Source: the human T2T-CHM13v2.0 reference genome, Homo sapiens
DNA: 64,000 bases
Strand: one strand, 5' to 3'
Assembly (NCBI RefSeq): GCF_009914755.1
Contig: NC_060929.1
Shown: positions 1-64,000 of the stretch, piece after piece
Numbering within the stretch: position 1 is the stretch's first letter
How the letters are laid out: each line of letters starts with the position of its first letter
Notes under the pieces: generated by a model
What the model saw: the letters and a program-made list of their open reading frames with translations, nothing else
What the model was told of the DNA's origin: nothing
Database searches by the model: none
Translations under genes and position numbers: made by a program

Positions 1-759
1 AGCCAAGAGGAATATAGAGGTATCTGCTGTAGAGAGCACAGGTGTTAGAAGTCGCACTGAGGATAGAAGGAGGCTTCTGGGTCTCATTACTTCTGTTGTA
101 TGATTTTGCTCAGATAAATCTTAATAGTGTCCCAGAGATGTCCTCAGTACCTGTCCAGACCCACTTACCAAAAGATACGCTGTAAATAGTCATTTTCTTT
201 AAAGTATTAGCCAGCCTCTGACTTAAGCAAATAGAGAAAAATCACTGTTTTTAAACTATGCTAGTAATACACTAAGAATGCCCATGATAAAGAATTTAAA
301 CAGTACCTAAGAATATAGAGTAAAATATGAAAGTATTTCTCATGATCCTTCACTTCCATTCTCGTTTTCTCTGTTAACAACAGTGTCAGTCCTGGTCTTC
401 GTATTCATCTGTGGGAATGGATATTTGTACATATGTACGTACATACATACACACATACCTACATATTTAACTGCATTTTAAAAACCATATTAGGTTTATA
501 CCATACCCAGTGTTTTGTGACCATCTTTTTAGTGAATGATCAGTCTATGAGATTTTCCATGTCACTTCATGAAGCCTGCTTTATATATAAAAAAAACTAA
601 AGTGTTTTATGGGTTCATAATATTCTGTAGTATGGCCCTATCATAATTTATTTAATCCATCACGTTTTGTTGGGCTTTTGTTTTTTTCTCTTCTAAAAAT
701 ACTGCCACAGTCTTGGAGTGGGGCGTGGTTTCTCACTATAAACAGATAGTATAGCATAG

Positions 760-960
760 TAGATGAGAACTGCTTTTGTTCAGATGTCGGGCTTTGGTAT
801 TTATTACTGTGTGACTGTGGGTCAATTAGATAACCTCAGTTTCTTCAACTATAAAATTGAGTTAGGTAGTATTAATAAATACCTACTTTATAGCATTGTT
901 GTGTCAAGGACTTAGAACATTATTTAGTACATAGTGTCAGTAAATGTTTGCTACGAACAT
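760..960. mobile_element. MIR fragment (intronic), boundaries approximate
   Basis: MIR core-like ctgtgtgac...aacctcagtttcttcaactataaaat...aatacctactttatag...ttgttgtg. Confidence 0.6.
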
Positions 961-1386
961 TAATAAGAGTATATTCTGAAATGTATCCTAATTTTCAAAT
1001 AATTCAAATGACCTAGTTTTTTTTAAGAATAGTAATATAATTAACCTGCCCATTCAAATCAAATAAGGTTTTTACCAGAAAAAAATACCCACCTCCCGAA
1101 TTGTAATAAATTCTACCAGAACTTATTTCCTAAATGTTTTTACTATTTAAAAACTATTTATTGTCATGTGACAATATAGGTAAATGCCTATTTTATTGGT
1201 GAGTTCTTTCTTCATTTAAAAAAAATGACATTTTCAATCTATAGATCAACCGTAGACTAATGCAACAGTTATTTCTCAATTTGCTACACAGCTTTAATTA
1301 GGAAACCATACTAATTTTAATTTAAGTTCAGTCATCACTTCTTCATGAATAATAATTTTGGAGGCTAAATCTGCTTTGCTCTTCAG

Positions 1387-1527
1387 GTTAATGAAAAGTA
1401 GCCTGAATGGAGATAACTTCCGAACACAGAAGCTGTCTTTTATCATTAGAACAGTGGGTCGACATTTTCCTGGACACTTACTGGCATGGGATTTTGTCAA
1501 AGAGAACTGGAATAAGCTTGTACAGAA
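1387..1527 (+). CDS. LNPEP: LNPEP third-to-last coding exon (141 bp), C-terminal domain of leucyl/cystinyl aminopeptidase (IRAP)
   Basis: Acceptor ttgctcttcag|G at 1386/1387 and donor AA|gtaagt at 1527/1528. Translates (W)LMKSSLNGDNFRTQKLSFIIRTVGRHFPGHLLAWDFVKENWNKLVQK, recognised as IRAP C-terminal (ERAP1-like) domain sequence. Confidence 0.96.
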
Positions 1528-1841
1528 GTAAGTTTCTCAGAGAATTATTAACTTTTAGTATTCTCAAGTTGTGCATTTGAAAAAAGCTCCCAGTGTTTTG
1601 GCTCACAGAAGTTAGGATTTGCTGTGAGAGGAAAAATACTTCCATGACAGTTTAACTGAAACATCCGGAAATTTTCACATTTGTTAACATAATTCCATAG
1701 CATGAATCATTTAACAGTAGCATTCCATCTAAGTTCTAATTAAGCCTAGCCTTGCTTGGCACCAGGTTACTTAGCTCAGCGTGGCTACAGACTATTTCAT
1801 AGCAACCATTTAGCTATGCATATTGAAAAATACCTCTGTAT

Positions 1842-2232
<391 letters not shown>

Positions 2233-2502
2233 TCAATAATGGCATTTCTGGGTGTACAGTGTGATCTTCGACAATGTTAAGCGGATTAATTGTCTGCATG
2301 TTCTGAACTCTTCCCTTTTTCTGCCCACCTTTCCTTCCCACCGACAATAAGTATGCATAGGGCTACCCCGGTTTCCTCAGTTGCAGTTCCGGGAGGAGGA
2401 TTCCACTCTGGCTTTGGCATTAAAGACTTTTCCTTGCACTCAGGAACAACGCTTTACCAGCAGCTGCCTAATTTTTTTGCTCTTGTTTTTGTGTTTCTTC
2501 AG

Positions 2503-2584
2503 GTTCCCTCTGGGGTCCTATACCGTACAAAATATTGTTGCTGGATCAACTTACCTGTTTTCAACAAAGACACATTTATCTGAG
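2503..2584 (+). CDS. LNPEP: LNPEP penultimate coding exon (82 bp)
   Basis: Polypyrimidine tract + cag| at 2502 and donor GAG|gttggt at 2584/2585. Translates (K)FPLGSYTVQNIVAGSTYLFSTKTHLSE; phases match both neighbouring exons. Confidence 0.96.
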
Positions 2585-3171
2585 GTTGGTTTTATAAAAT
2601 GATAATACAGAGACTGGGCAACCCTCCGCACACCCGGACCAGGCTGCTCAGTTTTAGTGAGATGGTGGATTTTCATGCTAATTCCTTCTCTTATCTCTGT
2701 CTTCCTTTATCAGTACTAATGATTCTGCATTGTGATTACTTCTAGAGGGTGGCATATATGATAATGAGGAAAAAATCTGATTCCATTCTCTTCCCTTGTC
2801 TCCCTAATACAAATAATTTAAGTGGTCATAAAATTGTTTGGAAGAATTGCATTCTTGGGGTGAATTCATAGCACCAAGCCTTTGGACTCTACTTTATTTA
2901 TTGTTACTTAAACATCTCCTTGGTTCCATTTTAAGTTAGAAAAATGTATCTGTGTGGGAGTAAAAAGATTTCCTTTTTAAAATCATTTCAGATATCACCA
3001 TACTTGATTGGGAACTCCATGTAGATACCTTGAATATTAAAGTACTTCTTTCTACTGCTTTCAAGATAGCAGCACAGCCATCACTAAGTTAAAGCTTATT
3101 TTAAAAGCTGGGGTTACCTGAGGTTTATTGTCCTTTTCTTCTTTTGAAATTCTTCTGTGTGAAACTTACAG

Positions 3172-3303
3172 GTTCAGGCATTCTTTGAAAATCAGTCAGA
3201 GGCAACCTTCCGGCTTCGTTGTGTCCAGGAGGCTTTGGAAGTCATTCAGTTGAATATCCAGTGGATGGAGAAGAACCTCAAAAGTCTCACATGGTGGCTG
3301 TAG
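3172..3303 (+). CDS. LNPEP: LNPEP last coding exon, coding part ending at TAG
   Basis: Acceptor ttacag|G at 3171/3172. Translates VQAFFENQSEATFRLRCVQEALEVIQLNIQWMEKNLKSLTWWL*, the known IRAP C-terminus; stop TAG 3301-3303. Confidence 0.97.
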   Translation, partial: VQAFFENQSEATFRLRCVQEALEVIQLNIQWMEKNLKSLTWWL

Positions 3304-5368
3304 CATGCACAACCGCACCTCATTTTGTTGCCCATTCAGAGAGCTTGTAAGCTTGGGCTCTGCCGCTTTTGCAAAAGCCAAGGTAAAGCCAGGATCGCTG
3401 CCAAGTTGTTTGCACTCTTTGGAGTTCTAGTTAGCTCAGGGCCTGACTGTATTTTTCATCCATCTTTTCTGAAGTGTCTTTGGGCAGTATGTAGTTATTT
3501 ATTACAAAATTATATTCACGTAAATGCCAACCATCTACAAAAACAATGAGTAATTTTTCTACTTTGAAGATACACAGATGGGGACAAAAACCCTGTTTTG
3601 GAATTCTGTTCTATTCCTCAGTATCCAGAAAGTTACTGACACAGTAAAACAAGGAAAGTTCTACCCTAAGAGCCGCCATCACTTCAGGCCGCTGGTTTGT
3701 CAGCCATCTGTTGCTTCTTATTGATAGATGGCATTGGAATGTGGTACAAAGTTAGCTCTGAAGAATATGGTAACGAAGACAATAAAGCATGCACTGTAAG
3801 AACTGACCTCAGGTGTGCAGATCTACTTTGATTTGGGGTTTTGATTAATTCTTTATTTTTCTGAAAAAAAGTTTAAATAATGTCTGTAACTATTGTGTTT
3901 TTTTCCTGCCGAATAGCCAGGTGCTACAGATTTTTAAAATTTTTGTTGTATTGAAAAGCTAAACAAGGCCAAAAGGTTAAATTTTTTGAATATTTAAGAC
4001 TTTCTTTTTCATCTTTTATAGCGTTACCATAGGAAACTGTTCCAAACTGAGTTAGCTTTAATTATAATTATTTTATTCATAAATGGTGATAGTCCCCAGA
4101 TCTGTACACCTTTATCACTCCCTGCCGTAGATATACTTTAGGTTAGTATTTCTACATTCGTGGCAAGCATTTTGGTAACACCAGTGGTTTTCATTGTGAC
4201 TTTTATCACTATCACTAAGAATGCAATTTAAGTTGCCTTTTGGCATCATAGATCATAGAAACTTTCTCTCTGAATCATACCCATGTGTGAATTTTCATTT
4301 TATATGATAGTGTAGCATATTAGAAGCATATTTTAAAACAGAGCCTTTGAGAAATTGAAAAACAATTATTTGAAGTTCACCATAGTACCTTAAAGGAACA
4401 AAGAGAATGTGGGATAGGAGTAACTTGAATTCGTGTTTAGTATGGTGGGCTTTGAATTTTTTTCACTATCAAAAATAGTGCTTTTGTTTAGTTAAAAATT
4501 GTAGTTTTTCTTTTTTTGTGTGTCCAAACTAACATAAAAGGAGTGGTCAAAGAAGGAAAGAAGAAAAATGAGGGAGGATGTCCGAAACTGTATGGCATTT
4601 TACTCCTTCTGAAAGAGAAATACTGTACTTGAATTTTTGAGCTATGCAGACTTATACCTAGATTGTTGTGTTTCTTTGATTCTTAGGAGAAAAGCTTTCT
4701 TCCTAATAATTCTTGAGAACTTTATATTTTGTTTGAAAACAGTTTCTATGTACATAAAAAGGGTATTTACCCATTTGTGAGCACTTAAAACACTCCACAG
4801 AGTCAGACAGTGGGAAAGGTCACCCTTTTTTTATTCGGCAGGTATCAAGTTAGAATGTATGGAATTGTGAATAAAATTATATTTTATTTTATGAAAATAT
4901 TTTTATATAATAAAATTTAAAAGGCTGGTAAGCTAAAAAAATAGTCTTCTTTAATCCTAGTGTGTTTTCCCCAATTTAGTCTTTTCTAAAATTTATCTGT
5001 TTTAGAGTAGAAAATATTATATCCTGAGAATCACAGAATCATCTAAATATGTCTTATTCAACTGAAGTGATTGTAAGTCTTTATTCTTGTGCTTTGGTTA
5101 AATGAATGATAATTTAGTTGATAGTGAAAGTTAATGTGTTTTTATATTTTTAGAGTGAGGGAAAAATACTAAACTTTTGAGAGTTTTGTTGTCGTTGCTG
5201 GTTTTTTACCATGTGGTACTAAATTCCACTTTGATACAAAATTTAAATTTTGTAACTTCTCAAAATCACTTAAGATTCTTCAGTTTTACCTGTGCTTCTT
5301 GACATCGCTCCTATAATGTATGTTAGTTAACTCTGCATATGGCAAATCTTGTCTTGAATTATATCATT

Positions 5369-5375
5369 TCTCTCC

Positions 5376-5433
<58 letters not shown>
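5369..5433. repeat. Compound (CT)n(GT)n microsatellite in the 3' UTR
   Basis: CT run directly followed by ~20 GT units. Confidence 0.95.
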
Positions 5434-5435
<2 letters not shown>

Positions 5436-6371
5436 TGTGGGGGGTATTGTTATGAGTAAAACTTTATCAAAACTTGGCCTGAAAAAGAGATAACTCATGA
5501 TCCATTGCTATCTTTATTACTCAAAGGCTGTTCATTCCCATAATACCAGATCCATAATAGTTGTAGTTTTTTTGATGTTGTTGCCCTTACCTTAATTATT
5601 TGTAGTTTTAGTAGGCCTTGCCTCAGTTTTTCCCACAGAATTCCATAATTTTAATGTTGAACTAACCCATCTATATAGGACTTCTAAAAACTACGTCAGG
5701 AATGTAAGGTTAAATGAGAGGTAGAACTTGTAGTGTAATAGGTATAATGGTAGCTTTCAAAGTTTTATCTTCTCAAAACATTGTCTTAGCCAGTGTATTT
5801 CTGAGAACTCAGACTGAAGCACAGAAGTCACAGTATGCTTCTTTTATTTAAGCACACAGATTCATGACACAAGTACTTGTTGAACAAGTGTTCTCATTGC
5901 AGAGAGATCTACTTGAATATAAAAGGGTCATCATACTAGATTATTAAAAAGAATTGGAAATCTTGAGTTGTGGAAGAAATGTTTATGCTTTGGAGATCTA
6001 AAAAAGTTATGAATGTAGGAATTAGATAAGTCCAGTTTGTTCTGTTAATATAAAATGGTTAGATATATTAAACTGCAAGTAGTATCAGCTTCACCATAAG
6101 CTTGGGCCTTCCTCCATCTTGTTTTATTTAAGTCTCTTTAAATGAAATTTTGTTGTCATTGTTTCAGCATTCATGAACTTTCTTACTATCACAGGTTCTA
6201 CTTTAATTTTCCTTGCCATATGTGTTTCCATTTTGTGGGACATTAGCCACCACAGGAACACAAGAGTTGTCAGAAGACTCCTGGGTGTACAGAGCAAATC
6301 AAGCTGCATCAGTATTATAGGATACCAAACAGAATCCTTTCTATTAGGAAATAAGAAATCAGTTAAGTGTT

Positions 6372-6670
6372 GGCTGGGCGCGGTGGCTTATGCCTGTAAT
6401 CCCAGCATTTTGGGATGCCAAGGTGGGCAGACCATTTGAGGCCAGGAGTTCTAAACCAGTTTGGCCAACATGGCAAAACCCCATCTCTACTAAAAATATA
6501 AAAATTAGCTGGGCATGGTGGTGCACACCTGTAATCCCAGCTACCTGGGAGGCACGAGAATCACTTGAACCCAGGAGGCGGAGGTTGCAGTGAGCCAAGG
6601 TTGTGCCACTGCACTCCAGCCTGGGTGACAAAGCGAGACTGTCTCAAAAAACAAAAAACAAAAAAAAAAG
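6372..6670 (+). mobile_element. AluS in the LNPEP 3' UTR (sense orientation)
   Basis: Full dimer with A-tail. TSD AGTTAAGTGTT at 6361-6371 and 6671-6681. Confidence 0.93.
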
Positions 6671-7029
6671 AGTTAAGTGTTGATTTTGTTGGATTACTGA
6701 CAGTTTGTTGAGATGGATTTTAAAAAGAGTCTATTTAAACCAAAGTACCTGGAACCATAATCTGCCATCAGATTGCTAAACATTCACATAATCCCCATGT
6801 TTCATGGGGCTTCAGGGAAGGCAAATACATCTGAGATGAGCCACCTCCAAGGACAGCATTTCCTGGGCTGCAAAACTAGATGTGGATTTTGTTACTTAGG
6901 CCTCTCTAAAAACTGAGGCCATGGATATGACATAGCTTTTCTTCTCACCTATGCCTTTGTTACTTTTGTATTTATTGGAATTAAATCTCTTTTTAAAGAG
7001 CTTCCTTCCCCCTTCATCCCATTTGTATT

Positions 7030-10000
7030 TTTAAAAACTAAGTTATATATATATTTGCTTGTTTTTGCATTCTTTTATTTTGTGCTCCATTCCCTGCTTT
7101 GCCAGTTAAGTACTACCTGAAAAGTAGCGGTTCAAAAGTATGGTAAATCTCCTCCCTTAACCTTATTGCCTGTGTGGGTGACAGCTAATGGAAAAGTTGA
7201 TCGATTTTTTTCAGTGGTTTTTTTGGGAGTATATACTTTAAAAATGTACATACATGTTTTTGATAGTTTTTATATTATTTCATTTTGTATATTTTTTTCC
7301 TGATGAAGAGTGATATATCATCCTATGAAAATTTCATCTACCCTTCCCATTTTACCTGTATGGGCAGTAGCTACAGACTAGTTATTTGGTTTCCTTCTTT
7401 GGAAGAAGGTGGTGATGTTGAGAGGAGAGCAAGCTATATTCTTTTAAAAGTGTGTACAGATGTTTTTGCTATTTTGTGTTATTTCATTTTGTATTTCATT
7501 CATCCATTTTGTGGACGTGTAGATAAAACGCGGTGGTCCAAAAGCATGACAGATGTCCCCTTTGCGTTTCTCCTTATTGTTCGCATGGACAATAACTGAC
7601 AGAGTAGTCCTAGTTGCTGTTGTTTTGATCTAGTCTTGGGGCTGGGGTTGTATATTATTCTTTCAAGTGTGTATAAATATTGTGCCACCTTTTTATACTT
7701 CATTTTATACTTGTTTCCTTGTATGGATGCATATATACTTAATGAAAATTGAGGTTCAGAGTATGACAAATCTCTTTTCCCTTTTCCTTACTGCCTATTT
7801 AGGCAATAGCTAATAGAGTAGTTTGTTTTGTTTTGGGGTGTGGGGGAGAGTGGAGTATGTACTTAATGTATATAAATAAACTTGCTACTACATTGTATTA
7901 CTAATTTGGTTCACACTGTGTCCTTCTCATGGATGTGAAAGTACCAATGAAATGTGGAGATCTCGATGTATAACAGTCTCCCATTCTCCTCATCCCTTAT
8001 TGACTGCTGGGCAGTAGCTAACAGAGTAGTTGTCAAGTGGCGTATTTGAGGTGAGGGGGAGGGACGGGGAAGGTAGGAAAATGCACTTAATGTATATACA
8101 TGTTTTTACTACTACATTGTATTAATTCATCGGGTGCCCAGACTGAAAGGTACCTAATGAACCATGGAGTTCCGGATGTATAACAGTCTCCTCTTTTCCC
8201 TTTCCCTTATTGCCCATGTGGGCAATACTTAAGAGTAGTTTGGGTTTATTGAAGATTTTTTGCTAGGAGAGAGAAAATTTTTTGCTAGGAGAGGTTTCAA
8301 GGTAAGAGTATATACTTTAAACATGTATATAAATGTTTTTGCTACTTTTCTGTCACTACCTTTCTTACCTTGTCCTTTACATGGATATATGAAGAAAATT
8401 GAGGTTCAGCCTGTAGCAGCTCTCCTCTTCTGCCCTTCCCTTAGATTGTCTGTGTGGGCAGGTGTCTAAGAGAGTAGTTGATTAGCTTCAGGGATTCTTT
8501 GGTGGGTGTTGGGGTATATACTTTTGTATATGTATGTACATATTTTTATTTCTTTATTATAGTGTTTCATTGGGTACCCGGTCCTTCACTTGGATGTGTA
8601 GGTTCCTAATGAGCCATGGAGTTATGGATGTATAACAATCTGTTCTCCCTTTACCCTTTTAATGTATATGGGCAATAATTTTAAAGTAGTTTGGATTTTT
8701 TTAAGTTTTGAGGGGTGGGAGGGGTCTAAGGCAGAATATATCCTTTTTAAAAATGTATATATACTTTTCATTAACTATATTGTATTATTTCATGCTGTAC
8801 CCAGTCCATTGCTTGGACTTACGGGTACCTAATGAAACGTGGAGGTCCGGATGTATGAAAATCTCCTCTTTTCCCCTTTCCTTATTGCCTCTGTAGGCAA
8901 TAATTATAGAGTAGTATAGATGGTTTTTCTTTTTTATCCATCTGCCTATCTCCAGGAGGATGGGGTGTGCACTTTTAGAAATGTATATAAATGTTCTTGC
9001 TCCTTTTTCCTGTTACTTCATTGTGTGCCAAGGCCTTTCCATGGATACTTAGGTACGTAATGAAAATTGAGGTTCATTCTATGAAAAAATCTCCCCTTCT
9101 CCCCTTCCCTTATTGCCTGTCTTGGCAATGGCCAGTAGAGTAGTTATTTAAGGGATTTTGTTTTTTTGTTTTTTTGTTTTTTTTTTGGTAGGGGAGGTGG
9201 GGAATTTCTGGGTTTGTCTTTTTTTTAATGTATATAAAAGTTTGCTAGTTGTTGTTATTGTTGTTCTTTCACTCTCAACACAGTTTTTTGTTTGGAGTTG
9301 TAGGAATCAAATGTAATGAGGGACCCAGACCCGAGAGTGTGGTAAATATTCTTTGCCTTCCTCAGAGCCTGTATACACAAGCAAGTAGTATGTGAGCACT
9401 ACAGGGCTTGGGTTTTGGTTTTTTGCTTTTGAGGGTTTTAATGAGGAGTGGGATTGTTGAGAGGAAAAGGCAAGATATATAATTTTTTTAATGTATATAA
9501 ATGTTTTGCTCCTTTTTGATGTTAACTTCATTTTGAATCTGGTCCTTTGTATGACCACTTAGGTACTTAATAGTAATAAAGTTGAGATTGACTCTATGAA
9601 AAATATCCCATACTCCCCATCCCTCATTGCCTAGGGGGCAATGGTAGAATAGATGTTTGGTTTCTTTTGGGGGTGTCTGAGTGTATATGTGTGTGTATAT
9701 ACACACAAGAACACACATATTTATATACTATACACACACATTTTAATGTATATAAATATTTGCTACATTCTGTGTGTTATATAATGTGGTACCCAGTCCT
9801 CTGCTGGGACATGGATGTACATAATGAAACATGGAGGTCCAGACGTATGATAACTCTCCTGTTTCCCTTCCCTCATTGCCTACAGGGGCAATAGTTTCAT
9901 ATCTTGGGTTTTTTATTGTTTAATTTTTTTTTATGGGAAGGGGTTCTTTGGGTGGGTAATAGTCAGGGGGAAAGGACAGTGTCTATACTTTTTAAAGATG

Positions 10001-10500
10001 TATATAAATGTTTCATGTTATTGGTTTTGTACCTAGTCCTTTGCATGGATATATAGGTACCTAATGAAAATCGAGGATCAGTGTATGACAAATCTCCCAT
10101 CCTCCCCTTTCCTTATTGCCTGTGTCGGCAATAGGAAGTAGAATAGTTGTGTGTTGTTTACTTACTTGTCTGTTTTAGAGAGATTTCTATTTTTGGTAGG
10201 GGAATATTCTTAATATGTTTTCATATCTTTATTTCATTTTGTAGTCTTTTGCATGGCTATGTAGGGACCTAATGAAAGTCGAGTTTCATAATATGACAGC
10301 TCACTTCTTTTCCTACATATTTCCTCACTTAGCAGTAGCTAGTGTAGTTATTTTGTGGTTATTTTATTTCATTCTCTAGGATCTATTCCATTAAGGATGC
10401 AAGTGTGTAGATGCATATATATCATTTGCTTCTTTCTTCCGCCATTATTTTCCTTTAACACTTAGTCCCTTGCAAGGGGTCTGACTATACCTAACAAAAA
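7030..10500 (+). repeat. Degenerate tandem array of ~15 units (mostly ~200-260 bp) in the LNPEP 3' UTR; typical unit = PRE + hairpins + pyrimidine tract + AGAGTAGTT + U/G-rich spacer
   Basis: Recurring motifs TGTATATAAATG, GTACCTAATGAAA, CCTTATTGCC...GGCAATA and AGAGTAGTT. The last, exact or near-exact, is at 7601, 7815, 8023, 8232, 8471, 8683, 8908 and 9137 (spacing 208-239 bp). Confidence 0.92.
7245..10006 (+). promoter_or_regulatory. Cluster of 13 canonical Pumilio response elements (UGUAHAUA)
   Basis: TGTA[CT]ATA starting at 7245, 7867, 8091, 8324, 8535, 8754, 8982, 9229, 9492, 9694, 9747, 9816 and 9999. Three more in the UTR at 4749, 11805 and 12097. Confidence 0.8.
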
Positions 10501-12254
10501 TAAAGACCTACTAAATCCCTGCCATCTGGCTGGAAGGTGTAGCAGTGTATTAATGTAACTAATAGCAACAGGTGTGCAGCAGATAAGACAGGAGAAGACA
10601 CTCAGCTATGGTTGAGTTGTGAAAGCTAATTAGATCCAGCATTTCTTATGTTGATTCAGATTGAATGAGGTAGTGAAAAGGGACCTGTGCTTTTGTAAAT
10701 TCTAGAAAGGCAAGAGGACAATATTGAATAAAGCTGTGTTTAAACTTCATTGCTCATATATCTTTTAGTAACTGGTAAACCGGCGAAGCTGATAAGCCAA
10801 TAAGAGTGCTGTCTAGAACGCATTTGCAAACCGTTAAGAGTAGCTTCTTTTTGAGGCCTGGACTTCTGATTCATCTATAGAAGTCTATTATGATTCCATC
10901 AATTGCATAGCTTGTGTACCTGGTAGAAATTGTGTCTTGGAATGACCCTTTCGAGTTATTGACATGGCTCTGATGAATAGAACATGAGCCCCAAAACTAA
11001 ATCCAAAAGGAATTTTCTATCTTTCATCCCCCACATGTGGCAAGACAAGTTGGCCCTTTCTTACCCAGAGGTCTTTTGTGTGACTGCATCTTTCTCCTCC
11101 GTTCTCCATTGTGTGCTTTCCATTTTGTCTTTAGTGCCTATACTGTTAGGTGTTTTCTTCACTGGCATTCACAAATTTAAGCCATTGCTGCCTCATTAGC
11201 CTTGTATTTTGTGTGCATATCATATATCCAGACCTGTATGTTCGCTTTAAGCATTCTTATATCACACTGTCTCCTCATCTACCATATGGTAAATGTTAAA
11301 ACTCCACATTTGTCTGCATCAGGGAAAATGCATGGGCACACATCCTCCCTCCCTCCCTCTCTGCTCTCCTCCCTTCCTTCAGGCCTCTTAGCATTGTTTG
11401 TTTTCCCATTTCTGATACTACTACTCCATGCTGAAGATTTGCCATATTACTATTTTGGAAACATTGAGTGATAGAACTCCTAGAAAATTTGCAAAGAAAT
11501 GTTACATACTGTATATCAAACTCTCAGATTCTAGTGTTGAAAAAGTAGCCTATACTTTGCTATTACTTATACCTGCTGCCATAGAAAAAAATAAGTTTAT
11601 TCATGACACATTTACATTTGATCATAAATAAAAGAAAAAAGGGCACCTTTTTGGAGTTAGTCATGGTAGTCATTAGTGATATTTCTGAACAGTTCTTAAT
11701 TTAAAATACTTCAAAGGAAGTAAAGGTCATGGCTTAGCTGAAGGAAATGCTCCAGAAATTGGACTGTGTAAACCATCAGTACAATAATACGCTGTGTATG
11801 TATGTGTATATAAAATGAGAATTATGGCATAATTGGAGCATTTGCATTAATCAACAAACTCACATTGAGACAAAACTTAGTTTTACAGCTGTCTTGATTA
11901 AAGCCAAGTGTTCCATGTTGCTGTGAAGAATAGCCTCTTTCAAATACTTTGGAAAGTAGTTACTTGGAAACTTGTAAAGGTATTACATTTTTATATTTAA
12001 ACACCTATAGAGATCTTCAATTCCTTGAGTCTGAGCTTGTGGGTGGAATTCTAAATTTGTATCATAATCTGTCTTTTGTGAAACATTTTGAAAATATGTA
12101 TATATAATATTGTATATGCAAATTGTGTTGTTTCACTTGTAAAGGGAAAAGGCTTATTTTTCTTTATATTTCTGATAACTTGTTTTGCATATGACCAGCA
12201 CTGACTGAAAGGCATGTGTAGCTGCAAACACTGTTGCTTTTTTTGTGAAATGAA

Positions 12255-12260
12255 AATAAA
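12255..12260 (+). terminator. Probable distal polyadenylation signal of LNPEP
   Basis: AATAAA with upstream U-rich and UGUA elements and downstream TTGTGTGG. TE-derived sequence (MER20) starts shortly after. Confidence 0.7.
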
Positions 12261-12420
12261 AGTATTTAAATACAAACATTGTGTGGACTCTTTGGATTAA
12301 TGTATATATAAAGTGGTATCTCTTCTTAGGTTATGACCTCTACCAGGGCAGCTCCTGTACTCATTGTCTTCTGTGGTTAGTTTTTTATTTCACCAGTATC
12401 CAGTGTCTTTATTGCATATA

Positions 12421-12620
12421 CCTCAGTTGACATTTGACATTCGGAGGTGGCTAATTCTTTGTTGTGGGGGCTGTTCTGTGTATCATAGGACATTTAGCAG
12501 GATCCCTCCCATGCCAATTGCAACTAGTTGCCAATAGTAACTCTTGTCCCCAGCTGTGACAACTAAAACCTCTCCTCCAGACATTGCCAAATGTCCCCTG
12601 AGGTTAGGGTTAAAACTTTG
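12421..12620 (-). mobile_element. MER20 (hAT-Charlie MITE)
   Basis: ccagacattgccaaatgtcccctg and gctgtgacaact match the reverse complement of the MER20 consensus as I recall it. Confidence 0.75.
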
Positions 12621-14289
12621 AGTGGATGCATAGGGCGGATAGCTAACAGTCACGGGAGCTCCATCAGGACCATTATTTACTTTTTGGACTAAAGCAGTTC
12701 TTGTAAACACTCAGGTCACCTAAGTAGCCAACTGATGCAGTAGTCATACAGTACCTAAATCAGTGTGAGAAATGTCATACGTGTCGTATGCCAGTGAAAC
12801 CAAGGAACACTGTCTTACTTTGAAGGTGAGACATTGGATGTTATCAGGGAAATACCCCTTGCGTTGATTCACATATAAGTAGGAGTATGAGTGCACCTTT
12901 TTAGAGGCACACTGCCACGGTTACATTCCTGGTCAGGTCTACAAAAGGAGTTTCTTGGTTCTGTCTGCATGAGTAGCCTTGAGGAAGAACTGAGAATTTC
13001 TTAGGCTTCCAGATATATGAACTAGAATAAGTATTCTTTTACAGTAATTGTTAGGTGGGCGTTTGAAGGCAAAGTAAGTCTTAACTCCCATACCCAAAAT
13101 CCTATTTCTGAGGACACAAAACCTTGATGCATGCCCTTTTAAAATCTCTTATAATGATCATTACTAATATATAGGGGAAATGTTCTTAAAATTGTGAAGT
13201 TTTGATCAAAAGCTTCTGGTTAAATTTTTTGTGCTTTTTAATTCACAGATACCAGCAGTAAACAATTGAACTAAAACCCATTATAAATGTAAAGAACACT
13301 TTGATTCTGATAGACTTTTTGGATGGAGAGTAACAATAACCTATTTTTCTAAATTATTTTTAGAACCCATGGTACAGAAGAATGATTCAGTTGTATCTTC
13401 TTTTTGCTTCTTCTGTTCTTACATAAAGCCCCCCGACCCCCCACCGCCAACACACACACAAAGGCTCTGGTGTTTACTAAAACTTGTGTGCAAGTTGAAC
13501 AGTTGACTTACATGCTTAAAGAGGTGGTTTTCTGCTAGAGGGCAAAAACATACTTTTAAGTCGTTAATTTCACCCACCTACTAGATCCATAATTGATATG
13601 TTCCCAATGCTCTGTGCTTGTTTACTTTTATCATTTCTCTTCATGGATGACCTCCATTCAACTGGCCAAAGTCCAGTTGAATTGAAATGCACTTTGGGTA
13701 CCCCTGTAATTTCTGTTGTTGGCTGAGCTGAATAATCAGGACCTTGGCTTACACAGAATAAGTTTGATTCTTGCTTTCCTATTCCCATTTGTGTTTATAA
13801 AAGAAGAACCTAATGTGATAATAAAATAGCAGTCATCAGAGTTGAACTGTTGACCAGCAGGCAGCACCAGGAGGTAATAGTTTGAAAGGAAGTCAGGGAA
13901 CATACCAGAGGCCACTTCAGCATAGGAAAGACAATTTAGGGCTGTCAGTGTGTTGCTTATTAAAGTGTCATTTGTGTACAAACCAAATGTGGGAAATTGA
14001 AAGTTCTTTTGTTCAGCAGTTTCTGATGCTGTTGCTCTTCTATGTGAATGCAGCTGAAAAGATCTTTGGGTCCTACATGCAGGATTGAACATGGGCTGCC
14101 CTATGGGTTTAGTGGCTGTTTATGTCTTCATTTTTTTTCCTCAAAGACCTCTGTAATTTTTAACTTCAGCAAAATTATTGGAATATTACTATTATCACAT
14201 AACAAAAGGTAACAATTTCAAGAAATTTAAATACTTGAAAGGCTATTAGGCTGGTATCAGTCAGAACTAGAATTGATTTCTGGTTCAAT

Positions 14290-14450
14290 CATTTTCCACT
14301 TAGAGAGTTGTTACTAATTCCTGTTTGCCTCAGTTTCCTCCATTTATAAAACTGAGATAGTGCCTACCTACCTACCTTGCAGGGTTGTTAGCATTAAATA
14401 AAAGAACCTATAAATTGTTTAGTATATTGCCGGGCCCAGGCAGAGTAATT
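14290..14450. mobile_element. MIR fragment, boundaries approximate
   Basis: gcctcagtttcctccatttataaaactgagatagtgcctacc...gcagggttgtt. Confidence 0.6.
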
Positions 14451-15594
14451 ATCAACTGTCATTGTTAAAACTCTCAGCGCTTAATGAGGTGTATGGATAT
14501 TAATATCTTCAGCTACAGATGGATATGAGTTTTTAAAATTGAATAAGGTATATAACTTGCCAGTTAGGAAATTACAAAAATAATTTTAGTCTAATATGCT
14601 TTTTATTTAAGCCTTAAATATGCAAAGATTTTATTTGAGAGGCATTATATTAGAAAAAATGTGGTTATATAGGTTTTACAACTGAAGTTAATTCTGGCTG
14701 TCACTGAATTTGGTTAATTAAAAGTAGACACAAAACAAAATCCTGACTCTTGACTAATCTGCAAAGCATATCTACTTTGCAGTAATAACATGAAGAACAG
14801 GTATATAGGAAAATACACCTGGTCCTTCGTAGGTGCTCCACAAATACTCCTTTCCTTCTCTCAGTTTATTTGCCTAAGCATGCAAATGAATCAAGCTTGC
14901 CTAAGTCTCTATTCTAGCTAGAAAAAAAATTGTTTGCAACTTATGCATTAGATGGCATGATGGAGAGAAATTGGCCAAATACTTTAGGACCTGGGATTAT
15001 TAGTGCTAGAAGGAAAACTTCTTCCACATGACCTAGTCTAAATTTCCTCCTTTTACAGATTAAGGGCATTAGAAGTTATGCTTGAGCTAAAATCCCACAT
15101 GATATAACATTATATGTTAAATTTGTATATGTTTTTAGATTAGACACAGTTTATATGCATCATTTTTGAGACAAATGATGTGCAATTGCCTGCGGGATAC
15201 TGCTTCTTTGGAGAAGAGAGTATTCGAGTTTGCTGTTGAAAGAGGTGTTTCATTAATGTTGAGTGCAGAGCTAAATTAAACTATCCTAATGTTTTCACTT
15301 TTACATTTAATGATGCTGTGAATGATTCAAATAACATGATCTCAAAAGAGTAGCATTTTTTTTAATGTTTAAATGAAGTGAATTACATTGAAGTAATCTC
15401 TCTCAGGTGGAAGATACTAATGTCAGAAGGTTCAGACACTCACCACCAAAGGGAATCTCAGGAAGGACGGAGGGTGGCTAGCATTGGTAAAGTAACAGCT
15501 GCCATAATGGTTGATGAGCTGAATGAAAAGAATATAAACGTTAAGCTTCGCCGACTACAGGTAGAAGGTGAAAATGAACCATTTTCCTGAAGTA

Positions 15595-16307
15595 CAGTCA
15601 TGTGCCACAATGATGGTCCCATAAGGCTATAATGGAGCTGAAAAATACCCATTGCCTTGTGACATCTTGATGATCCTGACCCCGTGTAGGCCTAGGCTAA
15701 TGTGTTTGGTTTTGTCTTAGTTTTTAACAAAAAAAGTTTAAAAATAAATTTTAAATATAAAACATAGAATAAGATATAAAGAAAATTATTTTGTACAGCT
15801 GTAGTGTGTGTTTAAACTGTGTTATTACAAATGAATCAAAACATTTTAAACGATTAAAAAGTTTACATCAAGGTAAGGTTAATTTATTATTGAAGAAAGA
15901 AAAATTCTTTTATAAGCTTAGTGTAGCCTAAGTGTACAGTGTTTATAAAGCCTACAGTAGGGTACAGTAATGTCCTAGGCCTTCACATTCACTCACTGAC
16001 TCACCCAGAGCAACTTCCAATCCTGCAAACTCCATGCATGGTAAGTGTTCTACACAGCTGCGCCATTTTAAAAATCTTTTTTTACGCTGTTTTTACTGTA
16101 CCTTTTCTATGTTTAGATGTATTTAGATGCACAAATACCATTGTGTTATAGTTGCCTATGGTATTCAGTACAGTCACATGCTATACAGGTTTGTAGCCTA
16201 GGAGCGAAGCAATAGGCTATACCATATAGCCTAGGTGTGTAGTAGGCTAAACCATCAAGATTTGTGTTGTTTGCACCATGATGAAATCAGCAAGCAATGC
16301 ATGACTG
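15595..16307 (+). mobile_element. Tigger3/MER7-type TcMar DNA transposon (non-autonomous)
   Basis: TIR ends CAGTCATG...CATGACTG with TA duplicated on both sides; internal gtgtagcctaagtgtacagtgtttataaag. Confidence 0.85.
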
Positions 16308-16368
16308 TAGTTTGAAATCAGCCCGAGATAAGGCCTTCAGTCCTCAGCCACAGAACCCTGGACTTTGA

Positions 16369-16815
<447 letters not shown>

Positions 16816-19674
16816 TAAAACCATTGATTTCACTTGCTTTATGGAGGAGGCATAACCTGAATGTAGTTGGTCCTCTTCAGCCCCGCATGCATGTCTGTAG
16901 TCTCTTTTTTGCCTTGAGCAAACCTAGACTTGGAACTTAGCACCTCTTCAAGATTCCTTTCCACAAAATGCACTAAAGCCAAAGCACTGCCGAGCAATAT
17001 AGGTTTTCTCCAAGGTAGTACCCAGAGGAGAGTCTACAAGGGAAGTTACTCTCACATGCTGTAACAGTGTCATCCTCACTTGTATTTCTGTTCTCCAGAG
17101 CCTCTCCTTTACGTTGCCATTTCTGGGGGATGTTTTTGTGTGCTCCTCACCCAAATTACACATACACACACACCCAGGCCTTGCTGACCTGTCACTCTTG
17201 CCCCTAGACATCCCAGTGTCTCAGCATCTACATCCAGACATGTTTGGCCAAGCACATCAAAAGCTCCACAAAACTAATGGCCTGTAGTGAGCAGCTGGCC
17301 CCAAGGTTTGGAGGCCTTTTGCTATTTGGACATGCTCCCTGGAGTCTTACCCCTTCCCACAAACAAGCAGTTTATCAACTATTTATTTCAAACAAATGTT
17401 CTTAGAAATCTTTATCTGCCTGTCTAGATTGGCAACAGATTTTTCTTCCTAGCTGTGTTTTTCCACACTAATAGAAAATTGGCTTATATCTGACCCCATC
17501 TGGACTTGGGGTGAGAGAAAGTAGCCATAAATTGAACTGGTGGAAGAGGAAAGCCAAGGCATACTTTTAAAATATTTTTATGGATGATTTATTCAACAAA
17601 TATTGTGATCTGTCCACTATGCATCAGGCCCTGAGCTCGGTGGGTACCCGAGACTTGACTCTAATGTGAGTAGCTGGCTCAGGCCGGGAAATTGCCACCT
17701 GGGTTTTATAAACACAGCCTGCGTGGTGGGTGGTAGACAGTCAAGGGCATTGGGGTTCATGTGGAACAGAAGTGAAGGGTGTTGCCAGGGGAGGTTTCAA
17801 GCTATGAAACTGGTGGTGTTAAAGCCTGTTTCAATGGCAACACACCATCTTGAGCGGGGCAGGTCTGGGGGACATGCATTCCTCAGCCAGGAGTCTCCCT
17901 CTGTTCGTTGGAGTGTGCAGAGGAATGTGAGAAGTGGAGACCTCTCACCACTGCTTAAGTACCAAGTTGAATGCCCTGTGTCGCTGATTGGGAACCAGAG
18001 GCGCTTTTGATCCGCACTGAGTAACCACACAGGTATACATTCCTGCGGGTGTTCCAAGTGAATGAGAGAAGGTGGGAAATTAATTGCCTGTTTCGGTTTC
18101 ACTCCAGGTTTCTCCTAAATTCTAATTAGCAATAAATGAGCTTGGCTCTCCTCAACCTGAATTGCAAGAATGCTTTCTTGTCTGAGTTCCTCTGTGTGGC
18201 TAAGTAAGAATAAAGAGAGTGTTTCAAGATAGACTTGTAATGCAGGGAGTCTTGACTTAACACCTAAACTTCAATAAAAGGAGGGTCTGGCTGCCTGGAG
18301 TGGAAAGCCCCTAGGTGAAGTTCCAGAGCATAATCAATTAAATGTGCCACACAGGAAATGGCACTGTTTGTCTGATTGGCTTCTACATGACAGGCACCTG
18401 CCTCAGTTATTTCAATGACTGCCCTCTAGCCTCAGTAATCAGAGCAGGAATTCTGATCTTTGACCTCTCCAGGGTCCTTGCCTTAAGAGCAGTCTGCTCA
18501 AGTCTTTTAGAATGTGGATGGGCTGCTGCAGTTTCAGCTGGACTAGTGTGGGCTGATTGTGGGGAACTCTGGTGGCTTCTATCCTTGCCCGGTGCTCACC
18601 AGGAGTAACCAGGAACAGCTGGGGAGGCTTGTCTGTCCTCAAACGGCTTAGAATCCACACAGCGCTCATGGAAACTTCCAGACTCACACAGAAAAGAGGA
18701 GAAATTCAGATGAAATTGAAGAAATCCTGGGAAATATGCTTCTTGTGAAAGGGTGCTTTAAAAAAGTATAGTTTCAAGTGAAGTAGCCTAGAATGAAAGT
18801 TTTTCCCTTTGTAGTTTGAAAGAAATGGTTAACTCTAAAGGGTATCCTGCACCTTCCTGTAAAGGTCCTGTAAAGTGGCTGAGCTGATCTGTTGTCTGAT
18901 TTAGATAGCCTAGAAATTTCCACTGGCCAGGATGACCAGGAAGGAAGTTGAGCTGTTTGAGTAAGACTGGCTCCAACAGGAGCTGTGGAAGGTGGTGCTT
19001 TCCCAGGGCAGCCGAATGCCTTCCAGGAGGAGGCAGTGCAGGCTTGGTTGGAAGCCTCCCCATATCAGGGGTGAAAACACTATCCCAGGTCCCTGTAGGC
19101 GAGGAATCTTCCCTAGGGTCTGTGAGACAAGGGTACTAGCAGGGAAGGCAGAGGAGTGCTGGTCCTCAAAGGTGAGTAGACTGTTGGTTTGCCATGAAAA
19201 GTAGTTCTGAGTGGCATTACCCTAGTGTACAAAAGAGGACTGCAGCTCAGCCTGAGCCTTATAACTGCTCCAGGAACATTTCCTATTTCACTCCTTTCTA
19301 GACCAGTTCTGCAAGTAATTGGCAGAAAAACATAGAATGTGCATTTCAGACCAGAGTCACCTAATAAGAGGGATGAGTATTTGAGAGTATTAGGCACTGG
19401 AGTTTGTGGAGAAGGCAGTTTGGCAAATATTCCCTGTGGGATTTTCTGCAGCTCTTGTCTCCACAAGTGTTTGTTCACGGTGATGACATTTAAAACAGGT
19501 GCTTCATGTCTTAGAATTCCAAGCTTGGTGATGCTCCATACATACCTATGGCCCAACCGTGTAGGCCATTTTGGGGGAGAGGAAGCATCCCTGGGGGTAA
19601 GAGGAGATACTTTATGCAGGTCAGCCAATGGCTGGGATGGGGTAGAGGAAAGCAGGTTGATTAAGGGAATGGAA

Positions 19675-19696
19675 TAGATGGATGGATGGATGGATG

Positions 19697-19743
<47 letters not shown>

Positions 19744-19745
19744 GG
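19675..19745. repeat. (GATG)n(GATA)n tetranucleotide STR followed by a short (GT)n
   Basis: About 5 GATG and 11 GATA units read directly from the sequence. Confidence 0.95.
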
Positions 19746-20460
19746 TTTTGTGTGTGTGTGTGAATGTGGGAAGAGAGGGAAAGAATACGGACAGATATTT
19801 CAGGAGCTGCTGGATAGAGGGAGGAGGAAAGGAATATTTAAAAGACATGTTTAAGAAATTTAGCCAAGTAGTATATGTGGCACCTCTTTTTCAATCAACG
19901 CAGACCATAAGGAAAGATCTACTTTGCTCTTCAGTAGTCAGGACTGCTCAGGCAGCCAGAGCACATTCTAAGCACAACACAAAATGCAGACAAGAATGAC
20001 AAACTCACCCCTGCTGTGGGAATTGTGACCCTGCTTCTGCCACTGCACTTAGTAGTAAAACTCTTCTTACTGAAAAGAAACTCCTGTTTGGTGTATTTAT
20101 CTCACTTACGAAGACCCTGAATTTGAACATGTTCTCTGGCCATTGGGCTTTATAGAATTCCTCTCATAAATGCAGAAGCTGTAATCTGGTTCATCTATCT
20201 ACCAGGGAAGCTTTTTCAGGTCCGCAAACAGTAACAGAACTCAGTTTTAGGTAAACAAGGTATTAAGTCAATGACTTGCCCACCTCAATCTACATGTAGT
20301 AGGTGCTCCATAATTTGTTAGATGTAGTAGGATGAAGGAAGCATTAAGGCAGAGGGTAAAGAAGGTAAACAAAGCAAGGGACTTAACACTTTAAACATTT
20401 TGTATTAGTTGAACTGTTTATAGCTAGTATGTGCTGCTTTCATAATTTAAGAAAAAGGAG

Positions 20461-20766
<306 letters not shown>

Positions 20767-22892
20767 TCATGATCAATAAACAAACATTTATTATCTTTCA
20801 AATTTCACTGTAGAAAATATTCAAACTGTAATTACAGAGTGATGTCGGTGAGAATGGCAGAGTAAGAATCTCTGGAAGTTCACTCTTCCATAAAAAAGCA
20901 AGGAAAAATCTGGCAAAAATTGTGAGAACCATTTTTTCCAGAAATCTAGAAATTAACCAAAGGCTTGCAACAACACAGGGAGTGTTAAGAGAAACAGTGG
21001 AATCTCAGAATGATGAGCTTTGTGGCATTTTAACTTAGCCTAGACCCACTCCCTGCGACCCAGCTCAGTAGCAGTCTTGAAAAATAATAGCCTGCATTCC
21101 TGGTACTGGAGAAAACAGAATTGTCATGATTGGACCCATCTAGTGGTTCCTTGCAAGACACCATTCTATAGTGCTGTCCTTATTTGACCTTACTTGAGCT
21201 TACTCAGTTCTAAAGCCTCTGGGAGGAGAAGAAAGGGTGTTTGTTGAGCGTTACTGCCACCACATGTTGATGGAGAATGAAATGACTGTTAGTGTAGTTT
21301 TTGCCACTGTCTTCATTCATTCTAAGGCACTAGCAGTTTTACCCATCATTACTTTTTCACGATCGGTACAAATGTCAATAGAGTCATTAAAAAGACAAAT
21401 CGTGTCTTAATATTGCTAGGAAAATAGTTTTGAGCCCAGCTTCTCTCTGAAAGAGTCTTGGCTACCTGCAGAGGTCCATGAACCACTGCTGCACTAGAAT
21501 AGAAATACCTGTTGCATGTTGTCATCAAATACGTAGAAAAGTGAATCAGTAATGAAGGGAGACAAACAAAGGAGGAAGAAGGAAAGGAAGGAGAGAGATC
21601 TCACTGAGAAAATCTAACAATCTCAACATTCTCCTCATTCCTTTGCCCTGCCGTCCTGATCATGGACAGGATGCTTTTGCTGGAAACCTCTAAATGATGT
21701 ACTAGGTCTACATGCCAAACACTGCCTCAACACCCCTTTGGTACATAGAGAACTTGGCACATAGAATTGTGGATGGGTTATGTGACTGAACCAGGGATGA
21801 AAACCTGGTACAGGGGAAACATCACAGTTTGAGCTGAGCCAATAAATTTTGCAAATGTCATGACATTGGCTTATGGAGGGACTTGATGCATTAATTCAAA
21901 GGTGCTACAGGGGCTGGATTTATGAAGCTGACTTGTTAGGTGCCCTCTGAGGCTGTGCTAGGGTGAGGCAATGCTGGATTGTCTGAGACTTTCCTAGTTT
22001 TACCACCGAAAGTCCTGCATTCCAGGAACTCCTCTCAGTCCCAGGCAAACTGAATGGTTGGTCATCCTACAAAGGCACCATTGTGAGTAGCTACATACAA
22101 CCATGCAGAAATAGACAAGTGAAGCAGACACATATAAGCAGAGATGTAAGATTATGAGCCAAATCTAGAGTTAATGAGAGCATCTACCTTGATTCCTGAT
22201 GATTTTCTCTTCCTTCATTTGCCCACCCATTCCTCCATTTATTGGACCAAAGCTTATTGAGTATTCACTTGTGCCAGGCAATTTGGTAGGAACAGGAATG
22301 GCCTTGAGGCCTAGGTATACTTCCTATTCTTGAATTTTTCAGGATTCCTGAAGCTCTTCCTATAAAACCCATTTTTCCATTCAATGGGCTCCTATTCCTT
22401 CCAAACAAAAATGCTTGTCCCTAAATACTTATCTGTTAAAATGATGAAGGAGATAGGAAAGAAGGCCAGAGGAGGATGTTTCCACTTAAAAATCCCACAA
22501 CCCTTTGAATCAGTACATAAAGAACTCTTGTTTATGGCATGTGTCAACCTGCGTCCTCCTGTGGGATCCAGTTTGGGAACAGTGATATACATGATCTTAA
22601 TGGCTGGGAACAGGAGGATTAAGCAGACACTTTTAGGCATGGTCACAACCCACTAGCTTGATTTCACATCTTTCTGATGTGACAGGGCCCGTAGTTGGAA
22701 AACTTACTAAACCTCAGTGAAGAGTGCATGTCCTTAGGTGGATTATCTAGCAGCTCTAAATTTGTTTGACAAAGACTCCAAAACCAATTACACACAGAAG
22801 CATTCGCAGAGAGTAGAAAGAGTTTGCCTTTCTTCTATTTTACTCAGACACATCTTGGATTCATTTCTATTTCTGATTGTTTAGAATTACAA

Positions 22893-23370
22893 TGTGGTAG
22901 GCAAAATAATCCCTCCTCCCTCAAAGATGTCCATGTCCTAATCCCTGGAACCTATGAATTTGCTACCTGACATGGCAAAAGAGAATTAAGTTTGCAGATA
23001 AAACAGGGAGATTATCATAGATTATTCAGTTGGGCCCAGTGGGTCACAAGGGTCCTTGAAAGTGGAAGATGGAGGTAGAAAAGATCAGAGTGATGCAACC
23101 TGAGCAGGACTTCAAGAGCTTTTGCTGTCTTGGAAGATGGAGGAAGGGGACCACTAGCCAGGGAATGCAGCAGACTCTAGAAGAGGGAAAAAGCAGGGAA
23201 GGGGTCCTATCCAGCACCTACAGAAAGATATACAGCACAATGCCTTGATTTTAGCCCAGTAAGATCCATGGCAGACTTCTGACCTACAGAACTATAAGAT
23301 AATGATTTTGTGTGTTTACGCCACTAAATTTATGGTAATTTGTCACAGCAGCAAATGCAAAATTAATGCA
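22893..23370 (+). mobile_element. MLT1 (MLT1D/E-like) MaLR solo LTR
   Basis: TGTGGTAGGC...aaagatgtccatgtcctaatccctggaacc start; gacttctgacctacagaactataagataat...gccactaaatttatggtaatttgtcacagcagca end. Confidence 0.8.
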
Positions 23371-24620
23371 CACTTTTTGGTGCAGTTAGAAAAGTTGGAT
23401 CTAATCAGTTGCTACAAAACTGCTAACTATAAATCCCATAATCCTTAACTGTGAGGAAGGAGCTCTAGGCTTCAGGTAAGTTATTACAAATGCAAGCAGA
23501 GCTGTATGACAACAACAACAACAACAAATAAATACACAGTTTCAGAAGCAGTCAGCTAGAGATTAGAACCACGAACAACCTCTTCTAGACCATGTCTCTT
23601 GGTATAAAGTTCTGGTTCTTACTTTCTTTCTCTTTTACATTTTAAAAAATCCAGAGAATGATTCAAAATACAGAAATCATCATTCATGATAATTTTGTCA
23701 AATATGAGAATTCACTGGATGGTAAAAATTGGAGGAATCCATGGCTTTCAGAGAGTCCCATGAATACAGGAAATACCAAAATCAGTAGTTTTTAGCATCT
23801 CTTAGATCATAGATCTATTTGAAACTCTTTTTGGAAAAATGCATATATATACTTACACAATTTTGCATTTGTTTTTAGGGGTTTTCCAGCCTCTCTAATG
23901 TTTATAGACCCAAGTTACAAGCAGCTGATCTAGATAGATGCTTTCACGGTGTTGTACATGATTTTAGCGAGGGATGTGTTTCTTAGAAAACACTAATGTG
24001 AGGGAGCACAAATGAGCACACTAGAAATAATATCTTTATTTTAGTTAACTATGAGGAACTAGAGCTTCCTCAAAGGACTCATGCTTTCCATTTTTGTCAT
24101 CAACAGGATCTAAATCCAATACTTCATTGAGCAAGAACGTGGGCTCTTCAATCCTGTAACGGGGAGCGCTGTGAGAGTGATTTTGTCAGCTGCGTGGCTC
24201 TGAAGTATCACTTTCAACGGAAGCATTTGGAAAAGTTCACTGTGAAAAATGTAACCAAGAAATCCTAAGGGAGAAGCTCCAAGATCACAGTAAGGTACAA
24301 ATGGGTGAAACCTTTGAGTTTTCTCTACTTTTTCTATAACACTCATGCCTTTTGTTGGCTGGTTTTTGTTTTTGATTATTTTCACTGAGCTCTATTAACA
24401 GAAAATTAAAAATTAAAACAAAAACTTAGGGCCATAGGACAGATGGTGGGGTGTAGTGGTTAAAGCTCCTCAGCTATAAAGTACCCATCTCATAGGGCCA
24501 CAGCAAAGGACATGTAGCAGAATGTCCTGGACCTGGAGTGGTATATCCAGGGAGGCTGCTATTATTTTCATTGTTATTCCAATGTGCTTTGTGCAGTGAC
24601 ATGATTCTCAAATCCTAGAA

Positions 24621-24804
24621 TTTTTTTTCTTTCTCTCTTTTTTTTAAGAGATAGAGTCTCACTGTGTCACCCAGGCTGGAGTGCAGTGGCTATTCACAGG
24701 TGCAATCATAGTGCACTACAGCCTTGAACTCCTGGGTTCAAGTGATCCTCCTGCCTCAGCCTCCTGAGTAAATGAGACTACAGACATGCACTACTGTGCT
24801 TGGC
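24621..24804 (-). mobile_element. FAM (fossil Alu monomer)
   Basis: Monomer retaining the 7SL-derived segment gtggctattcacaggtgcaatcatagtgcactacagcc; poly(T) on the left. Confidence 0.75.
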
Positions 24805-26195
24805 TTTCAGCACTGTGCTTCTTATGGTTCGTTCCTTTATTATCTACAGTAGTTTTCCATCTATATTAGAAGAGCTAATTGACTTTGTTTTGCTCTTTTT
24901 GAGAATTTCAGAATGAACATTTACTGCGCCCATGAATGGGAGCATTCAGTGAGAAACCAAATGAAGACCAGCAGATCTTTCAAATAGCTCTTTTAATTCA
25001 TTGTTAAATATCTCCCTTTTCTCAGTCTGTGTGCATGACAGGTCAACCATGGAGACACACAGCCCAACCTGGGAAAATCCAGGAGAAAGGAATATAAAGC
25101 ATATGGCTAAAAAAAAGTCAAAAACTTGTAGGTTGTGTCCTAGACACTTCGGAACAGTCCTTAGTTAGGAGAACCATGAAATACAGAGCATCATTTCACA
25201 GCCAGTAAAAGAGGCAAAACAGATGTTTGGCATTTTCCTTCTGTGGAAGTGCATACAGCATTTAAACCATATTTTGGTTTTCCTTCAATGCAAGGCATTG
25301 TGGGTTGTTTCCAAGAACAGGAGGAAGAGAAGAAAGAGAATGGAACCAGGATGTGGCTTGAGACTTCAGGTGGAAGAGGTGGAGGATAATCCTGCAGAGC
25401 TGTATTTAAGGAGGAAGCTGGGAAACCAAGGCAAAGTTCAAAGACAACATAGTTAGAAGCACAATTCTGGGGGCCTCCAGTCAGAAGTGGGACCATGTCA
25501 AGGGTCAAGGTGGGTGTCAGGTGTGTGGGCTACTCATATTCAGGAGACCCAGTCATTCATATCATAACCTCAGGTGTTGGAGGAGGTAGCCGGCAGAACT
25601 CCAGGGCCAAGGAAAAGGACTGAGCAAGACAAAACAAGAGGCAGGTTTGGTCATGGGTGGGGAAGGGATTGGATGAAACTTAGGGGCAGATCCCATGACA
25701 CAAACCAACTTGCTATGGCAGAAACCAAACTGTGACCTGGCCAAGTTGGGCAGATGAGGTAGGGAGAGCATCTATTCACGGATGGCTGTGGGGAGCTTCA
25801 GGCCTTAATGCATTGGGCAAAGAAGGAGACTCTAGGTTTGGATTTTCACAAACCTCTCAAATCATGCAAAAAGCACCTGAATTTGGAAGAAAATTCTAAC
25901 TATCACCAGAGGTTTGAGGTGAATTGCCTTAGGACTTGGAGTGGGCCAAGGTAGCCGGTAGGGCGTGTAGGAAGAGCAGGAGTTTGGGTCCATGTCTGAG
26001 AATTTCGGAGAAGGCAGAGGTAAGGAAAGTAAATAAGATTAAACCTGACTCTGGGGTCTGGGACTGAAATCTGGGAAAAGGATTGTGAAGCAGTGGGTTT
26101 GGACTAAGTAAGTAGTAAAAAACTTAACTGTTTCTCAGGTTGATTGGAGATTTGGCAGATAATGTGCATATATATAAATAATTAAGCCATTCTTA

Positions 26196-29100
26196 GAATT
26201 CCAATTCCATCCAGGTTGCTGTGAATGCAATTATTTCATTCCTTTTTATGACTGAGTAGTATTCCATGGTGGAAATATACCACATTTTCTTTATCCACTC
26301 ATTGGTTGAGGGGCATTTAAGCTGGTTCCATATTTTTGCAATTGTGAACTGTGCTGCTATAAACATGCGTGTGCAAGGGTCTTTTTCATATAATGACTTC
26401 TTTTCCTCTGGGTACATAACCAGTAGTGGGATTGCTGGATCAAAAGGTAGTTCTACTTTTAGTTCTTTAAGGAATCTCCACAATGTTTTCCATAATGATT
26501 GTACTAGTTTACATTTCCACCAGAAGTGTAAAGGTGTTCCCTTTTGTCCACATCCATGCCAACATCTATATTTTTTTAATTTTAAATTATGGCCATTCTT
26601 GCAGGAGTAAAGTGGTATCTTATTATGGTTTTAATTTGCATTTCCCTGATAATTAGTGATGCTGAGCTTTTTTGTATGCTTGTTGGCGATTTGTATATCT
26701 TCTTTGAGAATTGTCTGTTCATGTCCTTAGCCCACTTTTTGATGGAATTATTTTTTTTTCTTGCTGATTGTTTGAGTTCCTTCTAGATTCTGGATATTAG
26801 TCCTTTCTTAGATACGTAGTTTAAGAATATTTTTCTCCCACTCTGTTGGTTGTCTGTTCACTACGCTGATTTTTTTCTTCTGCTGTGTGTAAGCTTTTTA
26901 GTTTAATTAGGTCCTATCTACTTATTTTTGTTTTTGTTGCATTTGCTTTTGAGTTCTTGGTCATGAACTCTTTGCTTAAGCCAACATCTAGAAGTGTTTT
27001 TCTGATCTTATCTTCTAGAGTTTTTATGGTTTCAGGTCTTAGATTTAAGACTTTGGTCCATCTTGAGTTGATTTTTGTAAGATGAGAGATGAGGATCCAG
27101 TTTCATTCTTCTACATGTGGCTTGCCAATTACCACAGCACCATTTGTTGAATAAGGTGTCCTTTCCCCACTTTATGTTTTTGTTTGCTCTGTCAAAGATC
27201 AGTTGGCTGGAAGTATCTGGCTTTATTTCTGGGTTCTCTATTCTGTTCCATTGGTCTATGTGCTTATTTTCATGCCAGTACCATGCTGTTTTGGTAACTA
27301 TAACCTTGTAGTATAGTTTGAAGTTAAGTAATGTGATGCCTTCCGATCTGTTCTTTTGGCTTAGTCTTGCTTTGGCTATACAGGCTATTTTTTGTTCCAT
27401 ATAAATTTTAGAATTTTTTTCTAGTTCTGTGAAGAATGGTGATGGTATTTTGATGGGAATTGCATTGAATCTGTAGATTGCGTTTGGCAGCATGGTCGTT
27501 TTCCCAATATTGATTCTACCCATCCATGAGTATGGGATGTGTTTCCATTTGTTTGTGTCATTTATGATTTCTTTCAGCAGCGTTTTGTAGTTTTCCTTGT
27601 AGAGATCTTTTACCTCCTTGGTTATGTATATTCTAAGTATTTCATTTTTTTTGCAGCTGTTGTAAAAGGGATTTAGTTCTTGATTCGATTATCAGCTGGG
27701 TCATTGTTGGTGTATAGCAGTGCTACTGATTTGTGTGTAATACATTGATTACTTGTATCATGAAACTTTCCTGAATTCATTTATCAAATCTAGGAGCTTT
27801 GTGGATGAGTCTTTAGGGTTTTCTAGGTATACAATCATATCATTGGTGAACAGCAAGAGTTTGATTTCCTCTTTAGCGATTTGGATGCCCTTTATTTCTT
27901 TCTCTTATATGCTTGCTCTGGCTAGGACTTCCAGCACTATGTTGAATAGAAGTGGTGAAAGTGGGCATCCTTGTCTTGTTCCAGTTCTCAGAGGGAATAC
28001 TTTTAACTTTTCCCTTTTCAGTATAATGTTGGCTGTGGGTTTGTCGTAGATGGCTTTTATTACCTTGAGGTATTTCCCTTCTATACCAATTTTGCTGAGG
28101 GTTTTAACAATAAAGTGATGCTGGGTTTTGTCAAATGACTTTTCTGCATCTATTGAGATGATCATATGATCATTGTTTTTAATTATGTTTATGTGATGTA
28201 TCACATTTATTGACTTGCATATGTTAAACCATCCCTGCATCCCTGCATCCCTGGCATGAATTGATGTATGATCAATTAATCATGATGTATTATCTTGATC
28301 ATGAAGTATTATCTTTTGGAAATGCTGTTGGATTCAGTTAGCTAGTATTTTGTTGAGGATTTTTGCATCTATGTTCATCAGGGATATTGGTCTGTAGTTT
28401 TCTGTTTTTTGTTACGTTCTTTCCTAGTTTTGGTATTAGGGTGATACTGATTTCATGGAATGATTTAGGGAGGGTTCCCTCCTTATCTTTTGGAATAGTT
28501 TAAGTAGGATTGGTACAAATTCCTCTTTGAATGTCTGATAGAATTCAGTTGTGAATACATCTGGCCCTGGACTTTTTTTTCTTGGCAATTTTTAAATTAC
28601 TGTTTCAATCTCACTGCTTGTTACTGCTTTGTTCAATGTTTCTATTTCTTCCTCGTTTAATCTAAGAGGGTTGTATATTTCCAGGAATTTGTCCACCTCC
28701 TGTAGATTTTCTAGTTTGTGCACATAAAGGTTTTCATAGTAGCTTGAAATGATCTTTTATGTTTCTGTGGTATTGGTTGTAATATCTCCCATTTCTTTTC
28801 TAACTGAGCTTGTTTGGATCTTCTCTCTTCTTGGTTAATCTTGCTAATGGTCTATCAATTTTGTTTATATTTTCAAAGAACTAGCCTGTTGTTTCATTTA
28901 TCTTTTGTATTTTTTGTTTCAATTTCATTTAGTTCTACTCTAATCTTAGTTATTTCTTTTCTTCTGCTAGGTTTGGGCTTGGTTTGTTCTTGCTTCTCTA
29001 GTTCCTTGAGATAGATTGTCTGTTTTTGCTCTTTCAGACATTTTCATGTAGGCATTTAATGCTATGAAATTTCCTCTTGGCACCACTTTTGCTGTATCCC

Positions 29101-29438
29101 ATAGGTTTCAATAAGTTGTGTTACATTGTTCAGTTCAAATAATTTTTAAATTTCCATCTTGATTTCATTGTTGGCCCAAAGATCATTCAAGAGCAGATTA
29201 TTTCATTTCCATGTATTTATATAGTTTTCTGGGTTCCTTTTGGAGTTAATTTCCAGTTTTATTCCATTGTGGTTTGGGAAAATACTTGATATAATTTTGA
29301 CTTTCTTAAATTTATTGAGACTTGTCTTGTGATCTATCATATGGTCTATCTTGGAGAATGTTCCATGTGCTGATGAAAAGAATGTGTGTTCTTCAGTTAT
29401 TGGATAAAATGTTCTGTAAATATCTGTTAAGTACATTT
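26196..29438 (-). mobile_element. Old primate L1 (L1PB-like), 3' portion: decayed ORF2 (EN C-terminal part, RT, C-terminal region)
   Basis: ORF fragments LTDIYRTFYP..., [17 protein letters not shown]...[27 protein letters not shown]...IPIKIP...TAWYW and [20 protein letters not shown]...WMELE. Confidence 0.95.
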
Positions 29439-32180
<2,742 letters not shown>

Positions 32181-35100
32181 CTGTTAAGCCCATTTATTAT
32201 AGGGTATAGATTAAATCCATTGTTTCTTTGTTGATTTTCTGTCTTGATGACCTGTCTAGTGCTGTCAGTGGAGTATTGAAATCCCCCACTATTATTGCAT
32301 TGCTGTCTATCTCATTTTTTATGTCTAATAGTAATTGTTTCATAAATTTGGGAGCTGCAGTGTTAGGTGCATATATATTTAGAATTGTGATATTTTCCTG
32401 TTGGACTAATCCTTTTATCATTATATAATGTTTCTCTTTGTCTTTTTTTTTTTTTAACTATTGTTGCTTTAAAGTCTGTTTTGTCTGATATAAAAAGTGC
32501 CACTCCTGCTCGTTTTTGGTTTCCATTTGCATGGAATACCTTTTTCCACCCCTTTACCTTTATGTAAGTCCTTATGTGTCAGGTGAGTCTCTTAAAGGCA
32601 GCAGGTACTTGGTTGGTGAATTTTTATTCATTCTGCCATTCGGTATCTTTTAAGTGGAGCATTTAGACCATTTACATTCAACATTATTATTGAGATGTGA
32701 GGTACTGTTCTATTCATCATGCTAGTTGTTGCCCAAATACTTTTTTTCCCACTGTGTTATTCTTTTATGAGCCCTGTAAGATTTATGCTTTAAGGAGGTC
32801 CTATTTTGTGGTATTTTGAAGTTTTGTTTCAAGAACTCCTTTTAGCATTTCTTGTAATGCTGGCTTGGTGGTGGTGAATTCCCTCAGCATTTGTTTGTCT
32901 GAAAATACTTTACCTTTCCTTCATTAATGAAGCCTAGTTTTGCTGGATAATTCAATATTCTTGGTTGACAATTATTTTGTTTCGATAGGCTAAAGATAGG
33001 GCCTTGATCCTTTCTGGCTTGTAAGGCTTCAGCTGAGAAATCTGCTGTTAATCTGATTGATAGGTTTTCCTTTATAGGTTGCCCAATGCTTTTGTCTCAT
33101 GGCCCTTAAGATTCTTTCCTTTGTCTTGACTTTAGATAACCTGATGACTATGTGCCTAGGTGATGATCTTTTTGTGATGAATTTCCCAAGTGTTCTTTGA
33201 GCTTCCCGTATTTGGATGTCTAGATCTCTCACAAGACCAGGGAAGTTTTCCTTGATTATTTCCTCAACTAAGTCTTCCAAACTTTTAGATTTCTCTTCTT
33301 CCTCAGGAACGCCAATTATTATTCAGTTTGGCCATTTAACACAATTCAAAATTTATTGGAGATGTTATTTATTGTTTTTTTATTCTTTTTTCTCTGTCTT
33401 TCTCTGATTGGGATAATTTGAAAGCCTTTTCTTCAAACTCTGAATTTCTTTCTTCTACTTGTTCTAATCTATTGAAACTTTCCAGCGCATTTTGTATTTC
33501 TCTAAGTGTGTCTTTCGTTTCCAGAAGGTTTGATTGTTTTTCTTTATGATATCTATTTCTCTGGAGAATTTTTCATCCCTATCTTGATTTTAAAATTTCT
33601 TTAAGTTGGTTTTCAACTTTCTCTGCTGCCTCCTTGAGTAACTTGATAATCAACCTTCTGAATTCCTTATCTGGCAATTCAGAGATTTCTTTTGGGTTTA
33701 GATCCATTGCCAGGGAGCTAGTGTGATCTTTTGTGAGTGTTATAAAACCTCGTTTTGTTATATTATCGGAATTAGTTTTCTGGTTCTGTCTCATTTAGGT
33801 AGACTATTTCAGTGGAAAGATATGGAACCCAAGGCCTGCTGTTCAGATTCTTTTGTGCTATGGGATGATCCCTTGATGTAGTGCACTCCCACTTCCATTA
33901 GGGAAGGAGCTTCCTGAGAGCCAGACTGCAGTAATTGTCATTGTTCTTCTGAATCTAGCCACCCAGTGGGGCTACAAGGCTCCAGGCTGGTGCTGGGGAA
34001 TGTCTGCAAAGAGTCCTGTGATGTGATCCATCTTCATATCTCCCAGCCATGGATACCAACACCTGCTCTGGTGGATGTGTCAAGGGAGTGAATTAGACTC
34101 TGTGAGAGTCCTTGGTTGTAGATATGTTTAGTGTGCTGACTTTCTTAAATGCTGGTTATGCTAGTAGTGACATTGTCACATGGACAGACTCAGGACCTCT
34201 AGTTAGCCAGAATGTTGCAAGTGGTGGAATTAGCTGTTGTTTTCTCCTTCCCGTGAGCAGGGTTATTATGTCATGTGTTGCTGGAATGGCCTGAGTTGGT
34301 TTGCCTCCAGCCAGGCGGTGGCACTTTCAAGACAACACCAGCTGTGGTAGTAGTAGGGAGATGTAAGCTTGCCCTAAGTTGGCCAGGGTAAGTATTCTGG
34401 TTTCTCAGGTGATGGGTGGGGCCATAAAGTTCCCAAGAGTTTCTATCTTTTGTGTTCGGCTACCAGGGTTGGTAGAGAAAAAATATCAGGTTGGGGCAGG
34501 GTTACATGGGTCTGGGCTTAGACTGTCCTTGGGTGGGGATTGCCATGGCTGCTGTGTGGGATAGGGGGTGGTTCTCAGGCCAATGGTGTTGTGTTGCAGA
34601 GGGGATTATGGCTGCCTCTTCTGTGTCATATAGTTTGCCAGGGAAGTAGGGGATAGCCAGTAGTGAAAGGCCTCACCCAGCTGTCATGCAGTTGGTGAGT
34701 CTGGTCTTACTCCTCTAATGCCCTGCTCAGACCTTGTCCCAGGCTGTAAGCTTTCCCACTGAGAAAGCAAGCACAGCTTTCCCTGTCTGTCCACAATATT
34801 GTTGTTGGCTCCTGTGCTCATATCTACAGCAGTTTTGCCCCCCAGTTTGCCCCCCAGATTCTGTTCAAGAAAATTTGTGCCCAGTTGAAATTATTACAAA
34901 TTTCAATTGGAAGCTACTTTCACCCTGTGACCCCTCCCTAGTTCTGCTGGCTGCCTTCCCCAAGGCCGATTGTGAGATATAGTCAGAGATGACTTCCCTG
35001 GGTTTGAGCTGGAGACTACAAGTGCCTACAGGGCTCTTCCCACTGCTGCTTCTACTTTTTTATTTTGTGTGGCTCCCTAAATCTGTTTCAGCTCTAGGTA

Positions 35101-35395
35101 AAGTTAAATCCTTCTCCCAGGATCTGGATTTTCAGATTCACCAGTGGGGATATGTATTTGGAGGCAGGTATTTTCCCTTTCACACTTTAGGAACTCACAG
35201 TTTTTTGCTTGTCTTACAGAATTTGCAGTGATGTACTGCTTCTTTCAAAGGATCTGTGAATTCTTTCAGTTTTCCTGGTACATTCTTGCTATGGTTCCTG
35301 GAGCAAAAGTTTACAGTGTGAGTCTCCACACACTGTTCTGTCCATCTAAGTGGGAGGTACATGTTAGCTCTGTCTCCTATTCACCACCTTTCTCC
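32181..35395 (-). mobile_element. Same L1, 5' portion: 5' UTR, decayed ORF1 and N-terminal ORF2 endonuclease
   Basis: ORF fragments ENITILNIYAPN...IIVGDFNTPLTALDRSSRQKINKE (EN), EEIIKENFPGL...SSPRHIVIRLSKVKTKERILRA (ORF1) and ELPDKEFRRLIIKLLKE (ORF1 N-terminus). Directly continuous with the 29436 segment. Confidence 0.93.
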
Positions 35396-38300
35396 TGATC
35401 TCCAGGATATTTTAATTCTGTTATTAATTTCTCATTTAATTGCTTGGTAGTCATAGAATATAATCTGTGTAATGCCAGCTCTCTGACACTTGTTGACTTT
35501 TATCTATAGCTGAGAATACATTAATTTTTGTAAATATTCCCTGTGTGTTTGAGAAGGCAGGTCCAGGTGAAAGTTCATTCCCAGAGAGGATTAGCGATTT
35601 CTTCTGCAAGGTGCTTGGGCCCTCCATTAGCCTGAGTTCATTCTAAAATTAATTCTCAATGAAAATATGAATTTGTTCTGTAAACCCAAAGGAAGGCCAC
35701 TTTGTGGTTTCAGTCTCAGGGATATTTTTTCCATTCACTCAGTGCAAAGGTTTTGGAAGTTTCTTTGCTGTCTTCTGTCTATGGCCTCTTTCATTTATCC
35801 TTTCACTGAGCTTTTAGTCATATAAAAAAGGGAATGTGATCTTTTCCACTTTTCTTTCTATCTATGGCAGAGACATGGGGAAACATTTCCACATCATAAA
35901 AATCTACAGCTCCAGTGCTGTGATAAATGCCCAATGCTGCTCAGCCTCAGGAGGAGAGTCACAGGGCATGCTGGGGCCTTGGTTCCTGGAGAACTTTCCT
36001 CCCCTTCTCACTGTCATTCCCCCAAACATACAGGCAATAGCAATTCTGGAGTTCAGTTTCTTCCTGGGAAGTCTTGTGCGATCTTCTGGTTTAAAACAAA
36101 CATTTCTGATATCCCCATTTTCAAAAATGTATCATCTCTTGATTTCTAGATGTTGGCTCAGTTTTTTCTTTTTGAAAGCACTGTGCAGGCCAAATCTAAC
36201 TTCCTGCAGGCAGAACATGGCCTGTGGGCTAACAGTTTGAGACCCCTATACTAGATGGCTTAAGATACATGTTATTATATGGCTATGCTATATATATTAT
36301 ATAACATATGAATGTGTTATATGTCTATGATATAACATAATATATGTTATATAATAACAAACATGTTATTCATATAGAAACAAAGTAATTTAGTAAATTG
36401 GGGCAAAGATTTTTTGTGTAGGGCATAAAAATATCTGAATATCTGGTTTCTAATAAATGCTGCCATTTCTCTAGCGATCTAGGGTTAAAATGTCAGCTAA
36501 GCACAGAGGGAGGAAAGTCTGCTGGTTCAACTGATGTTCCCCCAGCAGGGAGAGCCAGGCTCCCTGTTATCACAACAAGGCAATCCTGGTGATAAACTAG
36601 ACATAATGTGCACACTGGATTAGATTCTTGCCTTCCCTCCTCTGCCCCACTCCACACACACATCTGTACTGTGAATACCAAATACTGATCATTTCTCTGT
36701 ACAGCCCAAATGTCCACAGGATTTTCACCTCATAATATGTTGGAGTGTAAAGGTCCCCAAGAGCTACAGAGATTTGCAGAGGAAAAAATTCGCTCTGCCT
36801 TGGGTCCTCTGAGCAATGCTTGTGTTGCTGAAACCCGTGCCTTAATGATGTTGATCCGGGCTGCTCTCCGCTGCCAGCCTCTCGAGTGATCCAGGTAATC
36901 TGAGCTCCTGAGGCCTCTGGCCAGGCCACGCAGCCAGAAGGAAGTCATTTCCTTTCCCTTGGAGGTAATGCACATCCACAGGGCAAGGCCACGTGGTTCA
37001 AAGGCCAGCTTCACCTTTTGCGTGGGGGTGACACAGACCTGGCAGGAGCCCTTTGAAATGCCAGGGCAGGCTGTAGGCTGACTGAGAGGGCACTCAACCA
37101 TGCAACAGCTGGAACCCATTAAGGTTGGCAATTTTTGCCCAAGGGACGAAATTGCCTTTACATTGGCAAGGCCAAGGACTTGGCTCACACTTGACTGATG
37201 TTTGAAAAGAGATGCTTCAGGGAATTTGAGGCAAAGGAGGTGAGACTGTCCCCTGGGGCCCTGTTTCATGCTGGAGCAACCTGCCTGTGGAAGTAATTAG
37301 GTGCTGCGCTGATGGGCTCCCTGTCAACTTAATGACACTTCACTGTGTCCAGGAATGGTTGTCCACAGGGTGCAGAGCCATTCTGTGAAATTTCCTTGAG
37401 GGTAAATGGCCTACACAAAGAGAAGGGATTCAAACAAGAATGATGATGTGGTTTCCCTCCTGTTATTATTATTTTAAATGCTAATACCATCAGTCCATAC
37501 TATTTGATCTGTGTTTAGAAAAAAAAATACAGTATATATTTCTGAGGGTGTTTTATTCTGATAATTTTTCTATTCCTCCATTTACAAATGCACACATAAT
37601 TGTTATAAAGTCATCTTTAAACCATAAATTTATTTAAAAGTCAAAATTATCTTTTAATGTAACTCCATATCAGATATAATTTATGAGCATGACTACATTC
37701 TAGTAAGTTAGCTATGGCAAAAGCCTGAATATGAAACAACATATTTTCTTCTAGGAAGATAAGCTGTAGGGTACAGAGCTGGGAACTGGGAGCCAGAGTT
37801 CTGGTTCCAGTACTGCAAGATGCTTGCTAAAGGCAGAGGCTGATGATCAATTAAATTCAGGAGTTGCTGTGCCCCATATTTCATTTTTGGAGATTGATAT
37901 CACACATTAGCATATTAAGATATATCAAATTAAGGAAACTAAAAACCTTTTCCATATTCCTTTGCTACTGTGATTTCAAATGGATTTAGATTTCATCAAT
38001 TAGTTGCACTAGTGTAAGATTTGAGTCCAGAAGTAGTCGGAGAAGAGGTAGTGGGGTATGAGGCACCAGTTTAGCTATCCAGATATAGTAGATACAGAAT
38101 GACTTTGGAGCCAAAAGTTCCAGCAATAACTTCTAGTCCCTGGATTCACAGTAGGGTGGAGTGTTTCTGGGACAGCTGAAGAGGCATGCTTGCAGAGGCA
38201 GCTTCTTGATTCCCAGATTTAAGGCAGTTCAATCATGAAGCCAGCAGTTGCCATGGCAGCTTTGAGATTCCCAGCTCATTGCCTATAGCTAGGGCAACAG

Positions 38301-38900
38301 TTCCTTTAGCCTGCCAGTTGAGCAATGTTATTCTGAAACTCATTCCTAAAAATCCATTCTAAAGCCTATTATTCTAGGTATTCAACAATTTCCTGAATTA
38401 AGTTTCTTTCTGCCTAAGGTAACTACTAATAGAATGGTGTCTCTTACCTACAACGAATCCTCTCCTTGTACACTGTGGTTCTCACTCTTGGAAATATTGC
38501 TCTAAAGTATCTTTCATGATCCTGTGACTTGGGAGAAACACACATACCCTTTCCTCTTGACCTACAACAGCTCTTGTTGGTAGGAAGTATTTGCTCCCCT
38601 ATTTTCTCTAGTAGTACACTCTTATAACCCGTGGATTCTCCCTTTTACCTGTTAGTACTCTGACCATGCTGCTGTGTCTCTTTGGAGGACTCAGCCTTCT
38701 CCTGGGGCAGGTTAGGGAGATGCCAAGATTAAAAAATGGTGCATTCTTGTTTACTTGAGCACTCAACACAGTGCCTGACTGAATGGGCATTTGGAAATCT
38801 TTAAGTGATTAACTTTCAATAAATGGCAAGAAGTTCAGAGATTCAGAATGTTTTTTAACATCCTGTGAAATTGCATTGTCACTTTATATGTCACATTCTA

Positions 38901-39243
<343 letters not shown>

Positions 39244-41803
39244 ATGTGTGATGTTCTCAAATCATAGATAACAGTTCCTCGTATTACTAAAGAAGTTCCT
39301 TTGGAAATTTGCAGCCTAGAGTTTTCCTTGAGTGATAAAGAAGACAAAGATGAACCATTAATTACTTAAAGTTGTAACTTTTGTACAATTATATTTAGCA
39401 AGAGGTTTGATGTAAATTTTCATTAATTCTAATTACACGGTACTTTATTAAAATAATTTGTGATGAATTTAGAAACACAACTAACATCCACCAGAAACAT
39501 CAGAGCTTATAGTTTGGACTTTCCTAGGGGCAATTTGTGTCAAGGCACCCGTGTTTGGGGTGGAGTTTTCAGTTTGCTGAGGATGACTCCGTGTGAGTCT
39601 TGGGGTACGCTCTGGTGCATATTGGTGAACGTAATTCCTGCCCCTGTGGTTTCCTCACAACCTTTCAAGCAGGAAGAGTCTCAGAACTTCTAGTTGTGAC
39701 TGCCCATAGCATTTTCAGGCCTTTTTTGGAAAAAAAGTCTTTTTTTCTTTCCACAGAACCAAATTCTCAGTACAGCATTATTGATTACTTTCTCCTGTCT
39801 TGTTTGTGTGGGGGGGGGGGGGGCGGGGGGGGGCAGGGGAGTTAGGGGTAAACTAGCACATATTTAAGCTATGCCACAATGTTAATTTACCCTAAAAATA
39901 CTACTGCTTGAAGTCTGCACTTCCCTTAAGGTTAGTTTTTTTCCAAGTGGTATTTTTCATCTTCATAAGATGGCTCTTACACAAAGGGGACAGATACCTG
40001 AGGATGCTCTGAGATTGACACAGCGTTTGCCAGTGTGATGTGTTTGCCAATGTGAACAATTGCAAGAGAAGAGTTGGATGCTCTGACAAAAAACTTGAAG
40101 CAGACTTCACATGGGAACAGGTCTGGGTGAATGTGTTTCTGTGAAATATTTTATTCCACAGGTGGAAAAGACTGTTAAAGAAAACTCTTAGCTTGGCACA
40201 AAAGAGCATTATCAAGTAATAATTACTTGTGTATGCTAACGCTAAATTCTTGGGAGAAAACTTGGAGAGACTGCCCTGGGGCATTTTTTTGAGACTTCTA
40301 CTAAACTTTTGATGAAATTTCATGAATTGGAGATCCTATGATTTAGGGACTAATTATGTGTTCTCCAATGCACCTTTATTTAATTTCCATCCCTTTAGCT
40401 GAAATCTGACTCTGAGGAATGCAAACAGGAAGGGGTGGGAAAGGTGCCTCCAAGTACTGAAGAGTCTTTGAGACACAGTTGTCTGACAAACATTTCCTTT
40501 AGCAGTGTCCTCAGGTCTCTTGCCGATGTGGCTTTGCTGACATTACACACAATATCTCTTTGCTCCAAATGTTGAACTAATCAGGACTGTTTTTTAGTGA
40601 ATTCAAAAAAAGAAAAAAGAAAAAGAAAAGGCCCTAATATGTTATTTATTTTTCTATTTCATTTTTACATCTCTATTTCTTTTTCAGTTTAGTGAATTGA
40701 GGATGCAGAAAAAATGCAAATAACTATGTTGTAAAACAAATAACACATTTTTCTTGAGAAAAACAAGCCAGGCTCTGTGCCACTTGGATTCTAAAATAAG
40801 ATCCATATTTTAAAACAATATCCCAGAGCTGTTTATTAATTTAAATAATAGATTCATTACCAAGCCCTGGCTTCAACTGAGTATAGAGAACTAGTGTGAA
40901 TGTGTCTTTTAATGAAAAACACTACCTTCAGGAATACCAGACACCTACTAAATTATAGTACTTAGCAGAAGACGACAGATGAATGGCATGACGGTGACTA
41001 TAATGAAGTATGTTGGAGTTGGTAAGGCAGAAAGGGAAATGGAGTTTCACCTATGATCACACTTTGGACAAGGAAAGACCACCTTTAAGAAATAAGTTAT
41101 TTTAAAAAAAGGAAGAAATGGGAGAAGGTGGTGTTTTTCATTTTTATTCATTCCTTCTTCCAAGTTTTCCCCATTAAATTTGTAAACCATAAGGTACATT
41201 ATGCCACTGTTATTATTGGTTATCAAAACAAGACAGTTAATGTACTCTAAAGGCACATTAAAAATAAGAGTTAAAGGTGTACCCTTTCCATGGTGACCTT
41301 ATGTGGAACCAAAATCTTTGTTCTTTCTTGTTATGTCCTTTTCCTACACTGCCAGCCCACAGAATTTCACAGAACCTTAGAGATGCAGTCTCACTAACTC
41401 TCTTTTGACACCTACGTATCTCAGGAACCCGTCTCCAAAAAAGCACTTGAAGTTTTTATTTTGTTCGATTTTCAGAATGAATTTTGAAGTGGAATCCACC
41501 AAAAAAAAACAAAAAACAAAAAACCAGCCTTGAAAAACTTGGTTCATTTGCTCTAATTGTTATTGACTGAAAACTAACTAATTTGCTAACCTATGTTCTT
41601 TCTATTCTTTCAACTCATTAAATAATCTAATTTGAAAAGCCTTTAAAGTTGAACGCAATTCCCAGGTAACTACCATCCTTTCCTCTGGGCTTATTAAATG
41701 TTTCTTTACCCTTCCTTGGAGTGATTTTTCAAGAGGCTAATGGTTTTCATTTGGCCCAAGCTATATTTTATCTCATATTTTATTTTGTGGAACAATTCCT
41801 GTG

Positions 41804-41841
<38 letters not shown>

Positions 41842-43229
41842 AAAGCATCTTTAGAGAGGAACGGGACCTCAAGAGAGACTGAGCCAGTATTGTGAAGTCC
41901 GGGAAAGAGGTGGATTGTCCAAAGGGGTTTCCTTGGACTGATATCTGCATGCAGCAGTCACTTTTTCTGACTTTCTTCTCTGCTACTCAGAGCTACCAAG
42001 ATTCATTTGAAAGGAAAATCTAATGAAAAATGGAAAAGAAGCAGATATACAAGTCTGACAGTTGGTTTTGACTCCCACCCACTGAGAGAGTAAAGAAGTT
42101 TATTGTTTCAGTTGATACCTGGTTTTTGGTGATATATTGTTTGTTGCTGTTATTTTTAAAGCTATTCAGTTACTTTATTTTGAAAGATGAGTGTGAGAAA
42201 AGCCTTTTCTTTTCCTTTGGAACTAGTCCACATCTTAGCTGACAAGTAACAGCAACTGTTCTTTGTCAGTCATTTTCAGGGCCCTGTTTGTGAATGAAAT
42301 CTCAGGAGACGTGCCCAATAACCCCTAGGTTCTGAAAATCATTTACACGCCAGGGGTACTGTGTTTCTCTTTTTACATACCAGTGTGTTTATTATTGAAA
42401 ACCATAATGGGGCAACGTATGCTGAGCTTTTAAGGAGACAGTGCTGTAAAATCTGTGTCATGTCTGTAACAGTTATGGTTATCATTGGACTTCTGTCCAT
42501 TATCTCTTGTTTCTTATCGCTTTGATTTAGAGTTCTGGAAACAAGAATATTTCTGCTTCTTTAGCTTCTCAGTTCAGGTCATCTTCAGGCTCTTCTCTGA
42601 CAAATATTCCTATTCAAGCCATTTTGTAGGATATGGAGTTGTTTTTAGTAGGGTTGAGAAAAAATGAGAGGTGGCAAATGATACTACGTGAAGACTAATG
42701 ACCAAACTGTGCTAGGACCTATGTCCTATTTCCACATAAAATAATAGCAAAAATCTCTTCGGATATTCATTGGACAGTGAGGTTCATGCAAGTTAGCCTA
42801 GGCTAGTACTGACATTCTCATTAACCTTGACCCATTCTAGACCCTACATGGATTCCCCCAGTCGATTCCATACCTCATTCAGGCCCTCTGGTTATTTACA
42901 AGACTGGACTTCACCTAGCTAGGGCCATATCTCCCTAACATACAATTACCGTGTTAGGCATAGTACTCTAAATTGTGGCAGAAATGGTGGGCTGCTGGCC
43001 TTTTTTAACTCCTTCTCACTGTCCCTAATTTATCCTATCTGCAGCTGAGAGACAAGGATATACTCATGAGAAAAGTAAGATGAGGGAATTTAATAATGAT
43101 TTGAGGTATTCTTTTTTGTGGTATGTACAGGAAGCCAATTAAAACTTCAAAGTCTTGACATTTAAAAAATATATTTAGGAATATAAATTTTCAGAAACCT
43201 CTGTTCAATTTAAAGGAAAGATTGGACAT

Positions 43230-43620
43230 TGATATAGTTTGGATATTTGTCTCGCCCAAATCACATGTTGAATTATAATCTGTAATGCTGGAAATGGGGC
43301 CTGGTAGGAGATGTTTGGATCATGGAAGTAGATCCCTCATGGCTTGGTGATATCTTAGTGATAGTGTGTTCTCACAAGATCTGGTCATTTAAAAGTGTGT
43401 GGCACCTTCTCCCCACTCTCTCTTGCTGCTGCTTTTGCCATGTAACATGCCTACTCCTCCTTTGCCTTCTGCCATGACTGGAAGCCTCCTGGGGACTCCT
43501 TAGAAGCAGATGCTACTATGCCTCCTGTACAGCCTGCAGAACCGTGAGCCAGTTAAACCTCTTTTCTTATAAATTACCCAGCCTCAGGCATTTCTTTATA
43601 GCAAAGAAAGAACAGACATA
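43230..43620 (+). mobile_element. MST-type (MSTA/B) MaLR solo LTR
   Basis: TGATATAGTTTGGATATTTGTC start; cagcctgcagaaccgtgagccagttaaacctcttttcttataaattacccagcctcagg near the end. Confidence 0.85.
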
Positions 43621-43713
43621 AAATGTATTTTATTTTATTTTGGCTATTGACCTGTCTTATAGTTCACTAATTCTCTCTTCTGCTATATCTAATCTTTTAC
43701 AAATTTGTCTTTA

Positions 43714-44012
43714 ATGGCTCACACCTGTAATCCTAGCACTTTGGGAAGCTGAAGGAGGATCACTTGAACCCAGGAGTTCAGGATCAGCCTGGGCAACATA
43801 GGAAAACCCCCATCTCTACAAATAATTTAAAAACTCGCCCAGCATCGTGGCACGTGGCTGTGGTCCTCGCTACTTGGGAGGTTGAGGTGGGAGGATCACT
43901 TGAGTCCAGGAGGTTGAGGCTGCAGTGACCCATGATTGCACTACTGTACTCCATCCAGCCTAGGTGATAGAGCCAGACTCTATCTAAAAAAAAAAAAGAA
44001 AAAGAAAGAAAG
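43714..44012 (+). mobile_element. AluJ (slightly 5' truncated)
   Basis: Both arms have the J-type GGAGGATCACTTGA; A-rich tail. Confidence 0.85.
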
Positions 44013-44668
44013 AAATTATCTATAAAGTTTTTAGTTTAGTTATTGTATTTTTCAGTCCTGGGATTTCTATTCAACTATTTTTTATATATTTGAAACCAAC
44101 TCAGGTATAATTTTTTATCTTTGTGTTTACCTTGACCATTTTCCTCTCTATTTTATCGAACATATTCATTAATTGGTTAAAATCCTTATCTGATTATGCC
44201 AATATTTGGGTCACTGATGGAGTCTGTTACCATAATTTGTTTTTTCTTTTAGTTTGAAATCTTATAGCCTTGTCTCTTGGAATTCCTAGTGAATTTAAAA
44301 AATTAAAACCAAGACACTGTGCATAAAAAATCATAAATGCTACACTCAATACTATTTTTTTCCAGAGAAGGCATGCTGTTTCCTCACTAAGTGGATAGAA
44401 TGATAATTAATCACATGTCATACTCCACATAAATTAAATTAAAATGTCTGAGGGTAGCAGCTAGGTAACAATACTTTTAAGGAATTCCCAGGTGATACCA
44501 ATATGCAGCAAAGTTCCAGAACCACTGTTACAGGCTTGTTCATTGTCTAAGGACTCTCTCCTAATCCTTACCTCCTTAGCATCTGAGACTGAACACTAAT
44601 CCATGTTGCCTTAGTCTGGCAAGACTTCCAAAAAGTCCACTCGATTTTTTAAGATATTCTACTTCATT

Positions 44669-45073
<405 letters not shown>

Positions 45074-45434
45074 TGAGTCTCTAACATTGCCTCTTCAGCC
45101 TCATTAACTTGACAAAGTTCTGTTGGTTTTGTTAATTCTAGAAGCTTCCCTCTCTCCAAGCAAAGTCCATGTTTTCAGCCTCTTACCTATTCTGCAAATC
45201 AGCATATATCTCCAGGGAAAAAACAGCCCAACAACAATTCACCTCTCCATGATCTACTGTCTCTTCTGCACCAACCCCCTCCCCACTCTTGGGCTCTCTA
45301 GCTTCAGCAACTCTCCCAAGCCTCTAAAACACACATACACATAATTTTTTAAACTCAGTTTTCTAGTTGTTCTCAGGGCTGATCTGTGGGAAACAACTCT
45401 ATTATACCCAGAAGTAGAAGTCTGACAATAGCTT

Positions 45435-46227
45435 TGTTAAATCAAGCTTAGCCTAAAGCTGCCTCCTTACATATTTTAAGTTTGGCTTAAAGGTTTCTCT
45501 GAACATCATGAATTATAACCTGATAGAAGAAAAACTTCAGCCGAATTACATTTGAAAGAGTTTAATTGAAAAATGAACGATTCAAGAATCAGGCAGCCTC
45601 CCAAGACAGAGTAGGCTCAGAGATTCCAGCACAGCCACGTGCTGAAAGAAGATTTATGGACAAGTGGGGTACAGAAAACGGAAGCGAGGTACAGAAACAG
45701 CTGGATTGGTAAAAGCTCAGCATTTGCTTTATTTGAACATGGTTCGAACAGTTGGCTACATTTGATTCATCAAAACTTAGTAATTGGCACAAGTGTAGAC
45801 TATGGCCTGTTTACACCTCCACTTGTCATAGTTCATGATGTACAGAGAAACCTTTAGGCCGAACTTAAAATATGTAAGGAGGCAGCTTTAGGCTAAACTT
45901 GATTTAACAAACCTAAATGGAATTGTAAACAGACTGTAACCTGCTCTTGTGCCAATCACCAAGTTTTGGCCAATCAAGCGTGGCCAACTGTTTGAACCGT
46001 GTTCAAATAAGACAAACGCCAAGTTGTGACTAATCCAGCTGTTTCTGTGCCTCGCTTCCATTTCTGTACGTCACTTTCCCTTTTCTGTCCATAAATCTTC
46101 TTTCACCACGTGGCTGTGCTGGAGTCTCTGAGTCTACTCTGGCTCAGGAGGCTGCCTGATTCGCGAATCATTCTTTGCTCAATTAAACTCTTTCAAATTT
46201 AATTGGCTAGAGTTTTTTTTTTTAGCA
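45435..46227 (+). mobile_element. MER57-type ERV1 solo LTR (outer), interrupted by a second LTR
   Basis: TGTTAAATCAAGCTTAGCCTAAAGCTGCC start and ...TTTAGCA end; 4-bp TSD GCTT at 45431-45434 and 46228-46231. Confidence 0.85.
45521..45909 (-). mobile_element. MER57-type ERV1 solo LTR (inner, inverted)
   Basis: TG...CA ends; the right end GGCAGCTTTAGGCTAAACTTGATTTAACA is the reverse complement of the outer LTR start. TSD AACC at 45517-45520 and 45910-45913. Confidence 0.85.
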
Positions 46228-46299
46228 GCTTTTAAAATATTTTACTAGATTGTATTTATGGTTAACAGTATCTTGCACTACAATTTATATTTAGATAAT

Positions 46300-46700
46300 C
46301 ATTCATTTTAAAATTATTTATTGAGCACCTACTATGTGTTAGGTATTAGGTACAGAGCAATGAATACAGCAAGCACAGTTCCTCACCTCGTGGACCTGAC
46401 ACTGTAGTGTGAGAGATAATAAGCAAATGATATAAGGCCATGCAGTAGTTAAATGCTATGAAGAAACATAAAATCTGGTACAGGGACAGAGAGTAGGGAG
46501 GGAGCTCTTGTTATAAAGGGTGGCCAGGAAAGACCAAGTTGTGTAGCAGAGGCCTGAAGGAAGCCAGGGACCAAGCCATATGAATTTTCTCAGATAGGTG
46601 TATTCTAGTTATAGAGAACAGCAACTGGAACGGTCCTGAGAAGGGAACATTCCTGGAACATTCAAGAACTAGCCAAGAGATCAGCAAGTCTATAGTAAAA
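46300..46700 (-). mobile_element. L2 3' fragment, boundaries approximate
   Basis: cattcatt...tatttattgagcacctactatgtg matches the L2 3' end pattern. Confidence 0.7.
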
Positions 46701-47694
46701 AGAAACATAGTAGATAGTCATCTAGTGTTTTCTTCTCTTCCTTCCTATTATCTCTCATACCATGTCATGTTACTTTTCTAAAGGATCTCAATGGGGAAGA
46801 GAACATCATTGTCTTTAAGATTCAATTTTTTGTGTATTGAAAGTCTTCATGGTCATTCTTTTGAGATCATGACCTACTACAACGTCCCCAGGCCTGCATC
46901 CTCCACAGGTGAGGTTTCTTTGCTTGGCTTCAGCAGCCTTTCAGACAGCTGCTCATGCATTATGTATTTATAGAGGACTGACCACGTCCAGGCACGATTT
47001 GCTGAGCTAGGTTTACAGAACCAGGCTGCTTGTATTAGAATTGAAATGCTTAGCATTTTCAGGAGTCACTTTTTTCCCCCTGTAGTGCATAAATACGGTA
47101 TATCTTTATACTACCAGTTTCCCATTTAAAAAGTATTATTATTGTTATTAAGTATTAACCATTTGTCTAGTATCATGGAGTAGAAAAGAGGCACAAAAGA
47201 AGTTTGTATTGTGCCTGTGGGAGTTTCACCTCAAAGCGGGAATCCCAACTTGAGCCAAAGTTAAGTTTGCACCGACATTCAGTCACCATCTGGGGGATTT
47301 GGGAGGGAAAACGAGTGTCTTCTGTAGTGGAAAAGGCATGTTAGTATGGAGCTTTGGTCCAAAGTCAACAGATCAGTGTTAAAGAGGGAGAAGTTTAATA
47401 CTCAGCCCTTGTGGACTCATGTCCTTGGGAGAAAGACTTCAAAAAACATTCCGTAAAAACCAGAGAAGCTGTTTCCTGGATATCTGCTAAGGCAGCTAGA
47501 GCTTAGGTCAGCACAGCTTTGCAGCCTGAGTGTCAGACAGCAGCTCTGGGGCTACTGCCTGAACAGGAAAGTGGGCAAACCTCATCCTGAATTGAGAAGA
47601 TGTGGGAGTAGACCTCATCCCTTGATGGTCTTAGTTTCCTGGCAATGGCAGGAGCAGCTGCGATTTTGGCAGGCTTGGCCACCAGTGGTGGCAT

Positions 47695-48492
47695 TTATAC
47701 AGACAGGAGGCAGGGAAATACCGGGTAGAAGAGGGAGGTTCCCTCCCAAAGGCCCCACCCTCAAGCCTGGAAACCCATGACTTTAAATGGGAATAGGCAT
47801 TCTTGTTTTTGCACCCAAATGTTGCCTTTTGGCCCACCATGTCCACCCCCCATCTTGTACCAATATAAACCCCAAATTGCAGGCTCCATGAGCAGAAAAG
47901 CAGACGAATAGAAGAGCAGAGGAACAGAAGAATAGCAGTGTGGCCGAGCAGCGTGGTAGAGAAAGAGGGAAGAGAAGCAGCATCTGAATGTTGAGAGGAG
48001 TTTGGCTGGGGACAGTCGGAGAGGAGATTGGCCGCAGGACGACCCAACTCCAGGGGAGGAACATCTTCCTACTCCATTCGCTTCCCCACTCCCCAGCCAT
48101 TCCACTGAGAGCCACCTCCATCTGGCAATAAAATCTCTTGCATTCACTATCCTTCAATTTGCCTGTGTGACCTGATTCTTCCTGGATGCTGGACAAGAAC
48201 CCAGCATCCAGGTACCAAGAGGGCACTGGGCTGGATAACACTTGAGCTGTCTGTGGACGGCAGAGCTAAAAGAGCACTGTAACATGCCCACTGGGGCTTT
48301 GGGAGTTGCAGGCACCCACCCTGGATGCTACTACCATGGGGCTGGAGCCCAAAAGTGTTTGCCCCGCCTCCTGCACCTGCCCGTCTGCATGCTCCCCCTC
48401 CAGTAAGGGGTTTGAGTGCACAGAGGCTGAACAGATGAGCCACACCCCTGTCACACATCCTGTGAAGGGGGTTAGGAAACTCTCCCATTTCA
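47695..48492 (+). mobile_element. ERV1 solo LTR, MER50-like
   Basis: Start ..atacagacaggaggcagggaaataccgggtagaagaggg..aaaggccccaccctcaagcctgg; internal TATA-like box and AATAAA; ends ggaaactctcccatttca. Confidence 0.75.
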
Positions 48493-48806
48493 TCTTGACC
48501 ATCTTTGAGGGACTATTGATGCTTTTGGTATCAGCAGCCACAGAATTCATCAGACACAGCACAAAAGAGCAGGAGAAGAGATAATGGCAGATGCCAGAAG
48601 GTAAGAAGGAATTCGCCTGTGAGCAAGTGTGAGCTGTGCCCTGGGGGTATCTTAAGTGCGGGAGAAATTCGAGAGAGTTGGAACTTCTAGAAGTGGGAAG
48701 TGAAGGACAGAGCCAGAGAATGATACTGTTGTGGTCATTGTGATATTATTTTTATCCCCAAGATGTGGTATCTGGAGTGAGGTACAGAATATAAAGCCTA
48801 ACCCTA

Positions 48807-49510
<704 letters not shown>

Positions 49511-50819
49511 ACCAATGATCTTCCTCTAGTTTAGCAGCAAATATTAAATATTTTCATTCACCTATTCATTTATTTCATTCAACCAGTATTTCTGAAACAC
49601 CTATCCTGTGCTGTGAAGTACTGATAATGGATTAGGTACTGAGCTAGGAGATGGAGATTTTTGTTTTCATGGGCTCCCATTTTGTAGAGCAGAGATGCAT
49701 GAGCCAGCACCCCTGAAATATTTGTTATTTCCTGAAGCTCCATGCTGTCTTCCAACTCCATGTCTTTGCACAGTTGTTCCCATTGGTACACTTTTCTTAA
49801 CCTGCCCCACCCAACAGTCTATCTTGAAAGTTCCTGTTTATCTTTCAAGACTCGGCTCAGGTATTACTTCCTTCCCTAATTCTTCCTAGACATGCCTTTT
49901 CTGCGTTTATATTGAAAAACTAAGCCTTAGAAAATTTAAACAACTTACCCAAGGTTATATAACCATTAAGTTTAAGAGCAGGAATGCAATCCCAGGTAAG
50001 TATGGCTTTACCTTGGCTCCTGTGTAGACTAACATAACACGGAGTTATATAATCGAGAGAACACACTGGGCTGGGAGCCAAATGCCAGATCTATTTCATG
50101 TCATCTATGTGACATTGGGTAAGTCATGTAAAATTCTCAAGCCTCAGTTTTTTTAAATCTAAAAAACAGGGATGAGAAAGTTATCTCACAGGATAGTTGT
50201 GAGAATTAAAATATGACATTTAATTAGAAATCATGTAGCAAAGTGCTTAGCTCAATGAATATTTATTAGGAAAAGATATTTTAGTCTTCTTAGGCCTGAT
50301 CATATAGGCCCATGAAGCTCTTGTGTTTGTGTAAAACACTTTCTTTCTCTTGTGTGCGTGCTTCAAATGCTCACTCGTTAGTCAACAGCAGCTCCTGGGT
50401 AATTGTCTTGAGGATCTGAGGTTAGATCAGTAGCTTTCTAGCTAAAAATGTCTCCCGGAGGAGCAGAAGCATATTTCCATATCGGCTTCTAAGTCTCCTA
50501 TGTTTTTGATTACAGCTGTGTGAAATGAATGGAAAAAGACTGAAATGATTAAGTAACTCTGCTGCTCTCCATTGGTGATGGGGAGTGAATTTGACAGGAG
50601 ACGAGCAGACAAAGTCCTAGGATTCCAAAGAATTTTAATGGGCAACTGAATGTTAATAATTGTCAGAGCAAGACTCAGATGATCACATCAAATCCTCACA
50701 GGCATCTTATGTTATTTCCTCTACATCTTACACAAGTGGGAGACAACTAATAACATGGCCCGTGTACCATGATGCAGCCCAGAACTATGAATTTGACGAG
50801 GACATGGTTGATGATATTC

Positions 50820-50980
50820 CTTCTCTAAATACGATCCTCAGACCAGAAGCATCAGTGTCACTTGGGAAGTTGTTAGAAATACATTTTAAGGGCCCCACTC
50901 CAGACCTACTGCACCACAGGCTATGTTTCTAAAAGATCCCCAGGTGATTCTCAGCTTTATTAAAGTCAAAAAAGTACTGA
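50820..50980. mobile_element. MER5A-like hAT MITE (flanked by MIR fragments at ~50060-50260 and ~51040-51240)
   Basis: agaccagaagcatcag...ttgttagaaat...ggccccactccagacctactg...tccccaggtgattc. Confidence 0.65.
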
Positions 50981-52089
50981 ATTAACCATTGATGACAAAG
51001 CATTTGTGCTCAGATCTACACAATGGCAATAGACAGTTTTAACTTCCTTGCTGTGTGTCTCTGGGCAAACTACTTAACCTCTCTGACTCTATTTTCTCAT
51101 TTATAAACTAGAGATAATAGTAGTTCCTACCTCACAGGGTTTTTCAAAGTAAGTGTGCCATAAATAAATGTAAAGCCCTTAGGATAGTACTTGCTGCATA
51201 GGAAGACAGCAAAATATTCTTGTTTTACAAGTGATAATAATAGTAATAATAGATCTTAAAAGACTCATCCAAGTCACACAGTTAAAGTAGAAACAGAAAA
51301 TTATAAGCCTCAAAATAATTGAAGACAGAGGCCACCAATTTTGGTTCCTGTCAATGAAGAACTTCGAAGGAGGGGAAATATTGATACAGTGGCTTTGAGT
51401 AGATCATCTCTGGGGCAGCCATGACTGACATCTTATCAGGTGGATCAGAAAAGGTCAACAAATATCTGACATACCTATTGCATACCAAAATTTAAGTTAA
51501 ATTATTATTTCTTCTATCTCTTATCATCATAAACCTGAGTTTTTGTCCAAGTCTGTTTGCTAGGAAAGGCTGGCAGACTCCCAGTAAAATGGAAAGGTCT
51601 GTATTAATAATTCTAGTGACTGTTACCTTATAACTTTGGGATTAGAATAAGTTTCTGATAACAACATTTACAAGAATATTTGCCATAGATAACTCTATTT
51701 GTTCGCCTATGTTTATGAGTGGAATTTGATTTTATGCTCAAAAACTATTGATGACAATCTACTATTACAACTGTTGATGACAATCTACTATTGCATCTCT
51801 GATTTGGCTGTATACAACTGGACAAGTGTAAAATGACTCTGCAGATATCTTTAAAATTAGGAATCCAGATAAAAGCATATGCGGGTGAGGTTTTTTTGGT
51901 AAAATGTATTTTACAAGTAAAAGAAATTAAACAATTTAAAATGTACATTGTGGAATATAAATTTGTCACAATTAACAAGTGGTAGAGTGACTATGTCACA
52001 ATTTAGTTGGGCAGAAGGGCAGGGGCATACCAAGGCTATGTAAAACGATTCACATTAGAACTTCTAATTGTGTGGAATTAAGAAAATTT

Positions 52090-52452
<363 letters not shown>

Positions 52453-52744
52453 TTATATCATTCAATTAGAGCACCGTCTGAGTTAATGTTTTATGAGATT
52501 GCAGTTTTCAACTGTAGAGGATTACTTGATCATATTTGCTGTTTAACTTTCCTCCCTCATTAATCTATGGTTAACTGAAGTAGATTATTTGTTTTCAATT
52601 TGATCTAAATATGTCTTTTATAATCATTTCCATCTTTATAAACATAATTAATTCCTTCAAGTGTCCAGGTGGTAAATTCTCTCCTACATCTACTTCTATA
52701 TATATAGAGAGAGAGGGAGAGAGCTGGCAAGGAAAGAAAAGAGA

Positions 52745-53375
52745 CAGTAATATATTGCTTAATGAAGGGGAGAATTCTGAGATTTTGTCATTTTGCAAAC
52801 ATCGTAGAGTGGACTTACACAAACCTAGGTGGTATAGCATATTGTCCCTAGGCTACAAACCTGTACAGCATGCTGTACTGAATACTATAGGCAATTGTAA
52901 CACAATGGTTGGTATTTCTATATGTAAACATAGAAATGGTACAGTAAAAATATGGCGTAAAAGATAAAAACTGGTGCACCTGTGTAGGGCACGTAACATG
53001 CATGGAGGACTAGAAGATGCTTGGGGTGAGTCAGTGAGTGAGCAGTGAGTGAATGTGAAGGCCTAGGACATTACCCTACTGAATACTTTATGAACACTGT
53101 ACACTTAGGCTACACTATAAACACAAATTTTTCTTTCTTCAATAATAAATTAACTTCAGCTTACTGTAACTTTTTTTTACTTTAAAGTTTATAAGGTAGG
53201 TTCGTTTATACCAGCATCACCACAAACATGGGAGTAATGCATTGTGCTACGATGTTATTATGGCTATGACTTCCATAGGTGATGGAAGTTTTTCAACTCC
53301 ATTATATTCTTATGACGCCACTGGCATATGTACAGTTTGACATTGACTGGAAGGTCACTGTGCAGTACATGACTG
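52745..53375 (-). mobile_element. Tigger3/MER7-type DNA transposon, opposite orientation to the 15595 copy
   Basis: Reverse complements of the same internal motifs (acactgtacacttaggctacac; ggctacaaacctgtacagcatg) and a CATGACTG end. Confidence 0.8.
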
Positions 53376-54396
53376 AATATACACATACACATACTAACAA
53401 TTTGGATATTAAACAGGGGAGATGATATAGATTATTGGGCAGAGAGCATAGTGGCATTGGATCGTTTGCTGATGATATTTGCATAAAGTAATTAAATCTG
53501 CCCCTGAGAAATAAACTTCCTTTGCTGATAGGAAGAAAATCTTTCTCATCAGACAGGTTTTCCTGTATCAGGGTTTACTCAGTTTGAACTGCTCAGGTAT
53601 TATAATGCTGAAGCTTTCTCTTTTAATTACTTAGGCAAACTGGAATAACTTTCCTGCATACAGAAATGTATTTTGTTTTAAATGCTCAAAGTCTAATTAA
53701 TCAGAATGTCGGTGCTCATTTGTATCAGGGGAAACCAGGGGAGAAGAGGGGGAAGGAAATTATCACAGTTGTCTTTGTTCCTTGGTGCTAACAGATTTAA
53801 AATGTCACCTTTGCTGCAAACTCTGTACCTCTGTAATGACAGAGAGGAAGCACAGCTGTGTGCCTTGGCTCTCTTGTGGGACCAAGTGAATTTCGTCAAG
53901 GGATCTGTAGCATCTATTGTGAGGGTGGAGGAGCTGATTCATTTAATGACACATGGGTTTGAGACATCATTTGCCAACCCCACTGAGAAAAACAAAACAA
54001 GAACTTAACCAGCACATGGGCACCATGTGAGCTTTTCTCTTTTTGTGTCCCTTTTCTTTATTGTTCAGTGCCCACCCCTTTCTTGGTAGGCAGAGGGGAT
54101 ATATATAGAGAGAAGGGGTGTGGGACACAAGGGCTGGTATAGAATGTGGAAATCTGTAGCATATTATTTCAAAGCACAGCACAATGGTTTGGTGGGAATC
54201 AAAGAATAGAAACAAAAATGTTCAGTGGCATAACCAAATAGAATGGTGCAAGGGAAGAAGGCACATAAAAGGAAAAGAGAAACTCTCAGCACTATTTGAA
54301 TGGGCAGTTTAATGTTTGTGCTTAAGTTCTCCTTTTGCTGTAGCTGTTCTACTAGAGGCAGGGTGGCCTTCCACGGGATGACCAGCATGCGCCTAT

Positions 54397-54828
54397 TGTT
54401 AAAGCAAACTAAATGGGGCCTGAGAAGGACTCCGTACTTCTATATTTGAGTCCTTGTGGACTACTGGCAACCTAACTTAATAGCTAGAGAAGATTGAAAA
54501 TCTAACTTAGGAATGTGTGTCTGTAACAGTCGCTGAGTCCTGTCCAATCACAGCAGCCATACTTCAACCACTCACACACTGCTGGAGTGTTCAAACTGTG
54601 TTTAAATGAGGCAAACGCCAACCTGTAACTAATCCAGCTGTTTCTGTGCCTCACTTCCAATTTCTGTACATCACTTGCCTTTTTTTTCTACAAATTTCTT
54701 CTGACCACAAGGCATCCCTGGAGTCTCCCTGAATCTGCTATGATTCTGGAGGCTGTCCGATTTGCAAATCGCTCATTGCTCAGTTAAACACCTTTAAATT
54801 TAATTCGGCTAAAGTTTTTCTTGTAACA
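54397..54828 (+). mobile_element. MER57B-like ERV1 solo LTR
   Basis: TGTTAAAGCAAACTAAAT start and ...TTGTAACA end; TSD CTAT at 54393-54396 and 54829-54832. The 3' half is homologous to the 45435 LTR. Confidence 0.8.
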
Positions 54829-55355
54829 CTATTCTAGTGTCTTTCCTCCCCTTTGGTTACAACAAAATCTAGCAATGGCGAAGGGATATGAGGGAGACAC
54901 AGGGACTAGTTTGAATATTTTGAGATAAACTTGATAAACAGAAAATTTGAATATATTTGTATGAATTCTTCATTTGGCAGAAATAGAGATGGGGATTTAC
55001 TATAACACATTTATATAGAGCCATTTTCTACAAGGACTATGTCTTCTTTGGCTTTGTATAAAGTTGCTAATAATCTTTATTTGTTAATCTGAATGACATA
55101 CTCTGCTTACTCTTTGTATATTTTTGTGCTTAACATTGATGTTAACATTAGTCATTTGTAAAAACATACATTACTTCTATATAATTGACTCCTATCTCTA
55201 AGCATCTCTAAATATTCTGTGTATCTTCCTCATTTGTTTGAGTAACAATTTACTAGTGAAAATAGAAAAACAGAAGGACAAAGAAATAAAGCTTCTTGCC
55301 TGCGTAGATCTTTGGTCAGATGACAGGTGTGGTTTTGAAACACTTCTTAAAATGT

Positions 55356-55409
<54 letters not shown>

Positions 55410-55704
55410 TGGAGAGCATTTATAGACCTTCAAGAAGAAACTTACCTGTTAAAATAATGATAACAATAATTCTAACCCTTAAGAAAGGTGACGTTGTGGG
55501 GAAACTGGGCCACATATGTTACAGTCCTCTAATTGGTTTTCTATTTTTGAAGAATTATCTAGTAACATGTATTAAGTATTTATTGTGTGTTAAGAATTTT
55601 TAAATATTCAAACAATTTGTCAAGTTAATTCTACTCCAGAAAATGTTTGCTTATTTGGTATAAAACAAGAAATTGAGGTCATTTATATTAAAAGTATGTC
55701 ATAG

Positions 55705-55826
55705 AGCAGGGTGCAGTGATGACCGCCTGTAGTCCCAGCTACTTGGGAGGCTGAGATGGGAGGATTGCTTGAGGTCAGGAGTTCAAGGCTGTCACGCCTG
55801 TGCCACTTCACTCTAGCCTGGGCAGC
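55705..55826 (+). mobile_element. Alu monomer (FLAM/FAM-like)
   Basis: Single Alu arm: gcctgtagtcccagctacttgggaggctgag...ctctagcctgggca. Confidence 0.7.
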
Positions 55827-55963
55827 ATTTTATTTCATGACAAGTATATATCATAAACAAAAGAACTCAAAGATTTAAAAAGAGAGTTTGGAACTACCCA
55901 GAAGAGCTATCATTGGAGAAAACAAATCAGACAAAAAAAAAAATTGTAAAAAAGTAGGTTCAG

Positions 55964-56106
55964 CCTTGAGATCATGGATGCCCCATTTACCCTGATGTGA
56001 TTATTATACATTGTATGCCTGTATCAAAATATCCCATATACCACATATATATATATATATATACACACCTACTATGTACCCATGAAAATTAAAAATAATT
56101 GTTTTG
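55964..56106 (+). mobile_element. Severely 5'-truncated L1 (3' tail only, L1MA/PB-like)
   Basis: ccatttaccctgatgtgattattatacattgtatgcctgtatcaaaatatc...cacctactatgtacccatgaaaattaaaaataa; 16-bp TSD AAAAAAGTAGGTTCAG at 55948-55963 and 56107-56122. Confidence 0.85.
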
Positions 56107-56139
56107 AAAAAAGTAGGTTCAGAAAAGTGCATAAAAATA

Positions 56140-56176
56140 GTTGCCAAAACTGCAATTACTTTTGCACCAATCTAAT
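56140..56176. mobile_element. MADE1 (mariner MITE) half
   Basis: caaaactgcaattacttttgcaccaatctaata matches the Hsmar1/MADE1 TIR. Confidence 0.65.
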
Positions 56177-56399
56177 ATTAAAGATAATGAAAACTGGGAA
56201 AACCAAAAATTTCCCTGAAGAGCAAATAAACTCACTGATGAAATACCATTCAAGACAAGTTTTGGAAACATGGTAACACATAGAAAGATGTGTGCAAGAA
56301 ATAATGTTAAATGATTAAAATAGAATACAAAGTAATATGGACACAAGTCAGAACTATGTCGATATATATGTAAACATGCTATTAAATGTGAGGTAAAAT

Positions 56400-56682
56400 A
56401 GTTTAATGTTTATTAAGCCTACTATAAAAAACACTCAGCTTCAACATTGTCTTTGGATCTTCATTTCCTTATAAAGGCTCTTGTGTCAAATTACTCTTTA
56501 TTCACATTTCAGAATTAGAGCTTTGGAGAAGTAATCAAAGGAAATTGACTTCATAGTAATTAAAGTAAATAAATAAATTTGTGTGTTTTTCTCCTATTGA
56601 TCTATCTTTATTAGTTTGATTTTTTTTTTCAGAACCAGCTAGGGACCCTAAGAGGATTGAGAAAAACCTTTTCTACCCTTAC
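56400..56682 (+). mobile_element. 3' part of an old ERV1 LTR (MER34/MER39-like) carrying a 78-bp foreign insert
   Basis: gtctttggatcttcatttc...aaggctcttgtgtca | insert | aataaatttgtgtgtttttctcctattgatct...gaaaaaccttttctacccttACA. Confidence 0.55.
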
Positions 56683-57627
56683 AATATCATCAAAAGTGAT
56701 TTCTGTGGCCAGTGAATGCCAAGTCAGTAAAACGCATATTTGGAAATCAACCAACAGGAAATCCTGAAACTATATGTTGGTTTTCACTTTTTTTTTCTCC
56801 CTTGAGTTTGTTTTTAATCATCAGCTTTAATGTAATTTTTTCCTGGTGTACATAAACGGCACAAATGTTTGGTATCAATCCAATTTTTATGTGAAAACTG
56901 CAAACCCATGTACGGTACCCTCATCTCAAAAGAGAAGCACAAGACTGCATTTGACTGGTACAACCTTTCTGTGGATCCTCTGGTGGGAAATCTCTTTCAT
57001 TTTCACACTTTCCTATTGCCTAGGTTGTCCAGCTGGTTACTACCTCTCCTCTTCACCTGATTATACCTGATTACTGCTGACTCGATGGGCAGGGAGAGTC
57101 GCTGACTCCTGACAGAAAGACTCTGTCACCCCTTGTAAGTTACTGGGGATCCCTCTCTGAAGACTGCCTGCTTGTTCTCTGGGGACTAGTCCTTATTTCC
57201 CTTCTGGGATACAGAGGGGAAGGTTATTTGTATTAAGCAAACATCTCTGAGAAACAACCCTCTCTGCAACATAGAGACCACAAGGAAAAGTGCAACATTG
57301 AAAGAATAGGGACTATGAATTGTTTTGAGTAGACAGAAATTTCTGCAAATGTATCTCTATCTTTCGCTCTTAAAAAAAAAATCTACTTAGTGTAGAAAAA
57401 GCTTCCTTCTTGACTCCTAATCCCCACCTTCTCAATAATGTTTCGAGTGTATTCCTACAAATTTATTTTTTATATGCCTAATTTTTTAAAAACCAAAAAA
57501 AACCTGGATTTTTACTTCATGTATTTCTTTTAAAATTGTTTTTCAATTAATCTATAGTGGATATTTTATTTTTGTATCTATATATAGAGATCTAGTTTCT
57601 TTTAGTGACTGCATAGTACAGATCAGT

Positions 57628-57904
57628 GCTGTCTAAGAGAAATATAGTGCAAGGTTCAAATGCAAGTCACATATGCAATTTTATACATTCTAATAGCTAC
57701 ATTAAAAAGGTTAAAAAGGTGAAATTAATTTTAGTAATATATTTAGGCCAGTATACCCAGAATATTATTGCTGCTACATTCAATCAACATAAAAGTTAAT
57801 GAAATGTTTTTACCTTTTGTTTCATATCTTCAAAATCCAGTGTGTACTCAATTCAGACTAGCCTCATTTCAAGTGGTTAGTAGCTACTGTATTGGAGAGC
57901 ACAG
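57628..57904. mobile_element. MER3/MER33-type hAT MITE
   Basis: gtgctgtctaagagaaatatagtgcaag...actagcctcatttcaagtg...tagctactgtattggagagcacag. Confidence 0.65.
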
Positions 57905-58177
57905 GAAGAAATGTGTCCTGAAACTAGTTTCCTAATGAGGAACATTCCAATGCTTATTAATATGAACAATTAAACAAAAACATTCTTTTGACATATCTTG
58001 AGCACTTACAGCAGTGGTTTTCCAGGATGAATTCATAGAGGTGAAAAATGCTGGGCCAAAGGGACAGAACATATCCAATTTTAATAGAGTTGGCTCCAAA
58101 AAAGACTCAAAAAAGACACTCTCAACAACACTGTTGGAGGATCCATTTCCTCACAGACTCACCAATGATAGATATTC

Positions 58178-58453
58178 TTTTTTTTTTTTGAGACAGAGTC
58201 TCGCTCTGTCGCCCAGGCTAGAGTGCAGTGGTGTGATCTCGGCTCACTGCAAGTTCCGCCTCCTTGGTTCACACCATTTTCCTGCCTCAGCCTCCCGAGT
58301 AGCTGAGACTACAGGCGCCCATCACCTCCCCTGGCTAATTTTCTGTATTTTTAGTAGAGACAGGGTTTCACCGTGTTAGCCAGGATGGTCTCAATCTCCT
58401 GACCTCGTGATCCGCCTGCCTCGGCCTCCCAGAGTGCTGGAATTACAGGCGTG
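58178..58453 (-). mobile_element. AluY, 5' truncated
   Basis: Antisense; TSD CAATGAT(A/G)GA(T/C)ATTC at 58163-58177 and 58454-58468. Confidence 0.9.
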
Positions 58454-59260
58454 CAATGATGGACATTCTAATTATAGTTTTCCAATCTGATTGGTGAAAA
58501 TCTTACCATGGTTCGGTAAGTACTGGGATTGAAAACTGGAATTTCTTCTGTAGAATGCCTGTTGAGCTTGAATTTTTCCCTGGGTTAATTGAACCAGGTA
58601 CTAACCCTTCATTCTTGTGCCTAGGTTCTGGAGAATCCCCTCCTGTTTACATGAGGGAGCTCCTCACAATTACATCTGGGGACTGGAATCACAGCCCCTG
58701 TTCTTCAGCCCGGGGCAGGGAATGAGAGCAGTCCTCAAACTTTCGGTTTAATATGCAGAAATTGACACTGGTACAGACACTATCATTCCAAATTCCTCAT
58801 TTTTGTAAAGGTTAGCCAGAAACACAAGGTAACCATCTATTTTTTTGTGTGTTCTTTGGATATAAGATACATCTCTGCTACCAAGAAAGAGACTGCAACA
58901 AAGCACAGCTTTATTGGGAGTACATGTAAATGAGGAGACCTTAATTACCATAAAATCAATTTCCTTTGATTACTTCCCCAAAGCTCTAATTCTCAAACGT
59001 GAATTAAGAGTAATTTGAATAGAATGAATAGAATGTGTAAATAGACAACAACATGAGAAGGAAATTGAAGGTTGAATCTAGAAAAGAAATGGCTCAGGTT
59101 AAAAGGAAAAATGAGGAGAGTTAGAGGGGCAGAATCAGGAGCTTCTGTTTCATGATAGGTATGATTAGCCCTCCATGGACTTCCTCTCTTCTTCCCAGAG
59201 ACTCCTTTCCTTAACTAAGTTCTTTCTTTGAACCCTGGTGTGCTCTTCTAACCGTGTAAC

Positions 59261-60550
59261 TGTGTCCAGAATTGGTGTGTTCTTTGTCTCACTGACATCA
59301 AGAATGAAGCCACGGACCCTTGCGGTGAGTGTTACAGTTCTTAAAGATGGTGTGTCCAGAGTTTGTTCCTTCTGACGTTCGGACGTTTTTGGAGTTTCTT
59401 CCTTATGGTGCGTTTGTGGTCTCACTGGCTTCACGAGTGAAGCTGCAGACCTTCATGGTGAGTGTTACAGCTCATAAAGGCAGTGCAGACCCAAAGAGTG
59501 AGCAATAGCAAGATTTGTTGCAAAGAGCGAAAGAACAACGCTTCCACAGTGTGAAAGGGGACCTGAGCAGGTTGCCTGGGCAGCCTGCCTTTATTCCCTT
59601 ATCTGGCCCCGCCCACATCCTGCTGATTGGTCCATTTTACAGAGAGCTGATTGGTCCATTTTGACAGGGTGCTGATTGGTGCGTTTACAATCCCTGAGCT
59701 AGACACAGAGTGCTGATTGGTGCATTTACAGTCCTCTAGCTAGACATAAAAGTTCTCCAAGCCCCCACTAGATTAACTAGACACAGAGCACTGATTGGTG
59801 CATTTACAAACCTTGAGCTAGACACAGAGTGCTGATTGGTGCATATACAATCCTCCAGCTAGACATAAAAGTTCTCCAAGTCCCCACCTGACTCAGGAGC
59901 CCAGCTGGCTTTGCCTAGTGTAGCCGGCACCGGGGCCAAGGGCGGAGCTGCCCACTAGTGCTGTCAGGTAGCAGTCCCGCACCGCCCACCTGCACTCCTC
60001 AGCCTTTGGGCGGTCAATGGGACCGGGCCTTGGAGCAGGGGGTGGCGCCTGTCAGGGAGGCTCCAGCCTGCTGCTGGAGCACACCGCGGGGGGCTCGGGC
60101 ATGGCAGGCTGCAGGTCCCGAGCCCTGCCCCGTGGGGAGGCGGCTGAGGCCCCGCGAGAATTCAAGTGCGGCGCAGGCAGGACAGCAGTGCTGGGGGACC
60201 CAGCACACTCTCCGTAGCTGCTGGCCCGGGTGCTAAGCCCCTCACTGCCTGGGGCTGGTGGTGCTGGCCGGTCAGCCGATCTGAGTGTGGGGCCCGCGGA
60301 GCCCGTGCCCACCCGGAACTCGCGCTGGCCCACGAGCTCCACCACCCTGCAGCCCCGGTTCCCGTCCACGCCTCTCCCTCCACACCTCCCGGCAAGCAGG
60401 GGGAGCCGGCTCCAGCCTCGGCCAGCCCAGACAGGGGCTCCCGCAGTGCAGCGGGGGGCTGAAGGGCTCCTCAAATGTGGCCAGAGTGGGCAACATGGCA
60501 GAGGAGGCGCCAAGAGCGAGCAAGGGCTGCCAGCATGCTGTCACCTCTCG
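59261..60550 (-). mobile_element. LTR12 (ERV9) solo LTR, ~1.29 kb
   Basis: Termini match LTR12 ((T/C)GAGAGGTGACAGC ... CCAATTCTGGACACA on the minus strand). GC/CpG-rich U3, tandem CTGATTGG (CCAAT) repeats at 59620-59840, TSD TAAC at 59257-59260 and 60551-60554. Confidence 0.92.
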
Positions 60551-60579
60551 TAACTATATACATACACATACATATATAT

Positions 60580-60935
60580 TGTATTAGTCCATTCACACTG
60601 CTATAAAGAACTACCCAAGACTGGGTAATTTATAAAGGAAAGAGGTTTAATTGCCTCACAGTTCCGCAGGGCTGAGGAGGTCTCAGGAAACTTGCAATCA
60701 TGGCAGAAGGGGAAGCAAACATGTCCTTCACATGGAGGCAGGAAGGAGAAGTGAGAGCTGAGCAAAGTGGAAAGCACCTTATAAAACCATCAGATCTCAT
60801 GAGAACTCACTATCATGAGAATGGTATGGGGGAAAGTGCACCCATGATTCAATTATCTCCACCTGGTCCTGCCCTTGATATGTGGGGATTATTACAATTC
60901 ATGATGATTTTGGGTAGGGATGCAGCCAAAACTAT
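60580..60935 (-). mobile_element. THE1/MST-type MaLR solo LTR
   Basis: tgtattagtcc...ctgctataaagaactacccaagactgggtaatttataaaggaaagaggtttaattg...cagccaaa. Confidence 0.85.
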
Positions 60936-63682
60936 AATATATAATATATATTACATATTATATATATTATATATTTTATATATATACACACATAAATAGA
61001 GAGAGAAATAGATTTTAGAAATTGACAGTTTTGGTTTTTAATTTTCTTGCTTTTTAGGCCATTTATTTTAGATCCTGTGAATCCTACTGTCAATGTTGTG
61101 ACACCTGCAATGCCTGGGATGAAGCTGCCCATGTGGTGAGATGCAGCCTGTGGAAGCCTCTTTTCAGTGGAGTGAGAGCCAAGCCCCCTTGGCTTTTCAT
61201 AGACAATTGGTGAACGGGACAAGGAGACACTGTCCTTGGATGTCTGAAAAAAAAAGAAAAAGGTTGCAAAACATGTTGCCAATAAGAATGTTGTAGATGA
61301 AAGGCAGGATGAAGGAAAGTGGTCTTAATTTAAATTCTCTATTTTACTAAACCTACTCTTTAACAAATATGTTTATGTGAGGCATCAGAAGCAAATGTAT
61401 TTTGGCTTTTAAGAGAATTAAAATTGTTTCCCCTATTTTTTTATTTGTTTGCTTTGGTGGCTTTGTGACCAAAAAAATTGTTTTAATCCAAATAGCCACA
61501 ATAAATAAATAAGCAAATGAATAAAATTCCCAGGTCATTTGAGAGAAAAGATTAACTGAAAAGGTAAAGCATCTCCCCCTTTTTAGTTTCAGTTAATTAT
61601 AGTGTCAGGATGACTTTTTAACTTACCTGGCAATCTGGAACCTCATAGAGTCACTTGCGTTTTCAAAATTTCCATGTGAAAACATGATTGTGCCAAGTAC
61701 TCCCTATTAACTTTTAGACATCATCTATAAAATCACTACAGGAAAATATGGAAATATCTGAGAGATACACAGTGGATCGCCTCAGAATAAATCGTTCCCC
61801 AAATCATTTTATGACTGCCTGAGTCGGGACTCATGGGTCAGAGTAGAGTCATAGTTAAGGTTTGCAACTGGCTTAGTAGCAAGAGGGGATAAACAAACTA
61901 TCCAGGCTGTTGAACTGTCCAGTTTCGCTACAACTGTATTTACTTGTTGGGATCAACTGTTTTCTTTCCTATTAAGGTATTAGTAGCCACTGATAATGGA
62001 AGCCAGGGCCCGCTAGAAATAGACCAGAGGAAATTTCCTGACTCACTTGCATAACAACAGTTCATCAGCACTGAAGATATATGAAGTGTGACTGCAGAGT
62101 AATGGGAGTGATTAGGTTTCTCTGCACAACAAAACTCTTACATACAAATGAGCACTGTCCCCTTCAGGACAGTCCTCAGGGAACCCGTATGCTTATTCCG
62201 GTGTGTGATTGGTCTGGAAGCATTTTTGGATGCCCTCTGGACAGAAAGTGCTTTTGGACACTGTTAGTGGTGACAAAGTGTGTCCTTTGAGGATGGATTA
62301 GATTGTTGGAAATGATACAATGTATTCACAGTATACATCTGTTGTTTTTGTCTACCCAGAAGCCTCTGTCCAAACTTGTGGTTGGAGAGGCTGTATTTCT
62401 TCTGTCGTTCATTCTGTCTTTGAAGGCTCTCGAGGAGAAAATAGCTTTTAATATCTCTTGGGAAATGGCCACATTTTCCCCTGGCAATTGAACCCATGGC
62501 TTTCTTGAATGACTACTCCTCAACCAGGTCTAAGTTGTTTAGGTAGGCTGACTTGACCACCAGTTCCAGAGCACAGACATGTGACGAGCCTGGCCATAGT
62601 CATTGATTCAGGGATGGACACATGACTGAAACGGCATGCTGGCATTTAGTTCTGGTACTTGGATTTTAACTGTTGGGAGGAGAATTTCTCACTCTGCTAT
62701 GATATAAGCATGAAGCTACTGGCTTCCACTTGCTGCTACAAAGAGCCTGCTTAAAAATGGAGCCAACATAAAAGGAAGCAGATTTAAGACCTGAGCGATG
62801 AGAGCGTGCACATGTGTGTATATCCACATAATGAGACTAAGTCTTGATTTCTGCACCTTGATCCAGATATACCTGGAGCAGAAACTCTGCTGGGACTCTT
62901 TTGTATCATGAGCCAGTAACCTCCCTATTTGCCTAGTAGGTTGATTTGGGCTTCAATCTTGCAACCAAGTGAGTCCTGACTAAACCAGCAGAATGGAGCC
63001 AGGTAAGGTTCTTTCTCAAGAAGAGAAGAAGGAAGGTATCAAGACGTTTATGACAAATTTCTACTCAACACTGAGCACCTGCTAAGTGCTGGGCCTAATA
63101 GTCGAGATGCTGCAATGAACTAGTCCATTCAGGATGCTGAGGTGTTTCAGCCTAGAAGAGACTGCTTTTCTTCCTTTGCTCATGCAGACTCAGGGGGCCA
63201 TTCTCAAGGAGGAGTTAGTGACAGGAATGTCTTTGGCAAAGACAGCACTCTTGAGTGTGGTCAGAACATGTTATTTATTTCCCAAGATGATTAGTTTTTG
63301 AAGAAGACAACAAATAGTTGAGGCTATGAATTCTATCTCTGTAAAAATAGAGTTATGTTTTCCTCCTGTAGTCAGATCTCCTGTGGAACGTGAGTAAACA
63401 GGAATTTCTATGTATGGAGCAAGGACAGTATGGTTAGCACATAATACATGTGTTTATTTCAGAGCTGGGGAGGACTCCTGACCAGCGTGACACCTAACAT
63501 TGGAGTGAAGGGGCAGCAGGTGAGGAGAAAGTTAACCCTGCACCAGTCCTAACTCTAGTTTTCTCAGCAGCATTTCTGTTGCTTGAAGAAGGTCCTCCTC
63601 GTGTCAGCTTTTTTGGTCTTTTCTTAGGTTGAAAAGACTGGAATAATAAAATGGGGCTTTGCTCTGAAATGAGTAAGGTGGA

Positions 63683-64000
63683 TGATATGGTTTGGCTCTG
63701 TGTCCCCACCCAATTCTTATCTTGTAGCTCCCATAATTCCCCTGTGTTGTGGGAGGGACCCTGTGGGAGATAATTGAATCATGGGGGCAGGTCTTTCCCC
63801 TGCTGTTCTTGTGATAGTGAATAAGTCTCCCAAGAGCTGACGGTTTTAAAAATGGAAGTTTCTCTGCACAAGCTCTTTCTCTTTTCCTGCTACCATCTAT
63901 GTAAGATGTGACTTGTTCCTCCTTGCCTTCCACCGTGATTGTGAGACCTCTCCAGCCACGTGAAACGGTAAGTCCATTAAACCTCTTTCTTTTGTAAATT
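63683..64000 (+). mobile_element. THE1-type MaLR LTR (runs off the window end)
   Basis: TGATATGGTTTGGCTCTGTGTCCCCACCCAA start; ...aagtccattaaacctctttcttttgtaaatt. Confidence 0.88.

What the first reader, a model, noticed from the sequence alone, without database searches (positions are those of the whole stretch)
7574..10133. Repeated TATTGCC/GGCAATA hairpin shows compensatory substitutions between units
Seen: TTATTGCCT-ctgt-AGGCAATAA (8882-8903, 9 bp); TATTGCCC-atgt-GGGCAATA (8208-8227); TTATTGTTC-gcat-GGACAATAA (7574-7595, C-G to U-A); CATTGCC...GGCAATG (9625-9643, U-A to C-G); TATTGCC-tgtctt-GGCAATG (9111-9130, G-U); TATTGCC-tgtgtc-GGCAATA (10114-10133); TGCCT-attt-AGGCA (7792-7805). Loops vary freely while pairing is mostly preserved. 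Inference: selection on RNA secondary structure rather than neutral repeat decay, possibly for a stem-loop-binding partner.
Basis: partly seen in the sequence, partly recalled or inferred. Interest (0 to 1): 0.75.

Follow-up and report, generated by a model that had tools for sequence, protein, structure and literature searches.

The report
Repeated hairpin in LNPEP 3'UTR array
The repeated small hairpin is real, but it is one inherited part of an old, unannotated 16-unit tandem repeat in the LNPEP 3'UTR that also carries a Pumilio-binding motif in most units, and the claimed compensatory changes are no more than chance would give.

Summary
All 7 claimed hairpins are at the stated coordinates. 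They are not independent. Each sits at the same position of a diverged ~225-nt unit repeated about 16 times head to tail on the sense strand of the LNPEP 3'UTR, window 7030-10480. Tandem Repeats Finder misses the array.

The arms are as conserved as the best block of the unit: column identity 0.84 and 0.73, against 0.62 for the loop and 0.63 for the unit. The canonical stem is the minimum-energy fold in 8 of 15 units.

Compensatory evolution is not supported:
- 81.5% of cells pair, against 82.0% in shuffles, with 1 double change against 1.2 expected.
- A model-fitted alignment gives the same result.
- G-U and A-C mismatches number 9 and 7.
- RNAalifold predicts 0 pairs.

Eleven of 16 units begin with a Pumilio response element. 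The array holds 14 UGUANAUA where 0.63 are expected. Tandem units of Pumilio element plus hairpins are the published architecture of the lncRNA NORAD.

A roughly 20-nt block is shared with NORAD units. Profile-level p is about 0.002-0.007, but nhmmer and BLAST are not significant.

No paper in the library links LNPEP with Pumilio or NORAD.

The parts
7030..10480 (+). Diverged tandem array of about 16 units of 200-260 nt. It lies wholly inside the annotated LNPEP 3'UTR exon (3172-12276, sense strand). Unit starts: 7030, 7236, 7441, 7660, 7859, 8083, 8314, 8522, 8744, 8973, 9220, 9483, 9739, 9990, 10205, 10404 (partial).
   Evidence: Iterated nhmmer gives 16 + strand hits with E from 4.8e-50 to 0.0042, spanning 7044 to 10478. 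Alignment A1 has mean column identity 56%. Pairwise identity has median 59% and range 45-79%. TRF does not report the array. BLAST of two units against the whole genome finds only the array itself.
7574..7595 (+). Hairpin, unit 7441. It has 9 bp and carries the one core pair changed on both sides (C-G to U-A).
   Evidence: MFE -7.4 kcal/mol, z -3.42. In-context pair probability 0.57.
7792..7805 (+). Hairpin, unit 7660. It has 5 bp; a C/A mismatch lies below the stem.
   Evidence: z -1.33. In-context pair probability 0.11.
8208..8227 (+). Hairpin, unit 8083, 8 bp.
   Evidence: MFE -11.5 kcal/mol, z -3.33. Pair probability 0.93.
8882..8903 (+). Hairpin, unit 8744, 9 bp.
   Evidence: MFE -9.8 kcal/mol, z -4.64. 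Pair probability 0.88.
9111..9130 (+). Hairpin, unit 8973, 7 bp including one G-U.
   Evidence: z -1.67. Pair probability 0.56.
9625..9643 (+). Hairpin, unit 9483, 7 bp plus further pairs. The base pair is C-G instead of U-A.
   Evidence: z -1.50. Pair probability 0.93.
9875..9892 (+). Hairpin, unit 9739, 6 bp. A C/A mismatch lies at the base.
   Evidence: z -1.66. Pair probability 0.52.
10114..10133 (+). Hairpin, unit 9990, 7 bp, extended by UUCCU/AGGAA.
   Evidence: MFE -13.3 kcal/mol, z -4.30. Pair probability 0.92.
7159..7190 (+). An example of the 7 units where the stem is shifted or lost. The homologous windows are 7159-7190, 7345-7375, 7993-8023, 8437-8471, 8653-8683, 9358-9390 and 10317-10344.
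   Evidence: The local minimum-energy folds lack the canonical stem. z values are 0.16, 0.08, 0.22, -2.93 (a different stem), -0.01, 0.08 and -2.35 (a different stem).
7867..7874 (+). Pumilio response element at the head of a unit. In-phase copies start at 7245, 7867, 8091, 8324, 8535, 8754, 8982, 9229, 9492, 9747 and 9999, which is 11 of 16 units. Out-of-phase copies start at 7518, 9694 and 9816.
   Evidence: TGTANATA occurs 38 times in the window against 9.94 expected, with 0 of 100 shuffles as high. The array holds 14 on the + strand against 0.63 expected from base composition. Column identity of the block is 0.83.
8787..8818 (+). Second, longer inverted repeat of the unit (GUACC.AGUCC ... 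GGAY ... GGUAC), just upstream of UAAUGAAA. Other clear copies include 10029-10060.
   Evidence: Alignment A1, columns 62-93. 73.2% of cells pair against 73.5% in shuffles, so there is no covariation signal; slid controls give 21-44%. It appears in the unit folds.
9085..9111 (+). C/U-rich tract directly 5' of the hairpin (example from unit 8973). It is predicted to pair with the G-rich spacer at 9187-9203, enclosing the hairpin.
   Evidence: In the minimum-energy fold of whole units, at least 6 bases of this tract pair with the downstream G-rich spacer in 11 of 15 units. This is a prediction only, and the sequence is of low complexity.
7751..7770 (+). Block GAGGUUCAGAGUAUGACAAA; a second copy lies at 10073-10092. 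It is the stretch most like NORAD repeat units.
   Evidence: A degenerate pattern fitted to both loci gives 20 matches in the genome: these 2, and 18 at the chr20 NORAD-like locus and its look-alike copies. The reversed-pattern control gives 2. Pairwise BLAST gives E 3.6.

Best explanation
The TATTGCC/GGCAATA hairpin is one inherited module of an ancient tandem repeat in the sense strand of the LNPEP 3'UTR. A unit of about 225 nt was duplicated to about 16 copies.

Read 5' to 3', the unit carries:
- a Pumilio response element (UGUAUAUA);
- a U-rich stretch;
- a long inverted repeat;
- UAAUGAAA;
- GAGGUU..GUAUGACAAA;
- a C/U-rich tract;
- the AUUGCC/GGCAAU hairpin;
- UAGAGUAGUU;
- a U/G-rich spacer.

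The stems recur because the ancestral unit had the palindrome and both arms have been kept as sequence, to the same degree as the Pumilio element. They do not recur because the arms co-evolved.

The following part is inferred and not shown. The array works as a multivalent protein-binding platform on the LNPEP mRNA, in the manner of NORAD. Pumilio proteins would bind the 11-14 elements. The short hairpin forms in about half the units, probably at the tip of a C/U-tract:G-tract helix. It would serve either as a spacing and presentation element for the neighbouring single-stranded motifs or as a site for a partner that is not yet known.
For: Array and phase:
- nhmmer and alignment place every hairpin at the same unit column.
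- The covariance model of the module finds 15 of 15 units and nothing else in 64 kb below E 0.02.

Block-wise conservation:
- Pumilio element 0.83, 5' arm 0.84, 3' arm 0.73, loop 0.62, unit 0.63.
- Overall pairwise identity is only 59% at the median, with K2P median 0.59. The blocks are therefore kept against a decayed background.

Folding:
- The canonical stem is the minimum-energy fold in 8 of 15 units, with z from -1.3 to -4.6.
- In-context pair probability is 0.52-0.93 in 7 of those 8.

Pumilio elements:
- 14 lie on the + strand of the array against 0.63 expected, and 11 of 16 units have one in phase.

Published parallel (passages read):
- NORAD has 12 units of about 300 nt with one or two Pumilio elements, a 4-bp hairpin, a U-rich stretch, an 8-9 bp hairpin and an A/G-rich stretch.
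- Its authors suggest the hairpins position the binding sites, and report that no protein specific for the hairpins has been found.

I re-derived that architecture from the chr20 locus.
Against: - No binding, expression or probing data were available here, so the platform function is inferred from motifs alone.
- No orthologues could be examined. Conservation is judged only among paralogous units, and gene conversion or uneven mutation could mimic block-wise constraint.
- Seven of 15 units have lost or shifted the stem, and 5 of 16 lack the in-phase Pumilio element.
- RNAalifold gives no consensus structure.
- The C/U:G pairing is low-complexity complementarity that forms easily by chance.
- Published Pumilio target tables lie in supplements that I could not open. 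Whether LNPEP is a bound or regulated target is unknown to me.
Confidence: 0.55

Rival explanations
1. The stem-loop is under selection as RNA structure, is kept by compensatory substitutions, and is the site of a specific stem-loop-binding protein.
For: - The arms are more conserved than the loop: 0.84 and 0.73 against 0.62.
- In the unit at 7441, all four stem changes are compatible with pairing, one pair having changed on both sides.
- Stems form with high probability in context.
- Joint intactness of the two arms is in the expected direction: table 5/2/2/6, p 0.10.
Against: - Paired cells and double changes do not exceed shuffles on either alignment.
- G-U and A-C cells number 9 and 7 of 90.
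- RNAalifold predicts 0 pairs.
- The C at the base of the 9625 stem is shared with unit 9739, where it has stayed unpaired opposite A.
- No Rfam family matches.
- Loop length (3-6 nt) and loop sequence are not kept, which argues against a loop-reading protein.
Confidence: 0.2
2. The array is a neutral relic. It is an old segmental duplication with no present function. The palindrome and the UGUAUAUA word are leftovers of the founder unit that happen to have decayed more slowly.
For: - No covariation is seen.
- Half the stems are degraded.
- Units are only 45-79% identical.
- No functional element is annotated there in the hub's gene table.
Against: - With median K2P 0.59 between units, an unconstrained 8-mer should rarely survive. 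Yet 10 exact UGUAUAUA and 6 exact ATTGCC..GGCAAT copies remain in the array.
- Conservation is block-wise rather than even.
Confidence: 0.17
3. The element acts at the DNA level. The palindrome would be a repeated binding site for a dimeric DNA-binding protein inside the last exon, and the RNA hairpin is a by-product.
For: - The inverted repeat reads the same on both strands.
- The absence of a G-U over A-C excess (9 against 7) is what a DNA-level constraint predicts.
- The two arms are conserved as sequence.
Against: - The spacer between the half-sites varies from 3 to 6 nt among units, which is unusual for a dimeric site.
- The rest of the unit is strand-specific RNA-type sequence: a sense-strand Pumilio element and a C/U tract.
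- No regulatory element is annotated in 7030-10480 in the hub's table.
- From recall, the half-sites and spacing do not fit the palindromes of the RFX or NFI families. This was not tested.
Confidence: 0.05

Closest known systems
NORAD repeat units (NRUs) of the lncRNA NORAD. Sources: Tichon et al. 2016, PMC4947167; Tichon et al. 2018, PMC5828396 (passages read).
   Same: - Both are tandem arrays of diverged units, 12 x ~300 nt in NORAD and ~16 x ~225 nt here.
- In both, a Pumilio element sits at a fixed place in most units.
- Both have short conserved hairpins with variable loops, U-rich and purine-rich stretches, and two alternating unit subtypes.
- The order Pumilio element, hairpin, GAGGUU..GUAUGACAAA, AGUAGAGU is shared.
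- Pumilio element density is 14 in 3.45 kb here against 15 in the 6.5 kb fetched around the chr20 locus.
   Different: - The array lies in the 3'UTR of a protein-coding mRNA, not in a lncRNA.
- The AUUGCC/GGCAAU hairpin and its C/U tract have no NORAD counterpart. In the best profile alignment they fall in a 44-column insertion.
- NORAD's 4-bp GGAC/GUCC hairpin is not evident here.
- Standard homology searches are not significant: nhmmer best E 2.9 and 0.53, BLAST E 3.6.
PLCXD1, the one other human gene named for Pumilio element number in Tichon et al. 2016 (passage).
   Same: Both transcripts have an unusual number of Pumilio elements: 18 UGURUAUA in PLCXD1, and 15 in the LNPEP 3'UTR with overlapping copies included.
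   Different: According to the paper, the PLCXD1 elements lie mostly in transposable elements. Here they sit in phase in a single-locus tandem array with no other genomic copy.
Defined stem-loop protein sites: the histone 3' stem-loop, Roquin constitutive decay element and Smaug recognition element. Their features are recalled from memory.
   Same: Each is a short 3'UTR hairpin of 5-9 bp.
   Different: Those elements are defined by loop size or sequence. Here the loops are 3-6 nt and not conserved. No Rfam family, the histone stem-loop among them, matched at E up to 1.

Membership tests
NORAD repeat unit (NRU) family | Tandem array of diverged units of a few hundred nucleotides in one cytoplasmic transcript | tested here: met
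   About 16 units of 200-260 nt lie inside the annotated 3'UTR exon. That the transcript is cytoplasmic was not tested.
NORAD repeat unit (NRU) family | One or two Pumilio response elements (UGURUAUA) at a fixed place in most units | tested here: met
   11 of 16 units have an in-phase UGUANAUA, and 9 of these are UGUAUAUA. The enrichment is 14 against 0.63 expected.
NORAD repeat unit (NRU) family | Short 4-bp hairpin after the Pumilio element, then a U-rich stretch, then an 8-9 bp hairpin | tested here: inconclusive
   A U-rich stretch and two inverted repeats are present, one of 6-9 bp and one of about 11 bp. The GGAC/GUCC short hairpin is not evident. The hairpin in question lies downstream of the block shared with NORAD, not upstream as in NORAD.
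NORAD repeat unit (NRU) family | Detectable sequence homology to NRUs | tested here: inconclusive
   - nhmmer is not significant in either direction (E 2.9; E 0.53 outside the array and E 11 inside it).
- BLAST gives E 3.6.
- My own profile-profile alignment with the Pumilio element removed scores 10.35 against 6.6+-0.85. It is reached by 2 of 1000 column shuffles and 7 of 1000 block shuffles.
- The NORAD core profile ranks array bins 2nd and 4th of 512.
- The reverse scan ranks the best NORAD bin 55th of 1600.
NORAD repeat unit (NRU) family | Binding of PUM1/PUM2 and relief or mediation of Pumilio repression | not testable with these tools
   No CLIP or expression data were available.
Structure-selected RNA element (covariation-supported hairpin) | Base pairs kept through changes on both sides more often than column composition predicts | tested here: not met
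   There is 1 double change against 1.2 and 1.5 in shuffles. Paired cells are 81.5% against 82.0%, and 81.1% against 81.8%. With only 15 paralogues, power is low.
Structure-selected RNA element (covariation-supported hairpin) | Sense-strand signature: G-U tolerated, A-C avoided | tested here: not met
   In the 6 core pairs x 15 units: 65 Watson-Crick, 9 G-U, 7 A-C and 9 other cells of 90.
Any Rfam family | Match to a curated covariance model | tested here: not met
   Window 3000-12500 gave 9 matches at E up to 1, none reaching its gathering score and none on the hairpin. They are Alu/SRP-like at 6373-6644 and TG/CA-rich miRNA-like at 9661-9751.

The most novel reading that the evidence does not exclude
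The LNPEP 3'UTR array and the NORAD repeat units descend from one ancestral array of Pumilio-binding units. One route would be NORAD, a single-exon gene, arising from a 5'-truncated retrocopy of an ancestral LNPEP mRNA; the reverse direction is also possible.

On this reading the AUUGCC hairpin with its C/U tract is an LNPEP-lineage insertion into the shared unit. LNPEP mRNA would then be a second natural Pumilio platform, the only one sitting on a coding mRNA.
Probability: 0.2. Interest if true: 0.85.

Novelty: new variant of a known kind. Interest (0 to 1): 0.55.

Why it matters
NORAD is treated as a singular case: a transcript built of repeated units that gather many Pumilio proteins, with conserved hairpins whose role is still open. 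If the LNPEP 3'UTR is a second such array, it gives an independent natural example on which to test what the hairpins and spacing do.

It also predicts that LNPEP (insulin-regulated aminopeptidase) is either under unusually strong Pumilio control or buffers Pumilio activity.

For the scan, the case is a caution. Hairpins repeated inside a tandem array are paralogous copies of one palindrome. A handful of pair-compatible differences among them is what chance gives.

Tried and rejected
- Tandem Repeats Finder on 3000-13000 gave no row with a period near 225, because the array is too diverged.
- RNAalifold on the 15 units predicted 0 pairs.
- The Rfam scan gave nothing on the units.
- A whole-genome search with the covariance model was not possible: the tool does not accept a model for this genome. 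I used the pattern and DNA modes it offers instead.
- nhmmer of the LNPEP unit model against 200 kb of chr20, and of the NORAD unit model against the window, gave nothing significant.
- Pairwise BLAST of the array against the NORAD locus gave a best non-low-complexity hit of E 0.026, in a T-rich stretch that is not collinear. The shared block scored E 3.6.
- Profile-against-sequence scans with cheap long gaps had a high background of 22-26 and were hard to read. I repeated them with the Pumilio element removed and stiffer gaps.
- The second inverted repeat of the unit was tested for covariation and showed none.
- The test for joint loss of the two arms gave p 0.10 and is confounded by unit decay.
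Those tables may well bear on whether LNPEP is a known Pumilio target.
- Literature searches: LNPEP+Pumilio returned 2 unrelated papers, LNPEP+PUM2 returned 3 unrelated, LNPEP+UTR+'repeat units' returned 0, LNPEP+NORAD returned 0, and 'NORAD-like'+Pumilio matched 3 papers, of which the 2 listed were unrelated.
- No orthologous mammalian sequence is reachable with these tools, so no cross-species test was made.
Full report
**1. The observation**

The window is human chr5, and the finding lies in the last exon of LNPEP (3'UTR, + strand, exon 3172-12276 in the hub's table). The core word ATTGCC-N4-8-GGCAAT occurs 6 times in the 64 kb against 0.01 expected, with 0 of 100 shuffles reaching 6.

**2. 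What the hairpins belong to**

The hairpins are spaced about 200-260 nt apart because they sit in a tandem repeat.

- A profile built from 8 hand-anchored units and iterated with nhmmer finds 16 hits on the + strand from 7044 to 10478, with E from 4.8e-50 to 0.0042.
- Nothing else in the window matches, apart from one weak + strand hit at 6907-6950 (E 0.43) and two weak reverse-strand echoes of the palindromes themselves.
- Tandem Repeats Finder does not see the array.
- Fifteen full units align with 56% mean column identity (A1).
- Pairwise identity is 45-79% with median 59%. K2P distance has median 0.59 and minimum 0.25.
- From recalled mammalian neutral rates I infer an array age of tens of millions to over 100 million years. 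This was not tested.
- BLAST of two units against the whole T2T genome finds only the array itself. The other 13 of 18 matches are to a T-rich tail of the query. The array is therefore not an interspersed repeat family.
- The units fall into two subtypes that are each other's nearest neighbours.

**3. Anatomy of the unit** (consensus)

Read 5' to 3', the unit carries:

- AAUGUAUAUAAAUG, which holds a Pumilio response element;
- a U-rich stretch;
- a longer inverted repeat, GUACC.AGUCC...GGAY...GGUAC;
- UAAUGAAA;
- GAGGUU.CAG.GUAUGACAAA, or GGAGGUCCGGAUGUAUAACA in the other subtype;
- a C/U-rich tract;
- the AUUGCC-loop-GGCAAU hairpin;
- UAGAGUAGUU;
- a U- and G-rich spacer.

Column identity by block is 0.83 for the Pumilio element, 0.84 for the 5' arm, 0.73 for the 3' arm, 0.62 for the loop and 0.63 for the first 200 columns.

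**4. Does the hairpin form?**

- With 27-35-nt local windows, the canonical stem is the minimum-energy structure in 8 of 15 units. Their z values against dinucleotide shuffles are -3.42, -1.33, -3.33, -4.64, -1.67, -1.50, -1.66 and -4.30 (my own run, agrees).
- In the other 7 units the stem is shifted or gone.
- In a sliding-window partition function over the whole array, the 8 stems have mean pair probabilities of 0.57, 0.11, 0.93, 0.88, 0.56, 0.93, 0.52 and 0.92.
- In whole-unit folds, the C/U tract pairs with the downstream G-rich spacer in 11 of 15 units, placing the hairpin at the tip of a larger domain. That complementarity is of low complexity, and I give it no weight beyond a lead.

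**5. Is there compensatory evolution?**

- On the MAFFT alignment, 81.5% of the 130 cells of the 9-bp stem pair. Dealing the 3' letters out anew gives 82.0+-1.1%, and 389 of 500 shuffles are at least as high.
- There is 1 cell changed on both sides against 1.3+-1.1 expected, and the covariation score is 0.213 against 0.202.
- Sliding the partner by 1-3 columns gives 25-48% paired. The register is right, but that is what an inherited palindrome gives.
- On an alignment fitted to the structure by a covariance model, which favours the structure, the numbers are 81.1% against 81.8% (431 of 500) and 1 against 1.5.
- After a hand correction for unit 9483, the 6 core pairs hold 65 Watson-Crick, 9 G-U, 7 A-C and 9 other cells of 90. 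Selection on the sense RNA should tolerate G-U and remove A-C, and no such bias is seen.
- RNAalifold on all 15 units returns no pair.
- The two arms are intact together slightly more often than expected (5/2/2/6, one-sided p 0.10). However, 3' arm damage tracks overall unit decay (rho 0.67).
- The second inverted repeat behaves the same way: 73.2% against 73.5%.

- Unit 7441 has four transitions in the stem, all compatible with pairing, including the single true double change. By my reasoning each transition in a Watson-Crick pair keeps pairing half the time. This is therefore not rare for the best of 15 units.
- The C-G at the base of the 9625 stem shares its C with units 9220 and 9739, and in 9739 the C has stayed opposite A.

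Both arms are conserved as sequence, and covariation is not shown. With 15 paralogues the test has little power, so structure selection is not excluded either.

**6. The Pumilio elements**

- TGTANATA occurs 38 times in the window on both strands against 9.94+-3.02 expected, with 0 of 100 shuffles as high.
- Fourteen lie on the + strand in the 3.45-kb array, where base composition predicts 0.63.
- Eleven of 16 units have one in phase at the unit head.
- The whole 3'UTR has 17 UGUANAUA and 15 UGURUAUA, overlapping copies counted.
- Tichon et al. 2016 report 17 non-overlapping UGURUAUA in NORAD and name only PLCXD1 as higher (passage). LNPEP is not mentioned in that text.

**7. Comparison with NORAD**

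The published description (passages) is of 12 units of about 300 nt. Each has one or two Pumilio elements, a 4-bp hairpin, a U-rich stretch, an 8-9 bp hairpin and an A/G-rich stretch. Later work says no protein specific for the hairpins has been found, and suggests they position binding sites.

I fetched 200 kb of chr20 where I recalled NORAD to lie. On the minus strand at 37,766,000-37,772,500 I found a cluster of 15 Pumilio elements and 12 units with exactly those features. The name rests on that fit and on recall, not on an annotation.

Standard homology tests between the two arrays fail.

- The LNPEP unit model against the 200 kb has best E 2.9. That hit does lie inside the locus on the right strand.
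- The NORAD unit model against the window has best E 0.53, outside the array, and E 11 and 46 inside it.
- BLAST scores the shared block at E 3.6.

A profile-profile local alignment that I wrote gives weak positive evidence.

- All units against all units score 10.55 against 7.0+-0.9, reached by 5 of 1000 column shuffles.
- With everything up to and including the Pumilio element removed, the score is 10.35 against 6.6+-0.85. It is reached by 2 of 1000 column shuffles and 7 of 1000 four-column block shuffles. With stiffer gaps the counts are 1 and 5 of 1000.
- By subtype, with the Pumilio element removed, the counts are 4, 13, 61 and 429 of 1500.
- That alignment reads GAGGUU(GC)CAGUsUAUGACAAA, then 44 columns present only in LNPEP (the C/U tract, the hairpin and AGCU), then AGUAGAGU.

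Tests against real sequence are mixed.

- The NORAD core without its Pumilio element ranks array bins 2nd and 4th of 512 in the window, or 1st, 4th and 9th with cheaper gaps.
- The LNPEP core ranks the best NORAD bin only 55th of 1600 in the chr20 200 kb.
- A degenerate pattern fitted to both loci has 20 matches in the genome: 2 in the array and 18 of the NORAD type, on chr20 and at the look-alike loci. The reversed control gives 2. Because I fitted the pattern to both, this shows specificity, not homology.

I rate common descent at about 0.2. The likeness of design does not depend on it.

**8. Reading**

The best-supported account is that the hairpin is an inherited module of an old, apparently constrained repeat unit on the LNPEP mRNA. 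The unit's other conserved block is a Pumilio element. The array's design is that of NORAD.

- Shown: the array, the phase of the hairpins and Pumilio elements, the block-wise conservation, the predicted folding of half the stems, and the lack of covariation.
- Inferred: Pumilio binding, platform function, and a role of the hairpin in spacing or as a protein site.

The rivals are a structure-selected protein-binding stem-loop (0.2), a neutral relic (0.17) and a DNA-level palindromic site (0.05).

**9. Novelty**

In the library searched, no paper holds LNPEP together with NORAD (0 papers) or with 'repeat units' and UTR (0). The papers holding LNPEP with Pumilio or PUM2 are unrelated gene lists. 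Supplementary target tables could not be opened, so LNPEP may already be listed somewhere as a Pumilio target. I file it as a new variant of a known kind. It cannot be filed as a member of the NORAD repeat family, because the homology test is inconclusive.

Noticed in passing
window 7835-7847, 8048-8064, 8711-8735, 9187-9203, 9961-9983: The spacer at the end of most units holds runs of three to five G. The unit at 9739 has five such runs in about 60 nt. These could form RNA G-quadruplexes or bind GGG-reading proteins, as an alternative to pairing with the C/U tract.
   Followed up: partly
window 8251-8293: A recent 22-nt tandem duplication (2 copies, 95% match) lies inside the spacer of unit 8083.
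   Followed up: no
window 9681-9745: A TG/CA-rich palindromic stretch in the spacer of unit 9483 gives weak hits to miRNA-precursor models mir-297 and mir-3688 (E 0.085-0.37), far below their gathering scores. It looks like a low-complexity artefact.
   Followed up: partly
window 11805-11812 and 12097-12104: Two more exact UGUAUAUA words lie in the 3'UTR downstream of the array, close to the annotated transcript end at 12276. A further one lies at 12301, just past it.
   Followed up: no
G000 chr20 37,766,000-37,772,500 (minus strand; loci L015-L016): The NORAD-like units also alternate between two subtypes. One has a double Pumilio element and GAGGUUGCCAGUGUAUGACAAAAG. The other has a single element and GAAGUGC.CRAUGUAUGUUAAAAG. 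The LNPEP subtype with GAGGUUCAG.GUAUGACAAA matches the first of these specifically.
   Followed up: partly
G000 chr5 25.29 Mb, chr6 26.39 Mb, chrX 79.43 Mb and 9 single-hit loci (L029-L040 and unlisted): Copies of the NORAD-type 22-mer lie outside chr20, several of them in pairs or triplets about 600 nt apart. This fits the NORAD pseudogenes described in print, HCG11 among them.
   Followed up: no
window 6365-6679: An Alu element (SRP-like Rfam hits, E 5.5e-12 and 2.2e-7) lies in the 3'UTR just upstream of the array.
   Followed up: no
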